Shown here: positions 1 to 64,000 of the stretch, piece after piece
Layout: each line of letters opens with the position of its first letter
Numbering within the stretch: the first letter of the stretch is position 1
NCBI RefSeq assembly: GCF_964194025.1
Contig: NC_134480.1
Span: 27,528,001-27,592,000 of the forward strand
Origin: Convolutriloba macropyga
Taxonomy: Eukaryota
Direction: 5' to 3'
DNA: 64,000 bases
Notes under the pieces: generated by a model
Told to the model about the DNA's origin: nothing
The model's database searches: none
What the model saw: only the letters and a program-made list of their open reading frames with translations
Made by a program: the position numbers and the translations under genes

Positions 1-145
1 AGCAGATTCCTTCCTCAGTTGATCTTGAACTCTAAAAAACCCTAAATGCACCGTAACTTAACAGTAATGAGCAAAAATGTCAATAGCAGAAAAAAATGCA
101 AAAACAAAACTGCTTCACAAGTTTTAAATACGAAGAAAACTAAAA

Positions 146-1174
146 AATAGCTGGCAGATTGCCAGAAAATAGCCGCAATAGCTTTGTAGATCTGCATTCT
201 CAAAGAAACAGTAAAAGCGACAGACCAAAAAAGTCTTTGAATTGAAATGTTAAAATTTGATTAAGAATCTGTATAAGTTATCGCTGCCTCTATCAGCTGC
301 TCTTAATAACCTTCATTTAGAGTGACACATTCACTTGACCTTTTCTCTTTGAATTAAAGTAAAGAAAACTAAAGTTCAAAGTGAGGAAGGTGTTTTTGGA
401 GTGAGGTAAGTCACGTGTGACCAAACATTTAATCACGCGAAAGAACAAAACTTGCTCCACTAAGAGCGAAAAATGACGTCACGCACGCGCTTCAGTTGAA
501 ATTGCATGCAAGAATGAACAAAAACTGATTGTGACGTCATAGGGTCGTAATAATCTTGACGAAATAAAAAACATAGCAGGACAAGTCCTGACGTACAATT
601 CAAAGAATTTTCACTGAATAGTAGGATAGAAAAGACAGACCTAGTAGGATTATGAGTGAACAGGAAAACCATTTCCAAAAAAAAAAAAATTAAAAAATTC
701 AAAAAAAACGGAAAATCATAGTTAAAATGCAGCATGTGAACAAAAAACCACTAGCGAAAAAGTGAAACTTGGTTTTAACAACTAGACTAGGCCTAGAGTG
801 ATAAATGAATGGATTGTGAAAACCATTAAGAAAAATCCGATCCAAAAAACCGAAACAGTAAAAATCAAAATGAAAGTGCCGCATGTGAACAAAAAAATCA
901 GTAGCAAGAAAGCGAATTTTTGTTCAAACACCGTTTTCTCACTCGGCTTTAAAATTAGAGCGAAAAAATTTCACACCGCAAAACCACTCGCTTTTTCGCT
1001 CCACTTCCTGTTTCGTCGTGACCAAAATCACTACTCCAATTTGACTTCAAAAATCATGAAAATGTGTGAACAGATCTTACAAAAAAGACAGCGCCCCAAT
1101 ACAATTCAAATTCTTTGAATTGTAAAAACCATGCGAAGGCCAATAATAGCCCCAGCTATCGCTGTGCGGCTATT
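146..1174 (-). mobile_element. Non-autonomous Helentron/HINE-like element, family A (diverged copy)
   Basis: Left end has the short palindrome ctggca-gat-tgccag followed by AATAGCCGC. Right end has the hairpin AATAGCC...GCGGCTATT. The interior (about 560-1130) closely matches 13510-13920 and 23870-24210. Confidence 0.6.
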
Positions 1175-1175
1175 A

Positions 1176-1597
1176 AACATAACCGACTAACGTCGAGCGA
1201 ATTGCTCTCAAACGAACCGCGAGGGGTTGGCTTCGTCAGTAGCTAGTCAGGGTTTAGTGAGGCCAGATTTAGCTTAATTGAAGGTGAAAGTGAGCAGAGC
1301 GGGGTGGGGGGGCGCACAGGGGGCTGATGGGATGGCAACAGTGGGGGGGGGGCGGAGTCAATCTCTAAGAAACGCCCTTCGCACCATAAGTATAAGTCTC
1401 CAAAAAAGATTCTGTGGATCGCATACTTGTGACTAGTGAGCTGAAAGGCTCTAAGAGCACTCAATGCCCGCCGCGCGCACCTGTTTCTACCGTTTTTGAG
1501 GACGAAAAGTCAAATGCGCCAGACCAATCATAATAACGCATTTAAAAAAGACCGACAGGACTAAAATAATTCTACAAACTTCGTTTGGGAGCAATTA
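1176..1597 (-). mobile_element. Non-autonomous Helentron/HINE-like element, family B
   Basis: Starts aaacataa-ccgac..gtcg (hairpin)-AATTGCTC and ends GAGCAATT. Related termini or interiors at about 4440, 10310-10482, 29460, 31095-31275 and 62710. Confidence 0.5.
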
Positions 1598-1834
1598 ATT
1601 AGGCGCTTTTTAATTTCCAATTTGGTCGCATTGAGGTAAATTACTTCAAACCAGAATAGGGCAAATATAATATCTTAATAAGGACAGGGCGAATTTGAAG
1701 GCTTTGTCATACGTGAACAAAACGAGCAGTGATAAACTTAGTAGGACAAAGATTGGTTCGCAAAAATTATTGCACGAGAGACCGAGTGGACAGTAAGACC
1801 ATTACATATTCCAGAGGGAAATATGAAAAATTAA

Positions 1835-2213
1835 AAACATAACTGACTAAACGTCGGAAGAATTGCTCTCGAACGACTAGCTGGAGCTTTCATAAATTGC
1901 AGCCTGCTTCAGTCGTGGGTAGGGAGGGGAGCCTAAATGGGACTAAGAAGTTCAAGGTGGGCTTCAAATAACCACATTAAAGGTTAACATATACCCCTAT
2001 TAAGATTTAAAGTTATGACTTTTAATATTAAATTGCCGCCAATTGAATTCAGCTGCTTGAAATTGTGATTGAGAGAAAGTTTTAGATCACGCGAAACGCA
2101 AAAAGTCAAGGGCGTAAAATTCACTCGAAAAGGCGAAATTGTCAAGCGAAAATTTTGCATAAAAAAGACACACGTTTACAATAATTGCTAGGAACTTCGT
2201 TAAAGAGCAATTA
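1835..2213 (-). mobile_element. HINE-like family B copy
   Basis: About 380 bp, highly similar to 32716-33133; AATTGCTC/GAGCAATT subterminal inverted repeats. Confidence 0.6.
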
Positions 2214-2416
2214 AACATTGTGATAAAGAAAAGGAAGAGATGTTTTAATTTGGGATAGTGGATAAAACTGCTTTTAATAGAATCTAACATTGAACTGGCA
2301 TATTTAAGCCAGGATTCATTGAAGGCGCCAAGATTCATTTTTTTCCACTTTAAAAATTTTAAAAGTTATCAAACAAGGCCGTCAAAAAATAGCCTAATTT
2401 GCAATGTCATGTTTAG

Positions 2417-2748
2417 GAACGGACTCAAATATATTCGTAACAGTGTTCGGTAGCAAAGGCAACAGTGGCAAACACAAACTAGCCGACTCCAAAGACAACA
2501 TCAACAAGTTCGAGCGCAACCAACTGGACACCTTCGACTTCAAATTCACAGATCTCGGTCAACTTCAGAAAATGATCATAGAACACGATAACTCGGGTCA
2601 AGGGGCTGCTTGGTATTTGGACAGGGTTGAGATCACGGACAAAAACAGGGAACAAACATCAGTTTTCCCATGTCAGAAATGGTTTGACAAAAGTAAAGGG
2701 GACCATTTAATCAGCAGGGAACTGTTCGCTCGAATTCAGAAAACATAA
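2417..2748 (+). CDS. Terminal coding exon, PLAT/LH2 domain protein (LOXHD1-like)
   Basis: Acceptor tttag at 2412-2416. Translation GTDSNIFVTVFGSKGNSG...KFERNQLDTF...IEHDNSGQGAAWYLDRVEI...FPCQKW...RELF is a canonical PLAT domain. Stop at 2748. Upstream exons not identified. Confidence 0.88.
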
Positions 2749-3409
2749 CCAAGAAATTCCAAGAAAATCTACAGATTTAATGAGTACACATATTAAAGTA
2801 CAGAAACTCTACAGTTTAATGAGATTCATCAACTGATGAGCACTTAATTGAAAGAATTGACAGGCCCTTCTTTAATGAGGCGTAACTTTGATTGGATTTG
2901 ATTTACCTGTCAATATTCTCTGCACTGTCTCAAAATATTGTATAACAGCACAACTATTCAGAGACAAACCCCTCATTGTCCAACATTCCCACTCACAGTT
3001 TGACATTTTTTAAAAAAAGGAACTTAAATCTTCAGTAACTTCAACAGTTGTGAAATGAATTACTTACATAAACTGTTTGCTGAACAACTCTTCTATATTA
3101 AAACCTATGGCGCTTTAGAAATCTTAGTTTGATAACTGCTTTAAAGCACTGAAACAAAATCTATTTTTAAACATTCTATGAATATAATTTGCTGTGTATA
3201 TAAGAATCAAGAATAAGAGTTATGCGGACTTCGACATAACGAACAAAATATGCACAAATTCAAACATTATTAGTTCATCATTTCCAGTCTTAATGGAGTC
3301 CAAATCAGAAGCCACGTTCACAGCGGAGCAGCAACCTTTTCAAAGGCAGTCGAAACTGCTATCTCAAGTCTCTAACAAGCTCAGAACTCAAATGGACGTC
3401 ATTTTGGGA

Positions 3410-3769
3410 TCAATTTGGGGTTGAACTGGGCGCAAAATTGCAGGGATTAGAGGACCCACTACCTCCTGTTAATGAGGTTCCACTCCCTGTGACCTTTGCT
3501 TTTTTCCTAGGTGGGGAGGCGGGAGACTGAAGGTAGACTAAGGCTTTGTAAGCTTCTGAAATGAGGGTTGGTCTGCTTTTGAGCATACTTTTCCACGCAT
3601 CTGTTTCCATGACCTCGTGGGGTCTGAAGTTAAGGAAGTCGATTGCGGCGGTTTTGAGTTCTTCTGCGTTGTGCATGTCTGCTAGCATTAAAATGTTGGC
3701 CGCATTTTCAACGGTCAAATTAGCACATAGCGTATCTTGACACATGAACTTCAACCTTTGCAAGTCGTA
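3410..3769 (-). CDS. SPOP: SPOP coding exon 9 (last): BTB end, BACK domain, C-terminal NLS
   Basis: ttttag acceptor; YDLQRLKFMCQDTLCANLTVENAANILMLADMHNAEELK...PPRKKAK; TGA at 3410. Confidence 0.95.
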   Translation of the reverse strand, partial: YDLQRLKFMCQDTLCANLTVENAANILMLADMHNAEELKTAAIDFLNFRPHEVMETDAWKSMLKSRPTLISEAYKALVYLQSPASPPRKKAKVTGSGTSLTGGSGSSNPCNFAPSSTPN

Positions 3770-4693
3770 CTAAAACAAAGTTTAATTATTTTTCAAGATA
3801 ATTAACGCGTCATTAGAGGTCAGTTTAAAACGCAACAATAGAAAAATCACTCATTTGAAGAAGGTCACGAAGAGAAGAAAAAATTGATGGAATAGTCAAA
3901 TCGGTCTGAAAAAAGATTGACCAGAATATTGCCTAACATAGTCAGCAGACTGCCAAATATAGTCAGGAAAAAGACTTGCGTGCAGTATAATCAAGATAAA
4001 ACATACAGAATAAGTTGATGAAGTTTTCGACACCGCTTACAAAAATATGAAAAACTTTGAGCTAAATTGATATCTTTGATCTTCACTTCATTCCACAGAA
4101 GCTTTTATATGGGTCCATCATTACACAAATGGATTTTCTCAAATTAATCTTGATTAAACTTGAGATAAAAAGTACCAACGTAATTGTGTTGAGTAAGGTA
4201 AGTCACGTATGATCAAAATCTAATCATGTAAATGACAAAGAACTTGCAAATTGCATGCAAAGAGTAACGTCAAACCAAAAATTCCCCTTAAACTAAAAAT
4301 CGCTACAACAGATTTCTTCACTCCCCTAACTTTCATGTGTAATATTGAAAGATTGAAACATTACACAGGCAGCAAGCAAAATACCATTTGAATCAATTAC
4401 TTATTAGGCCAATTAATTGAGAAATCAAAGACCCAAATAACATAACCGATTGACGTCAGGCGAATTACTCTCAAACTACCGGAGAGTAGTTGGCTTCCGT
4501 AGAAGCCAGCTGGGGTTTAGGGATGCTGGCATTACAGGAGGACGGGTGGTGTGAGCGGATGGGAGAAGGGGGTCAAGCGATGGGAGGTAGGGTTGGGAGG
4601 AGCAGCTTAAATTCTGAATGAGAGCAACTCAGAAGTTAAGCTTAAAAAGTCACTCGAAAACACAAATCGCTCAGGCCAGCAATAGAAAATTCG

Positions 4694-4850
4694 GATCTAT
4701 TCTGTTTGCCCCCCCCCCCCTCCCCCGATTAGTGGGGTTATATCATTTACTCCCCCAGGCATTACATAGTAACGTGCTATATAACAACATATAAATTGTA
4801 ACGGGGGGGGGGGGGGCGTAAAAACACTGTGGTACCAAAACAGAATATAA
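4694..4850. mobile_element. Short MITE-like repeat with G/C homopolymer tracts
   Basis: GGATCTATTCTG...CAGAAT ends; core catagtaacgtgctatataacaa is shared with about 11230-11366 and 11807-12068. Confidence 0.5.
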
Positions 4851-5374
4851 TTAAAAATTCTATAAAACTTTTCCGTGAAAAATACTTACACCCTCACATG
4901 TGCTCAATTTTACTGCAACCCGATCAGGTGGTGGTGGTAGTTTGCCTTTTCAGGCAAACTAACAGTAGAGCTTATATGGAACTTAAAAAATTTAAAATGA
5001 GAAAGAGCCGCACGACTACATTAATGGCTTCTAACATTGTTTGAGAGTAATTTTTAAACAAGTAATTTAAAAATATGACCAAAAGGATAAAACACTTGGA
5101 AACAATATGAAGACCCATCAAGCATTCATATTATTTTAACCATGAAATCAAACCAAATTATTGAATATTTTTTGTTCCTAAAAAACTTTGAACTCTCTTC
5201 GGCTGCTATTTAGAGGGATGCGCTCATTGAGAAAAATCATTCAGCTTATTTTTTGCACTGTTTTTTGCTTCTTGCTCAATTAACTCACAACAATTCATAC
5301 ACTTAAAAACGCGAATTTGACACCCATTTTAGCCACATATTATCGAGCTAGCAAGTCATCAACAAGTAACTGAC

Positions 5375-5497
5375 CTTATCAGCAGCTGCTAAGAGTGGTT
5401 CAGCCATCTTGTCAATGTTTGGAGCACAGCCAGTGTAAATGAAATTGAGCATCTCTTTCAGAACAGGAAACTCAATGTCGGGAATTTCTACTCGGCC
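5375..5497 (-). CDS. SPOP: SPOP coding exon 8 (BTB)
   Basis: AG/GT bounded; [41 protein letters not shown]. Confidence 0.95.
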
Positions 5498-5630
5498 CTA
5501 ACAATTACAACAACAGGGTTACATAGCTTGAATTCAGACTTTAAAAAATGTCAAAGTTGAACAAATTTTGCACGATATCAGTGGTTTGGAAAAACAGTGA
5601 ATACCAATAAATTTTTTTTAAAAATCTCAC

Positions 5631-5686
5631 CTTTTGCTGTTCTTCCATGTTGGATGAAAACATTGCACTGAAAACGGGACTTCGCG
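5631..5686 (-). CDS. SPOP: SPOP coding exon 7 (BTB)
   Basis: tttcag/gtgaga bounded; ARSPVFSAMFSSNMEEQQK. Confidence 0.93.
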
Positions 5687-5933
5687 CTGAAACAAAATAA
5701 AGACTTTACACCCCCTGACTATTGTTCAAATGATTTGTTGAAAACTGTTGATTATTTGGATTGGACCTTGGAGCACAAAAACAAACAGCACCATTAAGAA
5801 TCTAGCAAAAAACACCCATTACTTTAAGTATCTAATCAACATACAAAAATATACTAATGTGCGTAAGAATAAAAACAGGTGTTATCATGTAACTATATTT
5901 GCTGTACCTAAAGTTGCAACAATTATATCCCAC

Positions 5934-6114
5934 CTGCAAGAATGGCCTTGTGCGCAGAGACCACTTGTAAGGGGGACACAGCTAGTACCACATCTGTGAG
6001 GACTCCCTGCTCGAACAATGATCCCATATCCTGGGACAGTCGACACTCTGGGATCTTCTGGGCTGCGGGGTTGGTTGTTCCACCATTACTACACGAGTCC
6101 ATCACCACGCTCAC
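5934..6114 (-). CDS. SPOP: SPOP coding exon 6 (MATH-BTB linker, BTB start)
   Basis: VSVVMDS...KIPECRLSQDMGSLF...AHKAILA; AG/GT bounded with phases consistent with neighbouring exons. Confidence 0.95.
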
Positions 6115-6289
6115 CTGTCATGTAGAACACTGTTCTTACATTGCATATAAAAAGTCCAGTGCCATTTCTCAAAGGAAAGCTAAAGGCTTGGTCGGCGTCT
6201 TTTTCGCTTTATTGTTCCAACATTTTTCTCTATAAATGGGGACACAAAAGAGGCACATTTTCTGTCCGATTTGGATATCTCTTTGTTTA

Positions 6290-8520
6290 CATTTCAACGT
6301 TTTAAATTTCAAACGAGGCCATATAAATCTAATAAGGTGTCTTTTTATGTAAATTATGAAATTGATTACTTTGAAACTATTTGTCTCAAGTTTTGATACA
6401 AGATGTTTTTTTCTGTAGGTTGGTACAGTCTGAGTAACAGAGATATCAAGCATTACAGTATAAAAATAAAGGAAGCTAATCAATGATTTGAGTTCATTGC
6501 TATCAGTTTTTATGACTTCACTCTAAACGTTTTCAAAACATAAGTGAATTTAGACCTTGTTATTATTTTTGTTGTCTTTCCTTTCTCAACTATTAAAGTT
6601 CGCAAAGTTCGTAAGTCAATAATGAGGCACATCGGAATCAAAATTTCATTTTGCATTTTCTAGCTAATAATAGATTCAAAATTGCCGCAATTTGATTCTA
6701 AAAATTTGCAGAATTTTTGAGAGTTTGTCTACATTTGGTTTTTCACCCACTTGATTTATTGGGTTTCATTTGGTTGTTTATGATTTGAATTATACACTAT
6801 TCTGATTGCTCAAAAGATCGACTGTCTTTCTAGGTAAACACAATTGAAACTTCTGAATATGTCAATTTGACAGCGAATGGTTTTAAAACTTTGTTCCAAA
6901 AATCAAAAGATTGAGAAAAAATATTTTCCCTGAAAAATTGCTGTGTCCAATTTGTAAACTCACAAAGAGGTTATAGCCTCTTCATACTCGAAAATTTCTG
7001 CCCGTTCTTAGTAGTTTCAGTTTTTGCCATTCTCCCTGAGGTTGTATTTGGTTTTAAAATTTTTAACATCAAACATCTTAAATGGGAGCTTTCAGGAATT
7101 TCTGTTCTATTTTCGAGTAGGAGCGTTTGATTTTGATAATTTGTTAGAAAAAACGTTTGGCAAATTTCAAAGGAAACCCTGACATATATAACTCATGACG
7201 TAGCCTGTGATTATCTAGCTTGGGCGATCTCTATTTGAATTTCCGCTCTCAATTTAGAATATCAAGAGTGCTTTTTTTCGACTCATAAATTATATCAATT
7301 TTTCTCCTATGAATCAACTTGAGCTGTTAGAAACTAATCGAGATAATTTGGAGGACAGGCAAGCTGGTTAATACTAATTTCAAAATTGAGACTTTGCAGT
7401 TTGAAATTTAGTTTGAAAACAGGATAAATGGGGAAATAAAAAAAAACTGATCTCAGTGGTATTAAATCTCTCTCTTGTATAGATGACTGTTCTCTATTAG
7501 AATCTACCAGTGTAAATGACAAAATACGAAGATTGGATCGACTAGAGGCAGTGTAATGTCTTCAAGGTACACATATGCTGTTGTACATATGCTGTTGGTA
7601 AAAAGATTTTGTTGACTTTGACAGCATATTTTCATCGAATTTTTGTTAACTGTGTCCCATTTTTGATCAGGTAATCTTTTGTCACTATGTCCCAACACCA
7701 AGACGTCTCATTGAATTTCAAACGAGGTCGTACAAATATAGAGAATGTGACTGTTTCGGGAATTGATTACTTTCAAACTATTTGTTTAAAACTTTTGAAA
7801 TATTTGAGTTTTGAGTTTCTAGATTTTTTTGATGTTTTTATGATGATTTTTTCTCTAGGTTTGTAACAGTCTGAGTAACAGAAGATATCCATCATTACAA
7901 TATTAAAATGAAGGAAACTTATCAATCATTTGAGTTCCTTGCTAATAGTTTTTATGACTTGACTCTAAATGCTTTCAAAAACATAAATTGAATTCTGAGT
8001 TGACCTTTTTGATGTTACCTTTCTCTTCAATCTCACTCGTCAGTTTCTACATCTGAATCAAAATTTCCTTTTCATATGATAGCTAGTCATAGATATAAAA
8101 ATTGATTGCCTTAAAAATTTGGAGAATATTTGGATATTTGCCTATATTTGGTTTTTCACTCTTTTGGTTTTTGTGTTAAACTTGGTCGTTTACAATTGGA
8201 CTTATCAATTAATCTGATTGGAAACAATCGAAATTAATTTTCTGGAGAGCCAGAACCCAAACTTCAGACATGTCACTCAATCTCACAAGCAAAAAGCAGC
8301 TGCTCGAAGTTAGTGATTTTCATTTTCACTGAGGTTTCATTTTTGTTTTCAAATTGTAGCACCAAACATTTTCCAAGAAATTGGAGTTTTCAGGATTTCC
8401 CTTTTTTACATATGTGTGCTAATATAAATTGCTTGCTAATTTGGTAGACCAATCGTTTAGTAGGTTCCATGGGAATTGCCAATGAATATATCGCTTGGGG
8501 AGGTAACCTCTATTTGAATT
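6290..8520. repeat. Diverged intronic direct duplication (about 6290-7260 vs about 7705-8520)
   Basis: Collinear shared blocks, e.g. ttcaaacgagg, attgattacttt, cagtctgagtaacaga, gaatcaaaattt, ctctatttgaattt. Confidence 0.7.
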
Positions 8521-8772
8521 TGATATGATTTTAGAATCTTAATAAAAAAAGAGCTGAGGTCAGTTTACTTCTGCACTCAGTTATAAGTCCAAGTCTCTAA
8601 ATTAAAATTTAATTGAAATCAAATAGAAGTCAAATATTACTTTAAAAGCATTACAGTTTAAGACTTACTTTGAAAAAGGGACTTTATTTTTTTGTAAAAG
8701 TAGTTGTTGATATATCCTTTTTTTTTCGTTAGCGTTGATTACATGGCTGTCAACTTGTCTGTTCCCATGTCC

Positions 8773-9518
8773 ATAACGAATGAAGTAATGAGTAGCTTTG
8801 AACCATGGGAAGCTTTAAAATCAACTTCATAAAAAATGTTGGAACCAGGGAAACAAAGGAAATTTGTTGAAAATTGCGTTCCTCTATTCAAAGCAAAAAA
8901 ATAATTAAGTGTTCCCATAGTTTATAAACAGTAACAATTTAAATTGGTATTGCTGGTTCACAGTGATAAAGACGCTCGTTAATATGCCATGGCACTATGT
9001 TCCAACCCCACTGATCGACAATTGTCTATCTATTGAAGTAGCCTTTCAAGTAGTTCAAATACTGTTACTTCAACTTTGGTAGATTCTTAAAACAGACAGG
9101 ATATCTATACAAAAAAGGACTCACAAAAGTGACGCTCACACGAGTGTGAGTCCCTTTTTCATAGATGTCTGTCATTTCATGAGAATCTATCAAAGTTTAA
9201 GTAACAAAATATGTCAAAATATGTCTACTAAGTTATCTCTACTTCAATTGGTAGACAATTGAGACAAGATTGTGGGTCAGCGGGGTTGGAACATTATTTC
9301 CCATCGGATATTAGCTAGCCTCCTTGTCTCGGTGAACCAGCAATTCCAATTTAGGTTCTGCTGTTAATAAACTATATGAACACCCAATTATTTAATCGCT
9401 TTGATTACAGGAAAGCATTTTTAACAAAAATTCTTTTCTTTGCTTCCCTGTTTCCAATATTATTCATTCGGTTGTTTTTAATCCTACTCCATGGTTTAAA
9501 AACAATTTATTTTCGTTA
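8773..9518. repeat. Long imperfect inverted repeat (foldback/MITE) with ~350-bp arms
   Basis: Nested complementary pairs aaccatgg/ccatggtt, tgctggttcac/gtgaaccagca, tgttccaacccc/ggggttggaaca and gactcaca/tgtgagtc around a centre near 9135. Confidence 0.85.
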
Positions 9519-11806
9519 AATTAACATTTAAGTTTCAAGAATTAGTTTTGACATTGAATTTCAAATTTACCGTAATTTTTGCAATTAAAAACTTTTTTTT
9601 CTCCTGAATTTCAGGTTTAGCTAACTACCAGAGAATAAAGTTACGAATAACCAACTAACCATACATTTTTGCTCTCCACAGAGAACAGGGCTAAGAATTA
9701 AACGGCTGAACAAATCGCGGACCTATTTTTTCCTTTCCAGTTTTGGGGGCATATAATTTTTACGCCCCAGTCGCACGTACTATATTTATTATAGTAAAAA
9801 GCTGTACAGCAAAATTTTAAGAGGGGTAAAATAGAATAGATTCCAAATCTCAGCGATAAAAAAATATTGGGTACAATAAACGTGACGTCGAGATAAAAAT
9901 TAGGAAATACGGATCGTTTCCGTTTGTGCCCCCCTCCCCGTTTGGCGGGTGCATATTATGTTGCACCCTTTAGATGCACGTGCCATATTTTACATTGATT
10001 TACCGTGTAGCAGCACGTGCTCCGCAAATAGGGGTTGCATTACGTACTGGGGTCACAAACGGAAAAGATGCGGAATAATTTTTCAAAAAAATTGTGTACA
10101 CTTCTTTCGAAAAACCAAACTTTTTATTTATCAAAAAAATACGTGTCCAATGTCAATGTATTCTGATGTGGCCACAAAGAAAATGGTTGAGCTAAATTAG
10201 GTCTAGTTTATTATAACAGAATTTCAAAATTAATTTTGTTTCATAGCACGTTTTGATCAAACGAAAATTGATGTTTAATTTTTGTCAATTCTGGCTCGAT
10301 CGTACACTAAGAGACTAGTGCGGCCTTAAGAGAGCTTCTCTGCAAATTAATGCCCTCTGCATTTCAATTGCTGATACCGTTTTTGAGGACAAAGTCAAAA
10401 GCGTTAGACAAAATTGATCAAGTGAAAAACTGCATAAGAGACCGCATGACATTAAAAGTGATAACTTCGTTACAGAGCAAATAACATTTATGGAACTTCT
10501 GCAAAACCATCAACATATTTTCCCAGAAAAAAGCACTTCACGAGCTTGAGTGGTTATGTTGGTGTACTTCGATTCAATCGAATCATATTAATGTATAAAC
10601 TCTGAATGGTTTCTGGTACAACAATATTCAAAGAATCGGCTACTATATTTCCACCGTCACAGTATTGGAATCCGCAGCCCTAAAATGTTGAAGTCGTTGG
10701 ATCTTTTCCGTTTGTAACTGTCCTGTCCCCTTATGGAAAATTAGTTCAGTAACTTCTTTTTACCGAATATCTAAGTTCGCAGTTGGCACGGTTTTCCCCT
10801 ATACATGGTTCTTTTGTATTGCATATCGATGGGGGATCAATTATTGCAGGATTTTTTATTGCTCTTAAATTAATTATAGAATTAGGTTTTAAGTAATTAA
10901 AATTTAATTATTCAAATAATGGTTTAAGCTAATTGGAACTTGCCGAGGAATATAGTGAGTGTTCTAAAGGAGCTATTCACGTAATGCGCCCTCCTTCAAT
11001 ACAAGGCGTATATTTTTTGTATCACCATGCATACAATGATTGGATTTATTGTTTCACCCCTAAGCTTAGTGGGCATATAGCTTTTAGGATCTTTTCTGTT
11101 TAGCTTAGTTGCATATTTTTTGCAACCCTCAGACGCACTGCCATATTTTAGCATAATGGATGTAATGGCGATTTCTCTGTAACTGGGGAGCATAACGTAC
11201 TTGGGGGCGGGGGGGGGGGGGGGGGGGGAGATGCATCTTTTACCCCCCCCCCCCACAGGTGCATGTGCTCTTTTTCACATAGTAACGTGCTATATAACAA
11301 AAATTGTAGTTGGAGGGCATGAAAAACACTGAGGGGGGGGGGGGGGGGGGGACCAGAACAGATCCAATGATTAACTATGCAAGGACACGGGTTTTATAAT
11401 GGGGGGATCACGGAGATGCAAAGATACAAGTCATTTTTCTGCCTATATATTGCAGTTGAGTGGGGATGTTCATTATGATTATCCAAAACTTCTAACCTTA
11501 ATGAGGTCATTGGAAGCAAGGTTCGTTCTTTTACGACTAAAGTAGGGCCGCATGGCCATAGAGTAACGAAACCTCCAATTAAAGAATTTATAGCAACACA
11601 CTGGTCATACGCAGTACCGTCATAGACAGAGACTTATCGCTCTAAGTAACAAAGTCTCTTTGTTGAGGATTTTTGCACTCACGGCAGCATAATATTTCCA
11701 CTTTGAAAATTTAAAATGGCCCAGCTTCTTGGAGAGAAAATATCACGTGCTTAAATGTGCTATGACCAGAGGTCAAAGCGAGATTTGAGGTCACAGTATG
11801 CAATTG

Positions 11807-12068
11807 AGATCTATTCGGCACCCCGATTAGTGGGGATATAACTTTCACGGCTCTTTCTCATTATAGCCCCCCTTAACGGAGGTTTACAATGATGGGGGGT
11901 GGGGGTGGGGCTATACGTTATATGACCACTAAGCTGTGGGGAGGGGGCATAATGGGAAAGGCCTAGTTTTACGCCATTTTGTACATAGTAATGTGCTATA
12001 TACCAACACAATTTGTAAGTGCTTAAAAACACGGTAGGGGGGGAGGGAGGGGAAGACAGAATAGATCC
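11807..12068. mobile_element. MITE-like repeat, same family as 4694 and about 11230-11366
   Basis: gatctattc...gaatagatc inverted ends plus shared core. Confidence 0.55.
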
Positions 12069-12303
12069 GGTTTCGATTGAACTCATCGTTAAATGACCAT
12101 CTATAATGGATAGATTTATATCCCTTATCCACAATGGATAGTCACACCGATTTATAATGTTCTGATCATTCTCAATGGAAAGATCGCTTTCGTTTCTACA
12201 CACATGAAACTAAAAACAACAATTATCTTAACAAACTAGGCAAGAACTTTCACAAACTAGCATACCTATATTACGGTCCAATAATTCATCATAAACAGTT
12301 TAC

Positions 12304-12431
12304 CTCGCAATAAATAGTGAGTTTGTCATCACAGATGAGTCCATTCACTTCGTCCAATAAAAAGTCTCGTCTAATGAACTTCTTGAATCCCCAATCCTTC
12401 CCTTGCACAAATCTGTACGCACGCTGGCTCT
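12304..12431 (-). CDS. SPOP: SPOP coding exon 5 (MATH)
   Basis: [43 protein letters not shown], the SPOP substrate-binding signature; AG/GT bounded. Not in the ORF track. Confidence 0.97.
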
Positions 12432-13030
12432 CTAAACAACAGCACGACAACTTCATCAAGAGTAAGGCCAGAACTGCATGACAATTGTTGCTAAAAATGG
12501 CTTATATTTTATAAAATTGTGAATAAATTTTGTCTCGTCCAGCATGGAAAGGATATCAAGTAAGGTAGCTTGAAAAATTAAAACATGCTACACTATTGGA
12601 CAGCATTGTCTTTATTCGTCAATTATCAAAGACAAAATCTCGTGTAATATTTTTCGAAACCTATAATTTAACCCCAACTTTGTAAACCGAAGATGACCCA
12701 AACGAAAAGAGATAAAAAATGACAGCATTTGTTTATTAATTTATGTCAAAAAGCTCAATTAGCTTCTAAAATTATAATTAATTCAGCTTTTAATCTGAAG
12801 GCTGTTAAGCTTGATAGTACTACCGGCTAAAAATCTCTCTAATGAACTTTGATAAACTAAGGCACTACAACTTAATGACCAGGCTTTATCGGTTTAACTA
12901 GCATCTATTGATTTTGATCGTATAACCTTGACCGTCCGTATTTACTATATTTCGTAATTCGATGGGTGAAAAAATTAGAAATCTATTTAGTTCCGACAGT
13001 GAGGTAAGTCAGAAGTGGTTACTTATAAAA

Positions 13031-13971
13031 AACATACCCGGCCGATTGCCGGAAAATAGCCGCCGTTGATTCCAATAAGCATGATTGGGATTGAAATAAC
13101 AGAAGATATTGAAAAAAAAAATTTTTGTACAAAAACATTTTTTTAAGTCCGATTTATTTTGATGGCATTTCGTAGTTGAACATACTTCTGTTTCTTAGAG
13201 AGAGGCTACAGGGGCTACTATCAATAACAATACGCATTAGAGATGGTAAATAAAACTTATAGGAACGACGTTCAAATAGCGGGCATCTAAAATTGGGCTT
13301 TATGGGTTTATCTCGTTTCTATTTCTGACATCCATTTTTGTACTAACTCTGTTCATTTTGAATTGCTTTGCTGAGCAACTGATGTTCAAAATCACTTTTA
13401 GCAGAATGAGAGAAGAGAGAAACTAGCCTAGATAAGTCAAAAAAATTTCACGCAAAATGTTGAAAAGGCGGCAAAATGAGGTAAAGCGAAACATTTTTTT
13501 ATTTGACAAAGTAAAAAAAACATAGCAGGACAAGTCCTGACGTACAATTCATAGAATTTTCATTGACTAAACAGAAAACTAGACCTTGAACGGACTATGA
13601 ATGGATTGGGAAAACCATTTAGAAAAAAATCCGATCCAAAAAAATCGAAAAAACAGTAAAAATCAAAGTGAAATTGCCGCATGTGAACAAAAAACCACTA
13701 GCGAGAAAGCGAATTTTTGTTCAAACACCGTTTTCTCACTCTACTATAAATTTAGAGCGAAAAAATTTCACGCCGCAAAATCACTCGCTTTTTCGCTTTA
13801 CTTCCTGTTTCGGCGTGACCAAAATCACTACTCCAGTTTGACTTCAAAAATCATGAAAATGTGTGAACAGACCTTAAAAAAAAGACAGCGCCCCAATACA
13901 ATTCAAATTCTTTGAATTGTAAAAAAATAGGAGCGCTATAATAGCCGGCTGAGAAAATGAGGGCTGCTATT
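13031..13971 (-). mobile_element. Non-autonomous Helentron/HINE-like element, family A (cleanest copy)
   Basis: On the - strand: 5' subTIR AATAGCAGCC with an inner inverted copy GGCTATT; 3' subTIR GCGGCTATT, then palindrome CCGGC-aatcg-GCCGG, then GTATGTTT. No TSD; T/A-run flanks. Confidence 0.7.
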
Positions 13972-16900
13972 AAACAAAGAAAAACTAAAGCGAATTGAAA
14001 AACATTCCAAAGAATCGAAAAAAAAATAAAATTACTGTATCAGACCAGCAGACCAATTGAACAATGCCAGACAAAGATACAAACAAAGTTTCAGAAAATT
14101 AAAAACTAGCCATGCTGAAATTCTTGCACATAACATCCTGAAAGCAGATATGCCTTTTAAATATATACCTTTGATGAAGGTTTAGTGGCCCCCAAAGATG
14201 AAAAACTTAAGAAATCTTGTTAAATAGTGGCCAAAATTCGCATTAATAATATCTTCAGAACAATCTCTTTGTCTCTAGAAACACTCCATAAACCCATCTT
14301 CAAGTCCTAAAAGAGTTCAAATAGTCCAAAAGTTAGGATTGAACAACAAGACAAAAATTTTCAAAAAAACATGCAGAAAATACAGATTTTATGAACAGTC
14401 GCTAAGCTAAAATATTAGCATTCAAAGTTTACATCCTTATGATGATTGGGTTACCATTAACAGGGTTCAGTTAGTATTTCAAAAACTTATTTCGAACGCG
14501 AATTCTGTTTTTAACTTCAAAATAAACGAAACTGACTAATACAGTGCATTTTGCATTTTTACTCACAATACCCAGTGGATGACATGCCTTTAAGTCGTAA
14601 TTTACCACCCGAACATCTAAGACCTCGTTGAAGAAACCGAAAAAATCCTTGGCAATATCGCCATAAGCGAATGGTACCTATATCGCTCATTTTTTTCAAG
14701 ATATTGGTCAGTACTCGTTACGGAATCAATTTGACGTATTTTTGTTCCGACCCCTCTTGAGGGGAGAGGAACTATATACTCAAGTGGGTTTTTTTTGTTC
14801 AGTCAATTTTCGCCGATCGATATATTTATCGTAGAGAGTTGAGACTGGTATCAAAAGCTCGTCCAGCGTAGAATATGAAATTAAAAAGATTTATTTAATT
14901 TTCGTTTTCTACAGGGAGTTATCGAGGTTTAAACTTCTGAAAAAAGTAGAGTGAATTCACGTTTATTCACATTTTCCGAAATTTTTGCCTAATTTTTCGT
15001 CAACTTTGCTAAAATTTGATGAAAATTTTAAGAATAGTGTCGTTGATTTCATTTTTAAGGACAAAAAAGCCTTGTTGATTATTCTGATTTAATTTTTTGA
15101 TCAAAAACTCTGGATAAATATTTCAAAATTCAGCCTTTTTCATCAAAAACAGCACAAAAAAGCTACTTTAATCCACTTTGATAAAATTTGCCGGCACTAC
15201 ACCCCAAAACAACACTAATACAATTTTTGTTGACTCAGAAGGGGGCTATTCCTACTTCAACTTCCGCTGAGTGCTCTGTAATTAAAACTTTGCCGTTTTT
15301 TGCTAGCTTTACTCGTTTTTTATTAAAAATGCTGAATTTTTTTTTTGAGTTTTCAACTAACAAATTATCTATCTCTACAAAATTCGAAAAATCAATAGTT
15401 CCTAACGGACAATAAGCATTAGCAGGGCTAGTTTTCTTGGAGTGTTACAATCCAAAAATAATTCGGATTGGAATCAGTCGGTCTTTTTTTTTTGAAAAAA
15501 GACCTTTTTTTAATAATAAAGAACACAACATATCAAATGAAAGCTCAGGAGTGATAGGTCCAATTGGCTTCCTAAGCAACTCCAAGCTAGGTCAATTAGT
15601 TTTTTACTTGAAAGTTTATGATCAATTCGAATTTAAAAAAAAAATTGATTTTTAAATAATGGCTTAATGAACTTTTCCTCCTTTTTTTCTTAATTTGGTC
15701 AACTTGCAGCTTAGTATCAGCAAAGAAAGAATGCTTCTTCATTCTACTGATTGGAAATTTAGTCTCGATTGCGTTTTTAAGCCTGAAGTTACTGTTTTCT
15801 GGCTTTGATACTGTTAGGTTTCAGATTTTTTTTGTTTTTAGAAATTTGCCAGTTTTTCACGTTTTCTAGTCACATTATCACATTACTGACAGTTCTCATA
15901 TCACAATATTAGCGTTCAAAATGAAACACAATTGAACATCTTAAAGATATAGATTATCGTTTCAACTGCCTCGACACTTTTCTTCGAGAAATTATTTGAA
16001 TTATTTAATTTTGTCTTTAACTGTCATTTTTACTTTGTCATTTCAGTTGTATGAAATTTCCTGTATAATGATAAGTTTCACTGACTTTTATGGAAGAATA
16101 GACGAGCCGATATTCTGATATCAGAAGACAGCTGATGGCTTTCATGACATTGAAAACAATCGTTTTCCAAAACTAAAAATAAAAAACTTTTTAACTCTGC
16201 AAGTTTGTTCTTTTTATTTTTCTATTTGGAACCTTATCTCGTTATTTACAGGTCAAATATGACATTGTGGCTGTCAGGGGAAGGCGTCAAAGCGGATTCA
16301 TTTCCCAAAATCTATTTTTTTAAAGAATGCGCTATGACCTTACTGACTTCGACACCGGTTTTTCACAAAAAAAAGTAAATTAATTTGATTCTTGTCATGT
16401 TTGACGCAAGAATTATCCTGGAAAATTGCAGGTCTCAAAAAATTCCTTTGGATGAATAAACGACCCTATTTAAATATTTCATATTGTAATTAAAGTTTTT
16501 TGACTTTGGATATAATTTTGTTTCGAAAAAAAATCAAAATTATTACATACTTTTGCCCTTTTCTCTTTTTTGTCTACTTGTTACCTAGTCTCACTTATAA
16601 ATGGCCAAATACTACATTATCGGTGTTTGAAGAAGGCGCAAACAAATATATTTTGAGGGCCGAAATATGGCTTGACGGTTTTGACAACGTTTTCTGGCAA
16701 ATTTCAATTGAATTTTTGTTTGTTGTTTTTGTTGTTGTTCTTTTTAGCCGCTTAAAGAAAAGAATAAGGACAGGTCCTAATGCCCTTCTATAGAAGCATT
16801 GCTAATTGTAAACTGTTTGGATATTTTACTTGATTTCTAATGGTTTTAATTACTTTGAAGTTAATTGTTTTAAAAAAAATAAGCGAATTTTTTAACTTTA

Positions 16901-17940
16901 CTGTTTTTTTTCTTTTTCGTCTAATTGTTACCAAAACTTTTTATGGACTGGTCCATATCTTTTCTGGTGATTTATAACATATTTTGTTAAGGTTCATCTG
17001 ACGGTATGTTGACTTTGTTATTAAATTTTGTTTTTTAACACGGACAAAAATTTTATGATGTAATTAATGTTTGTTGTTGTTGTTGTTGTTTGATTTTGCT
17101 GTTCGTCTTGACTCGCTTTCTTAATATTGGCTTATCACATCAATTTAATGCTTCAATTTTTACTCCACTGAGTTATTTGCTTTGGAGGCTATCTTATCAT
17201 TCATACACGATTTTTTTGAAAAATACTTGGGCTTTTTTGGGATTCCCAAATAATTTTTGGGTTTTCTATCTGTTCCTCATTTGGTAGACAATTATGCCAA
17301 AATTGTGGATGGTTGGTGTCGGAACCTTATGTGCCATCGCACATTGCTGAGCCGCCTTGTTTTCTGTAGGCGAGTTACAAGTTCCACTAGAAAAGTTTTT
17401 TCGCATACGCTCTCTTTCATTTCATGCGAAGATACTTTTAAGTTGGCGGCTATAAGGAATTCAAATTAGCTGTCGAGGCTCAAAAAGCGCAAAAGAAACG
17501 TTCAATTTAGAGGCGACTGTTTGCTAGCTTCATTCTCTTTGGGTCTAGTGAAATATTAGAGAAAAAACGACATGTACCCCATTGACCTGAAACCACAAAA
17601 AGTCGCGAAAAAGTTGGACCCATTTTACAATCGTTGTTTTATTTATCCATTAACCAATAGCTTCTATAAAAAGAACTTGTTCCTCTTAGCTCCAGAAATG
17701 AACCAAATCGGAAAGGTTTTCGATCACGAAAAAACTGAAAATTTTATGGACAAGTCTGTTTGTTTATCTCGCTCTGCAAAACTCTGTTCATCATCTCACT
17801 ACTTCGAGGTCAAAACGCTGCCTGATCGAATAGTACTCCGATAGAGCAACTTGGATAACTTATGGCTACTACAAACCCTCCAAAGTAGAAACTTTCAATC
17901 AAATGTCACTACTTCAGACGGAAATAACTCCAATACAAAC

Positions 17941-18092
17941 CCATAGCTTTCGTTTCCTCTCCTTTTCCATTTAAGATTGAGAATTTGAACTTGGCTCTGA
18001 TCTCGTTCTTGTTACAGGCCACTAAGTACAGGTAGAGACTCAGGTATTCTTTCGATTCCTCGTCCAATCCCTTGGGGTTCACCCGTAAACAC
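17941..18092 (-). CDS. SPOP: SPOP coding exon 4 (MATH)
   Basis: (W)[50 protein letters not shown]; AG/GT bounded. Confidence 0.97.
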
Positions 18093-18444
18093 CTGAAAAA
18101 TGCCCCAGTTAATTTGATTAGCATCCGGAAATCGTTCAGTACGAATAAATAGTTAATCAATGCTTTTTCGAAAGCATATTTCTTCGTTTTCGATACTATA
18201 TTTCTAAAATTTTTGGCTCACTCTCCATTATTTTTGGGTTCTGCAAATACGCACGCAGAAACACGCAAATCAAAGCAAACAGTTAACATTAATTTGGTTA
18301 AAATATACTTCAAATTTTATTATACTTCAGTTTTCTCAGATCAGCCCAGTACATGTTACTTCAATAGCTTATTTCGGAGACACATCTTATCGCTATCTTT
18401 ATACACTGGTCATTGACCTTGAATTACTTGACAGCATTGCTGAC

Positions 18445-18664
18445 CATTTCATTTTGTCGTTGAGTGGAGTTGAGAAAGACGTGCTTCGGAGTGTTTCGCC
18501 CATTTCCTCACGACAGTAACTGAAGTTGCTGATGGTCCACATGTAAGAGAACTTGATTATCTTCACTTGCGTATGGCCCCAGTTCTCTGCAAATAGACCA
18601 CCATGCAGAGACAGATCAGCACCAGAGAGACCCCCACTTGTGGACGAGGATGAGGAATGCACAC
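18445..18664 (-). CDS. SPOP: SPOP coding exon 3 (MATH start)
   Basis: ...[40 protein letters not shown]...KMKW; AG/GT bounded. Confidence 0.95.
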
Positions 18665-19001
18665 CTAAAATGCATGAAATTACTCCCCCGTCATTTATTG
18701 AACATCATTGTACAAGAAATACGATAAATGCTACTTCCTCAGGAGTATCCATTTTATTAAGAGACATTTTATTAAGAGGAAGGCCCAAAAAGCTTTAAAA
18801 AAGGAAGTATATTTATGGAATGAACTGCCTCCCGTCAATTAAGAAGACAAAGTATTCAATAATGAGTAAGTTGAAACCTCACAAGAATTTTAAATCGGCA
18901 TATTGACAAAACAAGACGGAGAATTACGAATCAATACCTAGAGAGAGAATACTACTATTTGTTAGAAGGAAACAAAATTGATATCGAAATTGAGAGATCA
19001 C

Positions 19002-19224
19002 CTGTAGAGGAGGAAGAGAGGGCAGACTGATGTGAGGATGGGAATAAGAGGTGGTCTGAGGATGTGGATGCGACAGCATTGTTGTTGTTTGTACTACTGG
19101 AGGTAGCAGGTGCAGTTGCACACACCACACTGCTACTACTACTGCTGCTACCAGCATTGCCAGAGTTCGATGAAGGCTGCTGCTGTTGTTGACCACTGCT
19201 CATTCTGTGCATATTCAGGGGCAC
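19002..19224 (-). CDS. SPOP: SPOP coding exon 2 (low-complexity N-terminal extension)
   Basis: ttttag acceptor and cag/gtgatc donor; phase 1 joins exon 3 in frame; S/Q/N-rich. Confidence 0.8.
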
Positions 19225-19399
19225 CTAAAACCAAATTTTCATCCTTATACTCAATTTCCTATTAAAATTTCTTGAGTTTTACGACAGCTTTTATTTGTTT
19301 TCCAGTAGCTAGTGCTGTTTCGCCGGCTACTTTTTATTTTAGGAAGAATTTAATACTTTAAAAATAGATCTACAAAGGCGCCTCGATACTGTTCGCCAG

Positions 19400-19612
19400 A
19401 GAGTGCCGATCACGACAGTAAACTCTGAAACACTGCTTTGTTCGATATTCGTGAAAACTAGACTCTGATCAGTTCTTATTGCAACAGAAACTCTCAAGAG
19501 TCAGAGCTGCGGTGAAGAAAAACGTAGAAAACATTGGAAGCATTTCAGGCAAAACATCAGTGTTGAAACACATCCGTTAGATTTCAGTGTATATGGAGTA
19601 ATTAAAACTGGA
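19400..19612 (+). mobile_element. Older decayed 3' (REL endonuclease) fragment of a CRE-type non-LTR element
   Basis: Pieces translate as ALFDIR..SYCNRNSQE..SCGEEKRRKH..PLDFSVYG, parallel to ASFDIR..SYSNRNPED..SCADEKRKKY..LLIFSVDG in the neighbouring copy. Confidence 0.6.
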
Positions 19613-19630
19613 GTAATTAACCAAGTAATT

Positions 19631-21318
19631 TCACAAGACAGAACTTCCGCACTTCTAAACGCTAGAACCCTTTGGCCAAGAGCTTCCACTTTTCTGTACA
19701 ATAGTTACCAGGAAAGCTCTAAACTTGTGCTGAGCAATACTGACGTCTTTATCCGCAGCGAAGAAGGGACAACTAAAGGCGACCCTCTTTCAATGCTGTT
19801 TTATGGTGTTGCTCTATTGCCTTTAATCAAAAAATTGCACAACCCGACGAAACATAACAAAGTTTTTATACAGATGATGCCGCGATGACTTAAAACAGTG
19901 GCTGCAACAAGTAGTTGATGAGGGGCCGAAGTATGAATACTAACCTGAGCCAAAAAAAGCTTTATTGTTCAACCCGACCACGTTGATGAAGCGAAGCGTT
20001 GCTTTAAGCAAAGCGGTTTGAAAATTGTAACTGGAAAACCTTATCCTGGAGGCTTCATTGGCGATGAAACTACCATGAAAGAATTTATTCCCGAAAAAGT
20101 CAAAAAGTCAAAGGCAGGCTAAGATTCAACTTTTGAGCGCTGCAGCCAATTTCTGCCCTCATGAGAGTTTCCCGGTGTTCACTAAATCAGTCCAGGCCGA
20201 ATGGAATTTTCTGTTGAGAGTTGTCCCAGGTTGCGATGAATTTTTTAAACCACTAGAAGATTCATTAAAAAACCAATTAATATCAACCATAACTAACATT
20301 TATAATGTGAGTAAACCTCAACGTAGCCTGTTCAGTTTGTCTGCTAAGAACGGAGGATTAGGTATTCCAGACCCAGTGGTAAAAGCAAGTGAGCAGTTTG
20401 AAATGTCCAAGAAAACATCTTCACTGACTTCGGATTCTATTTTGAATGGAACGACATTGGACATCGACGAACACAAAACTCACGTTCGCAGCAGCAAACA
20501 AAGTTTTCAGCTGGAAAATGAGTCCCAGCAGAGAAACACATATAAGGGCTTGTTAGAACAAGCATGCACATCAGAGAGAAAAAGAATGGAGCGGAATTTC
20601 AAAACGGGCTCTTGTTGGTTAACAGCAAAAGTGTCAGAGAGAGACAATTTTGTTTTGTCGAAGAACGAATTCCAGGATTCCATGGCGCTAAGATACGGTT
20701 TACCCCTAACAAATCTCCCTGTGAAATGTGACCGCTGTGGTGAAAATTTCCATGTTCAGCATGCCCTAATCTGCAAAAAAGGAGGCCTGATTACACAAAG
20801 TCATAATGAAATTAGAGATCTATTGGTAGACTTATCGTGCCTTGCATGGACTCACACTCAAAAAGCCAGTACTTCGTGAACACTCAGAGAATCAGAAACC
20901 GTTAAGAGCCGATCTTCTCATAAGAGGTGTCTGGAGCCCGCAAGAAACTGCCTCGTTTGATATTCGTGTCACAGACACTGAGGCAAAATCTTACAGCAAC
21001 AGAAATCCAGAGGATGTAATGGAAAGCTGCGCCGACGAAAAGAGGAAAAAATACTCCGCGGCTTGCCAGGAAAAGCATATAGCTTTTACTCTGTTAATAT
21101 TCAGTGTTGACGGCATGATGGCCAGAGAGCAAAATTTTTCTCAGAAGACTGGCGGACAGACTCGCTTCTAAGTGGGACAAACCCTACAGCATTATCATGA
21201 ACTGGGTCAAACTGAGATTGAATTTTGCCATCTTAAGGGCTTCAAATCTGTTCATCAGAGGAACTAGATCGCAATGGAGATCGTTTCGCTATGAAGATGG
21301 AGCCTTTATACCTTGAAG
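19631..21318 (+). mobile_element. 5'-truncated, frameshifted non-LTR retrotransposon, RT + CCHC + restriction-like endonuclease (CRE-like clade)
   Basis: RT motifs GTTKGDPLSM, YTDD, GGFIG and GGLGIP; zinc knuckle CDRC...HALICKKGG...HNEIRD; REL motif RADL...FDIRV...EKRKKY. Several stops and frameshifts. Lies antisense in SPOP intron 1. Confidence 0.85.
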
Positions 21319-21825
21319 AAGTATGTTGACGTTCCAGTTGTAATCGGATAAACGTTATCAAATATTTATCGCGAAACTTGAGAGGGCAGCGTACTTGTAC
21401 TGGCATGGATTCAAAAATCTATTTTGTAAGTCACCCAATCAGCAGGGACAACAAATTTTAACGCCAATTATTAGCGCTCTGACGTTTTGTCACCAAATGA
21501 GTGGGGGCATCAACCTAAAATCAAATTGACGATGGAGCGAGCAACTTCAATTGGGCTCAATTTGAAAAGGTCATCAACCCGAAAAACTACATTATGTATC
21601 CAGGAGAAAGCCCTCTAGCTAAATTAATGCCTAAGATCACATGTTTTCGTTCTTACCTGATCTAAGTGGGGAGAACAAAAGCATAATGTACGAGGCCTAT
21701 TTCTTGTGAAGAAAAGAAACTGACTGCTGATATTAGATTAAATAAACTGGTAATCTGTTGTGTTGATGACAATATCATGTTAACCAAGTAATTGTAAATT
21801 TGAAAGTTTTCCAAAATATACCCAC

Positions 21826-22032
21826 CAAATTTCCTCCCGAAGTCGAGGACGAAGATGAAGAAGCAGCTGCATTTCCACTAGAGGAAGACGATTCGTTCTC
21901 ACTCGAGGAAGCCGGACTCTGCTGTGAAATATGTGTGACTCCAAATTGAGCTGTGGCTGTAATGCTGATTCCAGTGGTACTGTTACTCGTCATTGACAGA
22001 TCTGAGCTGTCGCTAGATGAGTAACTGTTCAT
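21826..22032 (-). CDS. SPOP: SPOP putative coding exon 1 (Ser-rich)
   Basis: ATG at 22032; phase-0 donor GTGGGT joins exon 2. The nine exons total 1650 nt = 549 aa plus stop. Confidence 0.7.
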
Positions 22033-22667
22033 ACTTCGTATTTATGTTCAGTGCTGTTCTATCTATATATCAATTGATTAGAATGGAATTATCACATAAA
22101 AAGGGTGACTTTTCTTATGTCATTTGGACGCAATGTCCATCATTTTTCCATGAAATCTGAAATTCATTAGACTTGTTAACTACAAAAATTAGCTCTTGTT
22201 AATATTTGCAGGTAACACAGCTATTTAAACTATAAAAATTTCAAAAACAATTTTCCTCAGCTTTTGCTTTCAACGTGTTGGACTTGTGCACCTATCAGAA
22301 TTGCAATAATAATTGTTGGTAAATAGAACTTAAAATGTTGATCAGTTTTGTACAAAAAAGCGGTGCGTTAAGCCGCGCGTGAATACGTTTTTAACTGATA
22401 ATGACTCAAGACGATTCATGTTATAATCAGAACAGATTATTGTATTTACGCTAACGCATAGATTCCAGTGTTTAACTTATTAATTTCAATAATTAATAAC
22501 AAGTACAAACGTAAAACATAGTCTGTGTACAGATGAACATATATCTTCTTCCTCACAGTAAAGCTTACTCTTACAAATCAATCAAATGACACCTTAAAAT
22601 TATCTGAAAGTCATTCAACTATTCAAATTTATATAAGTGTTCCGACCCCACTTTGCCCGCGAGCGTG

Positions 22668-22811
22668 NNNNNNNNNNNNNNNNNNNNNNNNNNNNNNNNN
22701 NNNNNNNNNNNNNNNNNNNNNNNNNNNNNNNNNNNNNNNNNNNNNNNNNNNNNNNNNNNNNNNNNNNNNNNNNNNNNNNNNNNNNNNNNNNNNNNNNNNN
22801 NNNNNNNNNNN
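22668..22811. other. Assembly gap (144 N)
   Basis: Run of N, followed by a GT microsatellite. Confidence 1.
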
Positions 22812-23402
22812 GTATGGTGTGATTGTGTGTGCGTGTGTGTGTATGGGGGAGGGGGGTGGTATATACATTTCCACATTTAGTGGGTATTTTTTGTTCAATT
22901 GATATATTTCACGCAAACAGTGCGAAGAACGTTTTCTTTTGCTGGAGCTAAGTTTTGCGCATTTTGGCTGATTATCACTATTTCTGTTCAATTTTAACAT
23001 CAAATTTGCACAAATTGACATTTTTACCTTTTGTTCCTTTTCGGTCGAACAATGGTTGTATTGGCAAAACTCTATAATTTTTCGCCAAGAATCAGATAAT
23101 TTACCGTAACAGCAGTCTATTTTAGCTCAATCGGTTCATTTAGTTGCAAAAACCACAATTAAAACCCACCCCGAAGATATTATTAGAGCGATAGGAAGGC
23201 TACTTCTGCTAAAAATGCTGACTTTTATCTTTGCCTGTATTGGAATGATTATGTAGATTTTACTCCTCTCTGACTCTGTTTTTAGAATTTTTCCCTTATT
23301 TACGTATTTCATGTGTTGTTTTCGATTAATGTTTGCCCCAGAATATTAAGGAGCTCGTATCTTTGCTTCTCAAACATCAGTAAAAAATTAAACAGCAATT
23401 TT

Positions 23403-25215
23403 AAACATACCCGGCAGATTGCCTGAAAATAGCCGCCGTTGATTCCAATAAGCCTGATTGGGATTGAAAGAATAGAAGATAATGAAAAAAAAGATTTTTG
23501 TACAAAAATATTTTTTAAGTCCGATTTATTTTGATGGCATTTCGTAGTTGAACATACTTCTGTTTCTTAGAGAGAGGCTACAGGGGCTACTATCAATAAC
23601 AATACGCATTAGAGATGGTAACTAAGACTTATAGAAACGACGTTCAAATAGCAGGCATCTAAAATTGGGCTTTATGGGTTTATCCCGTTTCTATTTCGGA
23701 CTTCAATTTTTTATACTGACTCTGTTCATTTTGAATTGCTTTGCTGAGCAACGGATGTTCAATAATCACTTTTAGCAGAATGAGAGAAGAAAAAAACTAG
23801 CCTAGAGAAGTCAAAGATTTCACGAAAAAGCGGCAAAATGAGGAAAAGCGAAACATTTTTTGTTTGACGAAGTAAAAGAACATAGCAGGAAAAGTCCTGA
23901 CGTACAATTCAAAGAATTTTCATTGACTAAACAGAAAACTAGACCTAGAACGGAATAGAAAAAACTCCGATCCAAAAAATCGGAAAAAAACAGCAAAAAT
24001 CAAAGTGAAATTGCCGCATGCGAACAAAAAACCACTAGTGAGAAAGCGAATTTTGGTTCAAACACCGTTTTCTCACTCTACTATAAATTTATAGCGAAAA
24101 AATTCCACGCCTCAAAACCACTCGCTTTTTCGCTCCACTTCCTGTTTCGGCGTGACCAAAATCACTACTCCAATTTGACTTCAAAAATCATGAAAATGTG
24201 TGAACAGAAAAAACATAGCCGGAAGAATTCCCGAAACGACTCGAAGGAGAAAATTGCCCATCCTTATGACTAAACAACTGAACAACTATTGTGAACCCTG
24301 AACCTCCACAAATGCCATAAAAAAGTTAAGGAAGAATAGAAACGGCATTCAAAAATAAATTGAACAAAAAAAAAACTATAAAAACTTAAGTTTTTTTAAC
24401 TTGAGTTTTTTATATAGTACAAGAAAACAAAAAGCGTAAAAAATTTCCTTTGCAATTAGAGCAATGAAAAGCTCGCAAAACAATGGGCAAGTCATAATAG
24501 GCTAAAAAAAAGTTGTCAAAGATTTAAAAAAAAGATAAACTGCAAAACAATTAGAAAAATGGCTTAAAATTTCACAATTTTTCTGTAAATTTTCCTAAGA
24601 AACAACTAATTTATACCAAGAAAACTTAAGTCAATTGGTAACTGAATACCTCTTAAGTCACAAACTTCTATTAAAATCCCACTTAAAACATTAAAACAAA
24701 AAACAGGCAAAAAATCATTAAATTTCTTCTAAAAAACTCAAACTTACTACTTGAAACCTTCAATTCCTACCAAAACAAGCCTAAAACTAATACAATATCA
24801 TATCAAACCTCATAACCATCAAAAGTTGCAAAAAAACTGCTTTTAAGAGCCGCTACAAAAAAAATTCGCTCGCTTAAAGAAAATTTTTTCACACATCAAT
24901 TTTTCGCTCTCTCAAAAACAGCGGTATGAACAAAAACCACTATCTTTTCGCTCCGCTCTTCACTTTTGTTCACCACCAAAATCACTATAAAATTTTTTCA
25001 AGCGTTTCATTTCCCGCTTCAAAAATCACTCCAATAAAATTGATTAAAAAATATCCAATACTCTATATCTAGAAAATATCTTAGAAAAAAATCTCCAATA
25101 CACCTCTTCGAGTCGTAAAAAAGACAGCACAGCACCCCAATCCAATTGAAATTCTTTGAATTTTAAAAAAATAGGAGCGCTATAATGGCCGGCTGAGAAG
25201 ATGAGGGCGGCTATT
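23403..25215 (-). mobile_element. HINE-like family A copy with extra internal sequence
   Basis: Both termini match 13031-13971; 23403-24207 is highly similar to 13031-13870; about 0.9 kb of extra, partly duplicated sequence inside. Confidence 0.7.
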
Positions 25216-27182
25216 AAAAAATCCGTCTACTATAAATACTGCCAGTTCCAACAAAATTGTTTCCCCAACATTATGCTCTTGAAAATAAGAAACGGTCTCA
25301 CCAATTGATCCAAAAGTTAAGCTAAAAATGTCTTTCAGATCATATTAGCTGAACCAACTGATTTAGCAAAACGGAGAATGAAGAGACAACTGCCACATAA
25401 TTACTGCAAAAAAAACAAACTTCTCCAACTGCTGGAAAAACGTGTTGAGGACCAAGAGTCTCCGATCCCTGAGCTCAAAATAGAGAGCGCAAACATAGAG
25501 CCTAAACAAACTTGCCGAGAACTACGTAGACGCTTAATGTCCTCGGTCTTTACAAGTCTATTCCATTCCTGTGAACGAAGTCAAATCTAAATCTCTCAAC
25601 CAATCGAAAGAATTTCCGAAACAGTCAAGCAAACAAATTGCATAAAAAGACACAAGGAGTACAATATTGCTTCATAGATCGAAAAAAGGGTTCCCAAAAT
25701 TATGCGCCCCACATTATCGAGCCTGGTATTCAAATAGAAACTTAGAAACGACACTCCGGTTTATATACAGAATAGCTCATTGAATTTCAAAAAGGAATCT
25801 CTAACAAGATATCTTGTGCGAGTCTGTGCGTAGCACAGTATGTTCCAACATAACTCTCAAGGTTGCAAAAACAACCATTAATTGCTGTCAGAGAAACCGT
25901 TGGGAGAATCCGAAAGCAATTTACCGCTTTTTTTCTGTCTTTTTAAATACCGTTTTTTTGATGGACAAAAACGGAAACGCCTAAGCACATTCTGCAAAGA
26001 TAAAAGTAGTAAAACTGAACGACACAGATACAGAAAACAGAGAAAAACAAAAGAGTAAAATTTTTAATTGAATTTTTTTCGAAATTTCCGTTTGTTTTTA
26101 CCTTAAATTTTCAACGCTATCTGTGCCACCCACCCCACCCCCACACACCCCCTCCAAAAGGACGATTTTCCCTTTCGATTTTTCCTTGGAAATTTTGAAT
26201 CGTTGTCCCTTTTCAAATTTCTGATAATTTTTTATATAAATCAGAACTAGATCCTGAGGACTACAAAATGGTGTTTTTCTTTTTTTACGATGCGTAAACA
26301 AAGTGAAAATTTGACTGACGAAAAAAGTCAGCCTGGCATATATATTCCTCAATTTTGAAAAAAAATGTTGCAACACTAATTATAAATTTGAATCGATTCA
26401 GAGCAAAGTGTTCGAGCATTGAATTACGATTAAACGTAGATTATCTACATATCATACACAGATTTACAAAAACAGGAAATCATAATTCGCAAACCAATTG
26501 AAAATCTTTTATTGACTATCGACTGATTTAGAAGCGAAAATGGATCATATTTTGATTCTTCTCCAATTCAACCATCATAATTAGACACCCAGGTTGTGTA
26601 AAATGTAAATTCTGCATTGCAAGACAATCTTTAAATGAGGGTTGTTTAAACAGGAAAAGAACCAAACTCATGCTTCACGTTGACAATCTCCCACATTTAT
26701 GAACACAAACAGGCAGTTTTGTGGAGTCAGGACAAAGTCTGTTCAACTACTAATTGTATTGCAGCATTTAAGTGTTACAAGTTGGTTTGTGTATTCGAGA
26801 AAATTAATCTTTACTTCGCCTCAATTGACCAATCTTAAGTAGCTCTATAACTAAGGCTTTGACTACCTAAAAGCGCGTTTCACAGTAGCGAAGCAAAAAA
26901 ATTGAATCAAAGTATAGAGCACATTTCAGCAGAGGTCGCAGCGCTCAAGTTGTCAAACCGATCGTAACATTGCGACCAAAAGACCTTTCCATTTTTACTC
27001 TCTCAATACATCGAGAAAATTTACATTTTACAAGTTAATCAAAAAATGATAGGAAAGCAAGATAACTTCGGAAGTCTCGAATACCTTAAAAGTTGTGCTC
27101 ACCTATTTTCTTTAAAAAAACAAAAGCGAACTACCATTTCAACGGAGCCAAAACCCTGATATTAGCTTGTTCACTATTTGAT

Positions 27183-27704
27183 TTAATAAAGACTGGTTTT
27201 CTTCATGATTCTGAGGAACTCTGCCTCGCTAATCTCTCCGTCATTGTCCCGATCTGCTTCGTCAATCATCTCCTGCAGCTCCTCGTCTGTCAACTCCTCC
27301 CCCAATTCCTTCGCAACCCTCTTGAGATTCTTGAAGGAAATCTTTCCTGTGTTATCGTCGTCAAACAGTCGAAAGGCCTTCAAGATTTCCTCTTTTGGAT
27401 CTTTTTCTGTCATTTTCTGAGTCATCAGGTCTAAAAAGCTTCGATAGTCAATCTTTCCGGAGGAATCGATGTCGAGTTCCTGAGTCATTCTTTTAATTTC
27501 TTCTTTCTTTGGCTCGAATCCTAATGCCCTTAACGCAACTTTGAGTTCTTTGGCGTCTATGGTTCCACTGCCTTCGGTGTCGAACAAGTCGAAAGCTTCT
27601 CTAATTTCTTGTTTCTGTTCTTCAGTTAGCTCTGGCTTTCCAGTTGTACCGGCACCTTTCCGCTTGGCACCTCCACTAGCAGCCTTGGTTTTGGCAGTCG
27701 ACAT
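27183..27704 (-). CDS. CETN2: Centrin (centrin-1/2 type, 173 aa, four EF-hands), intronless CDS
   Basis: [18 protein letters not shown]...[12 protein letters not shown]...[16 protein letters not shown]...[15 protein letters not shown] at 27704; the longer ORF-track start is TTG and lies upstream of a tttcag acceptor at about 27720. Confidence 0.95.
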
Positions 27705-30102
27705 TTCTAGCTTTCTGATCTGAAATGAAATTGAACGTTGCAGAAGGCAACACTTGGAACATTTTGAATTAACACTCCAAATTGTACTCGCACAAGCACG
27801 TAAGTATGAAAACCCCCCGATAACTGAATACAAAGCTGTGATACAATCACATTTAACTTAGTGGGCTTCTGAACGCTTCATGTCCGAAAGTGATACGAGA
27901 GCTGGTATACTAGTTAATAAAACTGCATTTAATTTCTGTATGCCAAAGCATCAAATCAATTTCGTTTAAAAACTTTATTTAATTACAAGTGCAGACAACT
28001 GAGAACTAAAAGTTTCGATGTAGGATATATCCCAGGTAACAAAAGCTTGGAACAACCCCCCAACAGAAGGTGAAACCCAATACCTAAACAGAAACGGTAT
28101 TTTAATTCGAGATATTTTTATGATAACGTTAACTACTGACACAACAAAATTTGACCCCTCCCTTTAAATATACCTATTGCAAAAATATGTTCAAAACCAA
28201 CTTTTGTTTCTGAAATCGGTCCAGTATTAAATTTGCAAGACCTGAAAAAAAATCATTGGCCCTTGAAGATCGATTAACTCGAAAATGACCGGAAAACTTT
28301 AAAAAAACAAAATCAATTGCAAAATTTAAGAAAATGTTGCCCAATATTGTGACATAAATATCTTCAGAATCATTTCTGTATCTCTAGAGGCTATCCACTA
28401 ACCCAATTCCAAGCATTAAAAAATTAATTGGCTCAAAGATCGATAGGCAATAATTTTTTAAAAACTTCAAATAGAAATTTGTTCTATTAAAAGGTTGAAA
28501 CCATTCAATTGCCCCCTAACAACTATTTAATAACATATCATACTATCAAACCCTGGATGAGGCTACTTGGCTACTGAGGCAAGAAAAACTGAAGAAAAGA
28601 CAAATGTTTTGAAAAAACATGAAAAAAGTGCGAATTTTATTTAAAAATATCTGAAATTCGAAAGGTTAAATTGTTAAAAATAAATCCATTGAAACTAACA
28701 ACCAATCAATAACTTTTTATCAGACCGTGGAATAGGTTTTCTGACACTTGAGAATGGACAAATCAAAAATTGACAAAAACTTTAGGAGACCTTGAAAAAA
28801 TTTGCAGATTTTATCAAAAAATGCTAAAAATTGAGAAACTGAAATGTTGAAAAACAATCCATTGTTACTAGAAACCATGCAGTGCCCTATTATCAAACCT
28901 TAAAGGAGATTCCCTGGCCTCTGATAATGGAAAAACTCAAATGACAAAAATTTTCAAAAAAACATGAAAATTGCCAAAATTAGTATTATTTTGCGTGTTT
29001 GTGTTTGTAGTATCAAAACATATAGCTCATAAAATCGTCATAACAATTAATTTTGTCACACAAAAGGCCTTCATCAACTTTTAAAATCTTCAACCTAAGA
29101 CTAATCAAACTGAAAACTCAAAAAAATCACAAAACATGAAAAATTGCCCAAAAACTCCTAAAAATGATCTTTTAACCTTAAATTAAGGCCATCCCATCAG
29201 CTGCACCACTCTAAGCACTTGAAGGAATACTGAAGCCCACTGGTATACTTGGGACTCTAGTGAAACTTAATTCCCGCTGGGCTTTGCCTGTTTATCCCGT
29301 TTTGAAAGATCAAAGTCATTGAAAAATGTATGAACACATCTTAAAAAAAAATACAGCGCCCCAATACAATTCAAATTCTTCGAATTGTAAAAAAAATTAG
29401 GAGCGCTATAATAGCCGGCTGAGAAGATGAGGGCGGCTATTAAGCATCTTAAAATTATACTAACGTCGGGCGAATTGCTCTCGAGCGACCGGTGAGCAGT
29501 TGGCTTAGAGGGTGAGTGGTGTGGGGAATGAAGGTTGAGTGGGGGGGGGGGGGGGGGGATTGAACTCTTTAGATTGAGAGCCGCCCTTCACTGCATGAAT
29601 CACCTCTCAAACAATGACTTTTCTCATTTTACCAGCAGAATTGCTACTAACTCAAATGAGTGTTTCGAAGTTAAGAACTGACATTTATTCAGGAAATGCA
29701 TTTTGTACACGTAACTTTCTCCTGGGGAGGAAAATTGCGGATCAGAACATCTGGATATATTAAAAGCAACCAAACGTTCCTTACAAAAATAAGGCATTCT
29801 GAAAACGATAAAACAACATCTGCTCAAGCAATTTAAACTTGTACCATTCGAAAAAAAACATTCGCTATTTCAAAAGTTAATTTTAGATTTAGCAGAAAAC
29901 GGAACCCTTAATTTGAATTCAAAACATTCTACTGCAGAAATAGAATGTATAAACTATTACTGATTCCTAAACTTCAGCCGACTGATCATGACAGTAATTT
30001 ACTTGTCAGTTCGGGAAAAAATAACATGACAAGTCCTGAAATACAATCCAAAGAACTGAATGAAGAACTAAGAACTCCTTTATCTGACCAGCAGAACAAA
30101 TT

Positions 30103-30586
30103 ACCATTACGAATCGAAGACAAACATAGATTCACAAAATTAGAAAAAAAACAAAAACGGCATTCAAAATGTATAAACTATCAGGATAATCAAGTTGAAT
30201 GCCATGCTTTTCAATCAAAACTGCCAAAAGGCAAAGAAAAATTTTGCTGGACACATAACAAATGACCATTACGAATCAAGAAGACAAACATAGATTCACA
30301 AAATTAGAAAAAAAAACAAAAACGGCATTCAAAATGTATACACTATCAGGATAATCAAGTTGAATGCCATGCTTTTCAATCAAAACTGCCAAAAGGCAAA
30401 GAAAAATTTTGCTGGACACATAACAAATGACCATTACGAATCAAGAAGACAAACATAGATTCACAAAATTAGAAAAAAAACAAAAACGGCATTCAAAATG
30501 TATACACTATCAGGATAATCAAGTTGAATGCCATGCTTTTCAATCAAAACTGCCAAAAGGCAAAGAAAAATTTTGCTGGACACATA
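30103..30586. repeat. Tandem repeat, 3 x ~163 bp, nearly identical units
   Basis: Units begin accattacgaatc at 30103, 30265 and 30430. Confidence 0.95.
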
Positions 30587-32715
30587 GGAAACATACACAG
30601 GCATAAAGGCAGAAGCAAGCAAAAACAAAAAATAAATCAAAAAACACTGAAGATTCGCTCTGATGTCAATGTCTTCAAAACCAAAGAAGTAATTCTATTA
30701 TTTTACACGCGAGGGCAGCTCCAACCTCACAAATATTTTTGACCACTTGAGTTCAGGAACACTGAAAATGGCAAAATTCCATAAAACTTGAAAAGTATAA
30801 AATCATTGCAAGCTTGTCTAAAATATTCAAACTTTTGTCATCAGAATAAAATCATCTTTGCTAAAATATGCAGAATAACTAATTGGCAGGGCAGCAAAAA
30901 CACATTAAGCAAATAAAAGACTATTAAAGCCAGTTGAAGGCCTCTGTTGCAACTTAATACCCGCCGAGCTTTACCTGTTTATCACGTTGGGAAAGCCAAA
31001 TGTCAGCAGAAAAATTCGTAAAAACATCTTAAGACAGCATACCAATAAATCCAAATCTTTGGATTTTAAAAACCAGTTTCGGCGAATCACACACCTAGAC
31101 TAGTAAGGCTCTAAGAGAGCTGCTCGGCCTAATGCCCTCCAGGCTTTACCTTTTTATCCCGTTTTTGAGGACAAAAAGTTAAGAGCGTCAGACAAAATAA
31201 TCATTCAATTAAAAAAATCGCAATAAAAGACCACTGAACTACAATGATAGCTACAAACTTCGTTTGAGATTCATTAAAAATAACAATATCAACATATCAG
31301 AAAATAATAGTTCTTAGTCCCAATTGTTTGCACGAATGCAAAAAAAACACTTGTAATTAGAACATTGCGATGTCGGCACATAGATATTAGAGGAAAATTG
31401 GCTCCAATAGCCTAGTAGTTTCCTTGAGCTACTAATGCATCAAATTGAAGAGTTAGTTGAACATTTTACCAAAGCCAAATTAAACAGTGATCTTCATATC
31501 GGTGTCTTCAAATACCACAAAAACATCGAAACTGAAAACTTAAAACATACCGGCAGATTTCCGGAAAGTAGCTGCCAATGATTCCCGTAACCACGATTGG
31601 TACTGAAAAACAGAAACAAGGGAACAGATTGATTGTTGTACACAAAAATATTAAAGGTCGAAACTTTTATCTCATATTGTAGCAAGACACTTGCTTCACA
31701 TTGGGAGCATACTGGGCTGGTATCAAAATCAAAAAGCATTAGAGATGCTAATTAAAACTTATAAGCAGGCATCTAAAATTGGGCTTTTATGGGTTTATCG
31801 CTTAATTTGATTTTGTTCTTTGGAATTGACTCTGTTTCGACAGAACGAGGGACAAGTAAAATTAGCCTAGATGAGTCAAAAAGATTTCAAGCAAAACGTT
31901 GAACAAGCTGTGAATTAAGGTAAAGCTATTTTATCCGAAAAAGTAGCAAAATATAGCAAGGTCAATTCCAAATAACACTCTAAGAAATGAACAAACTGAA
32001 GACAACACAATCAGCCCCCTTAAAAGAACAGCGTCCGATAAAAACGAATCACATAACAAGGCGACGAAAAAAAACAACACTACAAAAATCTCAAAAAAAT
32101 TTCATCTTTCTTTTTCGAAAAACTGGTTTATCTAATTGATTAAGTCAAACAACTTCTAAAAACCTCTCCTCAATGAGAGTTTACACAGCAAACGCCAACT
32201 TTGTTGAAACCCCGAAACCCACTGAGAGACAAGGTAAAAGAGTAACAAACATTTGGCACAGCCTGTTTTTACGATGTCACTGAAAATAAGTGGCATCAAA
32301 GTCATTGATGCACACAATTAAAACTTGAACTGTCTTTTCTGTACTCTGCACTTAACTAGGTTGTACCAATTACATGCAGTGTGATTTATATCATAATTCA
32401 TGTGGAATCGGAAAATTGCGACAAGGATGCGATTAGTAAAAAGAGTACTCTTTCTCGCAAGTCTTCTTTCCTTAAGATGGTTGTGAAATGAGACAGTAGT
32501 TATTTTGCCACTTTGCAGTTCCCCATCACATATTTTTCATTTTTGCCTTTTGAGGTTCCCTAGATTGCAATGTGATTCCAGCGGGCTCGAGAAATTGCGT
32601 GAAAAAATTCGATTTGTTAGAAAAAGTCTTCTCTAAAAAGACTTCGAGATGCTGGTAAAACAGTTTTTTAATAGAAATTATTTAAATCCAACTGACTGTT
32701 GTAGTTGCTACAGGA

Positions 32716-33133
32716 AAACATAACCGAATAAACGTCGGAAGAATTGCTCTTGAACGACTAGTGGGAGCTCTAATCAATTGCAGCCTGCTTCAGTCGGGGG
32801 GGGGGGGGGGGGTAGCCTAAATGGGACTAAGAAGTTCTATAGTGGGCTTCAAATAACCACATTAGAGGTTAACATATACTACTATTAAGATTTAAAGTTA
32901 AAAAATGACACCAGTTTTGGCGCACTTTTTATTTGACTTTTAGTATTAAATTGCCGCCAATTGAGTTCAGCTGCTTGAAATTGTGATTGAGAGAGAATTT
33001 TAGATCACGCGAAATGCAAAAAGTCAAGGGCGTAAAAGTCACTCGAAAAGTCAAAACCGTCAAGCGAAAATTTTGCATAAAAAAGACACACACGTTTACA
33101 ATAATTGCTATGAACTGCGTTCAAGAGCAATTA
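32716..33133 (-). mobile_element. HINE-like family B copy
   Basis: Matches 1835-2213, including both termini. Confidence 0.6.
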
Positions 33134-33465
33134 AAAAGGTTTCTTGTCAACTTCTCGCTAATAAATCATTTTTACCAAGCAAGGGGACTGCGAATCTGCA
33201 AAACATTTGGTCAGAATAAGAGATTTGGAAAAGTTGCAAATAGAGGCGAAACTGCCTTTCTCGTTGAAATTAAACATTTTGCTTAAATTCAAAATGGAGC
33301 TTAATGTTTTCTTGTCAACTTCTCATGAATAATTCATTTTTACCAAGCAAGGGGGCTGTTAATCTGCAATAAATTCGGTCAGGATGTTAGATTTAGCGGA
33401 GAAATTCAAATTGAGATTAAACTTCATTATCTCAAGGGAAATCAAAATTGATTGTTGTTGGTGTT

Positions 33466-33803
33466 TATGATAACTCTCTTCTTAGTTTGCTTCTGCCTTT
33501 TCTATCTTTTTAGAGGCGGCTGTGTAGGTGCTAGTGCCAAGTGCTATATTGTATGAAGACGAGTTATCGTTGCAATATCCTTTCTAATAAAGGCTTTTAA
33601 TTGCAAGTTTTTGCTAAGTGCTATTCGGAGCGCGGGTTCGGTAAAAACGCTCTTTTTCTGCTACAAGTTTTCAATTCAAGTAATTTAGTAACCAACTGAA
33701 CTGTACTGCGCAGAATCGTCTGTCTGAATTTCAAGATAATAAAAGCGTGCTGTATGAATTTACAAAAGTCTTTTTCAACCAATCAAAATTTAGCATCGTC
33801 ATA
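33466..33803 (-). repeat. 3' LTR
   Basis: The 334-bp TG...CA core (33468-33801) differs from 48473-48806 at one position that I could find (agtaaccaa vs agtaagcaa); flanked by TA dinucleotides. Confidence 0.97.
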
Positions 33804-33822
33804 TTACGGCTCTTCAGAAAAA

Positions 33823-33897
33823 GCGGAGGCGATGGGTTTCGAACCTTTAATCTTATGATTATAAACAGGGTTGTCTAGTGTGCTGTGCCAAGTGGGT
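33823..33897 (-). ncRNA. Degenerate tRNA-like Pol III cassette adjacent to the 3' LTR
   Basis: On the - strand: A-box-like TGGCACAGC, B-box GGTTCGAAACC, then ATCGCCTCCGC and T5. Loosely resembles the initiator-Met tRNA 3' end; stems are poor. Confidence 0.35.
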
Positions 33898-34010
33898 CTT
33901 GATTAGTGGTATTGTCAAAGTCAACGGATTTACTGGGATAATTAAGTATAAATGGAAAGCAACATCAATAGTGGTTTGTTCTAAGTTTTTATTGAGTATT
34001 CCAGATCAAA

Positions 34011-34283
34011 ATGCTGAAAGTTTACTTTCTGTTTGGTCTTTTGTGGCCTCTTGTTTTCTCATCTCATGTATGCGAAGAAATTGAGCTGCGGAACGCGACT
34101 GCTGTATGTTGTGAGAAGAATACTACATTCCGCGTTGGCCAAGTGGATGTGAGCTTCGTGCCATATCGGAGCCATATTTGTCCAGTTGGTTATGGTGGGA
34201 TTGAAGATTTGTCTTCTCGATTCTTGCCAAATTTTTCAATGATGTTCGTGTTGGTCGTGGCAGGCGTAGTAAGCATGCATTAG
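34011..34283 (+). CDS. Small putative secreted/membrane-anchored glycoprotein (90 aa), element accessory gene
   Basis: N-terminal hydrophobic signal, 4 Cys, sequons NAT/NTT/NFS, hydrophobic C-terminus; TATAAA at 33947 and AATAAA at 34287. Confidence 0.5.
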   Translation: MLKVYFLFGLLWPLVFSSHVCEEIELRNATAVCCEKNTTFRVGQVDVSFVPYRSHICPVGYGGIEDLSSRFLPNFSMMFVLVVAGVVSMH

Positions 34284-34592
34284 AAAAATAAAGGCGTGCA
34301 GTTTTGTACAAAAATAGATTAAAAATGTCTGATTACGTAGTGGTGAGGCTCGATTTGTAGATTTAGGGCCTCCTGACCGCCCACAACTCCTTAAGTGAGG
34401 CATAAGTCTGCTTCGTCTTGGTATGAGGGCTGTTTTTCTCAGGACGTCCAGGTTCGTGGGCTCGCCCTGCCAAACGTATGTAATTTGCACGTAAGTGCGG
34501 TAAAGGGGTGTTTCTGGTATGCCCATTTTTATTAGCAGGGCGAGCCTCCCGTCGAAGGAGAAGAGTTGTGTGGGGTCAGGCTGATAGTTCAT
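34236..34592 (-). CDS. Hypothetical accessory ORF (118 aa)
   Basis: ATG-initiated, higher GC than its flanks, sense to the element; no recognisable motif. Confidence 0.35.
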   Translation of the reverse strand: MNYQPDPTQLFSFDGRLALLIKMGIPETPLYRTYVQITYVWQGEPTNLDVLRKTALIPRRSRLMPHLRSCGRSGGPKSTNRASPLRNQTFLIYFCTKLHAFIFLMHAYYACHDQHEHH

Positions 34593-34864
34593 TTGTTGTG
34601 TTTTCTTCGCTGCTGTTTTCTTCGCTGTTAAAAATAAAAGTGGAACTGAATAGATAAAGTGATGAATAGTTTCTTTTTTTGTCTGAGTAAGGTTAGAGTG
34701 GGAGGCCGTTCATTAGATTTTGTATCAGTGAGACAGTTATTTGATAATCTCTTCGGGTTTATTTGCATTTTTCCCAGGAAGATTAAAGTAGTAGTGATCT
34801 GTCAAGTGTGGCAGTTCCATTTGCTCCACGTTGTGAGGGGAGTAAAGTAATGAAGAAAATCCCA

Positions 34865-34958
34865 CGGCATGGCAGTAAATGACAGTCACTAATGGAGTTT
34901 TCGGAAGTAATTCCCTCGGTATGGCAGTAATTGACAGTCACTACTGGAAGTTTTGGAG
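34865..34958. promoter_or_regulatory. Two tandem ~52-bp repeats with a TGACAGTCA core, upstream of the JmjC gene
   Basis: cgg(c/t)atggcagtaa(a/t)tgacagtcacta repeated at 34865 and 34917; regulatory role is inferred. Confidence 0.4.
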
Positions 34959-35227
34959 GAAAGTAAATTGAGAACAGTGTGATTGACTGCTCTATTGATA
35001 AAGTTATTCAGAATACTTTTACTGCGAAGATGTCAAACTTTAATAGCGGCGTTATTCATCGACTGTTGGATATTTCATCGAAGCTTTGCAAAAACGATTA
35101 ATTGTAATAACGAAGAGACGGGATATTCTATTTTTTCAAAGTATGGACACTAAAAGGTTCGTTAATTACTTATAACAATTTAGGATTTCATAGGCTAGCA
35201 TTAATATTTTTTTGTAATTTTAAACAG

Positions 35228-36308
35228 AATTATCGTGTTTAGAACGACACGAGGCAGACAAGATTTGCTAATCGAAATGAACGAGTTCAAACATCAGTAC
35301 TACGATCGGAAAAAATTAATAAGTCTCGGATGGAAAGAAGTGGAAACAGTCGATGGGCGGGGTATAAATAGTTGGAACTCCTTAAAGAATAGGTTAACTA
35401 TAGAAGGTAGAGGGGGACTGGTTGGAGAGAATGGTTGGCCAAAGGTACCATTGGCAATAAATAATGAAGAAATTGTGGGATTACAAGAAAGTTTAGTAGA
35501 AGGGTTCCGGGGCTGTAGAGATCAGGGCGATGTGTATAATTATGTTAGTAAATTAAAGTTGGAGAGTGGTGATAGCAGGTTGTATCAAGAAGTTGGGTCG
35601 TATGCTGGTTTGTGTAATTCAATAGGTTGGACGTTTTGTGTGGATGGTTTGATGAGTGGTGTTTTGCCTGATGGTTTTACTGGTGTAAGGAGAGATGCCA
35701 TGTTACAATGGAATGATTGGTGGACGGCGGCACATGTTGAGATTGGGGGTAATGATAGTGTTTCGAAAACGCCGTGTGGTGAGAAATTGTTTCTGATTTG
35801 TGGAAGTTATCAGACATCAAGGGATTTTAATAATGTTATGGGTACTCCGCAATATTTTATGGATTTAATTAAGAGGCGTCCTTCTGCAAGTGGTTTGGGA
35901 AAGGATGTTTGGTTTTTCATTCCGACGAAAGATAATGTGTTGTGCCAGCCTTCGTTGTGTGCGCATGCTGTTTTAACTTTTACAAAAGATTTGTCGTTAG
36001 TGACGGGTTGGGAGGCGCGTGATCAATCGAATCAAGTTGTCGATCGGACTTTGGGATCGTTTGCTTATGGTGTGCGTAAAGGTGTGGTAAAAAGAATTGT
36101 AATATCAAATAAAAATAAAAAGGCAGTGTTAGACTGGGCGACAGAAAGAGAAGTATCAACTGGTGGTGCTAGTGATGTGACTGAGCATGTGCAAAGTTTC
36201 GCTAATAGTGGTCTAATTTTAAAAACAAATAACAAACGCAATCGAACGATAACGAGAATATTGTGTATTTGTTTCTTCCTCCAAAGGATCCTTCAATGGA
36301 ATAAGTGA
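35228..36308 (+). CDS. JmjC-domain Fe(II)/2-oxoglutarate oxygenase, KDM2/KDM7(PHF8)-like, antisense cargo of the LTR element (main exon)
   Basis: TAAHVEIGG...GEKLFLI...VLCQPSLCAHAVLT parallels the family pattern TDFHIDFGG...GEKIFYLI...TLFIPTGWIHAVLT. His-x-Glu at 35733, distal His at 35964, Thr at -3 and Lys at +17. Acceptor taaacag ends at 35227. Confidence 0.78.
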
Positions 36309-36899
36309 GTTGTTCAACTTTAATTTACATTTTTTTTCTAGGGTTAGAACTATACTGCCAGGTTTTTTTTTACTTTTTTTTGAGATTTTATTATTTCAAT
36401 CCCGTGCCCTTTCAACGTATTTTGAAAGGATTATTTTTCGTTGATACTGAGCAATCGGTTAGGGTCCTGTCTGTGTTTTGGTGTTGTTTTGAAAAAAAAT
36501 GATGTTTCGTCAGTTTTTTGGGTCGTTATTTTGCACAGTCGTATGTAGTTTAAGCAATTAATATTTTGACTTTCAGTCGCGTGCCCTTCGAAGTGATATC
36601 AAGGTGGGATGTTAATTTTTGTTGAGAATGGTTGGGAATAGATTAATTAATAATAGTTTGCTATGTTAGGGGTGCTTGCTCATTGTGCTCACGAGTTATG
36701 ACTCACGAGTAAATTTTTTTTTTGGTCAGAAGTAAAAAATTAAATTGGTAAGAAAATAAAAATAAGAAGAGGAGACGTTACATTTGAATAATTTGCGGTG
36801 TTTATAAAATAAGTACTACATTAAATTAATTGCGACTCATGAGAGAAAAGATTTAAAAAAAAATTTCGAATAAAAAAAATTAAAGAAATTTATGCAAGT

Positions 36900-37259
36900 C
36901 TAAGTGAATACACGGATGCCAACAGGGTCAAACTCAATGGGGTCGTCATTGTCCATATGAATAAAATCCCAGAATTGGTGGGTGAGTTGGGTACCTTGGG
37001 ATGAAGTGATGAAGTGGTAAACGTAGGTGTAGTATTCCCAGGTTGTGTAGAAAAAACATTTTTTCGTGAGAAGGCCTGTATGGGAGTGTGCCCAGATCAC
37101 GATGGTTCCATTTTGTAATATGACATATTCATTGAAAAAACATTCCCTGTATTGGATTCCTACTTTCACGCAAACGTTGATGTTGTGGTTCGTGTGAAAT
37201 TTTGGGGCGATGTCTTCTGGGCCGACGTAATTTCGGATTTGGTCCCAAATGCTTGTCAT
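36900..37259 (-). CDS. Hypothetical accessory ORF (119 aa)
   Basis: ATG in aaaaatcATG context; complex globular-type composition; unknown family. Confidence 0.5.
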   Translation of the reverse strand: MTSIWDQIRNYVGPEDIAPKFHTNHNINVCVKVGIQYRECFFNEYVILQNGTIVIWAHSHTGLLTKKCFFYTTWEYYTYVYHFITSSQGTQLTHQFWDFIHMDNDDPIEFDPVGIRVFT

Positions 37260-37354
37260 GATTTTTAAGAAAATTCAGAATTGGTAGGTTTTGAGATTTG
37301 GAAATATCAGGGAAAGAAAAGGTAAATATGGTTTTTTTTTTAAAAAAAAAGAAA

Positions 37355-37663
37355 TTACAGGTCAAATTCGCCTTCTAAAAATTCTTCTTTGGTGTTTTGT
37401 AAGAAATTCAAAAAGGTAAGAAAATTTGGATGATCTGGTTCCAAAGTGATTTTTTTTTCTTGATTATTATCCAAAAAGTTAATCCAGAAGCATAAGGTGT
37501 TGCAGGGGAATATGAAGTATTCAGAAAAGACTGCAAGTTTTATATCAAAATCAGTGAGAAAGTAAGCATAAAGTGGAAATTGGGTTGGAATTGGAGAGAT
37601 GTAAGGAATGGTGTCTTCTGATTGGTCAATTGTGGTGAAAGTTGGGGTTGGTGGATAAGACAT
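37355..37663 (-). CDS. Hypothetical accessory ORF (about 102 aa from ATG 37663)
   Basis: Head-to-tail with neighbouring ORFs; unknown family. Confidence 0.4.
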   Translation of the reverse strand: MSYPPTPTFTTIDQSEDTIPYISPIPTQFPLYAYFLTDFDIKLAVFSEYFIFPCNTLCFWINFLDNNQEKKITLEPDHPNFLTFLNFLQNTKEEFLEGEFDL

Positions 37664-37676
37664 GAGATAAGATTTT

Positions 37677-38141
37677 TTAATGGAATAGAAATGCAAATAT
37701 TTGAGGAAGTTTACATGGAGTCATCTGAGAATGGAATGGGTGATGGGGAGAAATTGGAATATAATTAAATTCAGTTGAATTGTGGTCTGATGTAGGGTCA
37801 GGGCTTTCGGGACTTTCAGAAATGGTTGGTTGCGATGGTTCTACTGCAACTGGTTCTCCTTCTGAGTTAAGATAAAAATTCACATTAATATAATTATTTC
37901 CCGATTGTATGCATTGTAGAATTGTTTGCCATACGGCTGATGTCTCATTCACTGTAAGGGAGATAAAAGAAATTGAATAAATATTGTTGACAATATTGTC
38001 CTGTTGCATGTTAATACTAATTATTGCTTCACGATCTGTAAAAAAGGCAATGCTGTATTCAGTAATATAAGCTGGCTGGCCGTTGAATGTAGTGTTAATG
38101 CGCGGCTCAACTTTACTTCTGAAGTGATATACTGGATTCAT
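37677..38141 (-). CDS. Hypothetical accessory ORF (about 154 aa from ATG 38141)
   Basis: Open frame of 180 codons in AT-rich DNA; Pro/Ser/Glu-rich tail; unknown family. Confidence 0.45.
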   Translation of the reverse strand: MNPVYHFRSKVEPRINTTFNGQPAYITEYSIAFFTDREAIISINMQQDNIVNNIYSISFISLTVNETSAVWQTILQCIQSGNNYINVNFYLNSEGEPVAVEPSQPTISESPESPDPTSDHNSTEFNYIPISPHHPFHSQMTPCKLPQIFAFLFH

Positions 38142-38223
38142 AATAAAATGTTTGAAATAATGCAAAATGTAAAATTTTAGTTGTAGGAAATTGTTTAGGT
38201 TGTTTGAAATAATTTCCAAGTTT

Positions 38224-38616
38224 CTATCCGCGGAGAAATTGTAATAGGTTGAGAGAATGAACAGTTAGCAATGAATAGTGTTGCTGGTAGTTAGCAGGCA
38301 GAAAGTAGTTTGAATGATGGATGGTGTTGCGGGGGAATTGGGGGAAATTTGACATTTTGATTAATTGGGATTGTGGGGAATTATCCCTGGTTGGGTTGAT
38401 TAGTGTTCCATTATAGGCTTTCATTGTGATTGATGGACAGTTCGCCTTCCGGGTTAATGGATTTCCTTCTTTTTCTCGTTTTGACAGATAATTGATAAGT
38501 TTCCTTTGGGAGTTGCATCTTATTACTCCGTTGTTTAGTGCGTCAGTATAAATTCTTTTTAAAAATAAATTCGTCGCTGGATAAAAAGGTAGGGAGCAAA
38601 TCACCGCCTTTAACAA
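38224..38616 (-). CDS. Hypothetical accessory ORF (130 codons, start uncertain)
   Basis: Open frame in the same array; TTG start in the track. Confidence 0.3.
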   Translation of the reverse strand: MLKAVICSLPFYPATNLFLKRIYTDALNNGVIRCNSQRKLINYLSKREKEGNPLTRKANCPSITMKAYNGTLINPTRDNSPQSQLIKMSNFPQFPRNTIHHSNYFLPANYQQHYSLLTVHSLNLLQFLRG

Positions 38617-38930
38617 TGGAGGTTTAAGGGGAATTGCTCTGTAATTTTTCCTTGTCGATTTTTCTCAAAGAATAACTGCAAGTAATGAAAATTTCGGTTT
38701 AATACTCGAATAATATCAAAATTTTGAATTAAGTTTTCGCAAATATAATGGTAGGTACTTTCCAGATGGAGGATAGGTCTCTCTGGTTTACTTAGGGCTA
38801 TTAGAAATGTTGTTAATTAATATATTTTTTTAATTTTTTATTTTTAAGTTTTGTTTTCCTTGCTCACTGCTAACACAAGATTTCTAATTTGCGGCAGAGT
38901 AGAAGTGAATGTAATTGATAACTTTTAACA

Positions 38931-39002
38931 AGTGACTTAGTTCAGTGGTTAGTTTCTCTGGCCGTTGAGCTGGGGTTCCGGGTTCGAATCCCGGCGGGTT
39001 CC
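38931..39002 (+). ncRNA. tRNA-like Pol III cassette
   Basis: A-box TAGTTCAGTGG and perfect T-arm CCGGG-TTCGAAT-CCCGG at tRNA spacing; acceptor and anticodon stems do not pair well. Confidence 0.6.
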
Positions 39003-39158
39003 CGGTGCTTCCATAATGTGGGAAAATCTGGGAAAGGGCAAAGGGGTGTAAGGGTAAGCTAGGGTAAGGGGGTAGAGAAAAAGGGGAAGGGTAAAAAAAA
39101 TTTAACTTTTTTTTCCTTTTTTTTAATTTATAAGCTGTTTTTACGGACCACGCGGCCG

Positions 39159-39236
39159 TCCCACTTAGCGCAGTTGGTAGCGCGCTGCACTCTCATACTG
39201 AAGTTGAGGGTTCGAGTCCCGGTCAGGTTTTTTTTT
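39159..39236 (+). tRNA. tRNA-Met(CAT)-derived gene or pseudogene with T9 terminator
   Basis: TAGCGCAGTTGGTAGCGCG D-arm, TCTCATA anticodon loop (CAT at 39194-39196), CTGAAG, B-box GGTTCGAGTCCC, then T9; acceptor stem degenerate. Confidence 0.6.
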
Positions 39237-39237
39237 C

Positions 39238-41616
39238 TTAAACGTTTCCTGTATTGATTGTTCTGAGAGGGTACGCTCCGTAATGGGATATTGGTGGGTG
39301 TTCTGGTATATGTGTATAGATGGGCTGACTCGGTGCGGCAGGCCTGTTGACATGATCAATTTTGATAGTTGGTTCTCCGTTACGTTTTAGTCTCCTGATG
39401 TAGTCTCTTAGGAATGTGTAAGGAGTGCGAGGTTTATTTATGTTTTCTTCGTTTTGGTTTTCGAACTCAGTTTTAATTTCGAGTGGTAGTACTAGTGAGC
39501 AATTGTGCAGGGGATGTTCTGGATGTTCTTGTAGGTATTCATAGTCATTTAATGCAACAACTTGTACTGGTTTTGTTTTTATTCGCCGTCCTTCGTGTGT
39601 TATTCGGAAAGGGAAACGTCGGTGAAGTTTTGCCCATTTGTGTAAAAGATGCGAATAAGTTAGATGTAGTAATACGCTATTCAAGAAGGATAAAAATCCG
39701 AAAAGAAGAGACATTTTCCATGGTATGTACTGTTCGAATCGGTGTTCGAGTTCGGGCTTGAATGCTCTTATTCTTTCTAAAATTGGTTCGGCCATTTGTT
39801 CTATTGATTTGCTGTTTGTTCGTCGTGTTTCCATTTGTTTAAACTCTGGTTGAATTTGCTGAAGAATTTGAATTTGTGCCTCAGATCTTGATGAGAAGTT
39901 TGGTAGTTCATCCAATGGGGGCAGTAGTTTGAAGAGTGTACCTATTGGATCTGGTAATTGAAAATCTAACCGTATTGCCGGTACTGTGTCACAAGCAGTG
40001 AGGTCTGAGCGACGATGAACATTTGGTCCTCTAAGCTGTTTTCCACATCCCAGTGTGATGATACACACTCTGCACCCAGGATGCTCAATTCTTGCCAATG
40101 GATTGCTGCCATTACCAGCGCTTTCGATGAGTGTATAATCGTCTTTGGACGATGTTATTAACCAACGACCGAAGCCGAGATTGCGTGCTTTTTCAGTCAA
40201 CGGCAATTCTACTACATCCAGTTGACAGCGTTGCAATGCAAGTAGCTCGTCATCGTGGTAAAGTAAAGTAGCCATACAGGACTGATAAGTCTGTTCTGTT
40301 GGAATAGCTTTGGTGCATATTGCGTATTTTTGGGATCCGATACAATTTGCGAGCTCGTCTTCATCGATAAACGCTAGTTCTTCTCCGTCGTCTGAGACGG
40401 CCATGTATTTGGCTTCAAGTCGCCAAACTAAAGCTTTACCCGTATCCCCGTCCGGCATTGGGATCGGAATGGCATGCAATACGTTCATAACTGTACTTTT
40501 TGAAGCCATTGGAATTGCAAGTGTAAGTATAAGACCTGCGTCAATTGCCTCGACTTAAGTGACTAATTTCGTTTCACAGTACGAGAGAATCTCTTGGATT
40601 GGTACGGCTAGAGATAATCCATCCTGTTGTCCATTTTGTTGCAAATGAACAATCGTAAGAATTTCATGCAACTGCTCCCTTGGGACTAATGACATTGGTA
40701 ATAGTTGATTCATGAGAGGCGTCAAGGCATTCAGTATGTTGATTCCAAACGTATAAAGGGCCGATCGGTATGTTTTGATGTTAGCAAGTATTGCTTGAAA
40801 AATATTGCTAAGTACAAGACTATGTTGGTTGATTTGTTCTCTTACGTATAAGTATTGGATGCAGTTTCTCATGTGGTGCACGTTTTGTCGTAACGCCTTG
40901 AATTGTCCTTCAGCAAGTTCCCAGTTCCTGTTTTGTGTCTCTATTATTTCGTTCTGGGCTTCTTTGATGGCTTTCAGTTCACCTGATACAACATAGAATT
41001 TTTCATTGTTTTGGATTGTTATTTGTTCGACATGATCGGTTAGGTATTGAAGATAAGCCATTGCTTGTCTGATGTTTTTCTGGTTTCTAGCCACTCTTTT
41101 GTCGCATCCTCCAAACACTGATTTGATGAAGCATAGTAATTTGTCGCCTGTTCCTATTCCAATTCCCAGCACTGCGGCTGCTGCTGCTGCGGCAGCCGCA
41201 CCGAGGGGTTGTCTTTGCAGTGTTGTAGAAGTTTGACTGTTTGCTCTTAGTAGTGTGTTCATTTCCAATTTGAGGTTTACAATGTCGTGTTGGGCCTGTT
41301 GGTTTTCTATCATTGTTTGTTGCGCTATCCAGTGGAGGCCTGCTGTCGAGTCAGTCATATTTGTGAAATTCAATGGGCATCCATAATTTTCTGAAGTCCA
41401 CATTTTGTCTATCTCTTTTGTCAGGTTGATCAGTTTGTCTTCCACTGTTTTGTTATATATTGGGTAGGGGACCAGGATTTCAGTTTTGACAAATTTTTCT
41501 GTCAATAGAATTTTCTGGTGAAGGTTGAATAATACTCCATCTTTTGTTGCCACCGATGGTTGGTTCGTTTTCATCAAGGGTAAAAGTTGTAGTAAAAATA
41601 GTACGATATTGAGCAT
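39238..41616 (-). pseudogene. env: env, class I fusion (F-type) glycoprotein, 793 codons with one in-frame TAA at 40555-40557
   Basis: Signal peptide, N-glycosylation sequons, fusion-peptide-like PLGAAAAAAAAVLGIGIG, heptad repeats, LPMSLVPREQL motif, Cys-rich region, TM segment and cytoplasmic tail. The two track ORFs share one frame. Confidence 0.85.
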
Positions 41617-42318
41617 TTTGCTAGCTAGGCTTGTTTGTGAAATTGAATCAGAGTCTTTGTGCGACCGATTTTGAGGTACAAAATTTTGGAAAATGATTTG
41701 AGCTGTGTCTTTTTTCCTTTTAAATTAGGATTTTTTTGGAGTGTTTTCATTGGTTGGTGACGTATCTAATGTGTATGTATAATAGAGAATTGGTGCTCAA
41801 TTCCTATTGGCTGTCATCTTCGAAGCCAAAAGTTTGGTGAAGGTTTCCGTTGATCTCCCGACGGTGAAGTGTTAGCGGAACAATTCTTCGTCTGTTTTGA
41901 AGCGTTGGGCCAAGGTCCGCTAGTTCTCTGTTGGATACTCTTTGAGGAAGTGGTGAAGATGTTCTTGGGTTGTCGTGTTGAGCAATAGCACTATTGCTTT
42001 CGTTATTTTCAATTTGTGAAATGGTGCCTCCTATAAGGGAGTGCTCATTGTTCTCGTCGGATCTCGGTTGTTGGACATCATCGCTTGAGGTTGTATTGTT
42101 GTAAATATCGTTGATCGAGTTGGTCCGGTAAAAGGTTTCGCCTGTAGTGTCTAATATTGGGGGCGTGTAGACGGGGCTATCAACGTCATCAAATAGATCG
42201 CCAAGATTTTCAGATGAATCGAACGTGAAGTCATTGAGACTCTGGTTTCGCGACTGTGAGCTTGTTGCTTGTGAGTCTGCAATGCTCTCATCGTGATCAG
42301 TTTCTGTTGTATCAATTG

Positions 42319-45300
42319 TCAGGTTTGGGTCTGGGATGTGGTCAAGTGGGAATAAGTTATTACTTTGACCTGTTCTTCCTTTGCTTTTTCTGATGGTTGC
42401 AAGAGGTTATATAGCGAGTTTTCTCGGGCCAATGCCAGATGATCATTTCTGCGAAGGTTGTATCGTCGATTTGAGCCAAAACGACTGTCGGACGGTAAGA
42501 AGTTCGAGAAGACGTAGTCTCCTGTATCAATTGATTCTGGTGTTTCTTGCGTGTTTGCGCTTGGAACTGAGCCTTCCACGAAGAATGCATCTTGGTCAAA
42601 CGTCGGTTCGTGTGTCATATCATGAAATTGTATTGGCGGGTCTTCAGAAGAAAAATTAGCTGTTTGGATGTTTGAGTTGAAAGAAACTGACTGGACATCT
42701 GGTGTTGTTATGGGTAGCTGCATGTTGTCTTCGTTAATGTGGTGCCTGACTTGGTTGTCGAACAGCTGTGGTTCTCTCTCTTCTTCTGGTATGGTGGGAT
42801 CTGCTTCAAAGTTTTCGGGGTCTACATGTTCGAGGTCTTCTACTTGATATTGAGGTTTCACAGGTCGAAGTCTCATTCGATGGATACATTACGTGTAATT
42901 TGTGTTGGTTTTGCGTACAATGTAGTTTGCATTCATGAGCAATTTTTCTACTCTGTATAATGGTATCCACCTGCTTTGCTGTTTATTCACCACTGCTACT
43001 TGTGTTGTGCTTTTTGGGTCAAGGATCAGGCAGTATGATTTGGGTTTTAGTGGTGTGGCGTTGGCTTTTCTGTCATAGTACTTTTTATATTTCAGATAAG
43101 ACGAGATAAGGTTGTCTTTTACGCTGGAGAAAAGCTCCGTAGTTTTGTCTTGTAGCTCTTTAATGCAGTCGTATTTTGGGTGAGACGCCCATAATTTTGT
43201 ATTCTGAAATCTGAGGTCCAAAGGATTTATCGGTGTTCTGCCGTGAAAGACTTCAGATGGCGTGCACCCAAGAGCTGGTGCAAATGTTGTGTTGTGTATG
43301 AATACTGCAATGTCAACGTATCTATGCCAGTCCGAGGAAGTTTGGTTTTCGTTAATTCTCAAGATTTGTTTGAGCGGTGCGTGGTTTCTTTCAAGTAAGC
43401 CAATGGTTTGCGCATGTTTCAGTGTGCAATGTTTGAGCTCTACCTCCAATAGGTTTGCTAGTTCACTCATTAATTCGGATGTAAACGCAGTTCCAAGGTC
43501 ACATATGATTCTTGAGGGAATGTAGGAGTGTCTCAGAAAAATTGAGACAAGGGCTCGTGCTACGATGTCTGCGTCGCCTTTCATAAGGGGTGTGGCGAAA
43601 AGGTACTTCGAGAACACGTCAATACCTGAGAGAATGTAAGTGTAGGGAGAAGGGTGCATCTTTCCCACCAGATCTATTAGTAAAGGTCTGCTGGGAAGTT
43701 TTGCAGAGACGAAAGTGGTTGTAATGGAGGTTTCAATGCAGATGTTGGTGCTGGTTTTGTTTGCAAGCATGTGAGACAGTTTCTGATATATTCTGTTAGG
43801 CGTTCAGTGAAGTTCGGGAAGTAAAATCGTTTTCTAAATTCTGCTATTGTCAGTGAGACTCCTTTGTGCCCACTCCAAACACTGTTATGAATTCTGTAGA
43901 GTACTTCATTCTGTAAGTGCGACGGGACGCAATATTGTTTAATAAATTGGTTTCCAGTGTGGTTATAGAACTAGCGATGAAGGACGCCTTCTGTTATCGA
44001 TAGTCTTGGGAACTGCTGGAGATACTTTTTTAGGTCACTGGATAGATATTGTCCTGTAGTCGGTGAACCTCTCTCAAACCAGAGCAGTACCCGTTTGATA
44101 TCTTTGTCTTGTTGTTGTTCGTGCTAAAGGTCGTTCTAAAGGTCCGTGCCCATGAGTGATGAATTCATCCAATGGGTTTTGTTCATGCATGGCGTTTATT
44201 TGTTGCGTTGCAGGTGCAAGAATTTGCAGTTGGACGTCAGCTCGAACATTCATAGGATCTTCTCCGCTGGTTTGTTTTCTCTCAAGTAAGTATGTCTTCA
44301 TAATTTTGGGGGTATCGTCATTTTCTGAGCTGCTCAGATAACTGATTGAATTGTCAGGTGTATCTGCTGCTGTGTTGATTTCGATTTCGTGCATCGGTAC
44401 GCGTGAGTTGACGCGTAACTCGAACTTCTCTTTCGGGTTTATGTGTATTCTCGACAGATAAGCCGCTGCTAAATTGGCTTTTCCGGGTATGTGTCCCAGT
44501 ATGATGTCGAAGCTGAGTGCATGATCGAGAGCATTCCAAAGTGTTGGCGGTATAATTTTTGTTTGGAAGAACCTGGTTACTGTTCTGTTGTCTGTCAAAA
44601 TGAGAATTGGTTTTTTACATCCCCATATAATATTTGCAAAGGTATCTAGGGCAAAGTGAACTGCGAGGAATTCTTTCGCATATATCGAAAGTTTGAGTTG
44701 GTTTGGGTGGAAAATTCTAGATCCAAAACTGACGGTTGCATAAATTTTCAGTTCCTGATTATCATCATTTGTTGTGTAGTCTTCTATCATTAGTACGTAT
44801 CCGGCTGCGTAAAAGGATGCATCGGCCATTATTACATATTGCTGGTCAACTTTGGGTAATCTGAGTGAAAGGTCACAGGCTGTTCTTAGATCATTTGTGA
44901 GCTTTTCCAGCATAACTTGGTGTTCTTCTTCTATCACGAAATTGGTGTCTCTCTTAAGTAGACGATAGAACGGTAAAAGTTTTTCAGCAAGTTCAGGGAT
45001 AAAGGCTTTGTAAAATTGAAAAAATCCGATCATTCGTTTGACTTGTTTTGGGTTTCGCGGCATTCTGAATGTTTTCAGAAAGGTTGTAATCTTCTGTGTA
45101 ATTGGTGTGAGACCCTCAGAGGTTATCGTATTGCCAAGGAATTGTATTTCTCTGAGTCCAAATGCGCATTTGTCTGTTGCGAGTTTCATTCCTGATTCTC
45201 GGATGCATGTAAAGACTGCTCGAAGTTTTTCCAACATGTCGTTTGTGTCATGTGCTCCGATGCCAATGTCGTCGACGTACTGAAAGCATTTATCCGCTGT

Positions 45301-47013
45301 TATCACGGGGTCCAGGTTTTGACGCATGAATGAGCTAAAGGCGCTGACACTTCTGCTTAGTCCTTGGGCTAGTCTTTGAAAAGCATATATTCTCGATGCG
45401 AAGTTGAAGGCCAGTAACTGTACTGATTGTTCATCTGCCATTGGTACAGAGAAGTAGCCGTGCCTGCCATCCATCTTGCAAAAGAGTTTCTTGCCGGGTA
45501 AGTGGGTGCCCGCATCTGCTAGTGTAGCTATCGGGAAGTTGTTATTGTTGTAGTCGTTTCTAATGAGATGGTTTATTTTTCTTAGATCTACTAATATTCT
45601 GAGCTTCCCGTTTGGCTTCCGTTTTGCAAATATTGGAGATGAGTAGCGGCTGAAGGGGAGCGTTGTTATGACTCCGTAGTACTGGAGAAGGGCTAGTTCA
45701 ACAAGCAAATCGTCTTTGAGATGGATTGAAATTCTTTGAGTTTTTGAGTATACAGGTCTGTTTGTGTCTGGTGTCAATTTGACTGAGAATTTGTGAGTGT
45801 AGCCAATGTCAAGGCGGTGCCTTGTGAATATGTCATTGAATTCGACTAGAAGCTGTTCTGTTCTTTCTTTATCTTTGTCAGAGAGTACGCTGTTGCTCCA
45901 TTTGAATGCGTTAAGAAAAGTTTTCCTGTCTTCGTTTTTCGAGAGTGGTTGAATTGCTTCAAGATTTTTAAATTTAACAAGTTCGTCATATATGCGTTTT
46001 TCAACTTCACTCATCTTTGATGTGTCGGGATTGGTTTCTGGGGTCGGAAACCAGAATCCGTTTTCGTGTTTTATTGTTATATGATTTATTTCGCCTTTTG
46101 CTGTTCTCTCTATAGATTTTTTTATTTGCTTTATTGTTTTCTTTGAGTCGCTTGATGGGAGAAGTTTTGGCTCAAGTGGTATCAGGTAGCGTGCTTGCTC
46201 TGGTGTGATGATTTCGAATGTTGCTACTGGAGAGTCTTGTCTAATGTGCAGTGGAACTTCTGTTGTAATGATTGCAAGTAGGGTGGTAGTTTTGTTTTTT
46301 GTAAGTTTGTCAAGCGTGCTTGTTAGACCAAGGCCCAGTTTTTCAAATTTAACAGTAGGCTCTACGAGTCCAATTTGTTCTTGTGCATCAGTTTCCTCCG
46401 ATGGTATTAGTTCCAGGGATTTTTGTTTCCCAGGTGATAGCGTATAGGTTGTTTTGGTTTTGAGCATGATTTTTTTTCGGCTGTTGAGACGTTTTTGTTT
46501 GTTGTTGCCTTTTATGTGCATTAGATTTAGCTGAAAAGTGAATTCTGGTGTTTGGAGTAGTCTGTTGTGGGCATCAATAATAATCTCATTTTTATCAAAG
46601 AAGGGAAAGCCAAGAAGGATAGCGGAAAGTGTTTCAAACACCATGAACTGTTCCTCAAATTGTAAGTGGCCAATTTTGAATGTCAGTTGGACTGTAAATA
46701 AAATGGGTGATTGGTGTAGGAAAGCTGTAGAAACGTTTATTTCAGGAGGATTTGTTTTTTCTGGTTTTTGGTAGAGGTTTCTGCTTATTTTATCAAAATG
46801 TTTCTTTGACATGGCGCTGCTGAATGCTCCAGTGTCTGCTAATGCTTTCATTATTAATGTTTCGAACTGCAGAGGCATTATGAATACATTTTCGCTATAG
46901 TTTGTCATGCTATCTGGTATATGTTGTAGAAAAACATGCAGGTTATTTAGTTTTTTGATTGCTGATTGAATGGCATGTTTCCATCCCGGTATGCTGGTTG
47001 ACGTTCTGGACAA
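42319..47013 (-). pseudogene. pol: pol (protease, RT, RNase H, integrase plus acidic C-terminal extension), disrupted
   Basis: PR ALADTGA; RT YVDD; RNase H ADAS..E..TD; IN HHCC (HNSVWSGH...CLTC, about 43890-43770) and D-D-E (IDL, CDLG, LERNH). Lesions: frameshift about 44120, TAG 43972, frameshift about 43680, TAA 42889. Confidence 0.95.
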
Positions 47014-47984
47014 TCTCGGGCAGTGTGCTCATTGCTAGCACATGTTCTGCAAAATGTTCTCATTGGTGTAGGAGATCTTTCGGTACGTCCATTACTTCGG
47101 TCGTTTCGTTGGAAGTTTGACCTTCCTCTCGAATAATTTCCTCGACCTCTCTGAAAGCTACCACGGTTGCGTCCTCTGCTGTTGTAGTTGTTATTGTATC
47201 CTCGGCCATTTTGGTTTCCATTATACTGGTATGTCTGTCTGTTGTGGTTGTAGCCTCTGTAGTTATTTCCTCTTCTGTAGCTAGGGTACTGAGTACTCTC
47301 CACGCGCTGATAAGGTGGCTGTGCTACTTGCATTGATGCTATTCCTGCCGCCATTATGCTTTCTATGGCTCGGGCCACAGCAGGGTTTCCTGATGCGTTT
47401 AGTGTATTGAATGCCGTGGTGTATTGTGGTTCGGGGTTTATCTGATCAATTCTGACTCGTCGTTTGATGATAGCGCACAGTTCGTTTACAGTGATGTTGT
47501 CATTCTCTTTCAGCAACACATTCTTGTACTTGAAGGGCATGCCTTGAATGAATTGTTCTCTTATTCGTCTTGTTCTTTCGTCAGTGCGGTCTATGTGAGC
47601 TGCAGGATCGTCCACAATTGCGAGGTTGGCGAGGCGTTGCAGATCTGTGAGGAAGTCATCTGGTTGTTCTTTCACTGGATCAAACTTTCTCGATTGCAGA
47701 TCGAGCTCAAAGTTTCTTCTTTGGTCTGCTCCTGCATATCGGTTGCGTAGTTGTTCAAGCGAATCGTCTAGATCGTTTCTTGTGTTTTCGGCGAGTCGAA
47801 GGTAATAGTTGAGTGCATTACCGGCTAAGTGTAGGTGAAGATATCTTGCACGTTGGTGGTTCGCTTCAGGAATTCTAGATACAGCAATGCTTGCTCTCAG
47901 TAGTCTTTCAAATTCAGGCCAGTTTTCGTTTGGTAGTCCTGAGAACCTTTTCAGATGTACGTGAGGTGGACTTGGATCTGCCAT
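46947..47984 (-). CDS. gag: gag (capsid-like domain, RG/N-rich linker, CCHC zinc knuckle)
   Basis: FSGLPNENWPEF..LHLAGNALNYY..EQPDDFLTDLQRLA..EQFIQGM; CRTCASNEHTARDC knuckle. Confidence 0.93.
   Translation of the reverse strand: MADPSPPHVHLKRFSGLPNENWPEFERLLRASIAVSRIPEANHQRARYLHLHLAGNALNYYLRLAENTRNDLDDSLEQLRNRYAGADQRRNFELDLQSRKFDPVKEQPDDFLTDLQRLANLAIVDDPAAHIDRTDERTRRIREQFIQGMPFKYKNVLLKENDNITVNELCAIIKRRVRIDQINPEPQYTTAFNTLNASGNPAVARAIESIMAAGIASMQVAQPPYQRVESTQYPSYRRGNNYRGYNHNRQTYQYNGNQNGRGYNNNYNSRGRNRGSFQRGRGNYSRGRSNFQRNDRSNGRTERSPTPMRTFCRTCASNEHTARDCPERQPAYRDGNMPFNQQSKN
46950..46956 (-). promoter_or_regulatory. Putative -1 ribosomal frameshift heptamer A-AAA-AAC
   Basis: Slippery heptamer immediately before the gag TAA, inside the gag/pol overlap. 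Confidence 0.7.
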
Positions 47985-48470
47985 TTTCTTTTAGTCAGTT
48001 CGTTGTTAAAGTGTTTTTGTGGAAAGAGCAATTTGTACGCTTCTCCAATTTAGCTGTGTCACAGAGTTTGCAGTTTAGGCTATTTGGTTGGTCTTTTGTG
48101 TTCTTCGCTGCAAGTTTTTGACTTACTTTTCTGTCGATTGTTTTGTCGTTGAAGAATACGAACGGGTTTCTAGGATGATAGCCTTCCAATAGTGTCATAG
48201 AAGTATTGTTGTGGCTTGCGTTGTATTTTCTCTTTGCTAGCAAAACAAAGAGGTTGATGCTCAAATAATTGTGAATGGGTAAAGTTGGTTTGTGCTTGTG
48301 GTTTGGTTAGTTTCTCGAATTCGGTAGTTTTGAAAGAAATTGTAAAGTTCTGAGTTTTTTGTAATACGGATCCGTTTGATATCGGTTTGATTGTCTTCTT
48401 GTGCGATAAAATAAAGGCTAATTCCGGTGTTTGTTTTTCTAATGATTCGAAGGTTGTAAGTTTTTCCGTT

Positions 48471-48808
48471 AATGATAACTCTCTTCTTAGTTTGCTTCTG
48501 CCTTTTCTATCTTTTTAGAGGCGGCTGTGTAGGTGCTAGTGCCAAGTGCTATATTGTATGAAGACGAGTTATCGTTGCAATATCCTTTCTAATAAAGGCT
48601 TTTAATTGCAAGTTTTTGCTAAGTGCTATTCGGAGCGCGGGTTCGGTAAAAACGCTCTTTTTCTGCTACAAGTTTTCAATTCAAGTAATTTAGTAAGCAA
48701 CTGAACTGTACTGCGCAGAATCGTCTGTCTGAATTTCAAGATAATAAAAGCGTGCTGTATGAATTTACAAAAGTCTTTTTCAACCAATCAAAATTTAGCA
48801 TCGTCATA
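48471..48808 (-). repeat. 5' LTR
   Basis: Direct repeat of 33466-33803. Confidence 0.97.
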
Positions 48809-48879
48809 GTGTTCTTTGAAATAATGGTTTTCAGTCGACTTCTTGTTAAAAATCAAGAGACCTAGTCAATTTGTGGTTC

Positions 48880-50840
48880 ATTGAAAATTGCGGTAGAAGT
48901 AGCATTTTGTTAAATTAGTCTCTCGAAAAACCTTCCTTCGAGATGCACGTGAAATGAGATGTTTTAGTTTTATCGGTACTTTTTGCATTTAACTATGTTG
49001 AGCAAAATGAGTAGCAAAAGGAAAACTCTTCTCCCGAAAGTCTTTTTCTGAATATGCTTGTAAAACAATTATATTTTAGTTTTTCTCCACCTTTTGCAGT
49101 TCTCCAGGTTGTATCAACTATATGCAGTGTGACTTATATCACCGTTAAGTCACACTAACTATATGACCCGCGATTTATATCAAAATTTTACCTGGGGTAA
49201 AAAATTATATAAATATTGCGATCATATGAAAAGCCTCTCTCTATCACACACACACTCTCTCTCTCTCTCTCTGTCCCTCCTTCCCTCCCTTCCGGCCTGC
49301 CTGCCTCCCTCCCTCCCTCCACTCCACTCGCACTCCACTCCATCAATCCATCAATCCCTCCCTCTATCCCTCTCCCGCGCTCTCTCCCTCTCTCTGTCTA
49401 TTGTTCTTAAGATGCTTGTGGAATGAGGGATTTCAGTTTTTCGCAAAATTATATAGGTTGTGCAATCTGGGTAACTGCGAAATGAGACGAAAAAACTGAA
49501 ATAAAGTGTGATAATGACAACTTCAGTGGAATAAAAAAATTGAGACAATAGTTGCGATTAATTAAGAGTCTTCTCTCGAAAGTCTTCTTTGTCTCGAGAT
49601 GCTTTCGAAATGAGATATTTTAATTTCATTGGTACTTTTGGCATTTAACTTAAGTTGTGTCAACTACGAGAACTTTGAAAACATTAATATTGCAATTCCC
49701 CGGGTTGTATCAACTATATGCGGTGTAATTTATTTCTAAACTCGAGCAAAGTCAAAAATTGCGATAAGAGCTGCGATTAGTTAAAATTCTTCTCCCGAAA
49801 GTCTTCTTGCTCTCGAGATGCTAGTGAAATCAGAAATTCTGGTTTTTTCTTCACTTGTTGCAGTTCCCTAAGTTGTATCAACTATATGCGGAGCAAATTA
49901 TAAAGCTAAAAAAAATCTTTTCACTCGACAGTCTTGCTTTTCTCGAGATGCTTGTGAAATGAGATATTTTAGTTTCACCCGTACTTTTGGCATATAAGTT
50001 GGTTGTGTCAGCTAGTCAAACAGTGATTCATATCAAAATTGCAGCGGAATAAAAAAAAATGCAATTAAATTTGCGAGCAAAAAAAAACAATCTCTAACAG
50101 CTTTCTATTTCTCGACGTTCTGTGAAAAAAGAAATTTTTGCACTTTGGGCAGTTATTTAAGTTACACTAACTAAATGAACTGCGATTTATATCAAAATTA
50201 CACCAGAGTAAAAACAATCCGATAAAAGTTTCTCATTTACCCGTTTCGCTAAATTTCTCAGATTGTACCAACTATATGACGCGTGATTGCCAAAATTCCA
50301 GTGGAATCGCAGAATTGAAACGAAAGAACTCTCCTGAAAGTCTTCTTTTTCTCGACATGCTTATGAACTGAGATAAATCAGTAACATCGCTACTTTTTGC
50401 ACTTCACTGGGTTGCACCAAAAATGTGCGAAGCAGAACTGAAAAAGGCAATAAAACTTGCCATTAAGAAAAAACTCCACTCGAAAACCTTCTATTTATAA
50501 AGGTGCTCGTAAAATCAGATAGTTTTTTGACACTTTTTGCAGTTTCTTATATTTTAAAAATTATATGCAGTGTGATTTATATCCCAATTCCAGCTGAATC
50601 AGAAAATTACAATAAAGTTGCCATTTGGTAAAAAGTTTTCTCTGGAAAGTCTTCTATTTCTTGAGATGCTTAAAAAATGAGATAGTCTAATTCAAAATTT
50701 CAAGATTAATTTTAGCAAGCAAGTGGACTCCGACTGTGAAACTGCCAAACGTTTGGTCAGAATGTAAGATTTCAAAAGTTTGCAAATTGAGTTGAGACTG
50801 ACTTATCTCTCTATCAAAATCAAAAATGATTGTTGTTGCT
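48880..50840. repeat. Degenerate tandem array (units roughly 120-240 bp)
   Basis: Recurring ctctcgaaagtcttct..ctcgagatgc..gaaatgagat and gttgtatcaactatatgc. The same family occurs at about 32330-32680, left of the LTR element, and at about 57690-57960. Confidence 0.75.
49235..49399. repeat. CA/CT microsatellite and pyrimidine tract
   Basis: (ca)n(ct)n followed by ccct-type repeats. Confidence 0.9.
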
Positions 50841-50999
50841 TATCATACAATAGTCCCTAAGGTCAAACTAAATCATATCGATTCTTCCTAATCATTGGAT
50901 GCCATATATGAATTGTATGATATCTTAGTAGTCACACAAGGATCAATGAAAAGTTTATGTAACAAGAAAATGTATCCCAGTCGGAGGTACTCGCTGTGA

Positions 51000-51230
51000 A
51001 CAATGATCAAAAGAACGCAGAAAAAAATAAGCCATGATCAGATAATCAAGATAACTAATGATCTATGATATGTACAAACCTTGTTTATGATCAGACGAGT
51101 TTTGTTCATAATCAAGTCCTTTTTCATGATCAGACGCAACTCGCTTCTGATCAGACGCAGCCGCGTTCAAGATCAGCTAATTCCCCGTTGATGATCAGAC
51201 ATTCAAAAAATCAGACATAATCAGATGCTA
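51000..51230. repeat. Short-period TGATCAGAC-type repeat cluster
   Basis: About a dozen (t)gatca/aatca-gac motifs in 230 bp. Confidence 0.6.
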
Positions 51231-54200
51231 GCCTTAAACAAGTGTATGCATTTAACTGTATATAATTGCTTAATTGTTATTTGCCCATCTTTAGCGTCTT
51301 TCAGGTCTTAATGGAAAACTCAAAAAAGGTTGTCAAAAGAGCAAATATGCCAACGCCCAAAGCAGCAAGAGAAGTGATGCGGCAGTTGCGAAACCCAAGC
51401 AAAAATAGAGGGAGCGACAACTAGGCTTTCTTAAGCGAGAAAAGTTTGGCAAGTGGTTTGCTTGAACAAAGCAGAGTCTGAGCATTGCAAAAGCACAACT
51501 ACTGCAAAACCAGACTTTCAATGCAAACGAAATCAGTGAGTCGTGTAATTTTGTTAACATGGTTTTGTTTTAGGTCTAGTGAAAGCAGAAAAAAACTTAA
51601 ATTTTTCATCTATCTCAAAAAATTGAAATTGTTGAGTTAATTTCCAAAAAGTGGAAAACCCCATTTTGTTGTTTTTTTGCAAAAAACTTGACTTGACGCT
51701 ACCGGTTTTGGTTCTTAAAGGTATTGAGAAATCGAGCAAAACGTTTATTTCCAACCACCCAGTCGAAAAGGACAATAATGATGGCTGACTTCAAAAAAAC
51801 TGGTAACAAATTTGACTCCCTCCCGGATGGTTTTTGAAGACAGCAATTTCAAAGTCAGAACCGAAAGAGGTGTGGGTTCTGGTTGTTCTGAAAAAAACTA
51901 TTTGTAGGGCAATTTTAGTTTTGGTGGGAACCTTCTATGTGTGATGAAATCCGCCAAAGCAGGACGTCAAAGCTGGATTGCAGAAATCTCAACAAGCTTT
52001 TCCATTTGCCATTTAATTCCAGACAAAGTTTTTGCATTTCCCTTATTGGTATAGTGTTAAAGCCAAAGGACTTGTCTGCGATTCTATGGTATCTCGATAA
52101 GACATGCTTTACAAAAACTTCCATATAATTGGCAAAAAGGGTTGACACATTTAAGCACAGCTCTCTTCTTTATACACGCCGAGACTGTTTTGCAATTGGG
52201 ACACACTCAGTCCCAACCAAGTGCCTTCACCTGAATCTTGTAAGACAATCGATTTTTGAAATTCTACTTTAATCGAACATCTAATGACACTTAAAGTGGA
52301 TCCCGAAGAAGGAAACGAGTAAAACCTTTAACACCATCAGGTTGAGATTGAATGGGGCAACGAATGGCGAATGAGAACAAACTTTCGATATTTAAAGCCT
52401 CCATTTTTAGATCGAATTGATTGCCGACTAGTGTTTGATTTCAGTCGATAAAATTCGAGATTAGGCACTACATAGCAGAAGCTACGAGAAATCCTTTGCA
52501 TTCGGACCTTGAATACATCTAACTTTTCAGGATTGCTCTCATTTTCTATCGAACTTCAAATTGCATCCTAAGTGTTTTTCGAGCTTCTGAATTTCTTTTT
52601 CTTAAGCTCCACTGACAGAAGTGTTTGAGTGCTAACTTCCTTAGTGTAATTTCTACCTTCAGATCAAAAATGAATACTGAGCAACCTGGAGTTACCGCCA
52701 GAAGTTAACAACCGCCATTAAACAAGGGTGTCAAATTAAGCCACCAAGAAGCTGACCTGAAACCCGAAAAGGTAGCCAAACTAAAAACTAGGAAAACTAA
52801 ATCTGAGAAAGGGCACTTTTGACCTTCTAGACATCGGACAATGGAACGTTTGAGGGAAACTTTGTGGCAATGGCAGCACAAAAATACAAGAAGCAAACCA
52901 GTAAAATGGTGACTGAAAAAATGACATTCAACCAAGATCAACCTCATCACGAAATGAGCAACGTGTCAAAAGTGCCATAAACACTTTTTTTAGATAAAAA
53001 AATTCAACAACCTAAATAAATGGAATTAAGCGCCTTTTCGTTAGAAATAACGAGAACTTCTCTAATACCGAAGGAGTAAGATGACCCACCAGTGGTAGAG
53101 CAAAACAGAGAAAATAGGGCCAGGAAAAAAAATGACTCCCTTAGAATCCGAGTTTCGAGCATAATCCGAGACTCGGTCACAATCCGATGCTAGCCTTCAA
53201 CAAGTGTATGCATCTAACTTGATGTAATTGCTTGAGCGTTCTTTGCCTATATTCATCGTTTCTTCAGGTCTTAAGGGAAAACTCAAAATAGGTTGCCGAA
53301 AGAGCAAATATGCTAGTGCCCAAAACAACGCAGAAAGATGTGACGGGGGATGGGGCAGTTTGAAAGCGCGAGCAAAATTAAGGTGAGCGACAACTTGCAA
53401 GGAGAGAAACTAGGCAAGTGTTTTACTTGGACAAAGCAGAATGAGTAATGCAAAAGCACGAAGTTTTTGCCTTTTCCTTATTGGTAGAGTGTAAAAGCGA
53501 AAAGAATTTCTTGGGATCGAGTCTATGGTAACTCGACAAGACATGCTTTGCAAAAAAACTTCAAAAAATGGATAAAGAGGTTAACACAACTAAGCACAGC
53601 TCTTCGTACACGCCGAGGTTGTTTGGCAATTGGGACAGACACTCAGTCCCAAACTACTGTCTTCAACTGAATCTTGAAACATAATTGATTTTGGAAAATC
53701 TACTTTAAGCGAACATCTAATAACATTCAACATGGATTCCGAAGAAAAGCGTAAAACCTTTTATACCAACAATTGAGATGGAAAGGGGCAACGAAAAGCG
53801 AATGGGAACAGACTTTCGACATTTAAAGCCTCCATTTTCAGATAGGATAGATTGCCGAGTTTTGTTCGATTTCAGTTGATAAAAGCCAAGATTAGGCACT
53901 ACATAGCAGAAGCTACGAGTAATCCTTTGCTTTCAAAAGTTCGGACCTTGAAAATATCTAACTTATCAGGATTGCTCTCATTTTCTATCGAACTTCAAAT
54001 TGCATCGCAATTGTTTTTCGAGCTTCTGAAGTTCTTTCCTTACGTTCCACTGACAAAAGGCTTTGATTGTTAAATTTCTTAGTGTATTTTCTACCTTCAA
54101 ATCAAAAATGAATACTGAGAAGCCTGGATTTACCACCAGAAGTTCCCAGCCACCATTGAACAAGGGTGTCAAATTAGGCCAACAAGAAGCTGACCCGAAA

Positions 54201-57200
54201 CTCGAAAAGTCGGCCGAACTAAAATGGTTTTTATGTCCTAAGAAGAGTGCCCAATCACGCTAATGCCGAATGACTGCAATTGGCCAGAGCTAAGTTTATA
54301 GGAAAAACTAGTGGAACGTTTGAAGGAAAATTTGTGGAAATGGTTAAACGAAAATACGAGAGGCAAACCAGTAAAATGGTGACTGACAAAATCACATTAA
54401 ACCAAGATCAGCCTCTTGGCTAAAGGAGCAACGTGTAAAAACTGCCAAAAAACATTTTTACAGATAAAAGAATGGAATTACGCGCTGATAATGGATAACT
54501 TCTCTGATAATGCAGGAGCAAGATGACCCACCAGGGGTAGAGCCCAACAATAAAGAAAACATTGACTCCCTTAGAGTCTGAGATTCGGGCATAATCCGAG
54601 ATTCGGTCATAATCAGATGCTAGCCTTAAAAAGTGTATGCATTTAACTTTATGTAGTTGCTCAAGTGTTTTTTGCCCATCTTTAGCGTTTCTTCAAGTTC
54701 TAACGGAAAACTTAAAAACGGTTGTCGAAACAGCAAATATATCAGTGCCCAAAACAACGCAGCAACAGAAATGATCGGACAGTTGCGAATCGCAAGCAAA
54801 ATTACGGGGAGTGACAACTGGGCTTTCTTGAACTAGAAAAACTTGGCAAGTGCTTTGCTTGGACAAAGCAGAATGTGTAATTCAAAAGCACAACTACTGC
54901 ACAACCACGTGTTTTAAGGCAAACGAAGACAGTGAGTCGTGTAAATTTCTTAACATAGTTCTGCTTTAAGTCTAGTGAAGCAGAAGAAAACTTAAATTTT
55001 CCATCTATCTCAAAAGTTTGCCATTGTTGAGTTAATTTCCAAAAAAACTTTCCATGAAGTGGATTTTCAAAAAACAGCCCGCTTTGTTTTTTTTGCTGAA
55101 AACATGATTTGAGGCCATCGGTTTTAGTTATAGGTGCTTGAGGGTTTTGAGAAATAGAGCAAAACGTTTATTTAGAACCACCTAGACAAAAAGGACAAAA
55201 AACAAGGTCTACTTCAGCAAAAATTGGTAACAAATTTGATTTCCTCCTGGAACGTTTTTGGTGACAGCAATTTTAAAGTCAGAACCGAAAGATAATTGGG
55301 CTGTGGTTGTTCTGAAAAAATATTCGCAGGGCAAAGCACGAGGTCAAGGCTGGATTGCCGAATTCTTAAAAAGCTTTTCGACTAGCCATTTTATTTCAGA
55401 CAAAGTTTTTGCCTTTCCCTTAATGGTCGTGTAAAAGCGGAAGGACTTGTCTGCGATCGATTCTATAGTAACTGGATAAGACATGCTTTACAAAAACTTT
55501 TTCAAAAAAATGGATAAAGAGGTTAACACAACTGAGCACAGCTCTTCGTCTTACACGCCGAGGTTATTTTGTAATTGGGACATACACTCAATCCCAGCCT
55601 AGTGTCTTCAACTGAATCTTGAAACAAAATTGAGTGTGGAAAATCTACTTTAATCGAACATCTAATAACATTCAACATGGATTCCGAAGAAAAGCGTAAA
55701 ACCTTTTAAACCATCAGGTTGAGATGGAAAGGGGCAACGAAAAGCGAATGAGAACAGACTTTCGACATTTAAAGCCTTCGTTTTCAGATCAGTTCGATTG
55801 ACGATTAGTGTTTGTTTCAGTCGACAAAAGCCAAGATTAGGCACCACATAGCAGAAGCTACGAGAATATCCTTAGCTTTCGTGATTTCGGACCTTGAAAA
55901 CATATCAACCTGTTCAGGATTGCTCTCTTTTTCTATCGAACCTCAAAATTGCATCGCAATTGTTTTTCGAGCTTCTGAATTTCTTTTTCTTACGGTCCAC
56001 TGACAGAAGTGCTTGATTGCTAACTTTTTTAGTGCATTGTCTACCTTCAGATCAAAATGAATTTTGAGGAACCCAGAGTTACCGCTAGAAACTCAAAACT
56101 GCCATTAAACAAGCGTGTCGAATTCAGCCAGCAGAGGCTGACCCAAAAAGACAAAAGATAAAATGCTCTCTTAGGTCTTAAGACGCGCGCCATTCACGCT
56201 TGTACCGTAACGAATGGTTTCAATTGGCCAGAGCTAAGTATACAGGAAAAACTCAATCTGAGAAATGGTACCGTTTTGACCTTCCAGACATCGGACAAAA
56301 GAAGCTTTGAGGGAAGTTTTGTGTCAATGGTAAAACGAAAATACGAGAATCAAACTAGTAAAATGGTGACTGACAAAATCACATTCAACCAAGATCAGCC
56401 TCTTCAAGAAATGAGCAACGTGCCAAAATTGCAATGATTATTTGTTTTTTTTTACAAGAAACAAAATTTTGAACAGCCTTAAGAAATGGAACCAGGGGCA
56501 TTTCATTAGAACTAACAAAACTTCTCTGATACTGGAGGAGCAAGATGACCCACCAGTGGTAGAGCCAAACAAAAAAGAAAATAGTGCCAAACAAAAAGAA
56601 AACAATGACTCACATAGAATCTGAGATTTGTCTGTAGTTACAATTGAAGCGAGCAACCGTAAGACACATTTTCCTTTCATCGTCAAAGGAATCTTTGATT
56701 CCTTAAATATTCACGTGTTCGCATTGGTTGCCAAAGAAAAATTTCAAAATAAACAACGGGTAGATCAATGATTCCTCAGTTAACTTTAGGAACTCTCTTC
56801 TTTTCGGAATTTGCTTGGGAGCTTGCTTATCATTAGTCTTGGCAAAAAACACCATTCAATGACATTGTTTAATAACCTGCTCACACTTGCTCTCAAAATA
56901 AAGAACTTCTGTATCACTTTGCCGAAGAATTTTAAAGTCAGAACCGAAAGTTAATTGGGCTCTGGTTGTTCTGAAAAAATACTCGTAGGCCAAAGCAGGA
57001 GGTCAAGGCTGGATTGCCGAATTCTTAAAATAAAGAACTTCTGTATCACTTTGCCGAAGATTTTAGAGAATTTAACAATCTTAACGAATCAAATATGAAA
57101 AACCTGATAAAACAGAACGTCTAACTTCGAAAAAGAACGCCGAAGAAGAAAAATGTCTAACAAGAAACAACGACAGGCAATTCAGCTGGCGAAAGTTTGG

Positions 57201-58950
57201 TAATTAGAAGAATTGCTGCACGGGGAGACAAACTTGATAAAATATACGCTGGTATGATCAGTTAACGTTTGGAAGGCAGTAGGCAGCAGATTTGTTGAAA
57301 GTGGCACGATCTGCGAGCTCGTTAATGCTGGGAGCAAGAAAATTCAAATGGCATCCAGAGGAAAGTGTGAATCTCCAAGAGATGAGCTTTTCAAACGAGT
57401 GACCTCAATACTCCGAAAGTTTAAAAAACTTAAAATCTTTTTGATAAAAGCTCCATGCCAATCAATGATGTTTTCCAAACAAAAGTTTGCTTTAAGTGTT
57501 TCACGCAAATGTTTCCTAATAACTTCCCTCAAAATTTTTGTTCTTGCTATCAACGGACCGACCAAGTATGTTGCCGAAAAGAAGCAGAAGTTACTTCTGG
57601 AAAAAACGAATGTCAGCGACGTCTTAATGAAGTCCAAGACACATCTTTTCAGTTTTCGATTAAGATTGAATCAGTCGCTCCGTTTCTAGAGGTGAGTGTG
57701 AAATGAGATTATTTTTGCCACTTATTGCAGTACCCTATATTGAAAATTAATTATAAGCAGTGTGATTTATATTCTAATTCAAGCTGAATAAGAAAATTCC
57801 AATAAAGTTGCAATTTGGTAAGAAAAAACTTCTCTCTAAAGTCTTCTACTATATCTTGAGATGCTTAAAAAATGAGATGGTCAATTGTAAAAATGCAAAA
57901 TCAATTTTACCAAGCAAATATAATGTGAAACTGCAAGAAATTTGGTCAGAATGTGTGATTTCAAAAGTTTTGCTTCAAGTCTTGAGGAGAAACTTAAATT
58001 TTCTATCTATCTCAAAGTGTATTTCCGGAAACGCTCCATGGAACGAATTCACGAATAACAGCCCGTTAAGTTGTTTTTTTTCAAAAAAAAACTTGATTTG
58101 AGACTATCGGTTTTAATTACAGGTTTTTACAGGTATCGAGAAATTGAGCAAAACAACGTTTATTTCCAGCCGCCCAGACTAAAAAGAAAATCACCATTGT
58201 CGACTACAGCAAGAGTTGGTAACAAATGCGCTTCCCTCCTTGAACGCTTTTGATAATAGGATTTTCAAGGTCACAACCGAAAGATACTTGGGCTGCGGTT
58301 TTGAAAAAAATGATTTTAGGGCAACCACTGTTTTGGTGGGAACATTCTTTGTGATTAACTGCGCCAAAGCAGGAGGTCAAAGTTGGATAGCCGCAATCTT
58401 AAAAAGCCTTTCGATGAGCCACTTTATTCCAGACAACAATTTGCCTTTCCCCTACTGGTATAGTGTTAAAGCGAACGCACCTGTCAGACCAATTCAACGG
58501 TAACTCGATAAGACATGCTTTACAAAAACTTCCAAAAAAATGGCTAAAGACGTTAACACAACTAAGCACAGCTCTGTACGTTGTACAGGCCGAGGCTGTT
58601 TTGCATTTGTGACATTCACTCAGTCCCAAACTAACCTCTTCAACTGAGTCTTGTAAGATAACTAATTTTGCAAAAATCCACGTTAATCGAATATCTAATA
58701 ACATTTAACCTGGACCCCGAAAAAAGCAAAGAGTACGACGTTAGAGAGAAACAGCTTAAATTGTGCAACGAAAAGCGAATGAAAACGAACTTCTTTTTAT
58801 TTACAGCCTCCGTGTTCATGTCGATTTGATAACTGAGTAGTTTTTGAGTTCAGTCGATAAAGGCCAAGATTAGGCACTATATAGCAGCAGCTAAGAGAAG
58901 TTCCTTAGCTTTTGTGATTGTGGACCCTGAAAACTTCTCAAACTGTTCAG
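51220..58950. repeat. Tandem segmental array of diverged 1.4-2-kb units (three clear copies plus a partial fourth)
   Basis: Units start gatgctagcctt at about 51224, 53187 and 54615; the shared core (agacatgcttt, aagcacagctct, gattaggcac) recurs at about 58030-58950. Confidence 0.9.
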
Positions 58951-60283
58951 AATCCCGCAAATAATTCTTCGATGGTAGATTTTCCAGAAAATCTCAACTC
59001 TTAACGAGGCTTCAAAGGACCTACCAAAGTTCGGGACACAATTCGTGAACTGCCCTTAATAGCTCCAATTGATTACATGCACAAATTCTCCGGGAGTTTC
59101 AAAGGGCTCTTCTTTATGTTAAAAAGAAAGCTGCGGCAAATTTTTGCTGCAGTGAACTTGCCAGTGAACAAAGCTTCCAAGGGGTTTCAAGATGAAAGCA
59201 AAAGCTCTATGAGTTTGACTACTTCGCAGCTAGAGATTAAAGTGAGTCAACTGTTGGACTCAACGTTCTTTGCAAGCGAACGGATCAGTATCTTTACAAC
59301 CATTTCCATCTTCCGGGATTCAGCAGCAGAACACTTTTGCGTACAAGGAAGTTTGTAACTGAAGCAGAAGCTCTCATTCAGGTTTACATCAGGAAACGGA
59401 AGAAGCCTTTGGTAATGAAGTGTTTACAAATGCACTTCATGGACCATCTTTTGTGGCCAGTGGAACAGTATGACCCCTTGTGCACATCGGCAATGATGTT
59501 TCAGTCTACCAAATATCTTTCGAAAACAGAACTTCACCGGAATGGTTAATCATTTTCGCCCACTCGCTGAACGATATCAACAAAAAGAGCATCAACAAAA
59601 ATTTAGCTCTGAGATGGCGGTACTGCAGTCAGAGGCGAGCGCACAAAATAGCCGCAACTTCAGACAGAGTTAAGGGCCAGTACTTCCTAACTGATACAAC
59701 CAAGCAATCTCTAGCAGTTCTCTAGAGTTTAAAATCGTTCGTAATTAAAAGCCCGAAAATATCTGCTTCCGTGAAGCCTTCTGAAATTATTCATTTTTCA
59801 AGTCTTTGTTGTAACTCCTGTTGTGTACTTTTTTAAAGCGCTTTCAAAGACAGAATTGATCAATGCTGGAACTTTTCTATCGCTCTTAATCATTAAAGAG
59901 TGATAGAAAATACTGTAGAGACCAAATTGGTTGTTGTCCCTTAACATAAAGTTTCTGAACATCATCAACCTGTAGTTACCTCTTATTCGACCGTAGTTGT
60001 TTTAGTTGTCACGCTACAAATTTATGATAATTGGAACGTCATTTTTATCGGGTGCAAAATGCCGTGATTAGGTTTTTGACACTGATGGGTGAAAAAAATG
60101 CACAGCGGAATGGAAAATCCGACCATTACTTGAAAACATAAGCTGTAAAAATTTTAAACTAGGTGACCCACAAAAAGTTTGGGGGCGCAAGAAATTTCAG
60201 TGTCACCTACTGTTATGCGCTCAATCGGAAATTAGGAGATGAGTTATGGGTGCTGCTGTTGTTTCCACAAAATGGCCATAAAA

Positions 60284-60629
60284 TCACTACCTCAGCGACC
60301 ATAAAATGGTCAATCCTTGCTATAACTTAAATATAAGATAGTGCCATCGCTACAATATGATGGTCATTTTATGGTATTGTTACCATAGCATTACCAAAAA
60401 TGATACCATCGTTACCAAAGAATAATGATATATTTTAATGGCTTGAAGAAAAATTTGATTAGTGAAGTTATAAGTTATGGATTAAGCGTTAATTTTCAAT
60501 TGTATGGCTGAAGAGTAACCATAAGATGGTAAGTTTTGGAAATATCGTTACCATAGTAAGATCATGATAGAAAATTTTTTATGGCAGTTATCGACCATAA
60601 TAAGATCATATTATGGCAACGGTGGTAGG
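60284..60629. mobile_element. MITE-like element with accataa subrepeats
   Basis: Imperfect inverted ends ctacc..ccataa / ttatgg..ggtag; internal accataa..atggt motifs. Confidence 0.45.
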
Positions 60630-61903
60630 TCAATCCGCGTTGTAAAAAATAGGCTTATTTTAAAATCCAGCTGAGATGCGGTCGACTATAAACAGGAAAC
60701 GGACATGAACAACAAAGGTTAGCGCAGATCTCAGCCATATCAGACTGAAACCAAATTGCTCTGACGTCAATATATCACATCGTTGTAAAAAATAAAATTA
60801 ACCCTAAATTGAGAAAGGTGTTCGATTATTCATTCAAAAAGGCCTTAAATTTTTCCGCTTACCCGGACAACTCACTGTGAAAGCAAAATTATTGTCTTAT
60901 ATTATTATTATTTTTTTTGTCATAAAACCTAATCAAAACTGCGTTTTTTAATTCCGCACTTATTGAACAGAATTAAAAATACAAGTATGCTTAAACACAA
61001 ATGAGAAATTGGTCACGTTAGTATTGAGCAAATGGTTACAAAACCCCATCCTTCTTGTTTTTTCATTTGAACTCTTTCAATGTTGATTTATTATTAATGT
61101 CCTTTACATTTTTAGGCGTGCGTGCTTATGTGGGCCTCAAAGTATGCTAATAGACACCATTAAAGCATAAAACATAAAACCAAAATTAAAATTAAAACAA
61201 AATTAACCATAAAAAATTTGAAAGCGGATGCCCACCTCACTGAGTTAGAGTTCTCCTTGTGGTGAAGGTACACTAAGAGCCTACCTAAAGTCAAATCGAT
61301 CAGATTAAAAGTCTCAATGGGACTCAAATAATTGCTACAAAGTTTGTTCCAGAAAATTGAAGATATTACAAGTGATAGGGGAGCTATTATAGGACAAATA
61401 GCCAGTTTCACAAAAACATTAGCAACATATATTTCAATAAAATGTAAAACAAATATATACAAATAATATGGCAAGCTACGATGCAACTTTCAATCAGTAG
61501 ACAACGGATCAAAAATACACATATATAGATTAGATACACGTGAACAACATCATAAAGACTGCTCAGCAGAATTAAATGATAAATCCAGTCAGCAAGACAA
61601 TAGAGACAAACAAACGTGGTTTATTGTTAATTTACAAAATAATTGGTGGAATTAATTACTTACTGTGACCTTAAATTTGGCACTAGTGGTATTAGCAGTT
61701 AATGCTCAGTTATTACCAACCAGTTAGCTCAATACACAATTAGGCCCTTTCCCATAGAAATCATCATTTGAGTATACACATAGAGAACTTTCTTACTTAG
61801 CTATTCTAGACTGGAACTCAAAGATAAGTTGACACAGGAAATAAAAACACGCAGCAATCTTACTAAGTTATAATTAATTACAATATGGGGAAGGAACCTG
61901 AAT

Positions 61904-62193
61904 TTAGCACCCGTTTCCTCCTAAAATAACCCAACATTGGAAGTTGCGGTTCATCATTAACACAAGATAGACAAAACTGAACAAATACATCAACACAAAA
62001 CAAGTAAAGTAGATTTTGGCTTGAAGCTTTGACTTCCCCAGTTCCTTTTTGAGACGTTGCACGTGATGCTTTTCTGTTGGACAGAGGAACATGATCGCAG
62101 CTAGACAGACAATGTTGAGAAGATAAATTGCGAAGACAGATGCAAATACGTTAAATCTATCGTCAGAGCTATCTCTGAAATACCGCTCGTCAT
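61904..62193 (-). CDS. Probable terminal exon of a multi-pass membrane protein
   Basis: tttcag acceptor, then an open frame DERYFRDSSDDRFNVFASVFAIYLLNIVCLAAIMFLC...IYFTCFVLMYLFSFVYLVLMM...CWVILGGNGC-stop with two TM-like segments. Confidence 0.5.
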
Positions 62194-62804
62194 CTGAAAT
62201 ACAAGCGAAGTAGTTTAGCTAGCTTTTTAACTGCTTCAACAAAAAACATAGCTGTCAGATAGTGCAAATAGCTGCAAAATTGTCCTGCGTGCCGTATAAA
62301 ACAGATAGAAACAGACAGATATAGGTTGAAAAGAGTTATCGCCGCGGCTCAAAAAGCTATATAAAAAACATTCATCGATAAACTAAAAAGGATTACTAAA
62401 ATTCACTCCGCAGTATTACTAAAATTCACCCCAATAAAGCATTTTTATTGGGGACCTTTATTACACATTTGAGTTCATTTGACATCAAACTAATTCAAAT
62501 TAAACTTCGATTTTAAAGTAAAAAAGTGATTTTATTCAGTGATTTAAGTCACATATGATAACAAAATCTTATCATGCAAATAGCACAAAACCTTTTGCCA
62601 GAGAGAGTGAGAAATGACGCCGCGAGTCATTCAGAAAATTGACGTTTTGAGCTTTGCTGTGTGCACAAATGTAAAACGAAAAAAGAGCGTCAGACGACGG
62701 ATTGAGAAATAAATCAACTAACATCGGATGAATTGCTCTTCAACAGCCGGCAGGGGCAATTTAATTTAGGTGTGTAGCATAGAAATTATTTGTTTGCAAA
62801 AATT

Positions 62805-62870
62805 CGGACCTGAAAGGGATTCGAACCCGCGACCTCCGGGATAGCAGTCAGACATTTGAAGCACCATGAT
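62805..62870 (-). ncRNA. tRNA-derived fragment (SINE head or pseudo-tRNA)
   Basis: On the - strand: ...ggaggtcgcGGGTTCGAATCCCtttcaggtccg; 5' half degenerate. Confidence 0.45.
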
Positions 62871-63259
62871 CGTTGTTTCTCAACCTTTACAATCACTTTA
62901 ATAAGATCAACAAACTTCATTTCAGCACCAGAACGAGTGAAATCAATCAAAATGAAAAGTGAAGCTTAAAAAAGTCAGAGAAAATTCAGTAACAAAAGCG
63001 CAAAATGGTCAAAAAGTTTTGCATAACAAAGACCAACACTTGTGCAGCAGTTGAATCAAACTTCGTTCCAGAGAAACTAAAAACATAGCCATAATTCAAA
63101 TAACGACCCAAATTAGAAAATGACAGCCTTTACAGGCATAATTTTAAAAAGAACAGAAAAGTAAAAAAAAATGATTGATGTAAGAAAAGTATTTTTTTTA
63201 ATAGCGAATTGATTTGTTTTCACATTGTTGTTAGATATACTCTTGCTACTTAATGTACA

Positions 63260-63617
63260 TAATGAGAGGAGACAGGGGCCAGTATCAAAACCAATAAACA
63301 ATAGAGATGGTAAATGTAACTCATAAAAACAAACTTCAAGAAGAGGGCATCTAAAATTGGGCTTTATGGTTTTATCCTGTTTCTATTTTTGGTTTCGTTT
63401 TTTATGACTCCTCTCATTTTAGGTTGCTTCGCTGAGCAACTGCTATTTAAAAGCATATTGATCAGAATGAGAGAAGAGTGAAATTAGCCAGAAGAAGTCA
63501 AAAATAATTCATGCACGTCGAAAAAGCGGTAAAATGAGGAAAAGCGAAACAAAATTTGACAAAGTTTAAAAAAGAGTAGCGCAATATTAGCCAGCTAAGA
63601 AATTGAAGTCGGCTATT
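63260..63617 (-). mobile_element. Internally deleted HINE-like family A copy
   Basis: Shares gcatctaaaattgggctttatgg and gaatgagagaaga blocks; ends in a tagcc...ggctatt hairpin. Confidence 0.5.
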
Positions 63618-64000
63618 AATAATTGAAAAGTATTCCAGAACAAAGAAGCAACTAAAATTTCTCTACAGATTGAGCATTCAGAACGACCGATGGCGAAGTA
63701 CCTCGTGATACGGTTCGCTTCAAACAACCAGTTCATCAAACAACCAGAAAACAGAGAGACCAACAAAAATATTTGTTAAATAGAAAACTGAAGAGAGGGA
63801 AAGGAAGTGAAGGTCAAAGTCAAAAAACATTTTCTACAAAATAATTGGGAAGTTATCCACAAAACGGTAAAATGTTACTTCTTAACCATTATTTTGAGAT
63901 AGAACTTTTATTACTTCATCGGAACGAGGCAACACTCACGCAACACCTGGCAAAACGTGTCAAACAACAAAAAATTCAACGAGCCATAAATGCATATTAT

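Follow-up and report, generated by a model that had tools for sequence, protein, structure and literature searches.

Several eukaryotic mobile elements and viruses carry enzymes or readers of epigenetic marks. The endogenized giant viruses of Amoebidium encode KDM4-like JmjC proteins that are reader-less, parasite-borne, and proposed to act against heterochromatin (10.1101/2024.01.08.574619). Orchid Gypsy (Ogre/Tat-like) elements bear an extra Fe/2OG oxygenase ORF, of the AlkB/2-ODD class, which is kept across subfamilies, is described as recently acquired, and has demonstrated m6A RNA demethylase activity (PMC9289625). The TET/JBP proteins of fungal DNA transposons are likewise epigenetic erasers transferred among unrelated lineages with a proposed anti-silencing role but, unlike JmjC proteins, are DNA-base dioxygenases; the accessible text of that study has no retrotransposon with TET/JBP and no JmjC, and cites SET-bearing HarbingerS and MuDR elements (PMC12730594). 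Retrotransposons with DNMT, DAM, or MBD modules have also recruited epigenetic enzymes or readers, but, in the sections available, these act on or read DNA methylation (PMC5890265, PMC6673714). The available text of 10.64898/2026.05.21.726589 lists VANDAL, chromodomain, DNMT, TET, and MBD cases without the term "JmjC"; Grau-Bove et al. (10.1101/2021.11.30.470311) describe chromatin-domain/transposon fusions and do not name JmjC in their main text, while their Supplementary Table 6 could list demethylase fusions; and the accessible part of Arkhipova and Yushenova (PMC6431247) gives many cargo domains of Burro, none of them an oxygenase. The counter-silencing enzymes of mobile elements for which we found a description either target DNA or RNA methylation or are borne by giant viruses, and how animal retroelements escape H3K9/H4K20-methyl heterochromatin is largely an open question. 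We found no published description of JmjC cargo in an LTR element in the full-text literature searched, outside which lie most subscription papers and Repbase Reports.

The locus described here adds a well-supported new form to the element-encoded epigenetic enzymes, namely a JmjC protein in a clade of LTR elements, for which an anti-silencing role is a reasonable and testable proposal. It lies in a window of 64,000 nucleotides from the genome of Convolutriloba macropyga (NC_134480.1, positions 27,528,001 to 27,592,000). In contrast to the multi-exon KDM4-type gene of a giant DNA virus, it is an intronless gene of KDM7/2 type placed antisense in an LTR retroelement; in contrast to the AlkB gene of the orchid element, it is a deeply diverged JmjC gene of a clade with env-like genes. 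With the cellular KDM7 (KDM7A/JHDM1D, PHF8, PHF2, ceKDM7A) and KDM2 proteins it shares the whole catalytic-core fold and the motifs T-x-x-H-x-D/E-x-G-G, G-x-K at His+17, and distal H-A-V-x-T. However, it is only 11-14% identical to them, has Glu for the Asp iron ligand, lacks PHD, CXXC, F-box, and LRR domains, has the pocket Tyr/Phe/Tyr/Asn replaced, and is intronless and element-borne. The element and its features are as follows (window coordinates; residues numbered from the GTG start):

33466-48808, minus strand: young Gypsy element with gag, pol, and an env-like gene (from LTRs, TSD, and Pfam domains; env-like gene by architecture and weak PDB matches)
33466..33803, minus strand: 3' LTR, ends TATGA...TCATA, with the TSD GTGTT at 33461-33465
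35235..36308, plus strand: predicted JmjC oxygenase ORF, no reader domain (from profile, fold, and motifs)
35724..35741, plus strand: T164-x-x-H167-x-E169, predicted 2-oxoglutarate Thr and first two iron ligands
35784..35786, plus strand: K184 in GEKLFLI (His+17), predicted 2-oxoglutarate-binding Lys
35964..35966, plus strand: H244 in HAVLT (His+77), predicted distal iron ligand
36900..38264, minus strand: putative small sense-strand accessory ORFs between env and the JmjC gene
39238..41724, minus strand: env-like gene, with one in-frame stop in the window copy
42319..47028, minus strand: pol (protease, RT, RNase H, integrase), in several frames in the window copy
46947..47990, minus strand: gag with zinc knuckle (Pfam/ORF reading)
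48471..48808, minus strand: 5' LTR, with the TSD GTGTT at 48809-48813

By its LTRs, TSD, gag, and PR-RT-RH-IN order, this is a Ty3/Gypsy element: its LTRs are identical at 339/341 positions over the aligned stretch and are bounded by the 5-bp TSD GTGTT, and a Pfam search of the window detected gag, protease, RT, RNase H, and integrase, all within the element. The env-like gene matched no Pfam env family, and its family profile gave weak matches to class I fusion proteins in the PDB (E 0.013-0.03); by eye it has a signal peptide, a fusion-peptide-like stretch, and a C-terminal hydrophobic segment. The window copy itself is defective: it lacks the primer-binding site that its siblings have beside the 5' LTR, its pol is broken into several frames, its env carries a stop, and its JmjC frame diverges from theirs near the end. 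Two of the accessory ORFs in 36900-38264 recur in subfamilies B and C at 30-40% identity and are candidate targeting partners. A further sense ORF (34236-34709) was rejected as a gene, as it shows no conservation in siblings.

An initial annotation of the window had placed a 357-codon ORF inside the TSD-bounded element, between env and the 3' LTR and on the strand opposite to gag, pol, and env; the coordinates and the LTR/TSD check agree with this placement, and the T-x-x-H-x-E, GEKLFLI, and HAVLT motifs lie where it put them. The stop-free plus-strand frame spans 367 codons (35205-36308), and its product is 357 amino acids long if read from GTG 35235 and 343 if read from ATG 35277, the first ATG. 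Which start is used is uncertain, since the resemblance to other subfamilies extends upstream of this ATG and an acceptor-like TTAAACAG ends at 35227. Neither the length of the ORF nor its motif is due to chance: local shuffling of the element (200 replicates) produced no plus-strand open run longer than 201 codons, with 0/200 attaining 367, and the JmjC motif pattern occurred in 0/20,000 protein shuffles and 0/120 pol proteins. The annotation had also read a strand bias as a sign of long residence, and the third-codon letters of the ORF on the plus strand (A.26, C.07, G.28, T.39) indeed match those of pol (.21,.12,.26,.41 in the same order). The C-terminal tails of most members of the family have basic Lys/Arg clusters. 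The window ORF departs from them by a frame change near 36240, after about residue 322 (ATG numbering), which supplies its last ~20 residues; most siblings have a different end with a basic tail, most of which the window copy has lost.

The assignment to the JmjC superfamily comes from profile and fold. Searched alone, the window protein matched 0 Pfam families and nothing meaningful in the PDB. The comparison with PF02373 that the annotation had proposed gave no match above the cut-off for the window protein, and only 5/81 relatives reached E<=1 (best E 0.011). We read this miss as divergence, since profile and fold agree with each other. A profile search of 1.84 billion representative sequences recovered 220 relatives at E<=0.001, and an 81-row alignment (A2) was built from four C. 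macropyga genome sequences, one relative from an earlier search, and 76 chosen by length from 150 listed. Against the PDB, A2 gave 11 matches at E<=10, of which nine are KDM7-family structures (PHF8, ceKDM7A, KDM7A, PHF2; best PHF8, E=0.0039) and two are unrelated, with the PHF8 alignment spanning the HxE, K, and distal H; A2 was the only profile to match, the narrower A1 and A3 retrieving no JmjC structure. The AlphaFold model built with A2 has a pLDDT of 90.5 and a predicted double-stranded beta-helix JmjC fold, and the top 14 chains found with it by Foldseek are all KDM7/KDM2. In VIA-align, ceKDM7A (Z 15.7, 261 residues, rmsd 4.8) and KDM2A (Z 14.7) precede the hydroxylases JMJD5 (Z 13.9 over 196 residues), TYW5, and JMJD6 (Z 13.4), a lead of only ~2 Z units at 11-14% identity. 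The KDM7 match extends from the region ahead of the JmjC barrel through the barrel itself to the helical bundle that follows. In the ESM Atlas, the nearest entries to one sibling are JmjC clusters, fungal for the most part and with weak annotation (0.96; recognition 2222, just below the threshold). Thus, profile and predicted structure both point to KDM7/KDM2 as the closest JmjC core, in agreement with the KDM2/KDM7-like label first given to the ORF; also as first noted, Pfam and the model show no PHD and no CXXC reader, nor any CXXC-PHD-F-box-LRR architecture, in the window protein. It resembles a JmjC oxygenase of KDM7/2 build but lacks the domain architecture and the pocket residues that mark the KDM7 and KDM2 subfamilies.

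By sequence alignment to PHF8 and by conservation, the H-x-D/E...H iron triad and the 2OG Lys and Thr are in place: across A2, the Thr is kept in 68/78 rows, the His in 72/78, the Glu in 74/81, the Lys in 76/81, and the distal His in 61/67, i.e., in ~87-94% of rows among proteins only 20-35% identical. In KDM2A, by contrast, the methyl-lysine pocket consists of Y199, F215, Y222, and N298, with N298A being inactive in the part of the study available (PMC4197961), and these align in sequence register with D154, I170, S177, and E260 (the last by eye). Among the relatives, position 154 is Asp in 43/74, 170 is variable, 177 is Ser, Ala, or Thr in 76/81, and 260 is Glu in 54/61. By alignment, then, the KDM2/7 pocket residues are not conserved, with the aromatic walls absent and the essential Asn replaced by Glu; the cofactor-binding residues noted at the outset are conserved in ~90% of relatives. 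In PHF8, Phe250 and Tyr234 are reported, in the accessible text, to restrict trimethyl access (PMC13632499). The loss of aromatic residues and the acidic pocket base would be compatible with a pocket that is wider for methyl-lysine, or else with a change of substrate. Among 27 genome loci, open copies have the Lys replaced in three and the distal His in one; these are the open JmjC frames of L102, L141, L140, and L161, with Gln or Asn for the 2OG Lys or Asn for the distal His.

The gene is not confined to the window. The window protein has at least 125 matches in the 1.18-Gb assembly, corresponding to well over a hundred intronless copies, and many additional intronless subfamilies (25-55% identity) emerge with more distant queries. 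Of the 30 top-scoring copies, a set biased toward intact genes, 26 have no stop within codons 1-322, and the motifs are present in every one. Synonymous sites have reached saturation between subfamilies A, B, and C, whereas dN is 0.24-0.46, and identity by codon position between A and B is.66/.72/.38. Older pairs within subfamilies have dN/dS of 0.22-0.44. The youngest pairs mostly have dN/dS of ~1 or more, and many copies have stops, both as postinsertional decay would produce. For 11 natural ORFs, a codon model gave an omega of 0.116 (the comparison with omega=1 used a fixed, unoptimized kappa, and weight is placed on the omega value itself). The lack of a JmjC fold, and absence or neutral decay in siblings, had been named beforehand as outcomes that would refute the proposal; neither test refuted it, the fold being present in the model and the ORF proving a clade-wide gene rather than a one-off insertion. 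The JmjC frame is under purifying selection, kept at the level of the element, and the ORF is a real, selected accessory gene of a Gypsy clade with env-like genes. Several carriers have LTR pairs that are 99-100% identical, indicating that this clade was recently active.

To understand the contexts of the gene, we examined the flanks of 36 other loci, chosen for different hit groups rather than at random (two non-member loci are uncounted). Gypsy contexts account for 27/36, with the JmjC gene after env in five and on the pol side of env in 22, and it is clearly antisense in 26 of the 27; in L140, it is antisense to its own env with a second gag-pol nearby, and in L144, env lies outside the examined stretch. 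Another 7/36 adjoin genes for SET domains joined to a recombinase-like protein, and L138 and L139 (2/36) have no recognized context. Coordinates point to four further JmjC-SET adjacencies beyond the examined loci. The best PDB matches of the SET domains are KMT5A (E 3.6e-8) and SUV420H (E 7.7e-17), both H4K20 methyltransferases. The putative recombinase matches nothing in Pfam, PHROG, or the PDB, and its predicted model has a pLDDT of 44; by eye it has R-K-HxxR-H-Y motif-like residues, and the Atlas leads to a cluster with 15% Phage_integrase at 0.93.

In 22 elements, JmjC identity correlates with integrase identity with a Mantel rho of only 0.36 (p 0.001), against 0.76 for integrase versus env, and the median identities of JmjC (23%), env (37%), and integrase (51%) mark the JmjC protein as the fastest diverging. 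Elements B and C share 97.7% identity across 6.5 kb of pol-env but 68% across the JmjC gene. In L080/81 and L100/101, pol and env show 93% identity, yet the segment in between cannot be aligned and the JmjC genes belong to different clades. The SET-adjacent JmjC genes fall in three separate places among the Gypsy genes in a quick tree with SH-aLRT support only, whose well-supported branches force three changes, which implies repeated exchange. From these comparisons, the JmjC gene is an exchangeable cassette that has passed between Gypsy elements and between these and SET-recombinase-like elements. Fast divergence and cassette swaps with the catalytic residues kept would fit a gene engaged in conflict with the host.

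C. macropyga has its own PHD-JmjC KDM7 gene, and we found no close parent of the element JmjC in its genome: the Pfam-detectable JmjC loci were rejected as parents, being ordinary KDM3-7/JMJD/TYW5-like genes (by eye) or decayed copies. A comparison of profiles with the host KDM7 exon yielded a probability of 49% (E 1.7e-4), which is suggestive only, and direct capture from this gene is not supported because the branch is too long; the placement relative to KDM7/KDM2 used host outgroups only, with very long branches, and the first tree was a quick one with long-branch warnings. The best matches of four outside relatives in the C. macropyga genome reach only 34-45%, so the family is probably present in other genomes, where such cargo, being invisible to Pfam, is probably under-annotated. 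Pattern scans of IMG/VR gave 106 and 10 matches, none confirmed, and a metagenome scan gave one matching contig of 1,389 nt without context.

As to function, we consider it about an even call that the protein is a nuclear methyl-lysine demethylase countering the silencing of element copies. The JmjC gene would be transcribed from its own antisense unit, and the product may enter the nucleus through its Lys/Arg-rich C-terminal tail and demethylate nucleosomal methyl-lysine, with repressive methylation of H3K9 or H4K20 as the likeliest target; its removal would keep element copies transcribable, and a protein lacking a reader would either act broadly or be recruited by a partner. PHF8, for comparison, is an H4K20me1/H3K9me1-2 demethylase in the available text (PMC13632499). 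The demethylase reading gains support from the family traveling with H4K20-type SET domains in 7/36 loci. Pre-SET proteins resembling SUV39H and SETDB1 are encoded by the host (identified by eye in the translations), and CpG is barely depleted in the window element (o/e 0.89), making histone methylation a plausible pressure. Against this reading stand the missing reader domain and the lack of a known route to the element's own copies, and KDM7-type specificity cannot be assumed because the KDM2/7 pocket residues are not conserved.

In a bolder form, the pocket, having lost the aromatic walls by which KDM7 is confined to mono- and dimethyl-lysine, could admit trimethyl marks. The protein would then be a reader-less KDM7 core with a pocket opened to trimethylated H3K9/H4K20, serving as an anti-silencing cassette traded among retroelements and H4K20-methyltransferase DNA elements and held by an animal retrovirus-like clade for a very long time. 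We offer this fuller version tentatively, as possible rather than probable; if true, it would imply that chromatin writers and erasers owned by the elements form a common pool. In either form, the question can be tested in vitro, as the element JmjC is a small, single-domain protein with dozens of natural variants in which the catalytic centre is kept and the pocket varied.

A more doubtful reading is that of an active JmjC oxygenase that, like JMJD5, JMJD6, TYW5, or the orchid AlkB protein, hydroxylates or demethylates a non-histone substrate; this could be a protein of the element, a host protein of restriction or silencing, or an RNA (e.g., tRNA primer or genomic RNA). The apparent remodeling of the methyl-lysine pocket and the closeness of JMJD5, TYW5, and JMJD6 in the structural ranking favor it, as do the Macro domains of related elements, which may point to conflict with protein-modification defenses beyond chromatin, and the precedent of an RNA demethylase in a Gypsy element, as far as that report is available (PMC9289625). 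However, the sequence profile finds only KDM7-family structures among JmjC proteins, the fold match includes the KDM2/7 helical bundle, and the basic tail and the association with H4K20-type SET domains also speak against it.

It is unlikely that the enzyme is histone-directed without being self-protective, instead resetting chromatin at integration sites or on unintegrated DNA, or changing the state of host cells in trans (their cycle, or stem and germ cells), e.g., through H4K20me1 or H3K36me2. The absence of a targeting domain would suit such a role, an H4K20 writer in the same element fits the tuning of a mark better than its simple erasure, and KDM2 removes H3K36me2, a mark of active chromatin, in the accessible part of PMC4197961; yet silencing by H3K9/H4K20 methylation is the obvious selective pressure on elements, and the present observations do not discriminate between the two histone readings. 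Very improbable is a binder or decoy for which catalysis is dispensable, covering methylated tails or sequestering partners of host KDM proteins: the few open-frame lineages without the Lys or distal His would suit it, but the retention of the five catalytic residues in most rows at such low overall identity speaks against it. That the ORF is a neutral passenger, i.e., a retrocopied host gene or chance frame, has negligible probability and is refuted, despite the near-neutral youngest pairs and the stop-bearing copies, by the omega of 0.116 across subfamilies with saturated synonymous sites, residue conservation, the shuffle tests, open frames in very divergent elements, and the want of a close host parent.

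Several other observations on these elements and their genome deserve record. The LTRs of subfamilies A-C (window, L126, L127, L129, L130) end in TA...TA and those of L090/91 in AGT...ACT, rather than TG...CA, with target duplications of 5 bp. Tandem arrays of 2-5-kb units with the JmjC gene, inside or derived from elements, occur at L131/L132, L133/L134, L138, and L047. In one Gypsy sub-clade, a Macro domain follows the integrase (Pfam E 1.3e-5 at best; L080:6717-7538, L093, L099, L100, L102, L136, L137, L141, L143, L144), with Macro and JmjC in one element. Multi-copy SET elements with a JmjC gene beside them are seen at L142:2609-6484 (plus strand), L082/L083, L094/L095, L096/L097, and L161, and at L104/L105 and L135; their SET domains are KMT5A-like or SUV420H-like and are joined or adjacent to the tyrosine-recombinase-like protein. 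These SET-recombinase-like elements form at least three families, some without a JmjC hit listed nearby.

The host KDM7 gene has dispersed partial copies: its PHD-containing beginning recurs, interrupted by stops, at least eight times (L113-L121; 79-87% identity), which suggests capture by another repeat. L069 and L070, the latter in a local repeat, are decayed KDM2/7-like JmjC fragments unrelated by profile to the element-borne JmjC. Beyond these, a Gypsy pol whose RNase H and integrase are separated by a cytosine methyltransferase and a PHD-like finger occurs mostly on small contigs, L150-L154 among them, and may stem from a co-assembled alga; it resembles the known DNMT retrotransposons. 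Finally, the window contains a calmodulin-like ORF with four EF-hands by Pfam (27183-27857, minus strand), 5.6 kb from the element.
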